From: an uncultured Methanomassiliicoccales archaeon
GTDB taxonomy: Archaea; Thermoplasmatota; Thermoplasmata; Methanomassiliicoccales; UBA472
Length of the DNA stretch: 64,000 nucleotides
Assembly (NCBI GenBank): GCA_963695345.1
Contig: OY968769.1
Coordinates: forward strand, 2,112,001-2,176,000
Direction: 5' to 3'
Part shown: positions 1 to 64,000 of the stretch, in pieces
How positions within the stretch are numbered: position 1 is the first letter of the stretch
How the letters are laid out: every line of letters begins with the position of its first letter
Position numbers and translations under genes: made by a program
Notes under the pieces: model-generated
Databases searched by the model: none
The model's input: only the letters and a program-made list of their open reading frames with translations
What the model was told of the DNA's origin: nothing

Positions 1-1399
1 TGTTGTGGACAATGGTCTGCAGTTCTTGGATGTTCATCTGCAGGGACCCGTCCCCGGAAATGCAATAGATATTCCTGTTGGGGAAAGCGGAGGCCATCCC
101 GATCGACCCAGGCATGTAGCCCATCGTCGAAAGTCCACCGGTTATCAGATGTCTTTGACCGAACTTGACCTTGAACGCCTGGGCATAGGCGTGGAAGCAT
201 GAACCGGTGTCGACCAGGAACAATGCGTCCTGCGGCGCCTTCTGCGACAGGACATGATAGAAGTGATAGGAATTGATCCCTTCCTTCTCATCCAGATACT
301 CCGGCAGGTCCACTGGATAGTTCCGTTTCCATTCCTGGGTCTTCATCACCCATTCCTTGTGGGGGAAGGTGAAGCCCTCGAGGGCCTTGTTCAATTTGAT
401 GAAGAATTCTTTTGCATCGGCCTTGATGGCCAGGTCTGGAACGACCGAGGGCTTTTTCAGCTCTTCCTCATCGATGTCCACCATGATCTTCTTCGCATCT
501 TTCGCGAAATCCTGATAATCATAGCTGACCAGGCCAATGGCCAGTCGGCAGCCGACACTTATGAACAGGTCAGAATTCTGGATGGTGAAATTGCTCGGGC
601 GATCCCCATAGGTCCCCGGCCGGCCAACGAAACAAGGGTCGTCGTGGTCAATCAGGTCCATCCCCAATCTGGAGGTCATTACCGGTATCCTCACGTTGTC
701 GACAAAGGCGTGGAACTCGTCGATCGCCTCCGCCAATCTTACGCCCGCACCGACCAACAGACACGGCCTCTCGCTCATCCTGATGTCCTCGGCGACCATT
801 CTTACCTGCTCATCGAGGCTTGGTCTGGAGTTTTGGACCGGGGAAGGGGGAGTGTATCCCTCGTAATCATCAGGATCGAAGCTGGCGCCCTGGATATCGA
901 TCGGGCATTCGATCCAGACCGGCCCGACCCTGGCCTCCTTCGCTATGTGGATGCATTTTTCCACCTCATATCTGACCCGGGAGATGTCATCCAGCATGAC
1001 CGCGTATTTGGTAACGTTCTTGAATATCGGCAGTGTGTTGTAACCCTGGAGCGCGAATTGCCTGGGCCCCGTGACCTTGGCCTGTGAGACCTTGGATTGG
1101 CCGGAAACGATGATGCAGGGGGCGGAATCGACATAGGCGCCGACCACTCCGGTCAAGGTGTTCAAGGCCCCTGGCCCGGCGGTGACATAGGCCACTCCCA
1201 ATTTTCCCGTGGAGCGTCCATAGGCGTCCGCCGCCATGACCGCGGCCTGTTCATGATGGCAGCACACGTATCTCTGTTCTCCGTGTTGCAGTAGGGCATC
1301 CGTCAGATGCATGATCATGCCCCCGGTGATCAGGAAAACACAATCTCCTCCGGCATCAAACAGACGATGGGTGATATAGTCAGCAACACGGACTTTCAT
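1..1399 (-). CDS. Thiamine-pyrophosphate-binding protein (acetolactate synthase/YerE-like), 3' end outside window
   Basis: Manual translation from ATG at 1399: MKVRVADYITHRLFDAGGDCVFLITGGMIMHLTDAL...CCHHEQAAVMAADAYGR...VTAGPGALN, the typical TPP-enzyme N-terminal motifs. Absent from the ORF track, consistent with no stop inside the window. Confidence 0.85.
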   Translation of the reverse strand, partial: MKVRVADYITHRLFDAGGDCVFLITGGMIMHLTDALLQHGEQRYVCCHHEQAAVMAADAYGRSTGKLGVAYVTAGPGALNTLTGVVGAYVDSAPCIIVSGQSKVSQAKVTGPRQFALQGYNTLPIFKNVTKYAVMLDDISRVRYEVEKCIHIAKEARVGPVWIECPIDIQGASFDPDDYEGYTPPSPVQNSRPSLDEQVRMVAEDIRMSERPCLLVGAGVRLAEAIDEFHAFVDNVRIPVMTSRLGMDLIDHDDPCFVGRPGTYGDRPSNFTIQNSDLFISVGCRLAIGLVSYDYQDFAKDAKKIMVDIDEEELKKPSVVPDLAIKADAKEFFIKLNKALEGFTFPHKEWVMKTQEWKRNYPVDLPEYLDEKEGINSYHFYHVLSQKAPQDALFLVDTGSCFHAYAQAFKVKFGQRHLITGGLSTMGYMPGSIGMASAFPNRNIYCISGDGSLQMNIQELQTIVHN

Positions 1400-1522
1400 G
1401 ACATCACAACTTATTTTCTACGGTAATGATTGAGAACGGTTATATTATTCTAGCGGTGTTCATTCGGTATATCCAATTCAATCCTGGATGACTTCACAAA
1501 CACCAGTGTCCGGACGTCATTT

Positions 1523-2407
1523 TCAATGCTTGTCGACGAGAAGCAGGTTCCGGTCGATCTTGCCAAGATTGTTTCTGTAGTATCCGCACAGTGATCGTAT
1601 CGAATCCTCCAATCGGGTGAATTGGAATCCCTTCATTTCGTTCATTATCCTGGAATTGTCACCGCTGTATTCCAGCTGCAGGCCTTCCTGCTGGACCTCG
1701 ACCTCCACTTCCGCCCCGGTGACCTTGAGTATCATCTTTGCCAACGTAAGCAGGTCCACCGACCTTCCCGTGCAGGCGTTATAATGATGGTGTTCCATCG
1801 TGTTCTTGCATACGTGCTCGATCATCCGCACGAGATCATCGACCCAGATGTAGTCGAAGAAGACGTTTTTCCTTATGCTTATGGGAAGACCGAAAAGTGC
1901 CTTGCACATCGCGTTCGAAATGAACCTGATCTCCCAGTCCTCGTAAGGTCCGAAGCAGCCGAAGACCCTCAGGTCGATCACGTTGGATAATGGATCGATC
2001 GACTTGGCCATTGCATACTTTGAGAGGCCGTATTGGTCAACTGGAACGTGCCGACCGAAATACTGTTCCCTCATGAAAGGGAGATAATGTCGCTTGTCAT
2101 ACTCCGCCCCTGAACCGAGATAGATCATTTTTCCATATCTATCGTTCAATCTGGTCAGGTTGTAGAACATCAACAGGTTCTTCTCCAGCACCAGATGGGT
2201 ATCCTTCTTGGAGTTGGCGGTGGAATTCCAGGTGGCCGTGTGGATCACACTGTCGAAGTCATTGCGATCGACGTAATGCTCGACCGCCTCTTGATCCAAC
2301 AGGTCCAGTTCTTTGCTGGTCGGTGCGAATACTTCCATGTCCGATGGGAGCTTCTCCACGATGTTCCTTCCAATGAACCCTCGACCACCGGTGACGAAGA
2401 CCCTCAT
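1523..2407 (-). CDS. NAD-dependent epimerase/dehydratase/reductase (extended SDR, nucleotide-sugar)
   Basis: TGGRGFIG Rossmann motif, YGLSK (YxxxK), sugar-locus context. Confidence 0.9.
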   Translation of the reverse strand: MRVFVTGGRGFIGRNIVEKLPSDMEVFAPTSKELDLLDQEAVEHYVDRNDFDSVIHTATWNSTANSKKDTHLVLEKNLLMFYNLTRLNDRYGKMIYLGSGAEYDKRHYLPFMREQYFGRHVPVDQYGLSKYAMAKSIDPLSNVIDLRVFGCFGPYEDWEIRFISNAMCKALFGLPISIRKNVFFDYIWVDDLVRMIEHVCKNTMEHHHYNACTGRSVDLLTLAKMILKVTGAEVEVEVQQEGLQLEYSGDNSRIMNEMKGFQFTRLEDSIRSLCGYYRNNLGKIDRNLLLVDKH

Positions 2408-2695
2408 GTCCGTCCCTCATGAACTTGTTGCATGGCTGTTGCGTACCTGAATCGCCAGGTCACTATTAATAGTCATGACAAATGATAATTCGAACTCCGA
2501 TGTTGACAGTGCGTTAATGAATGGATATTGAACCCGATCCGTTCGACATTATCACGCCGTTGGCATATCGATGATAGAAGGGTCATCAGATCCCCATCCA
2601 TATAAATAAATAATCAAGGAATATTATAATATTATTGAAAATAACGAGTAAATTCATATACTATCTAACAATAATGTGGAATCCAAGGGTACCAT

Positions 2696-3466
2696 ATGAA
2701 GGTAGTCATCCTGGCTGGAGGCCTTGGCACACGATTGAGCGAGGAGACGGTCGACCGCCCCAAACCGATGGTCGAAATCGGTGGAATGCCAATAATCTGG
2801 CACATTATGAAGCATTACTCGTTCTATGGTTTCAACGATTTTGTGATCTGCCTTGGGTACAAGGGCTACATGATCAAGGAGTATTTTGCCAATTATTTCA
2901 TCCACATGTCCGATGTCACCGTGGATCTGAAGAACAACAAGATCGAGGTCCACAGCGCCCATGCCGAACCCTGGAAAGTGACCATGGTCGACACGGGGAC
3001 GGAGACGATGACCGGTGGACGGTTGAAAAGGGTGCAGGATTACGTCGGCGAGGGCACATTCATGATGACCTACGGGGACGGGGTCAGCGACCTCAACCTC
3101 AAATCCTTGGTGAAGTTCCACAAGTCAAAGAAGGTCAAGGCCACCCTCACCGCGGTCAAACCGACCGGCAAGTGGGGCCAATTGGACATTGGTCAGAAGG
3201 ACATCGTGGAATCATTCGTGGAGAAACCGAAGGGAGACGGGAGCTACATCAACGGCGGCTTCTTCGTCCTCGAACCCGAGGTCTTCGACTATATCAAGAA
3301 CGACTCCACGATATGGGAGCGGGACCCCCTGGAAGGATTGGCCAAAGGACATAAACTGGCCGCTTACAAGTACGATGGTTTCTGGTATGCCATGGACACC
3401 CTCAGGGACAAGATGTATCTGGAGAATCAGTGGGCTTCCGGTCAGGCACCCTGGAAATCCTGGTGA
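2696..3466 (+). CDS. rfbF: Glucose-1-phosphate cytidylyltransferase
   Basis: LAGGLGTRLSEET..PKPMVEIG, TGTETMTGGRLKR, INGGFFVL, MDTLRDK, APWK. Confidence 0.97.
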   Translation: MKVVILAGGLGTRLSEETVDRPKPMVEIGGMPIIWHIMKHYSFYGFNDFVICLGYKGYMIKEYFANYFIHMSDVTVDLKNNKIEVHSAHAEPWKVTMVDTGTETMTGGRLKRVQDYVGEGTFMMTYGDGVSDLNLKSLVKFHKSKKVKATLTAVKPTGKWGQLDIGQKDIVESFVEKPKGDGSYINGGFFVLEPEVFDYIKNDSTIWERDPLEGLAKGHKLAAYKYDGFWYAMDTLRDKMYLENQWASGQAPWKSW

Positions 3467-3472
3467 TGCCAA

Positions 3473-4573
3473 TTGACCCTTCATGACCTTTCATACTACC
3501 GAGGCAAGCGGGTCTACCTCACCGGCCATACCGGGTTCAAGGGCGGCTGGCTCGCATCCTGGTTGGACAAGCTCGGAGCGAAGGTCCACGGGTTCTCATT
3601 GGCCCCCGGGACCGATCCCAGTTTCTTCGATTCCACAGGCATACAGGACCGGATCGAGAACGAGATCGGGGACATCCGGGACCTTTCTGCCCTGAAACGG
3701 TCGATGGGCGAATTCCAGCCGGATATGGTGTTCCACCTTGCCGCCCAGCCTCTGGTCCGGCTTTCGTACGAGGAACCGGTCGAGACCTTCGAGACCAATG
3801 TCATGGGGACCGTCAACGTCCTGGAGGCATTGAGGGGCTGTTCCGGAACCAAGGCCTGCGTGATGATAACCAGCGACAAATGCTACCAGAACAATGAATG
3901 GGTGTATTCCTATCGGGAGAACGATCCGATGGGAGGTCACGACCCATACAGCGCCAGCAAAGGGGCGGCGGAGATCGTCATCGGCTCATACCGTTCATCA
4001 TACTTCTCAAAGGCGGCCAAGGAGGGTGCCGGATGCGGCGTGGCCAGCGCGAGGGCGGGCAACGTGATCGGGGGAGGGGATTGGGCCCTCGACCGGATCG
4101 TCCCCGACTGCATGAGGAACCTCAAGGCCTCCAAGCCCATCGTGGTCAGGAATCCGGCGGCGGTACGTCCCTGGCAACATGTCATGGAGCCTCTCTATGG
4201 ATATCTCTGCCTGGGGGCATCATTGGCAAAGCGTCCCTCCGATTTTGACTCGGCATGGAACTTCGGACCGGCCTCGGGCAACGTCAACGTAGGCTCCCTG
4301 GTGGAGATGATCGTCAAGGAATGGGGCTCCGGGAAATGGATAGATGCTTCCAATCCTTCGGACCGGCATGAGGCCCATTTCCTGCGCTTGGACAGCACGA
4401 AGGCCAGCAGCCTGCTCGGATGGCAGGGGATCCTGGATGTACCGGACGCCGTGGCCATGTCCGTGGAGTGGTACAAGGAGTTCTATTCCAACGGAGATAT
4501 GGCGGCCAAGACCAACGCCCAGATCTCCGAGTACATGGAGAGGGCAGAGCTACGTTCAAAGCGTATGGAGTGA
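3473..4573 (+). CDS. rfbG: CDP-glucose 4,6-dehydratase
   Basis: [50 protein letters not shown]. Confidence 0.97.
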
Positions 4574-4577
4574 GACC

Positions 4578-5930
4578 ATGGCAGATCATGATGACGTTCT
4601 GAGCAACCGTAAGCTGGACCGCGATCCCCGGGCGGCGGAGCTGCGCGATTCGATCCTGAAGCAAGTGGAAGAATACTTCTCCATTGCCCATGCCAAGGCG
4701 GAGTTCGTGCCCGGTAAGACGCCGGTGCCGGTCTCCGGGAAGGTCTTCGACGGAGACGACGGGCAATTCCTGGTGGCCTCCTCATTGGATTTCTGGTTGA
4801 CCACGGGCAGGTTCAACGACATGTTCGAGAGCCGGTTCAGGGACTTCATCCAGAGCGAGCACGCCCTCACCACCAACTCCGGTTCCTCCGCCAATCTGCT
4901 GGCGGTCACCGCGCTCACCTCGAACAAGCTTGGCGGCGAACGGTTGAGAAAGGGAGACGAGGTGATCACCGTGGCGGCGGGATTCCCCACCACGCTCAAC
5001 CCCATCATTCAGAACGGCCTCGTTCCGGTGTTCGTTGATGTGGGGCTGCCCACGTACAATGTCAACGCAGACCTCCTGGAGGATGCGGTATCGGAGAAGA
5101 CCAAGGCGATGATCTTCGCCCATACACTGGGAAACCCCTTCGATGTGGACAGGATCGTGGCGTTCGCCGAGGAGCACGATCTCTGGCTGGTCGAGGATTG
5201 CTGCGATGCCCTGGGTTCGAGATACGGCGGTCGACCGGTCGGGACGTTCGGTGACATCGGTACCTTCAGCTTCTATCCCGCCCACCACATAACCATGGGG
5301 GAAGGCGGTGCGGTGGCCACGAACGATGACGTTCTGGCAAAATCCTTGGAATCGTTCCGGGACTGGGGTCGTGATTGCCATTGCCCGCCCGGTCATGACA
5401 ATACCTGCCGGAACCGTTACGGGTTCAAGTTCGAGAACCTTCCCCAGGGTTACGATCACAAGTATGTCTACTCGGAGGTCGGATACAATCTGAAGATCTC
5501 CGACATGCAGGCGTCCGTCGGCCTGTCCCAGATGGACAAGCTGTCCGGGTTCATCGTCAGGAGGCAGGAGAACTACGCCAAACTGCGCGGGGCCCTCGCA
5601 GATCTGGAGGGATCGATAATATTGCCCGAGGCAACACCGAACAGCGAGCCGTCCTGGTTCGGTTTCCCCATATCGGTCAAGGGCGGGTTCGAGGAAAGGA
5701 ACCGGCTCATCGATTTCCTGGACCGGAAGAAGATCGGGACGAGGTTGCTCTTCGGAGGCAACCTGACCAAGCAGCCCTACTTCAAGGACATTCCACACCG
5801 CCAGATTGGCTCTCTCCCCAACACCGACAGGATAATGAACCAGACGCTTTGGCTGGGGGTCTATCCCGGGCTGACCCAGGAAATGATCGAGTACGTCAGT
5901 GCGTCAGTTCACGAGTTCTTCAAGCGGTGA
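4578..5930 (+). CDS. rfbH: CDP-4-keto-6-deoxy-D-glucose 3-dehydrase (E1/DdhC)
   Basis: [38 protein letters not shown] (His in place of the aminotransferase Lys), [12 protein letters not shown] Fe-S cysteines; ATG at 4578. Confidence 0.95.
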
Positions 5931-6060
5931 AGGACGGTCCAGGGATGCGAGGTCCGGATATCAGAGGAATGTGGGGGGGTCCAGTCCCATGCCATCGAAA
6001 TCCATACATTTTTGGACATGTGGGTATTTCCATTAAGCATAACATCGATTGAGGATTGAG

Positions 6061-7179
6061 ATGCGTATACTAGTGGTCACCAAATACTACCATCCGGTCA
6101 TTGGCGGAGTGGAGACCCTGGTCCGCACACTGGCCGAACGTCATGTCCTTGCCGGACACCAATGCACGGTGCTATGCATGGACCACTCGAGGGATTCCGA
6201 GGAGATACTGAACGGGGTCCGGGTGGTCCGCTTCCACCGGCAGGGTCTGGCCCGGACCGGGATCCATCTGGGAGTAAGGGATTGGCTGATATCGAACGCC
6301 AATCCGGACCAATTCGATATCGTCAACATTCATAACTTCCATTCGCCCCAGGCCCTGATGGCGGGTTTCTACTGTCGGCAGCATGACCTGCCGTTCGTTT
6401 TCACCACCCACTACCATGGACACGGCCAGAACAGGAAAAGGGACCTGCTCTTCCGAGTATATCGGATCTATGGAAGCAACATCTACCATTGGTCTGAAAA
6501 GAATATCTGCGTCTCGAACTTCGAAAAGGAACTGGTCCAGAACGATTTCCATCTACCAGAGGACAGCATCGTCATCGTGCCCAACGGAGGCCGGGACCTC
6601 ATGAAGGTGGACGTGCCCAAGGAAGATTCCATACTCTACGTCGGCAGGCTGGTGAAGTACAAGGGTGTGGACCATATCCTCTCGGCCATGGCCATTCTGA
6701 AGGGCCGGGGCAAGAACGTTCAGCTAAGGGTCGTGGGCACCGGACCGGAGAAGGAATCGCTGGTAAGAACGGCCCAGGAGCTCGGATTGGAGGGGCAGAT
6801 CGTCTGGATGGAAGGGATCAGCGAGGAGCAGCTGAACCTGGAGTATCATAAGGCCGGTGTCCTGGTGCTCTTGTCCGCCCTGGAAGCCTATGGTCTGGTC
6901 ATCGCGGAGGCGTTGAAGTCCGGGACACCCTGCATCGTGGCGAAAACGTCGGCACTCACCGAGTTCACTTCCGAACCGGGCTGCTTCGGGGTGGAGTTCC
7001 CACCGGACCCGGAGGAGGTGGCCACTCTGATCGAGAAGACCATAGAGGGGGACGTTAAGGTCGGGCCCCTGAGCGACAAGCTGATCACCTGGCAGCAGGT
7101 GTCGGAGCGTTACCTCGACATCTACCGGGAGGCCATGGAACGTTTCCGTGCCAGGGCCGATACCGTCAGGGGTCCTTGA
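6061..7179 (+). CDS. Glycosyltransferase family 4
   Basis: YYHPVIGGVE, VGRLVKYKG, EAYGLVIAEA (ExF/YGxxxxEA). Confidence 0.93.
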   Translation: MRILVVTKYYHPVIGGVETLVRTLAERHVLAGHQCTVLCMDHSRDSEEILNGVRVVRFHRQGLARTGIHLGVRDWLISNANPDQFDIVNIHNFHSPQALMAGFYCRQHDLPFVFTTHYHGHGQNRKRDLLFRVYRIYGSNIYHWSEKNICVSNFEKELVQNDFHLPEDSIVIVPNGGRDLMKVDVPKEDSILYVGRLVKYKGVDHILSAMAILKGRGKNVQLRVVGTGPEKESLVRTAQELGLEGQIVWMEGISEEQLNLEYHKAGVLVLLSALEAYGLVIAEALKSGTPCIVAKTSALTEFTSEPGCFGVEFPPDPEEVATLIEKTIEGDVKVGPLSDKLITWQQVSERYLDIYREAMERFRARADTVRGP

Positions 7180-7206
7180 GTCGTTAGCTCTTTTTGGCGG
7201 TACCGA

Positions 7207-8001
7207 TTACGGCAGAGTGAACCCTAGCGATTCCGCCTCGTCGAACGCCTTCTGGGCCGAGTCCCTTCCTAGTGTCTTTATCACCAATTCCCTTTTTTCC
7301 AGGATATCCTTGACCAGGACCAGGTCCTTCTCCAGAAGCATCCGGGTATCCGATCTCCTCAGGTCGAGCATGGTGACGGGATACAAACGGTATCTTTCCA
7401 GAAGCTCTTCCAATCCTCCCTGTTCTGGCTGCTTCCATCCGATCAGCTTCATGCATATGCAATCGGCATACTTCACCACATCACTGGTGAAACGCGTATT
7501 GGTTACCAGGTAGGGGCATTTGAGGTCCTTCGATCCATCCACGTCCAGGAACCTGCCATAGGTATAAAGTGCGGTCTGGATGCTGCACTTCAGGGCCAGG
7601 GAGTTGTGGAACTTGCACTCCACCATGTACCGTTCCTGATCCTTCTCCATCATGACATCGACCTCATGCATGACGCATATGCCTTGGACCATCTCCCGGA
7701 CCTTTGCCTGGTAGCCCATCTCCTGGAACAGCCGGAAGATGAGGGTCTCGAAGTGGTGTCCTTCCGGCCCCAATGCCAAGATCGCCTTTTTCAACCCATA
7801 TCTGGCCGCCGTGCGGGCGTTGAGCATGATGCGGATCTGGCGATAGATCTCTTCGGTGGTGATGCCGTCGTATAGTCTGGGCAACAGGCGGTCTATGGTG
7901 TCATCGGCCTCATCCGACGATGCCCCCGCCCGCATGACCGCCGTCTTGGTCTTGGCACGGTCGAACTCCTCTGTCTCCCCGGATCGTTTGGTCACCTTCA
8001 T
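7207..8001 (-). CDS. ATP-cone domain + Mrr-like PD-(D/E)xK restriction-endonuclease domain protein
   Basis: N-terminal MKVTKRSGETEEFDRAK (ATP cone); GPEGHHFE..HEVDV..MVECKFH nuclease motif; start moved to ATG 8001. Confidence 0.82.
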   Translation of the reverse strand: MKVTKRSGETEEFDRAKTKTAVMRAGASSDEADDTIDRLLPRLYDGITTEEIYRQIRIMLNARTAARYGLKKAILALGPEGHHFETLIFRLFQEMGYQAKVREMVQGICVMHEVDVMMEKDQERYMVECKFHNSLALKCSIQTALYTYGRFLDVDGSKDLKCPYLVTNTRFTSDVVKYADCICMKLIGWKQPEQGGLEELLERYRLYPVTMLDLRRSDTRMLLEKDLVLVKDILEKRELVIKTLGRDSAQKAFDEAESLGFTLP

Positions 8002-8192
8002 GCGCTCACCGACAGGATACGGAGAGATTGCCCGGAATAAATCAGTATTCCCAGTGAAGCGCGTCAGGATGGCCGCCATCGATGCCCGGTTTGCTCCGTT
8101 TCCCTTCGCCCACGGTCCTGGACCATCCGTGAAATCGTATGGAAACCCATCCTTGCCATCGATTAATAATATCCAATCCGGTATCCTGACCG

Positions 8193-9461
8193 TTGAATCG
8201 CCCACGGGTATCTGGCGAATTGGCCAAGCCGGCGTTGTTGATGGCAGTGGCCACTCTGATGGGTGGGGGATGCGACTATCTGTTCCAGTACTACATGAGC
8301 GGAACGATGACCCCGGCCAGTTTCTCAGAGCTTTCGGCCTTGTTGTCCATGTTCTACCTGGCGGTGGCGCCGGCCCAGGTCATGAGCACGTTCCTGGTCA
8401 AGCAGACCTCCCGGCTCAACGTCGAGGGACGGAAGCACGAGATCGCCTGGATGATCCGGAAAATGGTGCTCTATGAGGCGATCATAGGCGCCGCCATCGC
8501 CCTGGGGATGTACCTGCTGCTGCCCAGCATATCCAATTTCATCTATCTCTCCTCGACGTTCCCGGTCTTCCTGCTCATGGCCGGGGTGGTGATATCATTG
8601 ATATCGCCGGTCGGATATGGGACCAGCCAAGGGCTCGAACGGTTCCGTTACAATGCCCTCTATGGGATCACCGGGCCGGTCACCAAGCTCGGGATGGGCA
8701 TCATCCTGGTCGCCATAGGCTTCGGTATCATGGGGGCCCTCGGAGGGGTGTTGATCGGTCTGTCCCTGGCTTTGGCCGTTTCTCTGTACTCGATCCGGGA
8801 CATCTTCCGGGTCGAACCGGTCCGTATCCCCGGACCAGAGCTGGTGAGGATGCGGGCTTCGCTCGTGCACGTGATAATCGCCGTCACTTGCCTCACCATC
8901 ATGGTCAACGTGGATGTGATACTGGCAAGGCAGTATCTTGACGCCAACACCGCCGGTCTGTACGCGGTATGCTCCATGCTCGGCAAGATAATCCTCTTCC
9001 TGCCGTCGTCCATCAACATCGTGATCTATCCGAAGCTGTCGGCAGCCCATGCCAAGAGATCCGGCACCGTTGCCATGATGCGCCTTTCCGTCCTGATCGC
9101 CCTGGGGGTGACCGGCATCGTGGTCATCTCTTTCTTCCTCTTCCCTAACGAGATACTCCGGCTTCTTTACGGGGGGGACAAATACATCGGGGCGGCGGCG
9201 GGACTGGGCATACTGGGATTGGCCATGGCCCTCCTGGGCGTCGCCAACCTTTTCATGAACTATGGTCTGGCCGTCGAGTCGCGGGCGTACCTGGCCATAA
9301 TGGTGTTCTTCACCGCGTTACAGGTGGCGTTGATCGTCCTGTTCCATGATTCCCTGGTGACGATCGCCCTGGACATGCTGTTGGCCTTCGGGGGGACCAC
9401 TCTGGTGAGCTGGACCTACATGGAGTTGAGCAGCGACAAGACTGCCCATCCAGAAGCCTGA
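8193..9461 (+). CDS. Oligosaccharide flippase (Wzx/MOP superfamily)
   Basis: About 12 hydrophobic segments, VDVILAR..AGLYA motif, glycan locus. Confidence 0.88.
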   Translation: MNRPRVSGELAKPALLMAVATLMGGGCDYLFQYYMSGTMTPASFSELSALLSMFYLAVAPAQVMSTFLVKQTSRLNVEGRKHEIAWMIRKMVLYEAIIGAAIALGMYLLLPSISNFIYLSSTFPVFLLMAGVVISLISPVGYGTSQGLERFRYNALYGITGPVTKLGMGIILVAIGFGIMGALGGVLIGLSLALAVSLYSIRDIFRVEPVRIPGPELVRMRASLVHVIIAVTCLTIMVNVDVILARQYLDANTAGLYAVCSMLGKIILFLPSSINIVIYPKLSAAHAKRSGTVAMMRLSVLIALGVTGIVVISFFLFPNEILRLLYGGDKYIGAAAGLGILGLAMALLGVANLFMNYGLAVESRAYLAIMVFFTALQVALIVLFHDSLVTIALDMLLAFGGTTLVSWTYMELSSDKTAHPEA

Positions 9462-9560
9462 TGCGAGACGCCCTTCTACCGATATCACATCACTGTTCTC
9501 GACAGCGATTCACCGATATTGATAATAGTCCGAGTTCAATTAACGGAACGTGATCCCAAA

Positions 9561-10358
9561 TTGTCTGGAGAACTCCTTTCGATCATCATCCCCTCGCTGA
9601 ATGAGGAAAGGCACATCGGCATGGCCCTGAGGTCCATCAAGGACCAGGACTACAAGCTCGTCGAGGTGATCCTGGTGGACTCGTTTTCCAAGGACCGGAC
9701 CAGGGAGATAGCCAGGGAGTACGGCGTCCAGATCGTGGACTATCCGGGAAGGGTCCTGGGGGCGAGGCTGGAGGGGCTAAAGAGGTCTACCGGTCAATGG
9801 GTGATGTTCATCGACGCTGACCAAGTGCTGCAGCCGAACGCGATCTCCCGCTGTGTGGAGCAGATACGGAGCCATGACATGGTGGTCCTCGGGGAACGTT
9901 CCTACCATCCATCCAACTGGGTCCAGCGTGGTCTGGACCGTCAAAGGCGGTTCTTGGAGAGCGAAGCGATGAAAGGAGGGGTGGGATACTACGTTTATCC
10001 TCGTCTCTTCAGACGGGAATTGCTGGAATTCGCCTACTCCCAGGTTCCCGAGTCGCTCCTTTCCAGCATGGGCAACTATGAGGACTCGCTTCTGTACTCG
10101 AAGATGCTGGCCAGATCAACCGACTCCATCATTGTCCCGGAGTCGGTCTGGCACAATGAGGAGGCGAATGCCCGAGAGCTCTACAGGCATCAGCGGAAGT
10201 TCGGAAAATACACCAGAGCCAGTCGATCGACCGTGAAGGTCGAGACCTTCCACCGCTCGAAGTCGAAGACCAGGGGAATGCTGGACGCGCTCCGCCACCA
10301 TTACTTCTGGGTCTCGGTAATTAAGGAACTGGGATTCCAGGTCGGCTACCGATTCTAG
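9561..10358 (+). CDS. Glycosyltransferase family 2
   Basis: LSIIIPSLNEE, VDSFSKDRT, FIDAD; start uncertain (9519 or 9561). Confidence 0.9.
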   Translation: MSGELLSIIIPSLNEERHIGMALRSIKDQDYKLVEVILVDSFSKDRTREIAREYGVQIVDYPGRVLGARLEGLKRSTGQWVMFIDADQVLQPNAISRCVEQIRSHDMVVLGERSYHPSNWVQRGLDRQRRFLESEAMKGGVGYYVYPRLFRRELLEFAYSQVPESLLSSMGNYEDSLLYSKMLARSTDSIIVPESVWHNEEANARELYRHQRKFGKYTRASRSTVKVETFHRSKSKTRGMLDALRHHYFWVSVIKELGFQVGYRF

Positions 10359-10457
10359 ACCTGCAGTGGATCTGACGAAAAAAGGTTTAGGTCAACCCAT
10401 TTCTGAGGATTGAGTTGTGCATTTACTCCGTGGTACTGACATTCTTGACCGGATGGG

Positions 10458-10923
10458 TCATGATAGCCGCGTAGGCGCGGTTCGATGCATTCCTCTGCCA
10501 TCGTGAGGTCCAGCGGATTGAGCAACAAGAGAGAACGCGGTGTTGGTCGGCTCGGTGTTCAGCTCCCTCCTGAACGATTCACGCTGGTTGTTCTTCCAGG
10601 TGACGGTCATGAGGATGGAACCGTTCTTGAGCTCCAGGTTCAATGATTTCAGGATCGACGTGTATGTCGATGCCTTGCCCCGTACCGGACGTTCTCGATA
10701 CCCCCACCTTTGACATCAGGCCGAACGCCTCCAGCTGATAGACCAACTTGTAGCATGTGGCTATCGGCAGGTTAATCGACGGCGCCATCTCGCTGACGGT
10801 CAGGCTTCTTCTCGATGTCGTTCCCAAAATGAACAGCACGACCGGATCGATAATGAAATGGGCGACAGCCGTCTTGTCCTGCTTGCTCAGGCGACTGATT
10901 GCATCCAAGATCGCGCTGTCCAT
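10458..10923 (-). CDS. Winged-helix (ArsR-like) transcriptional regulator, apparent frameshift near 10680
   Basis: SLTVSEMAPSINLPIATCYKLVYQLEAFGL; continues in another frame as KASTYTSILKSLNLELKNG; paralog of 61248..61610. Confidence 0.75.
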
Positions 10924-11105
10924 GTCTAACTCGTATGTATCCCCCACCAATCTTAACCCCATACCGTTATAAATGTGCGGAAAATAAAGCTTTTGAAAGA
11001 CTATCGGGAATCGACCCACTCCTTATACCCCGTTAAGTAACCAAGAAACTGCGAATTGTCGTAAGAATAGGATAATAAAAAGGAGAGAGCGGGCGCCCCG
11101 CCTCG

Positions 11106-12326
11106 TTACATCTTCCCTATGTCCGCCTGCTGCATCGTGGCATCGATCTCTGCCTTGAGCTGTTCCGGCAGGCCCATGATGCTGACGTCGAGGAATCCCC
11201 TCACGATCATGCCCACCGCCTCCTCCTCGGTAAGGCCGCGGGACATCAGGTACTCGACCTGGTCCTGGGCGATCTTGCCGACGGCCGCCTCGTGGGTCAT
11301 TTCCACGTCCGGGACGTATGCCTCCAGCTCTGGAATGGCGATCTGGACGCCCTTGTTCAGGATCAGTCCCTTGCATTCCAGGTGGGCCTTGATGCCGGAC
11401 GCCTTTCCAACGAGCTGACCCCTGGAGATGATCTTTCCGCCGGTGGAAACGGTCCTGGATACGATCTCGCAGCGGGTGTTGGGGGCGTTCATCAATGCTC
11501 GCCCGCCCAGGTCCATCTCGCTGCCCGGGTGACCGAGCGCGACGGTGCTGAACCGGGCCACCGCCCCGGCCCCGTCCATGCGGGTCGTGGGATAGGTCTG
11601 GATGGAACCTGGACCGGTCTGAGCGCGACATAGTTGGAGATGTAGGTCGAGTTCTCCTCCTGCAGGACGACCGTCCGCGGACGCACCCCCATGGTCTCTG
11701 ACCAGTTGTGTATCATGGTGAAGGTCAGCTTGGCCCCTTTCTTGATGTAGAACTCGGAGATGCCCAGGTGCAGCGCTCTCTCGACCCCGTTGCTGGTCGA
11801 GCATCCGGTGAGCACCTCCAGTTCCGCGCCCTCCTCGATTATGATGATATTGTGCACGGTCTGCGCAGCGTCCTTGCTCTTGACCATGAGGCAGGTCTGC
11901 ACCGGCAGCTGCACCTTGTGCCCCGCCAGCGCCCGGATGAAGTAGCCGTCAGCCTCCTCCAGATAGGTCCTGGCGGTGTACTTGTCCGCATCCACTGCCA
12001 CCGCCTTCCAGCTGTAATCCTTCACCCAGTCATGGTTCTTGAGCGCCTGCTGGACCGATGTGACCTCGACCCCGCTGCCCTGTATGGATTCGTGCACCAC
12101 GGTGTTGTCCATGAGCACGAACGAACCGGAACGGCCCTCTCCGCTCGGCATGACGCCGGCGTTCAGCAGGGACCTGCGGTCGGATTCGCTCAGGGATTCG
12201 AGGGATTCTGCCATAGGCATGTCCTTTCGGGCCTCCTTGAACTTGTCGAGTTCGATGTCCGATCCGAAGGTCGCCTTCTTTGTCCCTGGCCTCTTCCGCC
12301 TTCTTCCTTAGCGTTTCGGCGGACAT
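11106..12326 (-). CDS. sufB: SufB/SufD-family Fe-S assembly scaffold (SmsB-like), apparent indels near 12280 and 11610
   Basis: LHLGISEFY, FTMIHNW, AHLECKGL, AIPELE, THEAAVGKI..YLMSRGL across three frames. Confidence 0.9.
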
Positions 12327-12329
12327 GCT

Positions 12330-13108
12330 TCAAGCCCCCCGTGCCATCTCGACGTTGGGTTTCTTCAGGTTCAGCTTGCATCGGATGCATTCATCGTATC
12401 CCATGCGCCTGATCTCCGCCAGCAGCTCCCTCGGGTTCCCGGAGCAGGCCACCGTACCCTTGCAGAGCACGTAACCCGCGGTCCGCCTCGACATAGTCCA
12501 GTATCGCTCCGGTGTGGGTGATGATGAGAGCTGCCCTTCCGCTCATGTCCCGCTTCCCGGCGCATCCCATCTTTCCATGCAGGAGCTCACTTCACCTTGG
12601 CCCCTACCTTCTGTATGGACACGATGTCCACTCCCGATTCCGGCTCGTCCAGGAGGAACAGGCAGGGATTCTGGGCCTCCAACTGGAGAAGTTCCGAGCG
12701 CTTGATCTCGCCTCCGGAGAATCCGACATTCACATCGCGGGCCAGGAACGGCTGCATGTCCAGGTCCATCGCCAGCTTTTCTGGGTCGGAGCGGCCGCGT
12801 CCGGTGACCTTGACCAGGTCCCTCAGCCGCACCCCTACCAGGTTGGGCGGGCGCTGCATCATCATGCCGACCCCTTTCTGCGCCCTTTCCGAGACCGTCA
12901 GCCCGGTTATGTCCTCCCCATTAAGCTTGATCGAGCCTTGGGTGACCTTGTAACCGCTGAATCCCATGATGGTCATCAGCAACGTTGATTTGCCCGAACC
13001 GTTCGGTCCGAACAAGACGTTCGTGTAACCGTCCATGACGCTAATGTTCAGGTCATGCAACACTTCTCTGCCGCCGACCTCGACGCTTAGGTTTTCTATT
13101 TCCAGCAT
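12330..13108 (-). CDS. sufC: Fe-S assembly ABC ATPase (SufC/SmsC), apparent indels near 12590 and 12480
   Basis: GPNGSGKS, NVGFSGGEIKRSE, LLDEPESGVD, ITHTG, C-terminal GYDECIRC. Confidence 0.9.
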
Positions 13109-13233
13109 TTGGCTCGACCTGGTTATCTGACCGAGCGCAAGTTATTTACCGTTTACCATTTTAACTATTGTTAATCCGAACCTTCTGATAACCCTTATGA
13201 CGCATGACCGCCGTACCGGGGTTCAGTGGTGAG

Positions 13234-14250
13234 ATGGTCGAACAGTTTGATCTCCTGGTGATCGGCGGGGGCGTGGCGGGCATGAAGGCAGCCCTGGACT
13301 CGGCCCGGTCCGGGCTCAGGGTGGTCCTGGTGGAGAGGGAGAAAGAACTGGGCGGTCTATCCAGGACACTGACCCATACGGTGTTGCGCGGGCCATCGCC
13401 ATCGGAAAAGGTACGGAGCCTGATCGGCGAGGTTGGGAACGAGGGCAACATCAGGCTGATGCTGGGTCATCACATAGGGAGTATTGCCCGGGAAGGGGCC
13501 GCGGTCAAGGCCATCATCGCCGATGTCAATGGGCCTCTTCAGGAGATCGAGGCCAGGGCCGTCCTGATCGCCACTGGAATGGAGCCTATCGATGCCAAGG
13601 CGATCCCGGAATATGGGGCCGGCAGGCTCGACGGGGTCCTCACATCCCTGGGATTCGAGGAGCTACTCTCAAAATGGGAGGAGGAAGGAAGGTCCGGGGC
13701 GGCGAGCGTGTCCTTCGTCCAATGCGTCGGTTCCCGGGTGGAAAAGCGGGGCGTTACTTACTGTTCCAACTATTGCTGCATGAACGCGGTCAAGGGGGCG
13801 ATGAGGCTGAAGGTCCTCGACCCCCAGGTCCAGGTTCACGTCTTCTACATCGACATCAGGACCTGCGGCAGGGGGCAGGAGGCGGCCTATAAGGAAGCGC
13901 GACGCCTCGGCGTCCGCTTCATCCGGGGGCAGCCCGCGCTGGTGAGGGAGAAAAGCGGAAGACTGCTGGTCTGCGGGGAGAACACCTTACTGAACGAGCT
14001 CTACGAGATCCCGGCGGACGTGGTCGTACTGGATGTCGGCCTGCGGCTGTCCCAGGAGACGCTCCGATTGGCCGGGGACCTAGGTATGTGCCTGGACGAG
14101 GAGGGCCTGCTGTTCCTCGATGACTTTTCCGAAGGGACCGCGCCGGTCCTGACCGTCGGCTGCGCGGAAGCACCCAAGGACGTGGATTCGTGCCTGGACC
14201 AGGCCAGCGGCACTGCCAACAGGGTCGTTCGTTTCCTTGGCCAGCGCTGA
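13234..14250 (+). CDS. HdrA-like FAD/[4Fe-4S] oxidoreductase without ferredoxin domains
   Basis: IGGGVAG, FVQCVGSR..YCSNYCCM, FYIDIRT.G..E, GCAEAPKDV; no CxxCxxC ferredoxin motifs. Confidence 0.85.
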   Translation: MVEQFDLLVIGGGVAGMKAALDSARSGLRVVLVEREKELGGLSRTLTHTVLRGPSPSEKVRSLIGEVGNEGNIRLMLGHHIGSIAREGAAVKAIIADVNGPLQEIEARAVLIATGMEPIDAKAIPEYGAGRLDGVLTSLGFEELLSKWEEEGRSGAASVSFVQCVGSRVEKRGVTYCSNYCCMNAVKGAMRLKVLDPQVQVHVFYIDIRTCGRGQEAAYKEARRLGVRFIRGQPALVREKSGRLLVCGENTLLNELYEIPADVVVLDVGLRLSQETLRLAGDLGMCLDEEGLLFLDDFSEGTAPVLTVGCAEAPKDVDSCLDQASGTANRVVRFLGQR

Positions 14251-14256
14251 ATGCGC

Positions 14257-14754
14257 TCAGTATTCGGTCACCGGTCTCTTCGGCCGGACCTTATTGTCGC
14301 CCTCTGTCACGGAAACGGTCGGCGCCCGAGGGATTGTGGAGGCATCCTCTTCGACCACCGCGATCTGGTTGCCGTCCTGGTCTAGCAAAATGGCGATCAG
14401 ACCGCCGATCCGCCGCTTCTCCGGTTTGACCGCAAACCTCACTCCCCTGTCCGTGAGCTTTCGGTGAAGGTCATAGATGCTCTCGGTCGCCAGTATGATA
14501 CCGGTAGGTCCACCCGGCCTTCTTCCGTCCTTATCGGGGACATACAGCGATATCCGGCCCAGATTGCCCACCGGACCCATTTCGACCCAGTTCTCCGACC
14601 GGTTGTCCCGCTGCACCGTAAGGCCCAGCGTGCCCTCGTAGAACGACACCGCGCCTGCCAGGTCCCTGACCGGTATGGCGACGGTCGAAACACCGAGCAG
14701 AATGCCCCGGTTGTCATATTGGGTATCTCCCCCCATGGGGTCTCCGAGAGGCAT
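14257..14754 (-). CDS. VOC/glyoxalase family protein
   Basis: VAIPVRDLAGAVSFYEGTLGL...GG.IAILLDQDGNQI. Confidence 0.85.
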   Translation of the reverse strand: MPLGDPMGGDTQYDNRGILLGVSTVAIPVRDLAGAVSFYEGTLGLTVQRDNRSENWVEMGPVGNLGRISLYVPDKDGRRPGGPTGIILATESIYDLHRKLTDRGVRFAVKPEKRRIGGLIAILLDQDGNQIAVVEEDASTIPRAPTVSVTEGDNKVRPKRPVTEY

Positions 14755-14896
14755 GAACGTCCATTCGGTTCGACCTTATTTAATGTTGCTGGCAAATCCT
14801 GCGGCAGCTCGAACCGCGGTCTTCGGCATGTGCATCCTATTTAACGAGGACGAACCTTTATGTTCGCCCGATTCCCATGGAATCCTAGGCTTTTGA

Positions 14897-15577
14897 ATGG
14901 GACTGAACAAAGAACACGTCCAAATGAGGAGATGGGACGATACCTACTACTCGACCTTGGATTACTTCGGCACGGGGGTAAGCCAGCTCGGAAGGCATGC
15001 CCTGATCATTTTTCAGAGCCATGAGGCCAGAAGGATCCTGCAGCTCGGCTGCGGGCCAGGCTATGACACGATCTACCTGGCCCAGAATGGTATGCAAGTG
15101 ACCGGGATGGATTATTCCGAGACAGCTCTTTGCAAGATAAGGGAGGATAGGATATCGAAGGGTTTGGAGGGTTCGATCGTGCTCAAGGTGGGTGATGCCA
15201 GAAACGGGCTTCCGTTCGATGACGAGGCGTTCGATGGCTGCTATTCCCACATGTTCTTCACCATGCAATTCCCGGAAAAGGAGCTGTTCTTCATCTTCTC
15301 CGAGGTCCTCAGAGTGCTGAAGCCCGGGGGACTTAACGTTTATTCCGTCCGAAATGTGAGCGATCCGCACTTCGGCATCGGAAGACACCTCGGGGAGGGC
15401 ATGTGGCAGAACCCGCTCGGGTTCGTGGTCCATTTCTTCGACGAGGATAAGGTAAGGCGACTGGCCAAAGGATATGATCTGCTCTGGATCAAGGAGTTCG
15501 ACGATCCTTCACCACCGTTTACCAAGAAGCTCTTCGAGGTGGCCCTGCAGAAACCCAAGAAAGCGGAAAATAAATGA
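14897..15577 (+). CDS. Class I SAM-dependent methyltransferase
   Basis: ILQLGCGPG, GMDYS, LPF..EAFD, RVLKPGG. Confidence 0.9.
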   Translation: MGLNKEHVQMRRWDDTYYSTLDYFGTGVSQLGRHALIIFQSHEARRILQLGCGPGYDTIYLAQNGMQVTGMDYSETALCKIREDRISKGLEGSIVLKVGDARNGLPFDDEAFDGCYSHMFFTMQFPEKELFFIFSEVLRVLKPGGLNVYSVRNVSDPHFGIGRHLGEGMWQNPLGFVVHFFDEDKVRRLAKGYDLLWIKEFDDPSPPFTKKLFEVALQKPKKAENK

Positions 15578-15635
15578 ACGGGGGATGAAACCCCTCAACA
15601 ATCTTCAGTTCAATCATGATATGGGGCCTGCCCAA

Positions 15636-16931
15636 TCATTCTGTGTAGGTGTTCGAGCACCAGTAGGTGACCTTGTGGGATCGGATGGCGGTGTTCGGGT
15701 CGCTCACCATCTCGAAACTTGCCGGAGGCTCCACCGAGGCGGATCTGGTCTCAAGCAGGTACCTGCCTTTCACGGTCGAGTGGGTGGACAGGTCCCTGTC
15801 AATGGTCTCCAGGTCTAGTTGGGGTCTTGCGGCAGGACCGGAACGTTCGATGACCACGCCCAGGTCCTTGTTGGCGTAATGGTCTTCGATGGTCCGGATG
15901 TTCCAGTCGATGGATACCGGTGTGACCGATGGGTTGCGGTCCCGGATCAGCCATCCCTCACCGGACCGGGCGAGCTCTCCGCGACCGGGGATGCCCTCGA
16001 AATCGGATAGCATTTCGGTGATCTTCTTTGGCGACAGTCCCACCGCCGAAGCCACCCCCGCCGCCGCCGAAACCGCCGTGGTGTAGGAAGGGGCCAGATA
16101 TGTCGCCGGCATCGTGAACGGGAAATCTCCTTTCTTGACGTTGAGCCAGCACTTGGGCTTGTTGCCGAACTTCATCCCCTTTTCGAACGAGACGTTGATG
16201 TCCCCGAACTCCCCGAACTCGATGACCTGGGTCCCCTTCGGGATGAAGACCTTCCACATGTTGATCTCGGGATGTCTCAGCACCAGCGTTCCCTTGGTGG
16301 ATTTGACCATCTGGATGATCCCATCCACCGCCCTGCGGGTGCCGGCGGCGATGGGATAGTTGTCCCCCGATGCCGTGGTGACCACCCCGATATTCGCCAA
16401 TCCGGTCCCTCCCAGGTTGCATTCGAACACCCCCCTGGTCCATTCTCCTTCCATGAACGACAAACGCAATAACGTCGCCGGGGAGATCATGGCGTCACGT
16501 TCCAGCAATGTCACCGTCTCTCCGACCGAGAACAGGCCGCGAGACGTCAGCAACAGCACCTTCTCTCCCTTCTTCTTCAGGATATGGGAGATGGCATGGC
16601 AGGCAGAGGTCTTGGCCTTGGTACCGGTGACCTCTATGGTCGGGTAATTGAAATGGGCCAGCTCTCCGACCGCCCGGTGGAAGGTGATCTTCTGCTCATA
16701 CTTCGCCCGGCCAAGATAATGATCGGGACAATGGACCGGCACTACCGCCAGATCATATTTCTTCGAGGGGGTCGTTCTCACGACGGCCACGCCCTCGTTG
16801 CGCAAATGGTCGATCATATACTGTTCCGCGGTCCCATAGACGTCTACCGCGGTCACCTCCTCCCCCCGCGACCTATAGGTCAAGGCGAGGACGTCCCCTC
16901 CGTGGGTCAGATCGAGCACCAACACGTTCAT
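15636..16931 (-). CDS. cfbE: Coenzyme F430 synthetase (Mur-ligase-like)
   Basis: VLVLDLTHGG, PVHCP, ITFHRAVGEL, IEVTGTKAKTS, LGGTG, NYPIAAG, FEGIPGR. Confidence 0.85.
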   Translation of the reverse strand: MNVLVLDLTHGGDVLALTYRSRGEEVTAVDVYGTAEQYMIDHLRNEGVAVVRTTPSKKYDLAVVPVHCPDHYLGRAKYEQKITFHRAVGELAHFNYPTIEVTGTKAKTSACHAISHILKKKGEKVLLLTSRGLFSVGETVTLLERDAMISPATLLRLSFMEGEWTRGVFECNLGGTGLANIGVVTTASGDNYPIAAGTRRAVDGIIQMVKSTKGTLVLRHPEINMWKVFIPKGTQVIEFGEFGDINVSFEKGMKFGNKPKCWLNVKKGDFPFTMPATYLAPSYTTAVSAAAGVASAVGLSPKKITEMLSDFEGIPGRGELARSGEGWLIRDRNPSVTPVSIDWNIRTIEDHYANKDLGVVIERSGPAARPQLDLETIDRDLSTHSTVKGRYLLETRSASVEPPASFEMVSDPNTAIRSHKVTYWCSNTYTE

Positions 16932-17090
16932 CTATCGAGTCTCCAGGCGGTCGCGATGGTAGTGCATGATTATAAAAAGGTCGCCACAAGCGTTGTCGTA
17001 CCAGCTCTAGAGACTTTTCTCCTGCCAACATTCGTAGCCATCAGATCAAGGCGACAGTTCTGGCGATCATATGTCCTTCATCGTTCGCCA

Positions 17091-17744
17091 TCACCATAGT
17101 CCGTAGAAAGGGCCGAAGAGGAAGAAGGCCACAACTCCGATGGTGTTGCTCAATCCGTGGGCCAGGACCGCCCCCCAGAGGTTGTTGTACTTCAGTTTGA
17201 CCAGGCTGAAGAAGACCGCATCAAGCCCGGTGACCACGATCCCGATCAGACCCTGTTCCATATGGGCAATCCCAAACAAAATGGAGGTGATCCCTATCGC
17301 CATCAGGATGCCCGTCCTGTTGTTTCCCAACAGATCAAGGATCCGGACCTGCAGGAAACCCCGATAGACGATCTCCTCCCCGATGGCAGCCAGCGTCCAG
17401 CTTGCCAACAGAAGGAAAACCAGGTCTCCAAGATTGCCCTTGAGGTCTACGAAAGCGCTGAGATCCTGGGTGCTCCCGGTCAGATGGTTCATCAGCGGCA
17501 TGGTCAAGGCCTGGTGTAATAACGTCCAGGCCATGACCATTATGAAGATGACAGTGATCATCCTCAAGGGGCGCTCCAACTTCCTGAAGCCGAGCGAACC
17601 TAAACCCTGTTTGCGTGCGACCAGGGATATCGCGCATATTCCCAAGATGACGATGGTGGGGATGAACAGGTCCAGGACAATCACGGTCATGGCCAGAGCC
17701 AATTCGAGTAAGGTGATGACCTTCCAGAACACATCGCGGTCCAT
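17091..17744 (-). CDS. CPBP-family (CAAX/Abi) intramembrane metalloprotease
   Basis: EEIVYRG, FGIAH, AHGLSN; start uncertain. Confidence 0.9.
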   Translation of the reverse strand: MDRDVFWKVITLLELALAMTVIVLDLFIPTIVILGICAISLVARKQGLGSLGFRKLERPLRMITVIFIMVMAWTLLHQALTMPLMNHLTGSTQDLSAFVDLKGNLGDLVFLLLASWTLAAIGEEIVYRGFLQVRILDLLGNNRTGILMAIGITSILFGIAHMEQGLIGIVVTGLDAVFFSLVKLKYNNLWGAVLAHGLSNTIGVVAFFLFGPFYGLW

Positions 17745-17961
17745 TATATCGTCAAGACCCAAAAACATGATTGATTCTTTATATTTTCCGAGATGGATGG
17801 GATATGGGGTGAATTCCGGATTATTCCGATGCTCGATCATTGGCATGGTCTGGCGATAACCATGGGTTAGAATTGACCAATTGTGACCTTCGACCAAATT
17901 CTATGTCCACCCTCGATGGCAAACGGTTTCGAGCACCCGGTCGATCATGGATGGTTCATTT

Positions 17962-19380
17962 TCAGGGCACGTTCTTGGAGAACACGTCAAATCCCAGGCT
18001 TCTGCCCAGTTCCTTGGCGGTGCGCGGCACATCGGCCAGCTGCCCTCCCCCTTCGTATTGGATCCAGTATGTGCGGGACAGTTCGTCCAGCGCCTCCAAG
18101 GGGGTCACGCCGGACATGGAGCCATCCGAGAGCATCGCCTCTATCCTGGTATAGGCCCGGATCGACAGGAACGCCGTGAACATATGGCCGTCGATGGTCT
18201 CCCGGTCCACCAGGAACTCCCGGTCTTGGCCCATGGTCTTGCGGTATTCCGCGAAAAGCCGGTCTATGGCATCCCTTCGGCGGTATAGGCGGTAGATGTC
18301 CTCTTCGGCCCCGTCCTTGTCCGAGGCCATCATGATGCATCCGGCGATATGGCTCCGGTCCACGACGCTCTGCTCGGCGAGCCGTTTCTCATCCAGCATG
18401 CGGTACAGGGTCATCTCCTCCTCCATTTTCAGCTGGGCGTCCTGGTAGAGGTAAAGCCACATGCCCTTGTGCTGCCTTTTGCCGCACTTGATGAGATGCT
18501 TGTCATGAAAGAAATGCCTTGCCAGGGGGATGTCCAGCTCGTAGAGGTCGCTGTCCCGGTTGACCGGCAGGACAAAGGAGGCATGCCGCTGCAATAGCAG
18601 AGAGACCAAATCCTCCGAGAAGGAGTCCCTTTCCAGAACCATGGTTATGCCCTCCCCACCGATATCGTTGAGGAGCTTGTGCATCGGACCAGGCTCCCCG
18701 ACCGGGTTGGACAGCGTCCGCACCATGGTGGGTGCGCCAGTGTCAGCTGAGAAAATCATTGCCAGGTTTATCTTCTGCAGCAGACCCGACTCCTCCGGGC
18801 TGCGGCCGATGAGGTCCGTCTGCTCGGAACGGGTGAAATTGGCCGACATGCCGTAGACCACCTCGTCACCGGCAACGCACATGCCGTTGAACACCTTCGC
18901 CTGGGCCTTCTTGTCCTGCCCGACCCGGCGGAGCATCTCGGCCAGTCGTTTCGGCGTCAGGTCAGGCTTGATCCCGGGAATGTTATACAGTTTATCCCAT
19001 GCGTTCTGCGCCCTGCGCAAGGGAACGTCGCCGAGCACCCTGACCATTGCCAGGGCATACAGCTCCTGCCAATCATCTGGGAATGCGGAACGGATCTGTT
19101 CCAGGATATCTGACATGGAGCGGTTGAGGAGGACAGCGTTTCCATACTGTTTCACCACCCTTTCGTTGGCGGGGACCAGCACGCTCTCCTTCTCCTGAAG
19201 CCCCTTCGTCTCGTCCAGGCGACCAATGTACTTGGACCTCTTCTTCCGCTTCTTCTCTTCCTTGTCCCAAACCGTGGTGGAGCGATAGACGTAGTACGAG
19301 GAACCGATCTTCTTGATCTCGAGCCCCTTGGTGCCCTGTTCCCTCTGCCCTTTCAACCAATTCGCCGCCCACTCGTCCAT
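17962..19380 (-). mobile_element. IS1634-family transposase-derived ORF, intact but catalytic residues substituted
   Basis: N-terminal LEIKKIGSSYYVYRSTTVWDKEEKK..SKYIGRL and overall layout match archaeal IS1634-type transposases (recognised by eye); expected YD/DRG/E motifs read YGMS, LERD, IDRLF; no terminal repeats recognised. Confidence 0.8.
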
Positions 19381-19551
19381 CGGTACAAGATAGGGTATAA
19401 ATGATATTAAACAATTACTCGATGGCGATGAATCCAGCATATTTATCATTGCGACAATGGAATCCCTAATTATTCCCTACTATTGGGGCAAATCATTTAT
19501 ATTTAGGGTGGTAATCGACGACCTCGAACGGAATCTTAGGGGATTCACAAA

Positions 19552-20493
19552 ATGGCAACCTCACGCAAATTGATGGCATTGACCGTGATCGCAGTCCTGC
19601 TGGTGGCCGGCCTCGGTGCGGTCGTCGTACTCTCATTGAACAATAACAATAACGGCTCAAAAGCGGTCGATCAGTCGACGACCATAAGCGTCATCGATGA
19701 CCGGGGTGTGAACGTGACCGTCACGAAATATCCCCAGCACATACTGTCGCTGGGAACCGCCTTCACTGAGTGCCTGTACGCCATCGGCGCCCAGGACCAG
19801 ATCGTCGGCGTGGACAGCACCAGCAAATACCCAGCGGAGGTTTCCAACAAGACCAACATCGGGAGCGCCTACACCATCAACCTGGAGAACGTGACCATGC
19901 TCCAGCCCGACCTCATCATTATGTGGAAGTCATACACCACATCGCTGAACGCATTGGTCAACCTGAACATGACCGTCATCGCTTTCGACCCGCAGTCGGT
20001 GGCCGACGTTGAGAAGATGATCAACCTGCTCGGGAACGTCACCGGCAAAACCGGCGGGGCGAATCTGGTCGTCACCGACATGCAGGACCGCATCGCCGAG
20101 GTGCAGCAGAAGCTGGCCAACGAGACCACCAGGCCCGATGTTTACATGGAGCTGCTCAGCTCCGGCGGCAAGTCTCCCGGTCCAGGCACCATGACCGATA
20201 ACGTGATCGGCATCGCCGGCGGGAACAACATCAACTCAAACACGACCGCCAGATATACCAAGCTCACCGCCGAGTATGTCATAGGCGAGGACCCGGAGTT
20301 CATCGTCCTGGAGATCCAGAACACCAAGACCAACGACCAGGTCAAGAACACCACCGGGTACGGAACGATAAGCGCCGTTGTGAACGACAAGATCATGCGG
20401 GTCGATGGAGCGTGGCTCACCGCGTCGCCCAGGATCGTCCTGGCGGTCGAGGCGTTCGCCTCCTGGTTCCATCCGGAGCTCTTTCCAGCTTAA
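19552..20493 (+). CDS. btuF: Cobalamin/Fe-siderophore ABC transporter substrate-binding protein
   Basis: N-terminal TM anchor, VIDDRGVNVT..PQHILSL, YAIGA.DQIVGVD, QPDLI, SPRI. Confidence 0.85.
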   Translation: MATSRKLMALTVIAVLLVAGLGAVVVLSLNNNNNGSKAVDQSTTISVIDDRGVNVTVTKYPQHILSLGTAFTECLYAIGAQDQIVGVDSTSKYPAEVSNKTNIGSAYTINLENVTMLQPDLIIMWKSYTTSLNALVNLNMTVIAFDPQSVADVEKMINLLGNVTGKTGGANLVVTDMQDRIAEVQQKLANETTRPDVYMELLSSGGKSPGPGTMTDNVIGIAGGNNINSNTTARYTKLTAEYVIGEDPEFIVLEIQNTKTNDQVKNTTGYGTISAVVNDKIMRVDGAWLTASPRIVLAVEAFASWFHPELFPA

Positions 20494-20628
20494 TTGAATG
20501 CAGATGGGCGCGCGGCCGTTGCGCATCGTGGAGCTTCCCTTGCCTCCTTTGTTCCCACGATGCCTCCCGCCGTCCATTCCCCTTTTTCGCCACAGTTTAT
20601 GAATGAGTAAGCGTTTGCAGGATGCGCG

Positions 20629-21705
20629 ATGACGATGGATCAGAAGGGCATCGAGGAGATGCACACCCAGAAGCTGCACCGGTGGTGGCTAACCATGGTG
20701 TTCCTGACACTGGCTCTATTCGCGGTCGCCATCGTGGCCATCGGGATCGGTTCGACGAGCATATCGCCGGACCGGATCATCGCCGCCATCTTCTCAAATG
20801 ACCTGGTACGGGTGATGACCGGGCAGCACGCTTCCAATCCCATCAACGCTGTCGTGCTCGAGGTTCGGATGCCGCGGATCCTCATCGGGGCGTTGGTCGG
20901 TGCCTCGCTGGCCGTCGCCGGAACCGCCATGCAGGGCATATTCCGCAATCCCATGGCCTCGCCGTACATCCTCGGGCTGTCCTCCGGCGCTGCGTTCGGC
21001 GCGTCGTTGGCAATCGTTCTGGGCTTCTCTGTGGTCAGCGGCGCTTTCGCCGTCCCGGCGATGGCGTTCATCTTCTGCTTCGTAACGCTGTTCATCGTCT
21101 ACGGCATATCCGCCACCAAGATGGGAGTCCCGGTGACCACGCTCCTCCTCGCCGGGATCGCGGTCGGCTCGCTCTTCACCGCCCTGGTCTCCCTGATGAA
21201 GTACTTTTCCGGCGACAACCTAAGCTCCATCGTCTATTGGATGATGGGTGGCCTATGGGAAAGCAACTGGTCCCAGGTCTGGGTGACGATGCCCCTGGTG
21301 GTTCTTGGTTCCGCTGCCTTGCTGTTCTATAGCAAGGAGCTCAACCTCATGATGGTCGGAGAGGAGCACGCCACCAACCTGGGGGTGAACGTCAGGCGCT
21401 CCCGTTTGATGATACTCATCCTGTCCTCCTTGGTCACCGCTGCGGCGGTCTCGGTCAGCGGGGTCATCGGATTCGTTGGTCTCATCGTACCTCACACCCT
21501 GCGCATCATCCTGGGTCCGGACAATCGCATACTCATGCCCGCATCCATCGTGGGCGGGGCGGCGTTCATGATCGGTATGGACTCGATCGCCCGGACCATC
21601 CTGTCGCCGGCAGAACTACCGGTCGGCATCATCACCGCGCTATTGGGAGCGCCGTTCTTCCTCTGGCTGCTGCGGGCGCGCAAGCGTGACATTTGGGGGT
21701 GGTAG
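20629..21705 (+). CDS. btuC: FecCD/BtuC ABC permease
   Basis: RMPRI, QGIFRNPMASPYILGLSSGA, GVIGFVGLIVPH, ELPVGIITALLGAPFF. Confidence 0.9.
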   Translation: MTMDQKGIEEMHTQKLHRWWLTMVFLTLALFAVAIVAIGIGSTSISPDRIIAAIFSNDLVRVMTGQHASNPINAVVLEVRMPRILIGALVGASLAVAGTAMQGIFRNPMASPYILGLSSGAAFGASLAIVLGFSVVSGAFAVPAMAFIFCFVTLFIVYGISATKMGVPVTTLLLAGIAVGSLFTALVSLMKYFSGDNLSSIVYWMMGGLWESNWSQVWVTMPLVVLGSAALLFYSKELNLMMVGEEHATNLGVNVRRSRLMILILSSLVTAAAVSVSGVIGFVGLIVPHTLRIILGPDNRILMPASIVGGAAFMIGMDSIARTILSPAELPVGIITALLGAPFFLWLLRARKRDIWGW

Positions 21706-21706
21706 G

Positions 21707-22512
21707 TTGGAACTGATGGTGGACGGGGTCACCTTCAACTATACCAGCGTTCCAGTGTTGGACGGGGTATCCTTCGATGCCAGGGGTGGAGAGGTCATCG
21801 GCATCATTGGCCACAACGGCTGCGGCAAGACCACGTTGCTCAAATGCATCAACCTGGCGCTCCACCCCGGGTCGGGCGTGGTCAGGATCGACGGCAAGGA
21901 CACCCTCAGGATGTCTCGGAAGGACATCGCAAAGGAGGTCGGAGTGGTCGCGCAGAACACGGTCATCACCTTCCCCTTCACCGTCCTGGACATGGTCCTG
22001 ATGGGCCGCTTCCCTTCCCTGGAACGGTTCGCCAACGAGTCCAAGGACGACCTGAGGATCGCCATGGAGGCCATGGACGCGACCAGCGTTACCTACCTTG
22101 CCTCGAGGCCCATCGACGAGATCAGCGGCGGAGAACGGCAGCGGGTCATAATCGCCCGGGCATTGGCTCAGCAACCTAGGGCATTGCTCCTCGACGAACC
22201 GACACTCCATCTGGACATCAATCATCAGTTCGAACTGATGGAGCTGATCAGATCCCTGGCGAAAGAAAAGGGACTTCTGGTCATCATCGTGTCCCACGAT
22301 CTGAACCTGGCCGCCCGCTACTGCGACAAGCTGATAGCGTTGGACGAAGGCAAGATCGCCGCCGCGGGGCGGTGGGCGAAGTGCTCACGCCGGAGAACCT
22401 GGCCAAGGTGTTCAATATCCGGGCCGACGTCCGTTTCGATCAACGGGTCAGTTCATACGAGATAACAATTTTGGGAACGATCCCAAGGGAAGAAGAACAC
22501 CGTCTGTCGTGA
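21707..22512 (+). CDS. btuD: BtuD/FecE ABC ATPase, apparent frameshift near 22370
   Basis: GHNGCGKTT, ISGGERQR, LLDEPT, SHDLNLA; C-terminus EVLTPENLAKVF in another frame, stop at 22512. Confidence 0.88.
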
Positions 22513-22958
22513 GACGTTGGTAATTGGTCAGCCTAACATTGGAATTAAGGACCAGAGCTTAAAATCATCAATAGACGAATGAATGGTCATATTGAGGGAA
22601 GCAGGACAACCCGGATTTTGGAAAATGAAAAAAATTCCCTAACTCAACAATTAGCTTTTTAAAAAATTCTGTATCCGACCATGGCGAAAAGACCAGGCCA
22701 CATCACGGTCTAGAATCGTTTTCAGACGCGGATGGGAAGCGATCGATCTAGCGGTCCACGACCTGGGGCCAATCGACCTCGTTTCCACTTTAATGCGAAG
22801 GGAGAATCTAGCTCAAATATCCTTATTTGAGATGATTAGAAATTGGGTTGAAAAATGGAAAAACTGTGTCGAAGAACCCCATATTGGCAAGGCATCCTTC
22901 AACACATAAGGGATAGTTGAATCCGGGCTCGATCCTAACGGTTGATCCTCAGATCCGA

Positions 22959-23402
22959 TCAGTAGCTGCTACCCTGCATCTTCATGAGAAGCTCGAGTTC
23001 AGTTATGTGCTCCTGCTCTTCCATGAGGATGTGCCTGATATCATGCTCCAACAGAAAGTCGTAGTACTGGATCTTCTCCGTCCTTAGCTTTTCAATGATC
23101 ATCCGGTATGTATCCACGGCTTCTTTCTCGGCCTTCAGGTTCAGTTCCAGAATCTCCTTTAGGGTGGTGGCCGGGTACGTTGGGGCCATGCCCATGCTCG
23201 GCACCCCGCCGAGCGCACCGATCAAGGTTCTGAACTTCTCTTGATGCGCCTTCTCATCTTCTGCAATCTCTTTCAGCCTGGCGATAATTGGCTCCGCGTT
23301 CTCCCCCTCCACGACCTCGGCGTGACTGAGGTATTGAATGTGTGCGGCATGTTCTAGGTCCAGCGCATGATTCAGCATATCTAATATCTCTTGCTTGCTC
23401 AT
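22959..23402 (-). CDS. Ferritin-like (bacterioferritin/Dps-like) di-iron protein
   Basis: LEHAAHIQY, EDEKAH, AEKEA, EEQEH di-iron ligand pattern. Confidence 0.88.
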   Translation of the reverse strand: MSKQEILDMLNHALDLEHAAHIQYLSHAEVVEGENAEPIIARLKEIAEDEKAHQEKFRTLIGALGGVPSMGMAPTYPATTLKEILELNLKAEKEAVDTYRMIIEKLRTEKIQYYDFLLEHDIRHILMEEQEHITELELLMKMQGSSY

Positions 23403-23657
23403 ACAGATCCCTTAGGTCATGAAATACAGTCACCGGCAACCGGTCTGACCGCTGTTTCGTAAATGCTTTGGAGCTCCAGATATTTATAAGCACAGATTGG
23501 GGTCTGAATTGTCACGTACTTACTCTAATAGTTTGATCGGCGATGGTGTCTGGCCAATGATATAACGATGGATATTCCCTAATATGGAACATCTCTTCAT
23601 TTGTTATTCTGTAATAGGGAATACAATTCTACCGATATTGCCAAAATCGTTAGAGGG

Positions 23658-24953
23658 TCACTCAATTCTGAACGGCTCACCTTTGGGCTCGCCCCTTGAT
23701 GCAGTTGGTTTGTTAGTTCGTCCCGGTTTTCCTTTACCACAGAACTCAACGTCGATCTTCAATCCCACCCGCTGTTCTACCTTCGCAAGATTGGATCCAA
23801 GTAAGGAGATCAGCGCGGAATCGGTAAACATGATGTAGTCTTTGCCGAGGCCGACATGGAGGAAAGCATTCTCCAACGCGTGAAATGGATGATGAACATC
23901 GATCTTGCCCTCGCGGACCATTCGTCGTGCTTTCGCTCCATAGGCTCCGGAGGATAGGTGAAGGTCCTGGACCCGGTCCGAAATGGCAAGGACCTGTTCT
24001 TGAAAGTCGGTGGCCCCGACATCGAGAATGAACATCGTTCCTCCCGAAGGGCTGGTAGTGGTCGAGATTATTCGGCCCGGGCCTACTGGGCGGGCTGTGA
24101 CCTCATCGGGTTCTTGATGATTGGGGAAACATTTCTGGCATACTTCGACCATATTTCGGGGAAGAGGCATCTCGGGACGCCTGGTGCGGAAATGCATCTG
24201 CTGGTTCAGCCTGACGGGGAAGGGAGGAACGATCCGCAATTTGTCCACGAGCTCATGTTCGGCAAATAGTTCCTCGGGCGACCCGGAGAACAACAGTTCC
24301 CCTTTGAACATGACCACCATCACATCCGCCCATTCGTAGGCGGTCTCGATGTCGTGGGTGGACAGGATCAGCGTCATTCCGCTGTGATTGAGCTCGTCCG
24401 ACAATTCCATAAGCTCATGCACCATTTCCGAATCCAGACCCGCGGTCGGCTCGTCCATGATCAGCACTTTGGGTTTCATTGCCAGAGCGCCGGCGAGTGA
24501 AACACGCTTTTTCTGACCGAAGGAGAGCTGTTGTGTCGGACGTCTCCTCAGATCCTCCAAGCCGACCAGGTGCAGCGCCTCATCGATCCGTCGCTCGACC
24601 TCCTCTTTACCCAGCATAAGGTTCATCGGGCCGAAGGCAACGTCCTCCTCGACGGTGGTGGAGAATATCTGGTCATCGGGATTCTGGAGCACCATAGCCA
24701 CCCGCGCGCGCAGATTGGCCAGGGACTTATGGTCGTAACCCAGGGGTTCGCCGTTGAAAAAGACCTTTCCGCTCTTCGGCCTCAGGATCCCGTTGAAATG
24801 GAGGAATAGCGTGGACTTGCCCGCGCCGTTCGGACCCAGAAAGACTATCTTCTTGCCTTTATCGATGTCGAAGGACACGTTCTTGAGGGCGAGGACCCCG
24901 TTCGGGTATGAGAAATTGAGCTTGTCTGTTTTCAATATCGATTGGTCTGTCAT
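23658..24953 (-). CDS. cbiO: Cobalt ECF transporter ATPase with ~150-aa C-terminal extension
   Basis: GPNGAGKST, QNPDDQIF, LSFGQKKRV, DEPTAGLD. Confidence 0.92.
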   Translation of the reverse strand: MTDQSILKTDKLNFSYPNGVLALKNVSFDIDKGKKIVFLGPNGAGKSTLFLHFNGILRPKSGKVFFNGEPLGYDHKSLANLRARVAMVLQNPDDQIFSTTVEEDVAFGPMNLMLGKEEVERRIDEALHLVGLEDLRRRPTQQLSFGQKKRVSLAGALAMKPKVLIMDEPTAGLDSEMVHELMELSDELNHSGMTLILSTHDIETAYEWADVMVVMFKGELLFSGSPEELFAEHELVDKLRIVPPFPVRLNQQMHFRTRRPEMPLPRNMVEVCQKCFPNHQEPDEVTARPVGPGRIISTTTSPSGGTMFILDVGATDFQEQVLAISDRVQDLHLSSGAYGAKARRMVREGKIDVHHPFHALENAFLHVGLGKDYIMFTDSALISLLGSNLAKVEQRVGLKIDVEFCGKGKPGRTNKPTASRGEPKGEPFRIE

Positions 24954-24957
24954 TGCC

Positions 24958-25755
24958 TCACATCCGGAAAAGCGATACTAGAGGGGCGGGATTCACCAGC
25001 ATTAGATTGATGACGTACAATAGCACGAAGGTCAGGAGGCTGGCGAAGACCCATCTCGCGGTCAACTTCGCCGGGGCGCGGTAGCTGTGGAACTCGCCCC
25101 TGAAGCTCCGGCAGCTGAGAGCTATTTGGGACCTTTCCGCAACTTCCAGAGAACGGGTGAATACTCCGACCATGATCTTGACGGTGGTGCGTAGTCTGTT
25201 CTTGAAACCGCTTAGGCCCAGGCGACACTCGGCCGCATTGTACATCGAATCCATCTGCTCCAGGAGCAGGAACGAATACCGATAGACCAGGACAATAAGC
25301 TCGACGATCTCCTTGGGGATCCTCAGCTGTCTGAGGGCGTTGGCCAAATACGGAATCGGTGTGGAGGTGGCGAAGAACATCATTACAGTCGCCCCGGCCA
25401 CAGCCCTTAGGAAGATCAGCAGTCCGAGATCCACTCCTTGCTTGGAGAAGTTAAGTTCAAGATCGCCCAGACCGATCGAGATGAGATGGTCTCCGGAGGT
25501 CACCAGGGAGATCACGATGGCCCCGATGAGGAATATCCCCAGGCCTTCCAGCAGGGCGATGGTGATGACCCGGGGAAGACGGAATCTGGTGGAGTAGAAC
25601 ATCAGGCAGAAGCCTACGATGAACACCAGAAACGGGATCACGATGGAGGAGGCCATCAGGGACGAGATCAGCAGGGTGAGCGCAATCACGAACTTACCCA
25701 GCGGTGACCAGTCCCGGAATGGGGAGGCATAGGCGACCTCATCCATCGCGAACAA
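24958..25755 (-). CDS. cbiQ: Cobalt ECF transporter T component
   Basis: STPIPYL..LR.LRIPKEIVELIVLVYRY, AAECRLG, ALSCR. Confidence 0.92.
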   Translation of the reverse strand: MFAMDEVAYASPFRDWSPLGKFVIALTLLISSLMASSIVIPFLVFIVGFCLMFYSTRFRLPRVITIALLEGLGIFLIGAIVISLVTSGDHLISIGLGDLELNFSKQGVDLGLLIFLRAVAGATVMMFFATSTPIPYLANALRQLRIPKEIVELIVLVYRYSFLLLEQMDSMYNAAECRLGLSGFKNRLRTTVKIMVGVFTRSLEVAERSQIALSCRSFRGEFHSYRAPAKLTARWVFASLLTFVLLYVINLMLVNPAPLVSLFRM

Positions 25756-25770
25756 TGGTCTCCTCCTCCT

Positions 25771-26709
25771 TCACCTTGTCCGATCGACCCGTTTGAAACG
25801 TCTCCAGACGTAATAGATGATGGCCAATCCTATCAGGCCTTGCACAGCGAAGAGGATAATCTCCTCAAGGAGGCTCAGGTCCAGAAAGCTCTGGAACCAG
25901 GGTATGTAGCTGGGGTCTATCTGGATTATTGTTTCTGAACCAGCGTCGTCCGATCCCTGCAGGCCTACGTAACGGACCAATACCATGGCGATCACAACCG
26001 AGGCCGCCATGAGGGCCGTGAGGGTATACCTCATCCTCTTGGTCATCCGCCTCCCTCCCGCCCTGACCTTCTCGGCGAGAAGGTCCGGTCTGGAGCTGGC
26101 CAGGAAGTCGAAGAACATGACAGTGAGGATACCCTCGACGATGGCCAAAGGCACCTGGGTGACCGCATACACGGTCATGAAGGTCTCCCACGAGGCCAGG
26201 AAACTTCCGTGACTGGGAAAGGCGAGGGCGAGCTGTGTGGCGGTGACGACGTAGGTGATCAGGTCTGCGAGGAACGCCGCCACGAAAACCGAGACCGACA
26301 TCCGAGCGCCGATCTTCTGCAGTCCCTTATACGCCAGATAAGCGACCAGCGGTCCCGCTATGCCCATGGAAAAGACATTGGCGCCGAGAGTGGTGATGCC
26401 CCCATGGGCCAGGAGCAAAGCCTGGAACATGAGCACTATGACCGTCAGTACGGAAGTGATGCCCACCCCATAGAGCACGGTGCCGATGGCCGTCCCAGTC
26501 GGATGCGAGGAGGAACCGGATACCGAAGGTAGTTTCAGGGAGGATATCACCAGGATGAACGCCCCAGATATGGCCACCATGAGCTTCTGTTCCGGGTTCT
26601 CCCTGAACATCCTAATGACCTTTCTCATCCCCCACACTAGGACTGGTATCGACAGTAGATACCAGAAAAGACACCATTCCCAAGGCAAGAACCCTTCCAT
26701 TATGTGCAT
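25771..26709 (-). CDS. cbiM: Cobalt ECF S component CbiM fused to CbiN-like domain
   Basis: MHIMEGFLP, LKLPSVSGSSSHPTG, AHGGITTLGAN; C-terminal GSDD..YIPWF..LFAVQ. Confidence 0.93.
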   Translation of the reverse strand: MHIMEGFLPWEWCLFWYLLSIPVLVWGMRKVIRMFRENPEQKLMVAISGAFILVISSLKLPSVSGSSSHPTGTAIGTVLYGVGITSVLTVIVLMFQALLLAHGGITTLGANVFSMGIAGPLVAYLAYKGLQKIGARMSVSVFVAAFLADLITYVVTATQLALAFPSHGSFLASWETFMTVYAVTQVPLAIVEGILTVMFFDFLASSRPDLLAEKVRAGGRRMTKRMRYTLTALMAASVVIAMVLVRYVGLQGSDDAGSETIIQIDPSYIPWFQSFLDLSLLEEIILFAVQGLIGLAIIYYVWRRFKRVDRTR

Positions 26710-26714
26710 GGTAG

Positions 26715-27149
26715 CTAGCTCCCGTTCGCGCCCTCATTCATAGTTACCGATATGTGCCTGGACTTCTCCCTTATTCGGTCAGCGAGAATATCAGCAAGCC
26801 GGGGGTCTTCTCCGATCGGCGCGCAACAGACCACCTCGACTTCTTTTCCGTCCACCGTTATTGTTCCCTTCCCGCATCCCTTGTCCAATCCCAGGGCACG
26901 AGGTATGTCCTCTGTGATGTGGATGCCGGACGCCAGGAAGCAAGGTTCCACATAGATCACATCCACCCCCTTGGAGACCAAGGCCTGGAGCCCTTCCATG
27001 ATGTCCGGTCTATTGATCTGCATGAAACCGGCCACCACCGGACCGAACTCCATCCTTTCATCGAGGATCCTGGCCATTTCTACCACCAGGTCCCGGTTGT
27101 GCTCTAGTTTGCTCCCATGTCCGACCACAAGTACCCCGCTTCTCACCAT
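26715..27149 (-). CDS. cbiX: Sirohydrochlorin cobalto/nickel chelatase (CbiXS/CfbA family)
   Basis: VGHGSK, PCFLASGIHITEDIP, PIGEDPRLADIL..RI. Confidence 0.88.
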   Translation of the reverse strand: MVRSGVLVVGHGSKLEHNRDLVVEMARILDERMEFGPVVAGFMQINRPDIMEGLQALVSKGVDVIYVEPCFLASGIHITEDIPRALGLDKGCGKGTITVDGKEVEVVCCAPIGEDPRLADILADRIREKSRHISVTMNEGANGS

Positions 27150-27208
27150 TCTCCCCCCTATTCACCGAAATGATCGTTGCCACGACGCTTGCCCTATCCT
27201 CATGCGAT

Positions 27209-27799
27209 TCATCTTTCCTCTAAGGTCACTATCAATGAGAACAGCTCCGACGCGATCGTTGGTGGCCTGAGATTGTTCCCAAATCCGATGGACTCGTTCT
27301 CGTATCCGAGGTTCTCGCACACGATTATCTTGCATGCCAGTCCTCGATTGCTAAGTTGCGACGCGAACTTCGTCATGTCGAAGGTCGGATCAGCCAGAAG
27401 GAAGACGACCCGGCCCCTTCCGACCTCCTCCACAACTTCCTTGGTGGCATCCTCCTTCGCTTTGCCATGTACGGAAACAACCACTCCCCTCTCCAAGGGT
27501 AGCTTGAGCCTGGCGAAGGCCAGCTGCATGGAGGATACCCCAGGGATTACCTCGTCGCCGTAGTGACCAAGGCCGGCCAGCATCGGGTCGCCCGTTGACA
27601 GGACGACGGAGTCCTTAGACAGCTGGTCAAGGTTACCGTAGTCCTTGATCACCTCTACCTTGCATTCCTGACCGATGTACGGTTTGGCCAGAACGATAGA
27701 CCTTTCCGATCCGTAGATATGGCTGGCCGTCTCGATCGCCCTGATCGCCTCATGGGTCAGCATACCTGGACCGCAACCGACGCCGACCACGATCATCAT
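27209..27799 (-). CDS. cbiE: Cobalt-precorrin-7 C5-methyltransferase
   Basis: VGVGCGPGMLT, LSTGDPMLAGLG, PGVSSMQLA, CENLGY. Confidence 0.9.
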   Translation of the reverse strand: MMIVVGVGCGPGMLTHEAIRAIETASHIYGSERSIVLAKPYIGQECKVEVIKDYGNLDQLSKDSVVLSTGDPMLAGLGHYGDEVIPGVSSMQLAFARLKLPLERGVVVSVHGKAKEDATKEVVEEVGRGRVVFLLADPTFDMTKFASQLSNRGLACKIIVCENLGYENESIGFGNNLRPPTIASELFSLIVTLEER

Positions 27800-28803
27800 C
27801 CGCTGTCCCCCAGGACTTTGCCTGTCCGGTCCACTAGGACCACGCGCAGGTCATGACGGATCGATTTTGAACGGGACAATGCATCCATCATCCGCTCGTT
27901 CCAGCGTTCATCCATCAGCATTTCGTCTATGGTCAGGCAACCCGTGCCTTCCAATATCCGCGGGTCGAGATACTTGAGGATCAGTCCAGGCATTCCGCAA
28001 AGGACCACATCGCCCCTGGCCTCCTTGATCGCTTGGCCCATGTTGACCCCGACCAGTACGGATTCCCTGTCCGGGAACAGAAGACGCGAATGCCGGAGGC
28101 CGACTCTCCCGGTCGTCAAAACCACCCGGTCGCCGCTCCTGATCCGCTCCATAACCGAAGCCCCGGCATGGTCGTCCCAAGGTTCTACAAGACCCGTGGA
28201 ACCTAGTATCGAGATGCCTCCGAAAATGCCCACCCTTTCGTTTAAGGTCCTCTTGGCCACCTCGGCGCCGCTACTGATCGTCAGGTCCAGCTCCACGCCT
28301 TCCAGTCCGATCTGGGCCATGGCCTCCCTCGCCGCCTGGTCGATGCTCAGGGAAGCATTCTTGCTGACCGCGGGGTCGCCTTCAGCCATGTCATTGAAAG
28401 GTCTTGTCAGGCGCCCCACCCCGGCGCCGTAGCTGATGTTGACGCCCGAGCCTCTAGCGGCAGCCACGCATACAAACTCGATCTCAGCGGTCACGTCCGT
28501 CGCATAGTCACCGGCGAACTTCCGACAGGTGCCCACACCCCGCACTCCTACGCTGGACACGTCCACCCGGAGACCGCATGAAAGATTGATCTCTACCACA
28601 CGGACCTCGTGCTTGAGCGAGAGAATGGCAGACTTGCATGCGGCCGAAGCGGTCGTTCCGGTGGTGAAACCCCGCCGCAACACTTTCCCGGACGAGGTAA
28701 GAACGGCCAATCCATCCGCTACCATCCTCAGCCCTTCGGAGTCGTCACATTTACCGACCCATGCCTCGGGATACTCGTACCCTGTGACTGGATCACTTGT
28801 CAT
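27796..28803 (-). CDS. cbiD: Cobalt-precorrin-5B C1-methyltransferase
   Basis: LRRGFTTGTTASAA, KFAGDY.DVT, RTLN.RVGIFGGISILGSTG.VEP. Confidence 0.95.
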   Translation of the reverse strand: MTSDPVTGYEYPEAWVGKCDDSEGLRMVADGLAVLTSSGKVLRRGFTTGTTASAACKSAILSLKHEVRVVEINLSCGLRVDVSSVGVRGVGTCRKFAGDYATDVTAEIEFVCVAAARGSGVNISYGAGVGRLTRPFNDMAEGDPAVSKNASLSIDQAAREAMAQIGLEGVELDLTISSGAEVAKRTLNERVGIFGGISILGSTGLVEPWDDHAGASVMERIRSGDRVVLTTGRVGLRHSRLLFPDRESVLVGVNMGQAIKEARGDVVLCGMPGLILKYLDPRILEGTGCLTIDEMLMDERWNERMMDALSRSKSIRHDLRVVLVDRTGKVLGDSG

Positions 28804-29461
28804 GCTCTCTCTCGTTGAAGATGGTGATGATCTCGTTCAAGGCCGCCACCGCGACCGGAGTGCCTCCCCTGGTCCCTTCCACCGATATCGAGGGCACGGG
28901 CATCGTCCGTAGCAGTGCTTTTGATTCGGCCGCGTTGACAAACCCCACCGCCGAACCGATGACGAGGGCCGGTTTCACTCCCTGCTTGATCATATCGCAG
29001 AGAACGAGCAGGGATGACGGTGCATTGCCGATGACTATTATCGCCCCTTCTATCTCGTCCTTCAACGCGATTATTCCGGCAGATGTCCTGGTGATGCCCC
29101 TTTCCTTGGATATTTCCTGGCCGTGGTCGAGAAAGCACTTCACCGGCGAGAGGTGCCCTTTCTTCTGGATTCCCACCTGGACCATCTTTATGTCGACCAG
29201 GATGGGCGCCTTATTCTCCAGAGCCCTGAGCCCGGCCTCGATCGGCCGGTTTTCGAATCGTATCAGTTTGGCCATCTCGAAGTCGCCCACGGCGATGGAG
29301 CATCGCTGCCTTACTCGGTCCTCATCGTTGTCCGACCCTATGGCCGAACGGGCAAGGGCCCGGCTGCGCGAGGATATCGAATAACCCTCTTCCGTGTCCG
29401 CCCCCAGGTCAATATACGTATTTTCTGTCGTAGCCTCTCGGTGTGATGATCCCTCTGACAT
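28793..29461 (-). CDS. cbiC: Cobalt-precorrin-8 methylmutase
   Basis: ITRTSAG, IGNAPSSL, VGFVNAAESK, RGGTPVAVAALN. Confidence 0.93.
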   Translation of the reverse strand: MSEGSSHREATTENTYIDLGADTEEGYSISSRSRALARSAIGSDNDEDRVRQRCSIAVGDFEMAKLIRFENRPIEAGLRALENKAPILVDIKMVQVGIQKKGHLSPVKCFLDHGQEISKERGITRTSAGIIALKDEIEGAIIVIGNAPSSLLVLCDMIKQGVKPALVIGSAVGFVNAAESKALLRTMPVPSISVEGTRGGTPVAVAALNEIITIFNEREHDK

Positions 29462-30194
29462 TTTCCCCCTCCCTCCATACCCTACTTTCAGAATTCCCTA
29501 TGATGACCGTTGAGTGCATGTCGACAAAGGAATCGTCCTCTGACAACGCCCCCAGGTCGGTGACCTTCGTTATCTCCCCTTCCCGGTAGGCGTTCTTCAC
29601 GATACCGACCGGCGTGCTCTTCGGCAGTGTGGCAAGCGCTTTCTCGATGGTTTCCTTGAAATGCGCCTTACGGGTCTTGCTCTTCGGGTTGTAGAGCACC
29701 AACGGCACATTCATCTCCAGGGCCAGTCCGATCCGTTTCTCGATCAGGGGCCAGGGCGTGAGCAGATCGCTCAGGCTTATGACCATGAAATCGCTCGAAA
29801 GGGGCGAACCCAGCCTGGATGCGGCGGCCGTTGCTGCGGTCACCCCGGCGATCACTTCGTACGGGACCTCCGTACCGCTCTTCTCCATGACCTCCAGAAC
29901 GATGCTTGCCATACCGTAGACGCCCGCGTCCCCGCCGCTAACCATCGACACGGTATGCTCCCTCGCCAGGTCCACTGCCTTCTTCGCCCGGTCGACCTCC
30001 TTGCCCATGGAGCTCATGATGACCTTTTTGCCTTCCAGAGTGCCTTCCAGAAGATCGACGTACATGCGGTTTCCGATGACATACTCCGAATCCTTGATTG
30101 CCGCTTTTGCACGTTCGGTAAGCATGTCGACGCTTCCCGGTCCGGTCCCAACGATGTACAGCTTCCCCTCACTTTGCGATCGCGATTGTGACAT
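29409..30194 (-). CDS. cbiH: Cobalt-precorrin-3B C17-methyltransferase
   Basis: MGKEVDRA, SGGDAGVYGMA, ISLSDLLTPW, LYNPKS, ITPRGY. Confidence 0.95.
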   Translation of the reverse strand: MSQSRSQSEGKLYIVGTGPGSVDMLTERAKAAIKDSEYVIGNRMYVDLLEGTLEGKKVIMSSMGKEVDRAKKAVDLAREHTVSMVSGGDAGVYGMASIVLEVMEKSGTEVPYEVIAGVTAATAAASRLGSPLSSDFMVISLSDLLTPWPLIEKRIGLALEMNVPLVLYNPKSKTRKAHFKETIEKALATLPKSTPVGIVKNAYREGEITKVTDLGALSEDDSFVDMHSTVIIGNSESRVWREGENVRGIITPRGYDRKYVY

Positions 30195-31039
30195 TGCCCT
30201 CTGCCCTCCTCTCCATTACCATTTCATGATGTTTCGCCAGCGCGAGGGCTGACGGTTCGGCCACGCCCACCAGTCCGATAATACCGGCCTTCGAGGGCGT
30301 TACCCCTTTGTTAGAATTGATGGTCACGTCATCCAGGAACACCAGGTTCCCTTCCAGTGCCTGCACAGCCTCGAGGAGGCCGCTCTCGTCCCTCTTCTTG
30401 ATCGTGGTGGCGTATGCCAGGACCTCATCCTTCGAAATGCCATTCTCCGCCAGAGTGCGGTTGATCAGATCCAGGATCTCGTCCTTCGGCGTTCCCCGGT
30501 TGCAGCCGAGACCGATGATATAGCTCCCTTTCCTGAACAGAACCGAGACCTTCGGTCCGGCGATCACGACCGCAGGCCCGGCGACGGTGTGGACAGGAAC
30601 ATCGCCCTCCAGGAATCCCTTGTTTACCGCGATCGTGGACGTCCTGTTTATCACGTCCAGCCCATTCTGTTCCATTATCGTCTCGACGGACGGTCTGCAG
30701 TTCGCTTCGGTCGCTGTTGTGATCACCGGTTCCGCACCAATGCCCAACCAATCTCTTGGCCAGTTCGTTCGCGCCATGATGTCCTCCGATCAAAGGTATG
30801 GCGTATCGGCAACCGGAGGGAACCACGACCACCGGCGGGTCGGTCCACTTGTCCTGAATCAAGTGAGCGATCTTGCGTACCACTATGCCCGTCGCCATGA
30901 CCGCGACTATGCCCTTGCCGTCCAGGAACGCCTCTTCGAACGTTCCGTCGCGATAGTCCACAAGCTCCGCTCCGAGGAACCTTGCGATCTTGGCCGCATC
31001 CTGGTCGCCGGCAAAGCCGATCACGCGAATATCGCTCAT
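30169..31039 (-). CDS. cbiG: Cobalt-precorrin-5A hydrolase, apparent frameshift near 30755
   Basis: MATGIVVRKIA..DKWTDPPVVV..IGGHHGANELA then PVITTATE..IGLGCNRG..GVAEPSAL. Confidence 0.9.
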
Positions 31040-31749
31040 GAATACAACACCGAGTTCTGGTATCGGGATTCCGGGTCGACGATCCCGCCGATCAATATGA
31101 GGGCGGTCTTCTCGATTCCCGCTTCCCTGGCCTTCTGGCAGATATCGCCGACCGTCCCCTTGACGACCTTCTGGTCAGGCCAAGAGGCATGGTAGACTAT
31201 GGCCGCTGGGGTGTTCCGGGGGCACATGACCTTCTCCATGATGTCCTCCATCTTGTCGGTCCCAAGGAATATGACCAGGGACTCGCCGCGGCTGGAGAGC
31301 TCGGCGATCTTGTCCGATTCCAAGGTGGCACCGGCAGGTCTCGTGACAATCAGCGTGTCGGAGACCCCCTTCAAGGTCAATTGGGTCTTGAGAGCGGCCG
31401 CCGCCGCGAACATCGACGAGACACCTGGCACTATCTCGACATCAATGCCTTTCGCCTTCAGGTCGACTATCTGTTCGACGATCGATCCGAAGATCGAAGG
31501 GTCGCCGCTGTGCAGCCTGACCACCCTCTTACCATTGGCCAAGCCTTTCACGATGGCCTCGGTGGTCTCGTCGAGGCTCATCCCCCAGCTGTCAAGCTTG
31601 AGCCCGGCCGGTGACCGGTCAACGATGACCGGGTTCACCAGGGAGCCGGCGTAGATCAGCACGTCGGCCCTCATTACCAGGTCCATTCCCTTCACCGTTA
31701 TCAGGTCAGGGTCCCCTGGACCGGCACCTACGAAATGCACCTTGTCCAT
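31036..31749 (-). CDS. cbiF: Cobalt-precorrin-4 C11-methyltransferase
   Basis: GAGPGDPDLITVKG, YAGSLV, RLHSGDPSIFG, ASWPDQ. Confidence 0.95.
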   Translation of the reverse strand: MDKVHFVGAGPGDPDLITVKGMDLVMRADVLIYAGSLVNPVIVDRSPAGLKLDSWGMSLDETTEAIVKGLANGKRVVRLHSGDPSIFGSIVEQIVDLKAKGIDVEIVPGVSSMFAAAAALKTQLTLKGVSDTLIVTRPAGATLESDKIAELSSRGESLVIFLGTDKMEDIMEKVMCPRNTPAAIVYHASWPDQKVVKGTVGDICQKAREAGIEKTALILIGGIVDPESRYQNSVLYS

Positions 31750-31751
31750 TC

Positions 31752-32364
31752 TTACCGCCTCGCGAACATTATTGAGAAGTAGTCGCTGTTCTCTGGCATG
31801 TCTGCCTCGCCGTAGATACGCTCGCCTGGCATGTAGATCCTCTCGGCCAGGAAGAATTGGTTATAGCCCCTGTTCCCGAAGCTCGTTGCACCTTTTCCCG
31901 AGGATGCCTGACCTTCAGCAGCACCATGCTCTCCGGATCGGGTCCGTCCGAGACGATGAAACCCCCGTTGATAGACAGCCCGGCCACTCGGGAGGCGAAC
32001 GCGGTGATGGAGCTTATCCCCGGCTCCACCTGGAATTCGATTTCCGGATACTTCGCCTGACATGATCTGGCAAAGCCTGGAGAAGGTGGAATAGAAGCTC
32101 GGGTCACCGATCATTCCGAAGACCGCCGTTCCCTCCCTGGCGAACGGCGCGATGATATCCGCCTGGCTCTCCAGCTTCTTCCTGATGGCATCCTCGTCAT
32201 CGGTCATCGGGAAGTCCATTATGACAGGGTCAGCATGGTCCCTTGACAAGGTCATAAGCAATCTTTCCGGGAACGAACACCTTGTCCGCCGTTCTCAGGA
32301 GGCGCACCGCCTTCAGCGTCAGCAGTTCTTTGTCGCCAGGTCCTAGTCCCAATCCGATCAGCAT
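31752..32364 (-). CDS. cbiL: Cobalt-factor II C20-methyltransferase, several apparent indels
   Basis: [51 protein letters not shown] across frames. Confidence 0.85.
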
Positions 32365-32365
32365 C

Positions 32366-32899
32366 TCAATCCCCTCCTTCCCTTCTTCCTACGATCACAA
32401 AGACCGGATCGATCGGTTTGAACATTATCGAACCAGCCAACTGGTATGACCTCGAAACCTGCACTTGGACCGCTTCTCTGAATGTCCCAAGTTTTTTCAT
32501 GGTGGACACGGCGTCCTCTAGGGTCCTTATGAGGACCGCATTTACCACCACGGTCCTTGTCTTCAGGCGATCGAGTTCCTCAAGTGTCTCCTTGAGTCCC
32601 TTGGAACCTCCCAGGAACGCCACGTCCACCGATGGGTCGGTCTTCAGGAAATCTTCAGCCCTGCAATGATGGAACTCGATGTTCCCGACCTCCGCTTTCT
32701 GCGTCTCGGCCTTGGCGCACTCTATCGCCTCAGGACGGACATCTACCGCGTAGACCTTGGAGCACAACCTAGCGGCGGCGATGCTCACTTTTCCGGTTCC
32801 GCATCCTAGATCGGCGAACACGTCCCCCTTGCGCAGCCCTGCCTTGAACAGCGAGACGGCGAGCACCTCATCTTGCGTAGGTCCCCCTCGAAGTGTCAT
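32366..32899 (-). CDS. cbiT: Cobalt-precorrin-6B C15-methyltransferase (decarboxylating)
   Basis: [33 protein letters not shown]; ATG 32899. Confidence 0.92.
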
Positions 32900-32908
32900 T
32901 TGACCCCG

Positions 32909-32962
32909 AGTTGGATGATACGTCCAACTAATATAAAAGACTATTGGATGTATCATCCAACT
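32909..32962. promoter_or_regulatory. Two inverted copies of a TTGGA-N7-TCCAA palindrome flanking the cbi operon TATA box
   Basis: AGTTGGATGATACGTCCAACT (32909-32929) and TTGGATGTATCATCCAACT (32944-32962) around TAATATAAAA (TTTTATATTA on minus strand). Confidence 0.8.
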
Positions 32963-33118
32963 GGGTGTCCCGGTTTCGAATTTCCAAGGGTAAAATTCTC
33001 AATCCAGATGTTAGGGAATAACATTATAGAATGCTTCAAATAAGCATCCCCCTTATGTCCAATTCAAGGGGTTCGGTCCGTTCAACGGAACCGTTCGAAA
33101 GGCAGGGGGCGAACGTCG

Positions 33119-33754
33119 GTGTTACCGTTAATATTAGACACTCGCGGGAAGCGTGCCGTCGTGTTCGGGGGCGGTGAGGTCGGTCTACGCAAGGCTAGGT
33201 TCTTCGCCCGCGAGGCCGAGGTCACAGTCATCAGCCGGTCCTTTGTCCCCGGGTTCGAGACCTTGGATTCTAACATCACCAAGATCGTTTCGGAGATAGG
33301 CCCGGACCAGGAAGATCAGATCGACGAGGCTGATTTCGTCATCGTCGCCACGGAGAACCGGGAATTGAACGATCGGCTCGAGGCCAGGGCGATAAAGGCC
33401 GGGAAATACTGCAATCGGGCAGACGGGGTTTCCTCGTTCCTGATACCATCCATGGTAGAAGGACGAAATTTCATATTGGCGATCTCAACCTTGGGCAGGA
33501 GTCCGGCCATGTCCCGTTACCTCAGGGATTTTCTTGAGGAAACACTCGGTCCAGAAATGTCTGCCATGATCGACCTGCAGGAGGAACTAAGGGAAATGGC
33601 CAGGGGAATGATAGCAGACCAGGTCTCCCGGGAGAAGTTCCTCTGGAATATCCTCGAGGACAGAAGCATATGGGACGAGCTGGTCAAGGATCCCGAAAAA
33701 GCCCGGTCGATGGCGCTTGAGAAAATGGAGGCGGCACATGCAGACGATCTTTAG
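33119..33754 (+). CDS. sirC: Precorrin-2 dehydrogenase/sirohydrochlorin ferrochelatase
   Basis: MLPLILD, FGGGEVGLRK, VIVATENRELN, ISTLGRSPAM. Confidence 0.9.
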   Translation: MLPLILDTRGKRAVVFGGGEVGLRKARFFAREAEVTVISRSFVPGFETLDSNITKIVSEIGPDQEDQIDEADFVIVATENRELNDRLEARAIKAGKYCNRADGVSSFLIPSMVEGRNFILAISTLGRSPAMSRYLRDFLEETLGPEMSAMIDLQEELREMARGMIADQVSREKFLWNILEDRSIWDELVKDPEKARSMALEKMEAAHADDL

Positions 33755-35060
33755 CGCTCACATCACGCACAAGAGCGCCGGTCTCGACCAGATGGAAGCC
33801 ATCGGAGGCCAAGAACCGGTAAAGATGCTATGCGACCTCAAGGCGTTGGACGGTGTCAAGGAATGCGCCATTCTCAAGACCTGCAATCGGGTCGAGATAT
33901 ACACCGTAACGGAGGAGTACGAGACCACCAGAAAGAATGTGGAAGAGTATGTCAACGGCTTTATCCCATTCAATAACCAGGAGAACCTGGTCCAGTTCCT
34001 GACCAACATGGACAGCGTGAAGCACCTGCTCAGGGTGTCCAGCGGCCTGGAATCCATGATCATAGGTGAGGACCAGATCCAGATGCAGGTGAAGGAATCG
34101 TTCGAACTGGCCCTGCGCGAGAAATGTCTTGGACCGGTACTCTCCCTGGCGTTCAGGAAGAGCATCAGCGTCGGGAAGAAGGTAAGGACCGAGACGGGAG
34201 TGAACAAGGGTTGCGTTTCCGTCGGTTCGGCAGCCGTCGAACTGGCTGAGTCAAAACTGAAAAGCCTGCAGGGCAAGAACGTCCTGGTCATCGGAGCCGG
34301 GGAGATGGCCACGCTGATCGCCAAGCACCTGATCGGAAAAGGCCCGGAGACCGTCTTCGTTTCCAACCGCACATATTCCAGAGCCGTCGAACTGGCCTGG
34401 GCATTGAATGGAAAGGCGGTGCGTTTCGATGCGCTCAATCATTTTCTTGCCCGGTCCGATGTGGTCCTGGTCGCGACCTCGGCATCGCACATGGTCCTAG
34501 AGAAGCGCCATCTGGAGGCCGCCATGGCCCTGAGGGTACAGAAGGGTCCGATGCTGGTGATCGATGTCTCCTTCCCGAGGAATGTGGCCTTGGATATCCA
34601 GGGGGTGCCGGATGTCCAATTGTACGACATCGACGGCCTGAGGGATGTGGCCGAAGAGAACATCCTTCGTCGTAAAAGTGAAATGCGCAACGCAGAGAGG
34701 ATCATCTCCGAGGAACTGGACCTGTTGAACCGGTCGCTCGAGGAGATGAGGGCAGGTATCATGCTGAGTCGCCTCTACCGCAAGTTCAACGACATCAGGG
34801 AACGAGAGGTGGCCAAGGCGTCGAACCGTCTGGCGTCGGGGGAGGATGCGAATCAGGTGATCGATGATTTCGCCAGGTCCCTGATGAAGCGTTTCCTGGC
34901 AGACCCCACCGGCGTGATCAAGGACGCAACCAGGCAGGGGGACGAACGCCTGCTGGACATAACGAAGGAACTTTTCAAGATCGAGGGTGATGGATATGTT
35001 TCCGGAGAGCAGACCGAGGAGATTGCGGATGAATGCCACGGTACGGGAGATGGTCCGTGA
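33738..35060 (+). CDS. hemA: Glutamyl-tRNA reductase
   Basis: [43 protein letters not shown]. Confidence 0.97.
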
Positions 35061-35970
35061 GACCAGGCTGTCAACGAAGGACCTGATAAGCCCGATGTTC
35101 GTGGACGAGAACATCATCAAGCCTAGGGAGATCCAGTCGATGCCTGGGATATTCAACCTCCCGATCGACCGGGTCGCCGGAGAAGCTGATGAGATCTCAA
35201 TACTTGGCATACCGGCTGTACTATTGTTCGGCTTACCGAAGCAAAAGGATGAAGAAGGCAGCGAGGCCTGGAGCTCCACGGGCATCGTCCAGAGGGCCAT
35301 CCGGGAGATCAAGAAGGGATCCAATGTGGCGGTGATAGCCGACCTTTGCCTCTGCGAGTACACATCACACGGTCATTGCGGAGAAGTGAGGGACGGCATG
35401 GTGCTGAACGACAAAACCATCGACCTGTACGGCCGCATCGCGGTCGCCCAAGCGACGGCCGGTGCCGATATGGTCGCGCCCAGCGGAATGATGGACGGCC
35501 AGGTTTCGGCGATCCGCAGGGCCTTGGACGAGGCGGGGTTCGAGAACGTTCCGATCATGTCCTATTCGGCCAAGTACGCTTCCGCCTTCTACGGCCCGTT
35601 CCGCGACGCCGTCCAATCGGCCCCACAGTTCGGGGACCGAAGGACGCACCAGATGGACCCTGGAAACGCACGTGAAGCGTTGCGGGAGATGGAGGAGGAC
35701 CTGAGGGAGGGCGCGGACATATTGATGGTCAAGCCCGCCCTGGCCTATCTTGACATAATCATGGAGGCGAGGGCGAGGTTCGACGCCCCAATCGCCGCAT
35801 ACAACGTGTCCGGGGAGTATTCGATGATCAAGGCTGCAGCCAGTAATGGCTGGATAGACCACGACCGGGCGATGATGGAATCATTGATATCGATCAGACG
35901 GGCCGGTGCCGATATGATAATCACGTATTTTGCCAAGGAGGCTGCGAAGTTGATCAGGGAGCGGTTACTG
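34990..35970 (+). CDS. hemB: Porphobilinogen synthase (reads in frame into hemL in this sequence)
   Basis: [50 protein letters not shown]. Confidence 0.95.
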
Positions 35971-37252
35971 ATGAACGAGAGGAAGAATTCCGAGGCGTTG
36001 TTCGAACAGGCCAAGAAGCTTATCCCAGGTGGTGTCTCCAGCCCGGTCCGAGCCTTCCAGCCCTACCCTTGTTACATCAGGAGCGGGAAAGGAAGCAGGA
36101 TCACCGACGTTGACGACAACGAGTACATCGACTATTGCATGGCCTATGGTCCCCTGATCCTCGGCCACGCCAACCCGAAGGTCATCAACGCCATCAAATC
36201 CCAGGCCGACCTGGGCACACTCTACGGAGCGCCGATCGAGATGGAGGTGGAATATGCCCGCCTGATCAACAGCTACTATCCATCCATGGAGATGATGCGG
36301 TTCGTCAACTCCGGAACCGAGGCAACGATGCATGCCATCCGTTTGGCCCGGGGGTATACCGGACGCAGGAAGATCATCAAGGTCGAAGGGGCGTTCCACG
36401 GTTCACACGATGCCGTGCTGGTCAAGGCCGGCTCAGGCGCCACGACTCATTCCATGCCCGATTCCGCGGGGGTCCCGGAAGAGGTGACGAAGAACACGTT
36501 GATCGTTCCGTACAACGATCCTGAAGCCGTACTCAGGACGATCCGTGAGAACAAGGGCGAGGTGGCGGCGATGATACTGGAACCGGTCATCGGCAACGCC
36601 GGTCCGATCCTGCCCAGGGAAGGGTATCTTGAGCGGCTTCGGGAGATCGCCACCGCCGAGGACGTCCTCTTGATCTTCGACGAGGTCATCACCGGATTCA
36701 GGCTGGCCATGGGCGGTGCCCAGGAATATTTCGGCGTCAGGCCGGACATCACGACCCTGGGAAAGATAGCCGGCGGCGGAATGCCCATAGGGATATTCGG
36801 AGCCTCGGAGGAGATCATGAGCAAGATCTCACCATCTGGCAATGTCTACCAGGCAGGAACCTTCAGCGGCAATCCCATGTCCCTAGCGGCGGGGATCGAA
36901 ACGGTCAAGGAGCTGGCCTGCCAGGGGCACGAGTCCTTGGATGCCAAGGGCGAGCGGATGAGGCAGGGGCTGGAGGGGATCCTCAACGAGTTCCATGTGC
37001 GGTACCGGGTGTCGGGCATCGGCTCCATGTTCCAGGTGTTCTTCACCACCGGGGGACGTGGCCAACTATCAGGATGCCAAGAGGAGCGACTCCGTCCTGT
37101 TCATGAAGGTGTTCCACAAAATGCTGGAGAACGGCATCTATCTCCCTCCCTCCCAGTTCGAGACGAACTTCATCTCCACAGCGCACACTGAATCGGACAT
37201 CGATGACACCGTGAACGCTTTCGCCATTTCGTTGGGAGAGGTGACCAAATGA
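35971..37252 (+). CDS. hemL: Glutamate-1-semialdehyde 2,1-aminomutase, apparent frameshift near 37051
   Basis: [42 protein letters not shown] in second frame. Confidence 0.95.
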
Positions 37253-38130
37253 TACTGGGAACAAGGGGAAGCAGGCTGGCGTTGGCACAATCCGATATGG
37301 TCCTCAAGCTGATGAAGGAGAAGTTCCCGGCCGAGCCGGTGGAACTGAAGATCATATCCACCGTCGGCGACCGTGTGCACGATCAGCCCCTGGCGACCCT
37401 GGGCGGCTTCGGAGCCTTCGTCAAGGAACTGGATAACAAGATCCTCTCGGGAGAGATCGACATCGCCGTGAACAGCCTGAAGGACATGCCGGTGGTGCCG
37501 ACGGAAGGCACCGAGATCGTCGCGATCCTGCCCCGCGGGAACGTCGAGGACGTGCTGGTCTCCACCGTTCCACTCGAACGTATGCGGCCAGGATCGGTCA
37601 TCGGCACATCGAGCGTGAGGCGTCGCTGCCTCCTCCTGAACCTCCGGCCCGACCTGGTGGTCAAGGACCTCAGGGGGAACGTCCCGACCAGGGTGGACAA
37701 GATGAAGGACGGCTCTTTTGACGGCATACTCCTCGCCCGGGCAGGCATCGAGAGGCTGAACCTCGACTGCATGATGTATGTCCTGGACCCGGAGCAGTTC
37801 GTTCCCGCCGTGGGGCAGGGGGCGATCGCCATCGTCTGCAGGACAGGTTCTCCCTACGCCAAAATGCTGGCCACCTTCGACGACGCGGAGACGAGGGTAT
37901 GCGTGGAGGCCGAACGGTACCTGATGAGGTCCATGGGGGGCGGTTGCTCTATCCCCATCGGCATCTGGGCGACCAAGAACGGTGAGACTCTGCGTATCCG
38001 GGCAATCGTGCTGGACTCGGACGGCATGACCTCGTTCCGGCTGGACCGGTCGATCGACTTGGAACATCTTCAAGAGAGGTTGGATGAGCTTTCAAAGGAA
38101 CTCCTGTACGCGTGGGAGCTGGTGAAATGA
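37249..38130 (+). CDS. hemC: Hydroxymethylbilane synthase
   Basis: GTRGSRLALAQ, FVKELD, SLKDMP, GTSSVRR, LRGNV.TR, GGCSIPI. Confidence 0.97.
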   Translation: MILGTRGSRLALAQSDMVLKLMKEKFPAEPVELKIISTVGDRVHDQPLATLGGFGAFVKELDNKILSGEIDIAVNSLKDMPVVPTEGTEIVAILPRGNVEDVLVSTVPLERMRPGSVIGTSSVRRRCLLLNLRPDLVVKDLRGNVPTRVDKMKDGSFDGILLARAGIERLNLDCMMYVLDPEQFVPAVGQGAIAIVCRTGSPYAKMLATFDDAETRVCVEAERYLMRSMGGGCSIPIGIWATKNGETLRIRAIVLDSDGMTSFRLDRSIDLEHLQERLDELSKELLYAWELVK

Positions 38131-38876
38131 TGCCCAAGGGCGAGGTCTACCTGGTCGGGGCGGGTCCAGGCGACATCGAGCTGATAACCGTCAAGGGAAT
38201 GCGACTGATACGTGAGGCAGAGGTCATCGTCTACGACTCGCTGATCGGAATGGAACTGTTGGATTCCGCCCGGCCCGGTGTCGAAATGATCGATGTGGGG
38301 AAGCGCGGCTCATACCATAAGGCCGAACAAGATGAGATTAACCAGATCCTTGTCGAAAAGGCCAAGGAAGGGAAAATGGTCGTCCGATTGAAGGGCGGCG
38401 ATTCATTTCTGTTCGGCAGGGGCGGAGAGGAGGCGGAGGCGCTCAGGGCGGCTGGGATGACGGTCCATGTGGTGCCCGGTGTATCCTCTTCCCTCTCCGT
38501 ACCGGCGCTCTCCGGGATCCCGGTCACCCACCGGGACATGGCCTCGATGGTCACCATCGTGACCGGCCACGAATCGGCCATGAAGGACTCGGAGGTTCTG
38601 GACTGGAGCAACCTGGCAAAGCTCGGCGGGACCATCGTCATCATGATGGGAATGTCCAACCTGGCAAAGAACATGGAGCGCCTGGTGTCTGGGGGAATCG
38701 ACCCGCACACTCCGGTGACGGTGATCGAGAAGGGAAGCACTCCGGAGCAGAGGGTGGTCTCGGCCGAGATAACGAAGATTGCAGGGGAATGCAAGACCGA
38801 AGGCATCTCCTCCCCGGCGGTCATCGTCGTCGGCAAGGTAGCATCCCTGTACAAGACCCTGGGGGACCTCAGTTGA
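38127..38876 (+). CDS. cobA: Uroporphyrinogen-III C-methyltransferase
   Basis: VGAGPGD.ELITVKG, RLKGGD.FLFGRGGEE, GIPVTHR, VTGH. Confidence 0.96.
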   Translation: MMPKGEVYLVGAGPGDIELITVKGMRLIREAEVIVYDSLIGMELLDSARPGVEMIDVGKRGSYHKAEQDEINQILVEKAKEGKMVVRLKGGDSFLFGRGGEEAEALRAAGMTVHVVPGVSSSLSVPALSGIPVTHRDMASMVTIVTGHESAMKDSEVLDWSNLAKLGGTIVIMMGMSNLAKNMERLVSGGIDPHTPVTVIEKGSTPEQRVVSAEITKIAGECKTEGISSPAVIVVGKVASLYKTLGDLS

Positions 38877-39664
38877 CCACGATAGCCATCCTCAGACCTA
38901 CCGACAGGCAGGAGGAATCGGTGGAATTGGCGCAGAAGATGGGCTTCGACACGGTCTTCGCTTCTCCGATCGACCTCAAGACAAACGACTCACCCGAGTT
39001 CGTCGAGTTCCTCCAGGGCCTGGCGAACGGCGATGTCGATGTCGTGATACTTACGTCATCAACGGCGGTGAAATCGACTTTCGAACTGGCCAGGAAGCAT
39101 GGGCAGGTGGAAGAGCTCAGTCGGGGGCTGCGGCAGGTCAAAGTGATCGCCATCGGTCCAATTACCGCCCGGACGGCCGAGGCCGAGTGGATCAAAGTGG
39201 ATACGTTGCCCGAGAAGTTCACCTCGGAAGGTCTGGTGCAGCTGCTCTCCAGGAAAAGCATGGCAGGCATGCAGGTGTCCATACTGAGGTCCGATCAGGG
39301 TTCCGACGTTCTGAGAAAGGGCCTCGCCGGTCTTGGAGCAATGGTGAAAGAGATCGAGGTGTACAGGCTAACCAAGATCAAGACCGGAAGGCCATTGCTG
39401 GACATGTTCTACAAGGGCATCCGGGGCGACATCGACGTGTTCGCGTTCACCAGCTCGATGTCGGCCAAGTCGTTCATCGATGAGGCTCGGAAGCATTACA
39501 CCGATGAGGAGGTCGACGATATGCTCGATTGCGCGATCATTGCGGCCATCGGGGAACCCACCAAGAATACCCTCGAGGACATGGGGGTCAGGGTCGACGT
39601 CATGCCGGAGAAGGCGACGTTCGAGGACCTTCTGACGGCGGTCAAGATGTCCCTCGGCAATTGA
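38873..39664 (+). CDS. hemD: Uroporphyrinogen-III synthase
   Basis: LTSSTAV, AIGPITA, EVY, FTSSMSA, AIGEPT; TTG start overlapping cobA stop. Confidence 0.92.
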   Translation: MTTIAILRPTDRQEESVELAQKMGFDTVFASPIDLKTNDSPEFVEFLQGLANGDVDVVILTSSTAVKSTFELARKHGQVEELSRGLRQVKVIAIGPITARTAEAEWIKVDTLPEKFTSEGLVQLLSRKSMAGMQVSILRSDQGSDVLRKGLAGLGAMVKEIEVYRLTKIKTGRPLLDMFYKGIRGDIDVFAFTSSMSAKSFIDEARKHYTDEEVDDMLDCAIIAAIGEPTKNTLEDMGVRVDVMPEKATFEDLLTAVKMSLGN

Positions 39665-39673
39665 TACGCCGGT

Positions 39674-40489
39674 CTACTTTTTTCTCTCCCTTAGCAGTAT
39701 CTCCAGCGCTTCGTCGACCGTTAGCGGGGGTTCGAACCCCACGCCGGTGAGGTCACCCCATTTCGACATGAGCCTGGAGAAGGATGGCAGCTCGAGGCGG
39801 GCCTCGTGGAGCACCTTCCTATCGGCAATGAGCGAACGGAAGTTACCGTCGAAGATCTTGCTGCGCTTCAGCACGATCACCCGGTCGGTCAGCTCGAAGG
39901 CGACGGAAAGGTCATGGGTGGCCAGGACGATGGTCTGGTCAAGGGAGTCCAGTACCTTCACCAGATCGCGGCGGCCCTGGGGGTCGAGGTTCGCCGTCGG
40001 TTCGTCCATCAGCAATGTCGGCGGGGACATGGCCAGCAGTCCGGCGATGGCCACCCTTTTCTTTTCCCCGGTGGAAAGCCGGTGCGGCACCCTGTCCCCG
40101 TAGCCCTCCACTCCGGCCAGCTCCATAGCTTTCGTTGCCCTTTGTCTGACATCGACCTCTTCCAGGCCCATGTTGATCGGACCAAAGGTCACATCCTCGT
40201 ACACCGTGGGCATGAATATCTGGTCATCAGGGTCCTGGAACAGCAGGCCGACCCCGCGGCGGGCAGCGGCCGCCGTCCTCCTGGTCAGTTCCACCCCGTT
40301 TATCCAAGCCTTGCCGGACGTGGGAACGAAAAGACCGGCCATGATATGGAGCAAGGTGCTCTTGCCCGCGCCGTTCGGCCCCACCAGGGCTACCCGTTCG
40401 CCCTTTTCTATCTCCAGGTCGATGTTCTCAATGGCGACATCAGCCTCCGGATACCGGTAAAGGACGTTCTCGAGCTTCAGTATGGCCAT
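39674..40489 (-). CDS. Ni/Co ECF transporter ATPase (NikO/CbiO)
   Basis: GPNGAGKST, FQDPDDQIF, LSTGEKKRVAIAG. Confidence 0.9.
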   Translation of the reverse strand: MAILKLENVLYRYPEADVAIENIDLEIEKGERVALVGPNGAGKSTLLHIMAGLFVPTSGKAWINGVELTRRTAAAARRGVGLLFQDPDDQIFMPTVYEDVTFGPINMGLEEVDVRQRATKAMELAGVEGYGDRVPHRLSTGEKKRVAIAGLLAMSPPTLLMDEPTANLDPQGRRDLVKVLDSLDQTIVLATHDLSVAFELTDRVIVLKRSKIFDGNFRSLIADRKVLHEARLELPSFSRLMSKWGDLTGVGFEPPLTVDEALEILLRERKK

Positions 40490-41214
40490 GCGATCACTCC
40501 ATTCTGCATCGCGATCGAGACAAGAACCGTGATCCCGAACACCAGGGCAAGGACGCCGTCCCTGGCATGCACCCGCGGTCTCCTCAGGGTGCGCACCTCG
40601 CCGTCATATCCTCGCATGAGCAATGCATCGAACATATCGGATCCTCTCTGGTTCGATCTGACGAAGATCATTCCTATGCTGCTCGAAATTGTCCTGAACG
40701 CCTGTTGTTCGAAAAGGTGTCTGCCTCCGGAGAAGCCCCTGGCCTTCCGCGCCATCTTCATCCTGGCGGCCTCGTCCTGCAGCACGAAGATGAACCGGTA
40801 GGTGAACAGCATCAGGTTGGTCAGTATCTTGGGCATCCTGAACCACCGGAACGCGCCCATCAGCTCGAAGAACGGGGTGGTGGTGGTCAACAGGACCAGC
40901 GCCAGGACCGAGGCGGAGACGCGGATGAACATCATCTCGGCGTTGCTCAGCGTGGATGTGAAAGCCAAGGCCAGCGAGGCCACGAAGATGAAGGGGAGGG
41001 CCAGCAGGTAACCGTCAAGAACATGTCGGCCGGGGACCCTGGATATGGCCAACATGGAGACTACGAAGATCAGGATCACCAGCAATGATAGGATGTCCCT
41101 GAGGAAAGCGGCGGTGACGACCAATACGATCGTCGAGACCAGCTTCACCCGGGCGTCGAAAAGGAAGAACCTCGACCCCTTTGCGAATCGGTCCATCTCA
41201 TCGTGGTGGGACAA
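40477..41214 (-). CDS. Ni/Co ECF transporter T component (NikQ/CbiQ)
   Basis: DARVKL, TTTTPF, FTYRFIFVL, ARKARGF, ALLMRGY. Confidence 0.9.
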   Translation of the reverse strand: MSHHDEMDRFAKGSRFFLFDARVKLVSTIVLVVTAAFLRDILSLLVILIFVVSMLAISRVPGRHVLDGYLLALPFIFVASLALAFTSTLSNAEMMFIRVSASVLALVLLTTTTPFFELMGAFRWFRMPKILTNLMLFTYRFIFVLQDEAARMKMARKARGFSGGRHLFEQQAFRTISSSIGMIFVRSNQRGSDMFDALLMRGYDGEVRTLRRPRVHARDGVLALVFGITVLVSIAMQNGVIAWPY

Positions 41215-41262
41215 GGCGCTTCATCCTGATTCAGGTCATGGATAAATGGTTTGCCTCTGAGT

Positions 41263-42225
41263 TCAGAGGGCATCTCGGGCTGGCGGCGCTTCCTTCTTGC
41301 TGGAACGTCCCTTCGCCCTCCAGTATAGGAGGACCAGGCCGACGGTGATCGAGAACCCTACCAATCCTGCCACCAGCGCAGCGAAGTAGCTGTCCCCATA
41401 GCTCATCAGACCGGTGAAGACCGGAGCGACCTCGTTCAGACCTGCCTTTTCCATGGTGACCTCGAGACCGTCCCCGTAGGCGGCTGAGAAGGCGAAGAAA
41501 CCGACCAGCCCCACCGAGAAGGCCAAGATCAGGCCGAACGCCGCCCTTGCCAATCCTTTGGCCTTCACCGGTGACGCACCATCAAGCCCATGCCGGAACC
41601 GGAGCGTACCGGGCGAAACCTTCGCCAGATAGAGGACCACACCGGCCGTGATGGTCGCCTCCCCTATGCCGATAAGCACATGGTACAGGAACATCGCCGG
41701 GACCGCTATTCCGGCCGTGATCCCGTAGGCCCCGCCCGAGAGGACAAAGCTCAGCGAGAGCTCGAGCGCGGCGATGAGGGCCGCTATGACCACCGAAAGC
41801 CACGCCCCAAATGCGATGCCGACCTTCTCGAACCTGCCGGAGAACGTCCTCAGGGCAGCCCAGGTGATCAGCGGGGCGACAACGGCCATGTTGAGAAGGT
41901 TGATGCCCAGCGCCGTTATGCCGCCGTCCCCGAAAACGAAGCATTGAATGATCAGGATGGTAGTTATCACGGCCATGGCCGCCGCCGGGCCAAGGAGGAT
42001 GACCGCCAATGCGGCGCCTATCAGGTGGCCGGTGGTTCCTCCGCCTACCGGGAAGTTCAACATCTGGGCGATGAAAATGCCACCTGCCAGGACGGCCATG
42101 AACGGTATCAGGCGTTCATCCATGCCCCGGTTCAATTTCCGGATGGCCAAGGCGATGGCGGGGACTGCGATCAGCCAACCGATGATCAGGACCTCCGGCG
42201 ACATCAGACCGTCAGGGATGTGCAT
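41263..42225 (-). CDS. nikM: Nickel-type ECF S component, NikM fused to NikN-like domain
   Basis: MHIPDG N-terminus, GGTTGHLIG, GDGGITALG, C-terminal GDGLE (PDGLE-like) segment. Confidence 0.85.
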   Translation of the reverse strand: MHIPDGLMSPEVLIIGWLIAVPAIALAIRKLNRGMDERLIPFMAVLAGGIFIAQMLNFPVGGGTTGHLIGAALAVILLGPAAAMAVITTILIIQCFVFGDGGITALGINLLNMAVVAPLITWAALRTFSGRFEKVGIAFGAWLSVVIAALIAALELSLSFVLSGGAYGITAGIAVPAMFLYHVLIGIGEATITAGVVLYLAKVSPGTLRFRHGLDGASPVKAKGLARAAFGLILAFSVGLVGFFAFSAAYGDGLEVTMEKAGLNEVAPVFTGLMSYGDSYFAALVAGLVGFSITVGLVLLYWRAKGRSSKKEAPPARDAL

Positions 42226-42237
42226 TTTCAAACCACC

Positions 42238-42323
42238 GTAACACGATTTATTTTTTTGTGTTACTCGGTAATGGCCAGAGGTATATATTACTTAGCGTAA
42301 CACTTATTCGGTAAACTTGTTAC
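42238..42323. promoter_or_regulatory. Two 27-bp GTAACAC-N13-GTGTTAC palindromes (NikR-like operators) flanking the nik TATA box
   Basis: GTAACAC-GATTTATTTTTTT-GTGTTAC (42238-42264) and GTAACAC-TTATTCGGTAAAC-TTGTTAC (42297-42323); TATA element at 42281-42290 on minus strand. Confidence 0.8.
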
Positions 42324-42378
42324 GATTTTCGGCGGGGAGTGGAACACTCGATCTCCAGTTCCCTAACGCGCCGCATTC

Positions 42379-43215
42379 TCATTGCTTTCTGCACCCCGCC
42401 TTGAGCTCCCTGACGAAATCCCGTATCTCATGCGGCTTCACCCCATCGATTATCCTGGACAGGATCGCGGAGCCGACGATGACCCCGTCCGCCCCCAGCG
42501 CGGTGATCTCCTTGACATGTTCCTTGGTCGATACACCGAACCCCACCGCCAGCGGAAGGTCCCCCGCCGCCTCCTTGGCCCTCTCTATCAGGGTGGGCAA
42601 CTTTTCGCTCAGAGTGCCCTCTCGCCCCGGTCGTCCCCAACCTACTGACCAGATAGAGGTATCCGCTGGAACGGCCGGCGATGTGCATCATGCGGTCCTC
42701 CGGAGTGGTCGGCGCCACCAGCTGTATCAGGTGGATGCCTTCGTTCATGCAGAACATCTCCAGGGTCAGGGACTCCTCGATCGGCAGGTCGGCCACGATG
42801 AGGCCGTCCACTCCCGCCTTCCTCGCCTGCTTGACGAACTCCTCCTCCCCCATGCGGAAGATGGGGTTGTAATAGCCCATCAGCACGATCGGAACATCGC
42901 ACTTCTCCCTCACCCGGGCGGTCAGCTCGAGCACCCGCTGGGGGGTTACTCCGGCGCGTAGCGCCTCGTCGCTCGCCTTCTGGATGACCGCCCCGTCCGC
43001 CATCGGGTCGCTGAATGGTACACCGATCTCAATGATGTCGGCACCGCCTTCCGAGCATGCGAGAAGATAGCTCAGGGATGTCTCGAACGATGGAAAACCT
43101 CCGGTGAGATAGACGATCAGCGCGCTTTCGTCGCGTTCCTTGCAGTTGCGGAACGCCTCCTCCACCCGTCCTGCCGTCCCCGACCGGTCGTCCGGCCTAA
43201 CGCAGCGTTTTGACA

Positions 43216-43216
<1 letters not shown>
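42379..43216 (-). CDS. trpA: Tryptophan synthase alpha chain, apparent indel(s) near 42600-42625
   Basis: EIGVPFSDPMADG, LMGYYNP, DLPIEE, LVAPTT, VGFGVS, ADGVIVGSA. Confidence 0.93.
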
Positions 43217-44394
<1,178 letters not shown>

Positions 44395-44395
<1 letters not shown>

Positions 44396-45019
44396 TATTG
44401 AACGCTCCTTGCGTTTGAGATGAACTTCTCTATCAGGTCAGTGGACTTCCGGCCGCCGGTCTCCACTCCGGAGGAAACGTCCACGGCGAACGGGTGCACC
44501 TCCCGGATGGCTTCGACCACATTGCCTGGGTTCAAGACCGCCGGCAAGCACCACCGGGAATGGGTCCACCGCCTCCACTATCTCGGCGCTGACGCTCCAA
44601 TCATGCTTGACGCCGTTACCGCCGAACGTTGGCGAAGCGGTGTCGAGAACCAGCCCGGAGCATTTCCCGACCAGCTTCTCCGACCTCTCCAGCTCGTCTC
44701 CCCAGCCCACCGGCTGGAGCGCCCAGACATCGCACGGTATGGCGTTGGCGATCGCCTCCACGTCTTCCACATCCATCACCGAGTGCAGCTGGAGCACGTC
44801 CGGTTTCAGGACCCGGACGATCTGTTTCAGGACCTCCTCGCTCTGGCAGGTGGTGACGATGACCTTCCTGCATTTCGCCATCGACATGAGCTGCTCCGCC
44901 CTGGATATGGTAAGCTCCCTCCTGGAGCTGGTCTCGACGATGAAGCCGACATAGTCGGCCTTGCGTGAGGATATTATGTCCTCTTCCCTCAGCATTCCGC
45001 AGACCTTCACCTTGATCAT
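44395..45019 (-). CDS. trpF: Phosphoribosylanthranilate isomerase, apparent indel near 44530
   Basis: [34 protein letters not shown]. Confidence 0.9.
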
Positions 45020-45802
45020 CTTGGCACCACCAGTCCCCTCAGCCTGCTCTCCGGGTCGTCCGCCGCGGCCAGCTCGGTCCCGATCAGGACACCGGCCGCA
45101 CCGGCATCACGGGCCTCGATGACCTGTTCCCGGGCCGAGATACCGGACATCACTATTATCGGTTTGGTCTTGTGGGCCAGGTTGCTCAGGAGCCGGACTC
45201 CTTTTTCCGGTTCTATCTCCATGGTGCGCAGGTCCCTCTGATTGATGCCGACGACGTCGGCGGGGCTCTTCAGGCATTGCAGGAGCTCCACCTCATCGGC
45301 CGCCTCGAGCAGGACCTCGAGGCCTCTATCATGTGCATAGCCTATCAGGGCATCCCTCCGCACCGCCACCATCCGCGATGAGAACACCCTCTGGATCAGG
45401 AGCACCGCGCTGGCGCCATGCCGGGCGGCAGCATCGATCTGGTTCCTGGAGATGACGAAATCCTTCATCAGGACCGGGACCGGATGCGACGATGCCACGG
45501 CGAGGAGCTGCAGGCTGCCCTTGAAGAACCTGGGTTCCGTGAGGACTGACAGAGCGGTGGCTCCGCCCCTCAGGTAATGGGACATGAGCTGTTCCGGATC
45601 ATGGCCGGAGATGCTGCCGCTGGAAGGGGAGGCCATCTTGACCTCGGCGATGATGGGGAACTGATTCCGAGCACTGGAGCGCCTTCGCCAGAGGCCTCCT
45701 TATCGGACGGATGTAGGGAGTGGCCGTCTCGATGTCGTAATAATTGGAAGCGAGCAGCAGCTCGGCGTTCTTGACCAGTTCCTCCAGCGTATTCTCCCTC
45801 AT
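45016..45802 (-). CDS. trpC: Indole-3-glycerol phosphate synthase, apparent indel near 45660
   Basis: IIAEVKMASPSSG, SVLTEPRFFKGS, LMKDF, GINQRDL, SGI, LIGT. Confidence 0.92.
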
Positions 45803-46806
45803 CAATCCACAGCCCTGCTCATCTCGACGAAACCGGTGAGCACCTTCATCGCCCTCCCGGAATCGATGGAAACGCTTGCCATATCGATTCCCTCCTCGAT
45901 ATTCTTAACCCTATTGCAGGCGAACAGGGCACATGCGCTGTTTAGCACCACGATATCCCTTCTCGGTCCAGGTGAGCCGGAGAGCACCCGGCGGGCCACC
46001 TTGGCTGCCAGGTCCGGTGTCAGTTCGGATATGACCTCCGGTCTCGGGGGGTCGATGCCCAGTGACCGGGGGACGATCTCGAACCGTTCCGTCCTTCCCC
46101 GGTCCAGCAGCACCGCCTGGGTCGTGCCCAATGTGGACACCTCATCCATACCCGGGTACCCGTGGACCACCAGCGCCCGGGTGATCCCCAGGTCGTTCAT
46201 GATCCCGGGGACGACGTCCAGTAGCCTTTGGTCGTACACTCCCATGAGCTGCATTCGTTCCGCCTCCACCGGGTTCAGCAGAGGGCCTATGACATTGAAC
46301 ACGGTCTTGGAGCGCAGCTCCTTCCGCACCGCTGCCACGTGCCTCATGGCCGGGTGATACTGCGGGGCGAACAGGAAGGTCATGCCGATCTCGTCCAGCA
46401 TCCTCCCGGCCCGTTCGGGCCCGATGATCGGGTTGGCCCCGAGCGCCGCGAGCAGGTCGGCGCTGCCGCAGACACCGGAGCTGGACCGATTCCCGTGCTT
46501 GGCCACCGGCATGTCGCAGCCGGCCACGACGAACGCGGAGATGGTGGAGACATTGAAGGTCCGGAAAGGGGCCCCGCCAGTTCCGCAAAGGTCGGCGACC
46601 GTGCGGTGCCTGGTCTGCACCTTTACCGATGCCTCCGCGAACGCCTCGGCGAACGCCCTGATCTGCTCCGGGGTCTCACCCTTGGCCGACAATGATGAGA
46701 GCGTCGTCATCATCTCCTCGTGAGAGGCCCGACCGCACACCATGTCATCAGCCAGCTCGGAAATGCTCGCCCTGCTGAGGTCTGTTCGCACAACTGACTC
46801 GATCAT
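45802..46806 (-). CDS. trpD: Anthranilate phosphoribosyltransferase
   Basis: DLCGTGG, TFNVST, AKHGNRSSS..GSADLL, FAPQYHPAM, GMDE. Confidence 0.96.
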   Translation of the reverse strand: MIESVVRTDLSRASISELADDMVCGRASHEEMMTTLSSLSAKGETPEQIRAFAEAFAEASVKVQTRHRTVADLCGTGGAPFRTFNVSTISAFVVAGCDMPVAKHGNRSSSGVCGSADLLAALGANPIIGPERAGRMLDEIGMTFLFAPQYHPAMRHVAAVRKELRSKTVFNVIGPLLNPVEAERMQLMGVYDQRLLDVVPGIMNDLGITRALVVHGYPGMDEVSTLGTTQAVLLDRGRTERFEIVPRSLGIDPPRPEVISELTPDLAAKVARRVLSGSPGPRRDIVVLNSACALFACNRVKNIEEGIDMASVSIDSGRAMKVLTGFVEMSRAVD

Positions 46807-46808
46807 AT

Positions 46809-47391
46809 TCAGCACCTCGCCTCGGCGATGAAATTGGCCAACATGCTCTTCCCCTTGGGCGTGAGGATCGATTCCGGGTGGAACTGGACCCCCTCGATCG
46901 GATACTTGCTGTGTCTGATGCCCATTATGGTGCCGTCCGCGGTGCGGGCGGTCACCTTCAGGGTCTCGGGCAATTCCTGTCCGACCACCAATGAGTGGTA
47001 CCGCCCCACCGTCAGCGAATCCTCGAGGCCGGCGAACACCCCTTCCCCGTCATGTTCGATGACCGAGGTCTTGCCGTGCATCAGTTCGGCGGCCCGCATG
47101 ACCTTTCCACCGTAGTAATGGGCGATGCCCTGGTGTCCCAGACAGACACCGAGGGTGGGTACCGTGGGGCAGATATCGGTGAGCGCCTCGGCGCAGACGC
47201 CGAAGTCCCTCTTGATCCCCGGATGCCCCGGCCCGGGCGATATCATTATGGCGTCCGGGTCGAACCGCCTTATGCCCTCGGACGTCGATGGCATCGTTTC
47301 GGACCACGGTTATCTGCGGGCCAAGCTCTCCCAAGTGCTGCTTCAGATTGTAAACGAACGAATCATAATTGTCCAACAACAATATCCTCAT
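46809..47391 (-). CDS. trpG: Anthranilate synthase component II, apparent indel near 47280
   Basis: LDNYDSFVYNL, ISPGPGHP, GVCLGHQ, HGKTS, RYHSL, QFHPES. Confidence 0.94.
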
Positions 47392-48758
47392 GCTGTCGCC
47401 CTCCGGTTGCATGCCTCGATGGCCTTCTTGACCGCCTTGAGCTTGTTCTCGGCCTCGACGAACTCCCGCTCCGGGTCGGAGTCGGCGACGATGCCGGCCC
47501 CGGCCTGGATGAAGATACGGTCATCGGCAATGAACGCGGAACGGATGGCGATGGCGGAATCGAGGTTCCCGTTCAACGATAGGTAGCCCACCGCTCCGGC
47601 GTACGGTCCGCGGGATCCACCTTCCAGTTCCTGGATGATCTCCATGGCGCGGGGCTTAGGGGCACCGGACACCGTACCGGCGGGGAAGACCGCGCAGAAC
47701 GCCTCGAACGCCGTCCTGCCCTGTTCCAGGGTCCCCTGCACCTTGGATACCATGTGCTGTACGTGGCTGAACTCTTCCACCTGCATGAAGACCGGCACGT
47801 GCACCGAACCGATCTCGCACACCTTGCCGACGTCGTTCCTGGCCAGGTCGACGAGCATGCAGTGCTCCGCTCTTTCCTTCTCATCCGCCAGCATATCCTC
47901 CCGATAGGCGCGCTTCTCCTTGGGGGTCGTCCCCATCGGCCTGGTCCCGGCGATCGGGAAGGTGATGACCTCCCCTTTCCTGACGGTGACCAGCGTCTCC
48001 GGGCTGGAGCCGAGGACGACCCGTCCGCCGAAATCGAAATAGAACATGTAGGGGGATGGATTGAGCTCGCGGAGCGCTCGGTATAGGTCAAGCGAGTTCC
48101 CCGAGCAGATCGAGGAGAGCGACCGGGAAGCCACTATCTGGAACGCCTCCCCGGCGGCGATCCGGTCGCGACATATGGAGACGATCCTCTCGTACCGCTC
48201 CTGGGGCATTGATGGTACCAGTTCACCGGTCCGGAACGGTTCGTCCCCCGCCTGGGGAATTCCGGCCTCGAGCACGAGCCTCAACCGGTCGGCGCCATCC
48301 ACCGAGAAGTAGTACGCCTGGAAACTGGAATGATCGAAGATGATCCCTTCCTTGTACATCCCCAGTTCGAAGTCGGGGAAGGCCCCGCCACCTAGCATCA
48401 TCGTGGAGGGTTCGATGAACCGGGCGAAATCGTAGGAGAAATATCCGACCAGGCCTCCCAGGAACGGGAACCGCGCATCCTTTATCGGGTCCTTTGAGGA
48501 AAGGCAGTTCAAGAATGGGATGGGCTCGTCCCGGCTCACGCCGCAGTCCGGTCCCCCTTCCACATGCCCCTTGACGCAGCGGACCACATATTCCGGCTGA
48601 AATCCCATGAACGAGTAGGAGACCGTCCTTTCGGAACCGACCGCGCTCTCCAGCAGGAAGGAGCACTCGGACACGCCCGACAAGCGGTCGTACAGCTCCG
48701 CGGGGGTGAGGCCGAGGTCCAACTTTTCAATCTTGACTCTGCTGTCGCCGACTGTCAT
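47388..48758 (-). CDS. trpE: Anthranilate synthase component I
   Basis: FLLES, GGLVGYFSYD, NPSPYMF, GSSPE, PIAGTR, KERAEH.MLVDLARND, FPAGTVSGAPK; start 48758 or 48782. Confidence 0.96.
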   Translation of the reverse strand: MTVGDSRVKIEKLDLGLTPAELYDRLSGVSECSFLLESAVGSERTVSYSFMGFQPEYVVRCVKGHVEGGPDCGVSRDEPIPFLNCLSSKDPIKDARFPFLGGLVGYFSYDFARFIEPSTMMLGGGAFPDFELGMYKEGIIFDHSSFQAYYFSVDGADRLRLVLEAGIPQAGDEPFRTGELVPSMPQERYERIVSICRDRIAAGEAFQIVASRSLSSICSGNSLDLYRALRELNPSPYMFYFDFGGRVVLGSSPETLVTVRKGEVITFPIAGTRPMGTTPKEKRAYREDMLADEKERAEHCMLVDLARNDVGKVCEIGSVHVPVFMQVEEFSHVQHMVSKVQGTLEQGRTAFEAFCAVFPAGTVSGAPKPRAMEIIQELEGGSRGPYAGAVGYLSLNGNLDSAIAIRSAFIADDRIFIQAGAGIVADSDPEREFVEAENKLKAVKKAIEACNRRATA

Positions 48759-48765
48759 GACAATA

Positions 48766-48852
48766 GGTACATCAATGACCATATATAATCATTATTGTAC
48801 AAATATATACATTATATGGTTTAGGGGGTGCGCGGGGCAACCGATTAGTACA
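48766..48852. promoter_or_regulatory. Divergent trpE/isf promoter region with TGTACA-like boxes
   Basis: AT-rich TATA elements; TGTACA at 48796-48801, GGTACA at 48766, AGTACA near 48847. Confidence 0.5.
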
Positions 48853-48886
48853 TGCCTCGGCACAACCGTCCGTGGACGGTGATAGG

Positions 48887-49462
48887 ATGAAGGTCATTGC
48901 TTTCAACGGCAGCCCAAGGACCAACGGGAACACCTACCAGGCACTCGCGGTCGTCCTTGATGAACTGGAGAAGAACGGCATATCGACGAAGATGATCAAC
49001 CTCTGCGAGCAGGAGATCCATGGATGCAAGGCGTGCGGGGCCTGTTCCAAGAACAAGGACCGCAAGTGCGTAATGAAGGACGATGGGGTGAACGACTTCA
49101 TAGAGATCATCGCCAAATGCGATGGCATGGTGCTCGGCTCACCGGTATACTTCGGGGGCCTGACCTCGCAGACCAAGGCCTTCATCGACCGGGTCGGATA
49201 CGTCAACCGGGCCAACGGGGACCTGTTCAAGCGCAAGGTGGGGGCGGCGGTGGCCATCAACCGGAGGGCCGGTGCCCTGGAGACCTTCAACCAGATCAAC
49301 AACTTCTTCCTTATCGCTCAGATGATCGTTCCCGGTTCCAGCTATTGGAACGTCGGCACGGCCCTCAGGCAGGGGGAGTTCGCGAACGATGTCGAAGGTG
49401 TCAACACCATGCGGAACCTCGGTCAGAACATCGCTTGGTTGTTGGAAAAGATCAATAAATGA
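48887..49462 (+). CDS. Iron-sulfur flavoprotein (Isf/flavodoxin family)
   Basis: NGSPRTNGNT, CKACGAC-x7-C, GSPVYFG, KAFIDR, GSSYWN. Confidence 0.92.
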   Translation: MKVIAFNGSPRTNGNTYQALAVVLDELEKNGISTKMINLCEQEIHGCKACGACSKNKDRKCVMKDDGVNDFIEIIAKCDGMVLGSPVYFGGLTSQTKAFIDRVGYVNRANGDLFKRKVGAAVAINRRAGALETFNQINNFFLIAQMIVPGSSYWNVGTALRQGEFANDVEGVNTMRNLGQNIAWLLEKINK

Positions 49463-49470
49463 CCTTGGGT

Positions 49471-49505
49471 GAAGGATTTCGACGACCGTTCAAATCCTTT
49501 TCATT
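49471..49505 (+). terminator. Hairpin plus T-tract after isf
   Basis: AAGGATTT...AAATCCTT followed by TTCATT and an AT-rich tract. Confidence 0.5.
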
Positions 49506-49769
49506 AATAATTTAATCTTATGGAATAGTTAATTATCCCGATAAAAGACGATTTCAAGCTCATATAATATATAAATATTTCATATATGCCAGTTGGACGA
49601 GAAAACGCGAATCGGTCTGCGACAGAAGTTTATAGGATAAAATGCTACATCTATATCACCAAAGATTCGGTCGGAGTCGGAATTGAGACATTGGTTAGGA
49701 CAGCCGTCAACGGTTTTCTGATTGTCGCCGCATCGTAGTCCTTGCGCAAACCTTTCGGGGGAATTGAGT

Positions 49770-51581
49770 TTGTCGAACAATAGTCGTGATAGGTTAAAAG
49801 TAGTGGTCATTCTAGCGTTGGGCCTGCTAGCACTGCTGGTGTTGTGCCTTCCGAACACGAGCGCTTCACCTACGATCGTTGGTTCAGTCGATATGGACCT
49901 GAATTCCGCTCACATCGTCTGGTTGAACGCCACCGCCGACCCTGAACCCACCCCGTCCGAATTGAAGGGAACCGGATTGGGAGAGGGAACGGCCATCATC
50001 ACATCGACCCCTGAAAAAGGAATTAAAGGGACCTATGTCGTGGTCACCGGTTCTGGATTCTCGACAAATGGCAACGCACAGGTCCTATTCGGCGGCGTCC
50101 CGATCGGCCTGGGAACCTCCGACGATCAGGGAAACCTCATTCCAGTAGGGGTGGTCATACCCCAGGTGTCGGCCGGCGCGTTCGAACTGACCGTCATTGA
50201 TGACAACGGTGTCTACGGGGTCGACTCCTTCACCGTGATCGATGATACCCCTATCGATATCACCGTTGACGTGGGTGCATTGCATTTCAATGGGGAGATG
50301 GTATCCATCTACGCCACCACCACCATCAATGGGAACCTGGTCGACGTGGACTACCTGAACGCCACGCTGTATGCACCGGACGGTTCCGAGATCGACCTGT
50401 CATGTACCGCGACCCGGATATCCACGGGAGTATACCTGTTCTCGACCACCGTTCCCATGACCGCCGGGACCGGTGACCACGCTATGGTGCTCAATGCCAG
50501 CAAATCGTGCACCCATCACGGCGCGTCCGTGTCCGCGTTTGTGATCAGCCCGACCCTGTCCGGCCTCGGGGCAACTCTCAGCGACATCAAGAACGACACC
50601 GCCACGGTCATCACGACGTTGGGTTCGATCCGGATCGACCTGAGCAAGGTCAATGCCACGGTCATCTCCATCCAGGGAAAGATCATAGAGGTAGGGACGG
50701 TACTGGGAACTGTAGAAGGCACCCTGGACCAGATCCACGGCACGGTCATCTCGATCAACGGAACGGTCGTCCGGCTGAGGACGGACCTGGGAATCGTCAA
50801 CAGCACCGTCAACCACCTCCATGCCCACATCATCGCCATGCAGGGGACTCTGGCGACCATCGAGACCGATCTCGGTTACGTCAACGTCACGATCGCCGGC
50901 ATCCACGCGACAGTGAGCGAGGTCCAGGGCAGGTTGGCCACGGTCCAGACGGACCTTGGGTCCATCAACGTAACGGTCAACGATATCCACGCCCAGATCA
51001 TGGCCGTCCAGGGTAACTTGGCCGTGGTCCAGACCGACCTCGGCGCCATGAACGTCTCCATGAGCGCCATCCATGGACAGGTGGAGACCATCCAAGGAAC
51101 GGTGGCCGTCATCATTACCGATCTCGGTTCGATCAACTCGACCGTGGAAAGCATCCATTCGAGCGTGATGGGCATCGATGACGACCTGATCCAGATCGAT
51201 ACCACCCTGGGGATCGTCCAGACCAACCTGTCCAGCGTGAACGCCGAGCTCGACGGTCTGAACGGTACGGTGGCCACCATCAGGACGGACATCGGCCTGA
51301 TCAACGCGAGTCTGACGGACATCAGGTTCAGGATAGTTGCGCTGGAAGGCGATTCCGCAACCATCGTATCAACGGTAGGAAGCATCCAAGGGACAGTCAC
51401 CGGAATGAACGGCACCGTGGCGACCATCGACACCAACATGGGGGAGGCGCTGGTGGACATAGGGGCGATTCAGAACAAGGCCAACGGGATCGACACGAGC
51501 ACGCTCTTCGGAGCCGGCATCTTTACCGTGCTGGCGATCATAATCCTCATGGTCGTGATCCTAAGGACGAGGAAGCGATGA
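49770..51581 (+). CDS. Secreted, C-terminally anchored surface protein with 28-aa tandem repeats
   Basis: Signal-like N-terminus, beta-rich Ig/TIG-like domains, about 10 T[DT]LG repeats, C-terminal TM helix plus RTRKR, many N-x-S/T sequons; start uncertain. Confidence 0.85.
   Translation: MSNNSRDRLKVVVILALGLLALLVLCLPNTSASPTIVGSVDMDLNSAHIVWLNATADPEPTPSELKGTGLGEGTAIITSTPEKGIKGTYVVVTGSGFSTNGNAQVLFGGVPIGLGTSDDQGNLIPVGVVIPQVSAGAFELTVIDDNGVYGVDSFTVIDDTPIDITVDVGALHFNGEMVSIYATTTINGNLVDVDYLNATLYAPDGSEIDLSCTATRISTGVYLFSTTVPMTAGTGDHAMVLNASKSCTHHGASVSAFVISPTLSGLGATLSDIKNDTATVITTLGSIRIDLSKVNATVISIQGKIIEVGTVLGTVEGTLDQIHGTVISINGTVVRLRTDLGIVNSTVNHLHAHIIAMQGTLATIETDLGYVNVTIAGIHATVSEVQGRLATVQTDLGSINVTVNDIHAQIMAVQGNLAVVQTDLGAMNVSMSAIHGQVETIQGTVAVIITDLGSINSTVESIHSSVMGIDDDLIQIDTTLGIVQTNLSSVNAELDGLNGTVATIRTDIGLINASLTDIRFRIVALEGDSATIVSTVGSIQGTVTGMNGTVATIDTNMGEALVDIGAIQNKANGIDTSTLFGAGIFTVLAIIILMVVILRTRKR
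50570..51460 (+). repeat. 84-bp (28-codon) degenerate tandem repeat inside the surface protein
   Basis: TDLG-type codons at 50781, 50865, 50949, 51033, 51117, 51201, 51285 (exact 84-nt spacing). Confidence 0.9.
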
Positions 51582-51840
51582 AGGAAACCTCCTTGGATCG
51601 GAAGAACGCGAAGACGTGAGAGTGGGCGCAATCCAGGTCCCAGCGGGGTATTTCCGACATGGTAACCTAGCTGAAGCCATTCTTGAATTGGATTGTTCGG
51701 CTCTACCGATGTACCTAACGCCAATAGAAGAAGCCAGGTCCACCGAGGGCTATCGCCGAGGTGACCGCATGTTCACTGGGAGTGTCTTACTTGCATGGCC
51801 GTTCCGAATGACGGTCAGCCACCGGTATTGGTCCCTACCT

Positions 51841-52113
51841 CTAGAGGTGGGTCCTCAGCGTATCCAGGTCCATGGTGAGCTGGATAACGTCCCCCACGAC
51901 ACCGATCTGGTCCGTCCTGATCTTGATCTTGGCCTTGCTCATGAACGGCTTCTTGACGTTCAACGGTTTGACCATGTCCTTGTGCAGCTCGACGACCAGG
52001 CTCATTACCGTCCATCTGGAGGTGTCGATGTTGCTACCCACCATGTCTCCCAGGTTCCTTCCGTCCTTGGTGATAACGTGCTTTCGCTCGATACTTGAAA
52101 GTTCGATTGGCAT
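51841..52113 (-). CDS. PRC-barrel domain protein
   Basis: LSSIERKHVITKDGRNLGDMVG..IDT..W.V..L ... IGVVGDVIQL. Confidence 0.88.
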   Translation of the reverse strand: MPIELSSIERKHVITKDGRNLGDMVGSNIDTSRWTVMSLVVELHKDMVKPLNVKKPFMSKAKIKIRTDQIGVVGDVIQLTMDLDTLRTHL

Positions 52114-52452
52114 CCTGCATCCCTATTATCTTAAAAGTATTATTTTGTATAAATATTGTTATCTCTACTATCCATTGATTGAAATCAATGACAGAGACGG
52201 ATCGCTAAGGCAATCCGTTCCCTACCTGATCATCAATCACCTCTCAGGAAAAGTTAGTCCAAACACGGGATTTTAGCTAGTGCAGGTCGTGAAGTGTCAA
52301 ATAAGACCTGGTAGGGATGGCCGATAATACTTGGTTCCATGGGATCCCAAAGTAACAGAGTACTAAGATAACACCAATGGTCAGGCTCGTCTGGTTCGAT
52401 CAACTACCATGGGACTATTCGCTATTCCTTCCTTGAATTCATCAATCGAACT

Positions 52453-53779
52453 CTATTGGAATGGTCTTCCTGTTGGGTTATCCTTACTCTTTGCCCTCCC
52501 GAGCAATTGATAGAATAGGGCAAGGAAAATGAATATTGCCAGACCAGCCACAAGAACCTCCAACGGCAGGCTCAGCATGAAGACCCCGAGGATTGTTATG
52601 CCGATCACCGGCAGGTAAGGGTAAAGAGGCATCCTGAACGGAGGCGTGATCCCCGTTCTTCTGAAGTGGATAACATCAAAGCCGACAATGAGATAATCGA
52701 ACATCAAACTGAAAGTCACTATGGATACGATCAGATAGACATTACCGGCAAATAACATGATCACTCCTATGATGGCGGATACGATGATGCCATTCTCCGC
52801 CGTACCCCTATCGGAATTGTAGCGCATGAGCGTTCTTGGAAGTAGGCCATCTGCGCTCATTTGGTATATCGATCTCGATGAGGTTAGTATCATTGCCAAT
52901 GTGGCTGAGGCGGTTGCAACCAGGGCCCCTATTCCAACGACCACGAACAGCCATGAAGGGGCACCGCTGCTGTACCAAGGCGAAGGTCAGAGGGTCCGTT
53001 CCGATCTGGTAGGACGATGGCGGCACCAACAGCAACAATGATACGACGACCATCATGTACAGCACTACGCTTATCAGGACCGCGGCCAGGATCGCTTTTG
53101 CCGTTCCTTTTCTTCCTCCCTTTATTCTCCCGGAGAAGGTGGCTATGGACTGGAAGCCAGAATAGGCGAAGAAGATGGCGATGCTTGCAGCAAATATGCC
53201 CTGGAATCCACCAACAGAAAAATCGAACGTGAAGTGAGAGGCGGCCCCGGTACCCGATCCGCTAAACGCGACGTACGCCGCAAAACCGATGAACAAGAAG
53301 AGTATCCCAATTTTGATCACAACGAGGACCAAGTCGGTCTCCGCGGCTTTCTTCACTCCCAATAGATTGATGGTCGAGAGCGCTGCGATAAGAAGTATGG
53401 CGAATGGTATCGCATAGCTGTTCGCCGGAAGGCCCACAATGCTTGAAAGATAGGCACCGAAACCTAAGGATATGACCGATATCGATACGGCCAAGCTCAG
53501 ATATCTGAATATGCCAGTAATAAAACCGAGCCTGGCTCCGAACGCCTTAAAGGTGTACGAGTAGGAGGCGCCTTTTACATTCGGCATGATGGAGCTGAGC
53601 TCTCCCAACTCAAGTGCCAGGATCAGTGCTACCGTGCCGACCACTGCAAACGCTATCAAAGCGTCCGCTCCCGCCAATGCGATCGAAGTGCCGCTGAGAA
53701 CGAATATGCCTGCGCCGATGATGGCTCCAAGTCCCACTGAGGTCGCTACCGGGATACCGATCAGCTTTCTCTCTTCCAT
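52453..53779 (-). CDS. APC-family amino acid permease, apparent frameshift near 52975
   Basis: GAIIGAGIF, FFAYSGFQ, SSRSIYQMSADGLLP, PPFRMPLYPYLP. Confidence 0.9.
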
Positions 53780-54003
53780 CGAAATTGATTGGGACTAGGC
53801 AGTATAGAATACTCAGGATAGCAGGAGGGTTCGAAGGGGAGTAGGAACGATACGATCATCCCGTCGGATATACTCCACACAGTCCAGTACCGCTTTTCAT
53901 TTCCTTACGATCGAATTCAGCTTCATCTCTGTTCGGGCCAGCCTGAGTCTCCCAATTAATGAGCATTTAGCTGCCAATCCATTTCTCGGGATCCGTTCGA
54001 GGC

Positions 54004-55875
54004 TCAGAAGTAATACCATATGCTCCGGTAGTCGTCCAGTTCCTCTCCCCTATCCCTCAATCTCAAGAGGTAGTCTAGTATCGGGACGTCGGCATAGACG
54101 TAGGTAGGCGCGTTGCTGATGTTCTTCTCCCATGGGTGGAACTCGTAGATGCGTTCCCCATGGGGAGAGATGGCGATCAGGTCATGATGCTGCCAGGAAC
54201 GCAGGTAGTTCTTGCCCAGGGCGGGAATGTTGAAGACCGGTTCATCCGTCCTCGACAGGCCCGGGAGCATCCTGGCCTCTTCCTTCCTTTCCTGCAGTAT
54301 CCTGGCGATGGGCACCCGGTACCAGTTGGTCTCCTTCTTGCCCTTGGTGTTGAACGTATAGTAGGGGTCCACCCCGATCTGCTTGAGCAGCAATCTCAGG
54401 GCGGACGTCTCGAACTTTCTGCTGTTCTCCATGGTGAACACCTGCTGGTTGTAGACGCCGATGCCCTGCATCCTCAGCTTCTGGATCGCCTTGACCATCT
54501 CCGGGGTCACCTCGTAGGTGTGTTCGACGTGGGTCACGATGCAGAGGTCCTTATCGGGCGGGGAATGGAATTTGCCGATGGCCGCCACCATCTCGTCGGT
54601 GAACCTCATGGGAAGGACCACCGGCAACCGGGTGCCTATCCTGATCCTCCTGACATGCTCGATCTCCGATAATCGCCGCAGGAGGTCGACAAGCACCTCG
54701 TCGCCCATCAGGGCCGGGTCCCCTCCCGTCACCAGGACCTCGGATACCATGGGGTGGGACCTGAACCAGTCGAGCGCCTTGGATATGGAGTCGGGGGAGG
54801 CCATTGCCTTAGGGTCGGCTATGCCGCCTATCTCCCAGTTCCTTTGGCAATAGACGCATATCTGGGCGCAGGCGTTGAACGGTTTCAGGATGGCGATCAT
54901 CGGATATCTCCTGGTCACCAGGTCCACCGGGGAGGTATGGCCTTCCTGCATGAAGTCAAGGTGCTTCGCCCCCATGGATTTCGTTTCCAGTATCCCGCTC
55001 ACGTAGCTCAGGGGCGGGATGACCTGCGCCCTGACCGCATGATCGAATCGGCGCGAGGCGTCCTGATCGAACAGGGACAGGTAATAGGGGGTGATCCCGA
55101 ACGGCAGTCCATGCATGTTCGCCAGTTCGATGGCCGCGCCTTCCTCGTTGGAGAGGTTCACGATCTGTGAGATCGAGTGGGCATCCTTGAACACATTCCT
55201 CTGTTGCCATCGGTGGTCCTCCCAGTCCGATGGTTCCGCCCCTAGGCGTTCCAGTATCCGGTCCCGGTTCTCCTCCCTCATGGCCTTCACCTGTGGGTCA
55301 AGTCCGGATCGGTACGAGGCGATCCTTTTCATGCATTTCTCGGCCATTATGTCTAGGTAGTCCGACCTGACGACGGCCCCTTCCCTGCCACCATAGCTGA
55401 GGAAGGCGGGGGCCGATTCACGGTAGATGTCGGAGAGGCCCAGGGACCCTTTGTCTATGTAATAGAAATCGGCGTATGCCGATCGGCGTTTCTCCCTTAT
55501 CCTCCCGGGATGGTCCCGTATGATATCGACCAGTGTCTCCAGCGTGCTGACATGGGACACGACCTCGTTCCGCCGCGAGAACATGTTCTTCAGGACACCT
55601 ATGCAGTTCATGGCGTTCGACCGTTCCAGGGTCTCTAGGTCGCAGGCGTCCGAGAACAGGAACATTTCCCTTTTATACAGGATCGAGAAGATGTTTTGCC
55701 TCACGGTTTCGAGACTCTCGGCTGATGAGAGCTCGCGGTACATCTCAGGGTCCAGTTTCCTCAGATGGTCCGAGTGCGTTATCTCGAGCGGGGAAACACC
55801 CCTGTTACCCGCCCTCACATCCTCTTCATAGCCTGTCCTACTGTCCATTATGCTGATCGTTTCTTGACTGCTCAT
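54004..55875 (-). CDS. KamA-family radical SAM aminomutase, long form (glutamate 2,3-aminomutase-like residues)
   Basis: PFGITPYY, VTRRYP, CAQICVYCQR, VLVTGGDP, RIRIGTR.PV..PMR, NQQV, PYYTFNTK, VFNIPALGK. Confidence 0.9.
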   Translation of the reverse strand: MSSQETISIMDSRTGYEEDVRAGNRGVSPLEITHSDHLRKLDPEMYRELSSAESLETVRQNIFSILYKREMFLFSDACDLETLERSNAMNCIGVLKNMFSRRNEVVSHVSTLETLVDIIRDHPGRIREKRRSAYADFYYIDKGSLGLSDIYRESAPAFLSYGGREGAVVRSDYLDIMAEKCMKRIASYRSGLDPQVKAMREENRDRILERLGAEPSDWEDHRWQQRNVFKDAHSISQIVNLSNEEGAAIELANMHGLPFGITPYYLSLFDQDASRRFDHAVRAQVIPPLSYVSGILETKSMGAKHLDFMQEGHTSPVDLVTRRYPMIAILKPFNACAQICVYCQRNWEIGGIADPKAMASPDSISKALDWFRSHPMVSEVLVTGGDPALMGDEVLVDLLRRLSEIEHVRRIRIGTRLPVVLPMRFTDEMVAAIGKFHSPPDKDLCIVTHVEHTYEVTPEMVKAIQKLRMQGIGVYNQQVFTMENSRKFETSALRLLLKQIGVDPYYTFNTKGKKETNWYRVPIARILQERKEEARMLPGLSRTDEPVFNIPALGKNYLRSWQHHDLIAISPHGERIYEFHPWEKNISNAPTYVYADVPILDYLLRLRDRGEELDDYRSIWYYF

Positions 55876-56199
55876 AATAACCCATCCTTTGCTGCGATAA
55901 TGTCTCACCGACCCCCCCATTTTGAGCAGAAGCGGGTACCGGTGAAAGTATCAGAATTAATACGTTTTCAATGCTATTTACACTCTTGCATCACAGGGGA
56001 AATATTTCACCATCTGGATGCCAATATTTTGCATACTTTTTTTGCATAATATTTAGGTATCTCGATGCATCGTTTTTCATCAAACTATCAATGCCGATAC
56101 TTCATTCGAATTAACGTTTTATTATTTATAGTAGAGTATTTTTTATCGAGAAACCCTTCTTTCGGTTAATAAGATGCCCACTCTGTAGGTCAACGAAAG

Positions 56200-56580
56200 C
56201 GGTCACCAATGATGGAGGAGCGTGATCGATCCCCTGATCGGATGGGCGGTAGGACACGGCCGTCGATCAGATGAACATGCAAGCAGACTGGGAGCCGACA
56301 TCGCCCTCTCCGATGCCGGAAGCTTCCGAGTCCCGAGAAACGGTGCCCGATGTCTTGGGTCAGAATTCCAAGGGAAGGACACCTTAGGGTCAGACCCGCG
56401 TGGCAAGATGATCAAGAGTACCGAAATGGCCGAAGGCTGAGGCCCTCCCCTTAGCCTCCAATACACCGACTTGAAGCGACTGACCCTTGTTGCCTCATCC
56501 CCCCTCCAAGTAATCCGGAGCGATAACGATGGTGAAAAGGATTTAATCGCCCGGATTCCTTGAGGCATTCAAGGACAGGT
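56200..56580 (+). ncRNA. Putative structured 5' leader / ncRNA upstream of the Ach-GNAT gene
   Basis: Five consecutive stem-loops identified by eye, no credible ORF, AT-rich promoter-like tract at 56115-56146. Confidence 0.4.
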
Positions 56581-56587
56581 CCTAGGG

Positions 56588-58453
56588 ATGACGAAAGACC
56601 GGCTCAAGGTCTACGGAAAAAAGGTCACCACGGCGGAAGACGCAGTCCGCTCCATAGGTCGGGGCAAGACCATATTCATCGGCACCGGGTGCGGGGAACC
56701 GCAGGCGCTGGTGATGGCGCTCATCGCCGAGTCCGAGAACCTGGGGGACAATGAGATCGTCCAGACCCTGTCGCTTGGACTGATGCCTTACAACGAAGAA
56801 CGGTTCAACGATCGTTTCCGCCTCAACGCATTCTTCATTGGGCCCAATGTACGATACGCCGTCAATGACGGCAGGGCGGACTACACCCCGGTCAACCTGT
56901 CGCAGATCGAGAGGATGTTCGAATCCGGCAAGGTGGTCATCGACGTGGCGTTGATCCAGGTATCACCTCCCGACGCCAACGGGGACTGTTCATTGGGCGT
57001 TTCCGTGGACATTACCAAGTCGGCCGCCGAGAATGCCGACATGGTGATCGCCCAGGTCAATCACAACATGCCCCGAACGCACGGGGATTCTCTCATCAAC
57101 ATATCCGAGATCGACCATGTGGTGGAGATCGATGAACCGATCTTCGAATGGAGGCCAGAGCGGGAGGAGAAGATGGAGGTCCTTACCAAGCTGGGCAAAT
57201 ACCTGTCTGACCTGGTGCCGGATGGAGCCACGCTGCAGATCGGTTACGGTTCCACCCCGGACGCGGCCATCAAGTATCTGGCCAAGAAGAAGGACCTGGG
57301 CGTTCACACCGAACTGCTCTCGGATGGATTGGTCACTCTCATCGAATCCGGGGCGGTCAACGGTTCGAGAAAGACCCTGGACAGCGGCAAGGTGGTGGCA
57401 TCCTTCGTCATGGGCACGCAGCGTGTCTACGATTTCATCAACGACAATCCGATGGTCGAGATGCGCCAGTCGTCGTACACGAACGATCCGTGCATCATCG
57501 GAAGACAGGACAACATGATCTCGATCAATTCCGCGCTGCAGGTCGACCTCACCGGTCAGGTCTGCGCCGATCAGTTGGGAAACAAGTTCTTCTCCGGTCT
57601 GGGAGGCCATGTGGATTTCATGCGAGGGGCGGCACGTTCGAAGGGCGGAAAGCCGATCATCGCCATGCCGTCGACGGCCCGGGACGGGTCGGTGTCTCGC
57701 ATAATGACCACCCTGGACCCGGGCTCGGCGGTCACCACCACCAGGGGCGATGTGCACTATATCGTGACCGAATACGGCATCGCCGAACTGCATGGCAAGA
57801 GCATCTCGCAGAGGGCGATCGCGCTCATATCGATAGCCCACCCGAAGTTCCGCCCACAGCTTCTGGCACATGCAAAATCGCTCGGTTATGTGTTCAAGGA
57901 CGTCTCGGGAATGATGTTCACCGGAACGATCTACCCGGAGCAGTACGAGGCCGTCCTGATGATGAAAGGCGTCGAGGTCTACTTCCGCCCGGCAAAACTG
58001 ACCGATGAGGCGATGATCAAGGAGATGTTCTACTCTCTATCCGAGGCGACCATGTACCAGCGTTACATGGGGCCGAAGAAGCAGATGCCCCACAAGGAGA
58101 TCCAGCGTCTCATCGACATCGACTACGAGGGGACCATGACGGTCATCGCCATGGAAAAGGACTCTGACCATTTCCACGTGATCGGCATGGCGTCCTACGA
58201 CACGGACAAGGCCAGCAACACCGCCGAGGTGGCATTCGTGGTGGTCGACCGCTGGCAGAACAAAGGCATAGGCATGCAGTTCATGGACATGCTGATCAAG
58301 ATCGCCAAGGACAAAGGGGTGAGGGCATTCACTGCCGAACTGCTGTCGGAGAACTTCCGCATGCTCGACATGTTCTATCGCACCGGGCTCAAGGTCGAGG
58401 CGAGATTGGTCGAGGATACCTACATGGTCAACATGGACCTTTGGTCAAAGTGA
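56588..58453 (+). CDS. Acetyl-CoA hydrolase/CoA-transferase fused to a Pat-like GNAT acetyltransferase
   Basis: DVALIQVSPPD, DGATLQIGYG, LGVHTE, NSALQVDLTGQV, SGLGGHVDF.RGA; C-terminal AEVAFVV.DRWQNKGIG..F.A..L.EN..M. Confidence 0.92.
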   Translation: MTKDRLKVYGKKVTTAEDAVRSIGRGKTIFIGTGCGEPQALVMALIAESENLGDNEIVQTLSLGLMPYNEERFNDRFRLNAFFIGPNVRYAVNDGRADYTPVNLSQIERMFESGKVVIDVALIQVSPPDANGDCSLGVSVDITKSAAENADMVIAQVNHNMPRTHGDSLINISEIDHVVEIDEPIFEWRPEREEKMEVLTKLGKYLSDLVPDGATLQIGYGSTPDAAIKYLAKKKDLGVHTELLSDGLVTLIESGAVNGSRKTLDSGKVVASFVMGTQRVYDFINDNPMVEMRQSSYTNDPCIIGRQDNMISINSALQVDLTGQVCADQLGNKFFSGLGGHVDFMRGAARSKGGKPIIAMPSTARDGSVSRIMTTLDPGSAVTTTRGDVHYIVTEYGIAELHGKSISQRAIALISIAHPKFRPQLLAHAKSLGYVFKDVSGMMFTGTIYPEQYEAVLMMKGVEVYFRPAKLTDEAMIKEMFYSLSEATMYQRYMGPKKQMPHKEIQRLIDIDYEGTMTVIAMEKDSDHFHVIGMASYDTDKASNTAEVAFVVVDRWQNKGIGMQFMDMLIKIAKDKGVRAFTAELLSENFRMLDMFYRTGLKVEARLVEDTYMVNMDLWSK

Positions 58454-58693
58454 CCGTCGAAGGTTTTATAGCGGCCAGGAAGGGGTTCAAGGATTGATCT
58501 CAGGGGGACGTGTCGTCATCCATTTTCAGGAATCCTACAAGAAGTGTCTACAGATGGAAAAAACCTGGCGGAGGGGATGTCCCTCCTAATAGGTTTGGAA
58601 ATTATTAGGGGGGCCAAAGGTGGTTCCTTCGGCGTCCCTCGCAGGACGAACCAATATTTCATAATTATTGGCTCATCCTACGGACTTTCGGAA

Positions 58694-60673
<1,980 letters not shown>

Positions 60674-61167
60674 CCCTTTTCCTCCGGGGTTAGGCCGCTT
60701 CCCTGGGGACTGTCAACTAAACAAATCCCTAATTCGAAAGCACGCCGAGCCCATTCAGGTCCACAGACATAATTAAATCTTTCGAGAACACCCGACGATA
60801 ATTGACGAATTCATAAGATAATATGTGGTAATGCGTACGGTCAATACGGTATTCGTATCAATATCTTACAATCAGTTGTGCCTTCCGCATTATTGCATGG
60901 TTTTTCTGGGAACACCGCATATTTCATCGAACCACCGGCATTTTCATTGTCCGGTCGAGGCGCTCTGTATGACATGGTTATACTGATCAGACATGAGAGT
61001 GCCACGAAATATCTTGCTGATCGACTGACGATTGCAAACTTAACCTTGGAAATGACAAATATCGGCTGGCATGGTCCAAGATGGCTAAGAGCCCAGTAAG
61101 GAACATATCGGGGCGGCAATCCAGAGACAATTTCCGTTGCCGCACACATCATGATCTGGAAAAGACG

Positions 61168-61232
61168 TGATCAAAGGGAGATAGCCCTTCCCGGATAAAG
61201 TTCGGGAAGGGAAAATGCATTCTCCCTGATCA
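61168..61232. terminator. Strong hairpin downstream of the wHTH gene
   Basis: TGATCA-AA-GGGAGA..CCCTTCCCG-N9-CGGGAAGGG..TCTCCC-TGATCA. Confidence 0.45.
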
Positions 61233-61247
61233 AACCCCACCCATCGC

Positions 61248-61610
61248 TCACGCAGGCTGCTTTGCCATCTCCAGGAATGCCGACATGTCTATATCATACG
61301 ACGCGTCCTGGGTCGTACCGTCGATCATCTCGATCTTGGCCCTGATCTTGTTCCTTTCGAACACTATCTGGGCGTTCCTAACGTTCGACTTGTACATGCT
61401 GATCCTTTTCCCTGCCTGGGTAAGCCTTCTTTCCGCGCAGAACATCAGGCCAGAATCTTCTAGCAGCTTGATCTTGCGGTAGCAAGCGGCGATCGGTATT
61501 CCGAGCTTGTCACTGAGTTCGAATGCGCTTTTTGGCTTTCCCATTGTAGCAAGGAGTATCTTTGCAGAGTACTCCTCCGTCAATAACCTCGATGTTTCGA
61601 GAGCGTGCAT
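61248..61610 (-). CDS. Winged-helix (ArsR-like) transcriptional regulator
   Basis: EYSAKILLAT..KPKSAFELSDKLGIPIAACYRKIKLLEDSGL. Confidence 0.88.
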   Translation of the reverse strand: MHALETSRLLTEEYSAKILLATMGKPKSAFELSDKLGIPIAACYRKIKLLEDSGLMFCAERRLTQAGKRISMYKSNVRNAQIVFERNKIRAKIEMIDGTTQDASYDIDMSAFLEMAKQPA

Positions 61611-62003
61611 TTTCCGACACCTAGGGAAAGGACGCCATTTTTGGGTATATAATGCAAATTGGGCGGCTATCACTATTGATTTCAGTATTTTTAGGGTAGC
61701 CAGTAGGTGAAATTTTAATCAGAAGCAATCATTCCGGGATGTGAAATTAAATGATTCCGACTCTTGATAATGTTCCAATTATTGGATTTCATCGCCAATC
61801 GAGGTCCACTAATAGAAATAGATATTGAAGACAAGTTCGTTTTTCGGCCAACTACCGTTGCGCAGGCGATCTCATCGTTCTCATCGATTCGGATGTGTGG
61901 AATGAGTCACGGAAACGAGCATAATTGTTTTTATTCGTTTTCGGTTTCAATATTATATCACGTTTTGACGTATCGGCGTCAGGGAACCAGGGTCCTGAGG
62001 AAG

Positions 62004-64000
62004 ATGCCTGAGAACAAAGGGTCGAAATGGAAGGATAGGTCCGGCCTGGCCGTCGTTGGGGTTTGGATAACCCTGTTCATCTTACTGCTCCTGTTCAAGG
62101 TGAGGTCACCGGTCATCGATGACCCACAACTGCAATTCGCTCTGCACCTGGTGTTCATACTGGGAGTAGGGATCGTCATCGGGGCGTTATCATCAAAGAG
62201 CTATCTAGAATCAGGACCGCTGAACATTCTGTTCTTGGGGGCCTCCCTGCTCGTGTACGGCGTGGTCACGACGATCTCGGAGTTCATCCGGGCCACCGGT
62301 GGCACCAGCTATGCGGCGATCGGGAACCTGGGTGTTTTCCTGTCAACCTTCTTGATGTTTGGTGGCGCGGTCCTGACATTGTTGGGGACAATATCGTACA
62401 GACGATCCGACCGGAGGTTCATCCTGTCATCCCTCTACACGATTTCTGCCCTGGCCATTATCATAATCATCCTTATCGCCGAAGTGTTCGTGCGTCCCTA
62501 TTTCCTCTCTCAAACCGATTCGTCGGCCCTGCGCCAAGGGATCCTGTTGGTAGCGTTTCTTTTCGTCCTTTTCAGCTGCGCTATCATCGGGAGGAGGTAT
62601 ATGCAGACAAGATCATCGGTCCTGTATTGGTTCGTGCTAGCCCTCGCCCTATTGGTGGTGGCCCTGATCAGTGCGGTTTTCTTCCAGCAGCAGGGCGACC
62701 CGATGTACTGGACCTCAAGAACGTCCCAGTATCTGTCCGGCATCTTCTTCCTGATAGCGATCCGCAGCGTAGTCACCGAAGAGGATACTGATGCCAGTCT
62801 GCCTGAGAAATACGGTGAGGCATTTGGGAGCGACATCGAGCAGACCGCCGTGCTGTTCAAGAACATGTTCAACTCCTTTGCTTTCCACCGGATCGTAACC
62901 GATAATGCCGGAAAACCGGTCGACTACATTTTTCTGGATGTGAATGACGCATTCGAAAAAAGTACTGGAATCAAGAGGGAAGAGGCAATCGGAAGACGGG
63001 TGACCGAGGTCATCCCCGGCATAGCGAAGGACCCGACCGACTGGATAGGGATCTATGGACGGGTAGCTCTTCAAGGGGAATCGGTCCAATTCGAGAACCA
63101 CGATCCGGCGTTCGGGAAATGGTTCCGGATATCGGCCTATAGCCCCAGGAAGCGGTATTTCATAACCATCTTCGATGACATCACCGAAAGGAGGGAAGCG
63201 GAATTCGCATTGCTCGAGAATGAGCAGCGCCTGCGCTCCCATGTCGAGAACACGCCCATGGCGGTCGTGGAATGGGACTCGGATTTCAAGGTCACCCGCT
63301 GGGCAGGCGAGGCCGAGAGCATCTTCGGCTGGTCCGCATCCGAGGCGGTCGGCAAACCGGTCATGGACCTGAACATGATCTATGAGCCAGACATTTCCAT
63401 CGTTAACGCGACCATCGCCAAACTCACCGATGGGTTGAGCAAGAAGGTCGTCTCCACCAACAGGAATGTCACCAGGGACGGACGGATCATCACCTGCACC
63501 TGGTACAATTCGGCCCTTATGGACGAAAAGGGGAGGACGACGTCGGTCCTTTCAATGGTGCTTGATATCTCCGCCAGGGTCCAAGCCGAGAAGGAACTGA
63601 AGGACAACGCCGATCGGCTGGCAATAAGTAACGCGGAACTTCAGCAATTCGCCTATGTCGCCTCGCATGACCTGCAGGAGCCTCTCAGGATGGTGGTCAG
63701 CTACCTTACGCTCCTGGAAAGGAAGTACAATGATGCTATGGAACCGAATGCCCGGGAATACATTAAGAACGCCGTGGAGGGCGGGGAAAGGATGCGGGCG
63801 CTGATCGACGCCCTTCTCGCCTATTCACGTCTGGACACGAAGGGTGAGGAGTTCCAGAAGGTCGATATGGGCGAGGTGGTCGATAAGGTGATCATGAATC
63901 TCAAGGTCCTTATCGAAGAAACGAAATCTGAAATAGTCATCGTTCCCATGCCAATCATAACAGCGGATGAATCACAGATGGTCCAGCTCTTGCAGAACCT
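62004..64000 (+). CDS. Membrane sensor histidine kinase (multi-TM + 2 PAS + HisKA), truncated by window end
   Basis: Manual translation from ATG 62004: hydrophobic N-terminal helices, DYIFLDVNDAFE PAS, ENTPMAVVEWD PAS, QFAYVASHDLQEPLRMV H-box. Confidence 0.9.
   Translation, partial: MPENKGSKWKDRSGLAVVGVWITLFILLLLFKVRSPVIDDPQLQFALHLVFILGVGIVIGALSSKSYLESGPLNILFLGASLLVYGVVTTISEFIRATGGTSYAAIGNLGVFLSTFLMFGGAVLTLLGTISYRRSDRRFILSSLYTISALAIIIIILIAEVFVRPYFLSQTDSSALRQGILLVAFLFVLFSCAIIGRRYMQTRSSVLYWFVLALALLVVALISAVFFQQQGDPMYWTSRTSQYLSGIFFLIAIRSVVTEEDTDASLPEKYGEAFGSDIEQTAVLFKNMFNSFAFHRIVTDNAGKPVDYIFLDVNDAFEKSTGIKREEAIGRRVTEVIPGIAKDPTDWIGIYGRVALQGESVQFENHDPAFGKWFRISAYSPRKRYFITIFDDITERREAEFALLENEQRLRSHVENTPMAVVEWDSDFKVTRWAGEAESIFGWSASEAVGKPVMDLNMIYEPDISIVNATIAKLTDGLSKKVVSTNRNVTRDGRIITCTWYNSALMDEKGRTTSVLSMVLDISARVQAEKELKDNADRLAISNAELQQFAYVASHDLQEPLRMVVSYLTLLERKYNDAMEPNAREYIKNAVEGGERMRALIDALLAYSRLDTKGEEFQKVDMGEVVDKVIMNLKVLIEETKSEIVIVPMPIITADESQMVQLLQN

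Follow-up and report, generated by a model that had tools for sequence, protein, structure and literature searches.

A probably domesticated IS1634-family transposase gene beside a BtuFCD-like operon in an uncultured Methanomassiliicoccales archaeon

The 64,000-nucleotide window, by which we mean the whole stretch of archaeal DNA analyzed here, comes from a genus of methanogens and carries a gene that descends from an IS1634-family transposase and is very probably a molecularly domesticated copy that has lost transposition. It combines the hallmarks of domestication: single-copy syntenic orthologs, purifying selection, and loss of mobility. Since the cutting residues and the mobile ends have been lost, and yet the gene is kept intact by selection, the host would use the protein for something else. 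We consider a sequence-specific DNA-binding role likely, and the best overall explanation, held with somewhat better than even confidence, is a domesticated dead transposase that now serves as a DNA-binding regulator at its own promoter and at that of btuF. Binding at these two promoters has circumstantial support, and their regulation specifically has a little under an even chance of being correct.

Frame, fold, and family

The coding sequence and the two parts of its product lie in the window as follows.

17962..19380, reverse strand: coding sequence of the IS1634-type transposase, very probably domesticated; 472 aa; TGA stop codon, 17962-17964
19147..19380, reverse strand: N-terminal basic helix-plus-beta-sheet domain, residues 1-78; presumed DNA-binding module derived from the transposase
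18043..19143, reverse strand: Tn5-transposase-like body made up of a helical DNA-binding part, a core of the RNase-H type, and C-terminal helices; residues 80-446

The longest frame in the list of open reading frames spans 17962..19449 on the reverse strand (495 aa); the 472-aa version begins at the ATG at 19380, which is the start in all orthologs (M-D/E-E-W-A). An uninterrupted 472-aa frame with host-like GC had been claimed in the original prediction, and both points were confirmed: the frame is intact in the list, 8/8 loci are free of internal stops, and the GC content is 0.59 to 0.61 over 18000-19249, compared with 0.55 to 0.62 in the flanking genes.

The AF2 model of the protein (pLDDT 85.4, pTM 0.75), on which the Tn5-like body is based, supplied the structure prediction that had been called for and carries an RNase-H-like core within a Tn5-transposase fold. 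When residues 80-446 were compared with Tn5 transposase (1muh_A) by VIA-align, 322 residues were aligned with a Z of 18.7 and an rmsd of 4.6, and Foldseek gave an E value of 2e-6 for this body. A sequence profile of the protein yielded no meaningful match in the PDB (best E, 0.21). The N-terminal domain was modeled with a pLDDT of 80.6 and, in line with the claim that it has been retained, it is the best-conserved part relative to active transposases, with a median identity of 55% versus 31 to 37% for the core and the C terminus. No known DNA-binding fold was recognized in it: a Foldseek search of residues 1-80 against the PDB gave nothing at an E of ≤0.001 (best, 0.58), and the best of 48,161 chains in VIA-align was a glutamate-receptor domain at Z 5.3, which is background.

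By descent, the window protein is a diverged IS1634-family (IS4/Tn5-superfamily) transposase. It aligns over its full length with IS1634 relatives at 34 to 41% identity, and it scored 69.6 bits (E, 2.6e-19) with the IS1634 NCBIfam equivalog NF033559, for which the cut-off of 100 bits was not reached. In the same comparison, P0025, P0029, P0044, and P0058 (22 to 41% identity) scored 136 to 167 bits, and 97 bits were recorded for P0023, the protein of a sister genus that is 50% identical to the window protein and has an intact D-D-E triad. Likewise, the Pfam DDE_Tnp_1 score of the window protein was 18.4 bits, under the threshold of 23, against 58 to 70 bits for active relatives. In the phylogenetic tree, the domesticated clade is nested among DDE-intact IS1634 transposases, and its sister is P0023, the syntenic copy in the second genus; both the clade and its grouping with P0023 received an SH-aLRT of 100%. 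The stem branch of the clade is long (0.58) and is followed by short tips of about 0.05. A search of genome contigs for the closest active relative confirmed none, and a metagenome scan yielded two loci. A protein with the triad G/G/L, P0085, was considered as a second dead lineage and not counted as domesticated, as it is without conserved close kin.

Catalytic columns and element ends

Four codons mark the columns at which the window protein departs from the signature of the family.

18850..18852, reverse strand: G177 codon, first catalytic Asp column; YDLS has become YGMS (residues 176-179)
18631..18633, reverse strand: E250 codon, second catalytic Asp column; LDRG has become LERD (residues 249-252)
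18262..18264, reverse strand: D373 codon, catalytic Glu column of Y-(2)-R-(3)-E-(6)-K; RRDAIDRLF, residues 368-376
18241-18243, reverse strand: R380 codon, K column of Y-(2)-R-(3)-E-(6)-K; K has become R

The motifs YGMS, LERD, RDAIDRLF, GRS, and SNPVGE had been read exactly in the original prediction, and its claim that the D/D/E triad is replaced held when an alignment was computed, since the columns fall at the guessed sites. They hold G/E/D in 20/20 clade members and D/D/E in 34/34 distant relatives and in P0023 (35/35); in the wider family, D/D/E is kept in 86/91 full-length representatives. Because the replacement is invariant in all 20 clade members, against D/D/E in all 34 distant relatives, it is not due to chance. 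At the triad, the window motifs align with YDLS, LDRG, and R-D/E-x-V-E-K-x-F-D of DDE-intact relatives, and GRSP (from residue 192) and SNPVGE (from residue 224) are aligned under their GYNK and LPGSVxD. At the K column, the clade and P0023 share an R where 34/34 distant relatives have K, and a new Asp at residue 252 is invariant in 20/20 clade members. We infer from the triad, together with the missing repeat tips described below, that catalytic and transposition activity has probably been lost. Positions 250 and 373 are still acidic and, with the new invariant Asp 252, residual metal binding may be conceivable. The sister-genus copy looks equally immobile, yet its D-D-E is intact, indicating that loss of catalysis was not needed for retention.

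The absence of terminal inverted repeats, another part of the original prediction, was upheld. The gene is not bordered by such repeats: among 59 flanking pairs, the best was one of 14 nt with 79% complementarity, and the 13-nt repeat tip of the family had no match with up to 3 mismatches within 17800-19650. The 14-nt pair itself (17900-17913 with 19505-19518) was set aside as a chance candidate that is unconserved and unlike the family tips. Repeat tips were absent in and beside the 9 loci examined, where all near-matches fall inside coding sequence, and the sequence downstream of the stop does not convincingly resemble the right repeat found in active elements. As the ends are not identifiable, a target duplication is not definable at the window gene. 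Multiple identical copies with terminal repeats and target duplications were sought in the genome (2.56 Mb) and none was found; it holds one full copy and a 109-aa relic at 28% identity. An nhmmer profile run across the genome for other copies of the intergenic region or dispersed partner repeats recovered only the locus itself.

Active elements provide the reference for what has been lost. The family description gives IS1634 elements as 1500 to 2000 bp long, with ends C-----YT and AT-rich duplications of 5 to 6 bp (De Palmenaer et al. 2008, PMC2266710). The closest active elements we found are about 1.56 kb, on L067 and L068 (P0025-type transposase, 41% identity), with others on L033 to L035; active relatives have the ends CCTTAACT and duplications TATATA or TATCTA, in agreement with that description (PMC2266710). 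The window protein resembles the transposases of active elements in length, in domain order, and in its N-terminal domain, and its gene has CCCTA near -16 and TAGGG near -100 in the same places of the 5' flank. Unlike active elements, the window gene is without repeat tips, is single copy and syntenic, has a replaced triad, and encodes a protein below the NCBIfam cut-off. In active elements, furthermore, the C-terminal F-P-K/N is encoded inside the right repeat, whereas the domesticated clade has F-S/A/T-K/R/G (F-S-K-N-V-P in the window genome), a change by which the right-end CCCTAA is gone.

Orthologs, selection, and the 5' flank

Syntenic single-copy orthologs, the comparison proposed along with the original prediction, were found throughout the genus: each of the seven other genomes (species) has a single one, with 82 to 88% identity. 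The neighbors in the window are listed here.

19552..22465, forward strand: BtuF/BtuC/BtuD-like ABC importer operon (vitamin-B12-type), with genes at 19552-20493, 20629-21705, and 21686-22465; divergent from the window gene
15636..16931, reverse strand: CfbE-like Mur-ligase paralog, downstream and co-directional; F430_CfbE 233 bits versus a cut-off of 250
17091..17897, reverse strand: CPBP-type intramembrane protease gene, separating the transposase-derived gene from the CfbE-like one

For the operon, the best NCBIfam matches are BtuF, BtuC, and a corrinoid ABC ATPase, all under the equivalog cut-offs; its divergence across about 170 bp had been stated correctly, the distance being 171 bp (19381-19551). 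The ortholog is flanked by the CfbE-like gene in 7/7 congeners and by btuFCD in 6/7; btuF is not adjacent in congener G001, whose assembly is 55% complete. The sister-genus copy adjoins a btuF homolog and has no CfbE-like neighbor. The CfbE-like paralog is specific to the genus, with matches of 87 to 94% identity only there and of at most 51% in other genera, and the CPBP gene is present in the window genome only, as tblastn gave no match in 8 related loci. As a sign of a functional link, synteny confined to a single genus carries little weight.

By the Nei-Gojobori method, dN/dS had a median of 0.083 and a range of 0.051 to 0.125 over all 28 of the 28 pairs from eight genomes, values that are approximate at a dS of about 1. 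It was thus below 1, as anticipated, and with an intact frame in 8/8 genomes it bears out the claimed selection on a function other than transposition. The ratios of four neighboring genes (0.043 to 0.138) are similar to that of the window gene. Per domain, all four values lie between 0.063 and 0.109, including 0.063 for the N-terminal domain and 0.080 for the former catalytic core.

The remnants of the ancestral element lie between the window gene and btuF.

19381..19483, reverse strand: former IS left end, now 5' flank and promoter; positions shared with active relatives
19391-19395 (-15), reverse strand: CCCTA within the former IS left end
19396-19401, reverse strand: TTTATA within the former IS left end
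19464-19468 (-88), reverse strand: TAGGG within the former IS left end
19475-19479 (-99), reverse strand: TAGGG within the former IS left end
19494..19508, forward strand: conserved block outside the old IS boundary, a TATA-like box and then TAGGG, upstream of btuF

A TATA-like TTTAT is conserved about 20 nt upstream of the ATG at 19380. In the active relatives on L067 and L068, TAGGG lies at -100 inside the left repeat and CCCTA at -16; among active relatives, the left repeat reads tip-N-TTAGGG at -100, with CCCTA at -14 to -18. The genus loci match these positions in 8/8 cases, with TAGGG at -97 to -103 and at -85 to -91 and CCCTA at -14 to -17, and the sister-genus locus has TAGGG at -101 and CCCTA at -15. 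The 13-mer CCCTATTACCGTA is common to the active element and several orthologous loci. These motif positions were kept while the rest of the intergenic sequence diverged. Outside the old boundary, the block at 19494..19508 is conserved in 8/8 genus loci, with CCCTA at -125 to -131 in all 8; it is a putative btuF promoter or operator. The five TAGGG/CCCTA pentamers within 170 bp form the densest cluster in the genome, and only 2 places have at least 4, counts to be read with the motif having been picked after the locus was seen. The conserved pentamers overlap likely promoter or ribosome-binding elements, which could explain their conservation, and the copy at -161 falls in the btuF leader. Extra TATTCCCTA sites near the gene were examined as a conserved regulon and rejected, since the inverted pair at 23573/23615 did not align in the one relative compared; the pair is no more than a lead.

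These data are compatible with the following course of events. Before two related Methanomassiliicoccales genera diverged, an IS would have inserted in their common ancestor, beside the promoter of the BtuFCD-like operon, and the cleavage-proximal tips of both terminal repeats would next have been lost. In the genus of the window, all three catalytic carboxylates were also replaced (D to G, D to E, and E to D), along with the lysine of Y-R-E-K by R, and purifying selection has since preserved the whole 470-aa protein, encoded by a chromosomal gene in single copy. The protein would no longer cut DNA; its N-terminal domain and Tn5-like body would recognize the inner repeat motif of the ancestral element, which is of the TTAGGG/CCCTAA type. 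Copies of this motif survive near -100, -88, and -16 relative to the start of the gene and, next to the TATA-like box of btuF, near -128. Binding, possibly as a dimer that pairs sites in the manner of a transpososome pairing ends, may then control the promoter of the gene itself as well as that of the divergent btuFCD operon. In the most specific form of this scheme, an archaeal transcription factor made from a DDE transposase would pair these motif copies, loop about 100 bp, and control its own promoter and the importer operon jointly, a tentative model that we regard as rather unlikely in all its details.

Competing functions and known systems

Ranked lower than DNA binding at the own and btuF promoters is the fairly improbable reading, drawn by analogy with the Tn5 inhibitor protein, that the protein is a transposition inhibitor or immunity factor, which would compete for the repeats of incoming active IS1634 relatives or form inactive mixed complexes with their transposases and would thereby protect the genome from IS elements of this group. 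It is consistent with the conservation of the N terminus and of the inner-repeat motif with active elements and with the strong structural match to the Tn5 inhibitor 1b7e (Z, 15.8). Active-type copies of at least 34% identity number none in the genus genomes G000, G001, G003, G005, G006, and G007 and one each in G002 and G004, and the sister-genus genome, whose syntenic copy has D-D-E, contains four full-length active-type copies (35 to 37% identity), two with an internal stop. However, 37/38 genomes of the other genera of the family have no match, so that they lack the elements as well as the gene, and an inhibitor is not required to explain a low IS load. The Tn5 inhibitor Inh is an N-terminally truncated product of the active element, without the N-terminal DNA-binding part, whereas the window protein retains its N-terminal domain, which is better conserved than any other part. 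Moreover, the low identity of the core and the C-terminal (dimerization) region to active transposases is poor for mixed complexes, and strong, uniform, genus-wide purifying selection is unusual for defense against a rare element.

Slightly less probable still is a host function unrelated to the neighboring promoters, for example that of an architectural or chromatin protein or of a partner of the CfbE-like ligase. The CfbE-like paralog and the transposase-derived gene are both genus specific and adjacent in 7/7 congeners, and constraint spans the whole protein, beyond its DNA-binding part. Against this reading, the sister-genus copy has no CfbE-like neighbor, the CPBP gene separates the two genes in the window genome, and the conserved positions of the repeat-derived motifs in the 5' flank point to DNA recognition at the locus.

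We regard it as quite improbable that the protein is still an enzyme, with the acidic cluster of E250, D252, and D373 serving a site-specific nuclease or recombinase at fixed chromosomal sites. Carboxylates do stand at two triad positions in addition to the invariant Asp 252, constraint is no weaker in the former catalytic core than elsewhere in the protein, and the syntenic sister copy shows that an immobilized copy can be kept with its site intact. Nevertheless, the first Asp is Gly in 20/20 members; further changes affect the lysine of Y-R-E-K as well as the GYNK loop and the LPGSVxD motif; and the DDE_Tnp_1 score is under threshold, in contrast to those of active relatives. Single conservative swaps at the triad abolish activity in the DDE enzymes studied, as learned from mutagenesis of Tn5 and integrase. 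Finally, a decaying, nonfunctional IS relic that has yet to acquire stop codons would fit the lack of terminal repeats and of an intact triad, but it is extremely improbable given the full frame in all eight species at a dS of about 1, the low dN/dS in every pair, and the same substitutions in 20/20 database homologs, while recent transfer of one sequence is disfavored by the 82 to 88% identities and the co-diverged neighboring genes.

For the preferred reading, a domesticated dead transposase binding DNA at its own and the btuF promoters, several known systems offer comparisons. The window protein is like the Tn5 (IS50) transposase 1muh and the inhibitor 1b7e in the fold of residues 80-446, and its family has a Y-(2)-R-(3)-E-(6)-K signature. 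It differs from both in an identity of only 7 to 11% and in its extra N-terminal beta-sheet domain; unlike Inh, it is encoded by a host gene of its own, and its active site is mutated. Transposase domestication is well documented in eukaryotes, and prokaryotic cases, which concern other classes of enzyme, include Cas1, Cas9/Cas12 and TldR from TnpB, and RAYTs. Among eukaryotic domesticated DDE transposases, FHY3/FAR1 (from Mutator-like elements) and CENP-B (from pogo) act as DNA-binding factors, and the window gene resembles them in its immobile single-copy orthologs, purifying selection, lost repeats, a triad that in those proteins is often mutated, and a retained DNA-binding domain. They are eukaryotic and belong to other superfamilies, whereas the present case is archaeal and of the IS4/IS1634 lineage.

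TldR proteins are TnpB-like nuclease-dead repressors, in which a nuclease encoded by a transposon has taken on the role of a transcription factor after losing catalysis (bioRxiv 10.1101/2023.11.30.569447). In its logic, TldR is the closest prokaryotic precedent for the regulatory role proposed here. The origin of TldR lies in the RNA-guided RuvC nuclease that IS200/IS605-type elements encode, and its targets are located with a guide RNA, whereas the window protein is of the DDE type (RNase-H fold) and would rely on protein-based recognition. RAYTs (REP-associated tyrosine transposases) are bacterial single-copy, vertically inherited transposase relatives (PMC3333891, PMC8049555); they differ from the window protein in being HUH/Y1 enzymes that have remained catalytically active and act on dispersed REP sequences. 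In the literature within our reach, with most subscription journals outside it, we found no dead single-copy IS4/IS1634 DDE host gene in bacteria or archaea.

In the case described here, the type of the ancestral element is identifiable, and the retained cis motifs map base for base onto the left end of the ancestor. If the proposed reading is true, the two genera would represent a stepwise natural series from transposase to regulator, with the sister genus as the immobilized intermediate in which D-D-E is intact. The locus would thus offer a concrete, testable system for the passage of a selfish DNA-binding enzyme into a prokaryotic regulator, and genes annotated as "transposase" in Methanomassiliicoccales can be host genes.

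Catalytic residues and descent of the transposase-derived gene

The gene and several of its neighbors are arranged as follows.

17962..19380 (−), transposase-derived gene, 472 aa
17091-17897 (−), CPBP-type protease gene, downstream of it and co-directional
15636-16931 (−), CfbE-like Mur-ligase gene, beyond the CPBP gene and co-directional with the transposase-derived gene
14897-15577, MduS-like methyltransferase gene

The longest minus-strand frame spans 17962..19449 (495 aa). The ATG at 19380, which yields the 472-aa ORF of the original prediction, is the right start, because every orthologue begins there (M-D/E-E-W-A) and a conserved TTTAT box, then CCCTAT, occurs ~15-21 nt upstream of it. 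The GC content within the gene (0.59-0.61) is host-like, as had been noticed, being similar to that of neighbor genes. The gene is divergent from a btuFCD operon, and the gap put at ~170 bp measures 171 bp. The operon products score best against BtuF, BtuC, and a corrinoid ABC ATPase, in each case under the equivalog cut-off.

The catalytic triad and the K of Y-(2)-R-(3)-E-(6)-K were scored in a 55-sequence alignment. These columns read G/E/D/R in the target and proteins 81-88% identical to it (20/20; triad G177/E250/D373), D/D/E/K in all 34 proteins at 22-41% identity, and D/D/E/R in P0023, the 50% identical copy from the sister genus. In addition, GYNK has become GRSP-like and LPGSVxD has become LSNPVGE. 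The alignment thus places the replaced triad where the original prediction had put the motifs, and those positions are correct. In a wider family sample, D/D/E is kept by 86 of 91 full-length 50%-cluster representatives. Judged from its sequence, the target protein is probably catalytically dead. Another database representative, P0085 (455 aa, with 31% identity to the target), is full-length with G/G/L in place of the triad; it has only 2 member sequences, and its nearest kin (45% identity) have an intact Pfam DDE domain. P0085 may have been inactivated independently or may just be a decaying copy.

The gene descends from an IS1634 transposase. Profile scores drop with distance from active elements: Pfam DDE_Tnp_1 gave 58-70 bits for the two relatives tested at 22-41% identity (P0025 and P0044), 32.6 for P0023, and 18.4 for the target (threshold 23), and NCBIfam IS1634 gave 136-167 (four relatives tested), 97, and 69.6 bits (E 2.6e-19; cut-off 100), respectively. 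In an AlphaFold2 model built from the 55-sequence input (pLDDT 85.4, pTM 0.75), residues 80-446 superpose on Tn5 transposase (Z 18.7, rmsd 4.6, 322 residues; Foldseek E 2e-6), and the next structural family, piggyBac, scores far lower (Z 10.9). Residues 1-78 form an additional helix-plus-beta-sheet domain, for which structure searches gave no known fold.

Purifying selection at a fixed chromosomal position

The original prediction had argued for selection on a function other than transposition. Among 40 related genomes searched, all seven other genomes of the genus carry exactly one match (82-88% identity), and these single-copy orthologues are syntenic: the CfbE-like gene adjoins in 7/7 and btuFCD in 6/7, the exception being a 55%-complete assembly (G001) with different genes upstream. 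Nei-Gojobori dN/dS over 28/28 pairs had a median of 0.083 (range, 0.051-0.125), an approximate figure since dS (median 1.0) is near saturation; medians for the neighbors were 0.060 (CfbE-like), 0.072 (btuC), 0.138 (btuF), and 0.043 (btuD). Values by domain were 0.063, 0.109, 0.080, and 0.065, indicating that the former catalytic core is constrained like the rest, and no orthologue contains an internal stop. The gene is therefore under purifying selection as a host gene.

It also holds a fixed chromosomal position, its triad replaced and its element ends lost. There is one full copy in the 2.56-Mb single-contig genome, and no inverted repeat was found flanking the gene, both in line with the original prediction. 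Apart from this copy, the genome contains a 109-aa relic at 28% identity that is interrupted by a TAG, as well as a weak match of 100 aa. The relic corresponds to C-terminal sequence of an IS1634-type transposase, lies outside the window (L002; G000:C1:2247028-2247357), and is the family's sole other trace in this genome. The 13-nt repeat tip was absent from 17800-19650 at ≤3 mismatches, and the exact tip was not found anywhere in the genome; in eight related loci, the sole near-matches (≤2 of 11 mismatches) fall within coding sequence. A profile of the intergenic region detected no second copy in the genome.

Left-end motifs and origin of the locus

A published account gives the IS1634 family a length of 1500-2000 bp, ends of the form C-----YT, and AT-rich duplications of 5-6 bp (PMC2266710), and the active relatives fit what it gives on these three points. 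The sister-genus genome, G010, contains three active-type copies sharing ~1560 bp at 88-90% identity, with inverted repeats at their ends (CCTYAACTC...) and, at two of the three, 6-bp duplications (TATATA and TATCTA). Besides its syntenic D-D-E copy, this genome has four full-length active-type copies at 35-37% identity (contigs C8, C13, and C36), two of them with an internal TAA. Across the IS group, TATA-like targets are duplicated (TATATA, TATCTA, about TATAA, TTAAAAA) and the right terminal repeat includes the stop codon (L033, L034, L067, L068, and L015). If the group prefers sites resembling a TATA box, the ancestor's landing at a promoter would be explained.

The closest active relatives, which are 41% identical to the target and of the P0025 type, occupy two metagenome loci. 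The element begins 116 nt upstream of its ATG with a left repeat consisting of a tip (CCTTAACTCCG), a few bases, and then TTAGGGTATAAG, and has CCCTATTACCGTA immediately upstream of the ATG; its right repeat is the inverse of the left and holds the stop codon (TTC CCT AAT TAA, F-P-N-stop). Other active types from related genomes have CCCTA at −14..−18 (5/6) and a right repeat with TATTCCCTAA or CTACCCTAA.

Pentamer positions relative to the ATG
Active element: TAGGG −100; CCCTA −16
P0023 locus: TAGGG −101; CCCTA −15
Domesticated, 8/8 loci: TAGGG −97..−103 and −85..−91; CCCTA −14..−17 and −125..−131

From the old left end, the domesticated loci have kept ~100 nt, comprising the inner repeat motif and the promoter-proximal motif but not the cleavage-proximal tips. 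Their CCCTA at −125..−131 stands next to a btuF-side TATA-like block. In place of the C-terminal F-P-K/N, the domesticated genes have F-S/A/T-K/R/G, with F-S-K-N-V-P in this genome; the right-end motif is therefore gone, and nothing like the right repeat was found 3′ of the stop. With five TAGGG/CCCTA pentamers in 170 bp, the locus is the genome's densest cluster; at least four occur at only 2 places, against 2016 occurrences overall. As the pentamer was chosen after the locus had been seen, positional conservation across species is a stronger argument than this density. The 9-mer TATTCCCTA, which in this IS group forms the inner-repeat and −16 motif, has 10 copies in the 2.56-Mb genome, 4 of them within 14 kb (19471, 23573, 23615, and 33012). 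The copies at 23573 and 23615 form an intergenic inverted pair (TATTCCCTAAT, 31 nt, TAGGGAATA; 23571-23625), unconserved in the one relative covering it; that at 33012 (33011-33019) lies between divergent ORFs, and a near-copy occurs at 22634 (22634-22642). The extra sites may represent additional places for binding, or else remnants of former IS ends.

In a quick IQ-TREE phylogeny rooted on the most distant sequence, the G/E/D clade (the target and its close homologues) is monophyletic and, together with P0023, nested among D-D-E-intact transposases (100% SH-aLRT each), with stem branches of 0.58-0.64 versus tips of ~0.05. P0023 is divergently oriented with respect to a btuF homologue at 37% identity, carries the same 5′ motifs, and has no flanking inverted repeats and no close kin in databases. 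Across 47 genomes and 8 genera of the taxonomic family, the gene occurs in 8/8 genomes of this genus, 1/1 of the second, and 0/38 of the other six, where the lone match is an active-type copy (34% identity). When 1.84 billion representatives were searched exhaustively, the clade yielded a single full-length cluster, and the next match was 39% identical. The simplest history would be that an IS inserted once next to btuF in a lineage ancestral to both genera, followed by loss of the element ends and later, in this genus, of the triad.

Proposed function

The N-terminal region is the part closest to active transposases (55% identity versus 31-37% for the core and C terminus), and the protein would still bind the TTAGGG-type motif through it. 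Binding at −16, beside its own TATA-like box, and at −128..−88, beside the btuF TATA-like box, would regulate both promoters; the protein may also bring sites together in pairs, as Tn5-type transposases do with element ends.

An unlikely rival explanation links the function to the adjacent genus-specific CfbE-like ligase (coenzyme F430 synthase-like; 233 bits versus a cut-off of 250). Matches to this paralogue type at 87-94% identity are confined to the genus; four congeners have a second copy (44-47%) resembling the single copy of other genera, and the search with this query gave only the genus-specific type in this genome, G005, and G007. The ligase, the MduS-like methyltransferase, and the BtuFCD-like importer may form a genus-specific cofactor-related cluster. 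The CPBP-family intramembrane protease gene between the target and the ligase gene is found in this genome only, with no match in 8 related loci, and the conserved ligase leader (ACCATCG-GACCG-CTGGAGA) persists downstream of it.

That the protein inhibits incoming IS1634 relatives appears unlikely. It is very improbable that E250, D252, and D373 serve a remodelled enzyme, and a neutral relic is excluded by the dN/dS values and the uninterrupted orthologues.

The preferred reading is promoter control by a DNA-binding protein. Transposases commonly autoregulate by binding the left repeat overlapping their own promoter, and with this ancestral behavior the protein would have been pre-adapted to promoter control.
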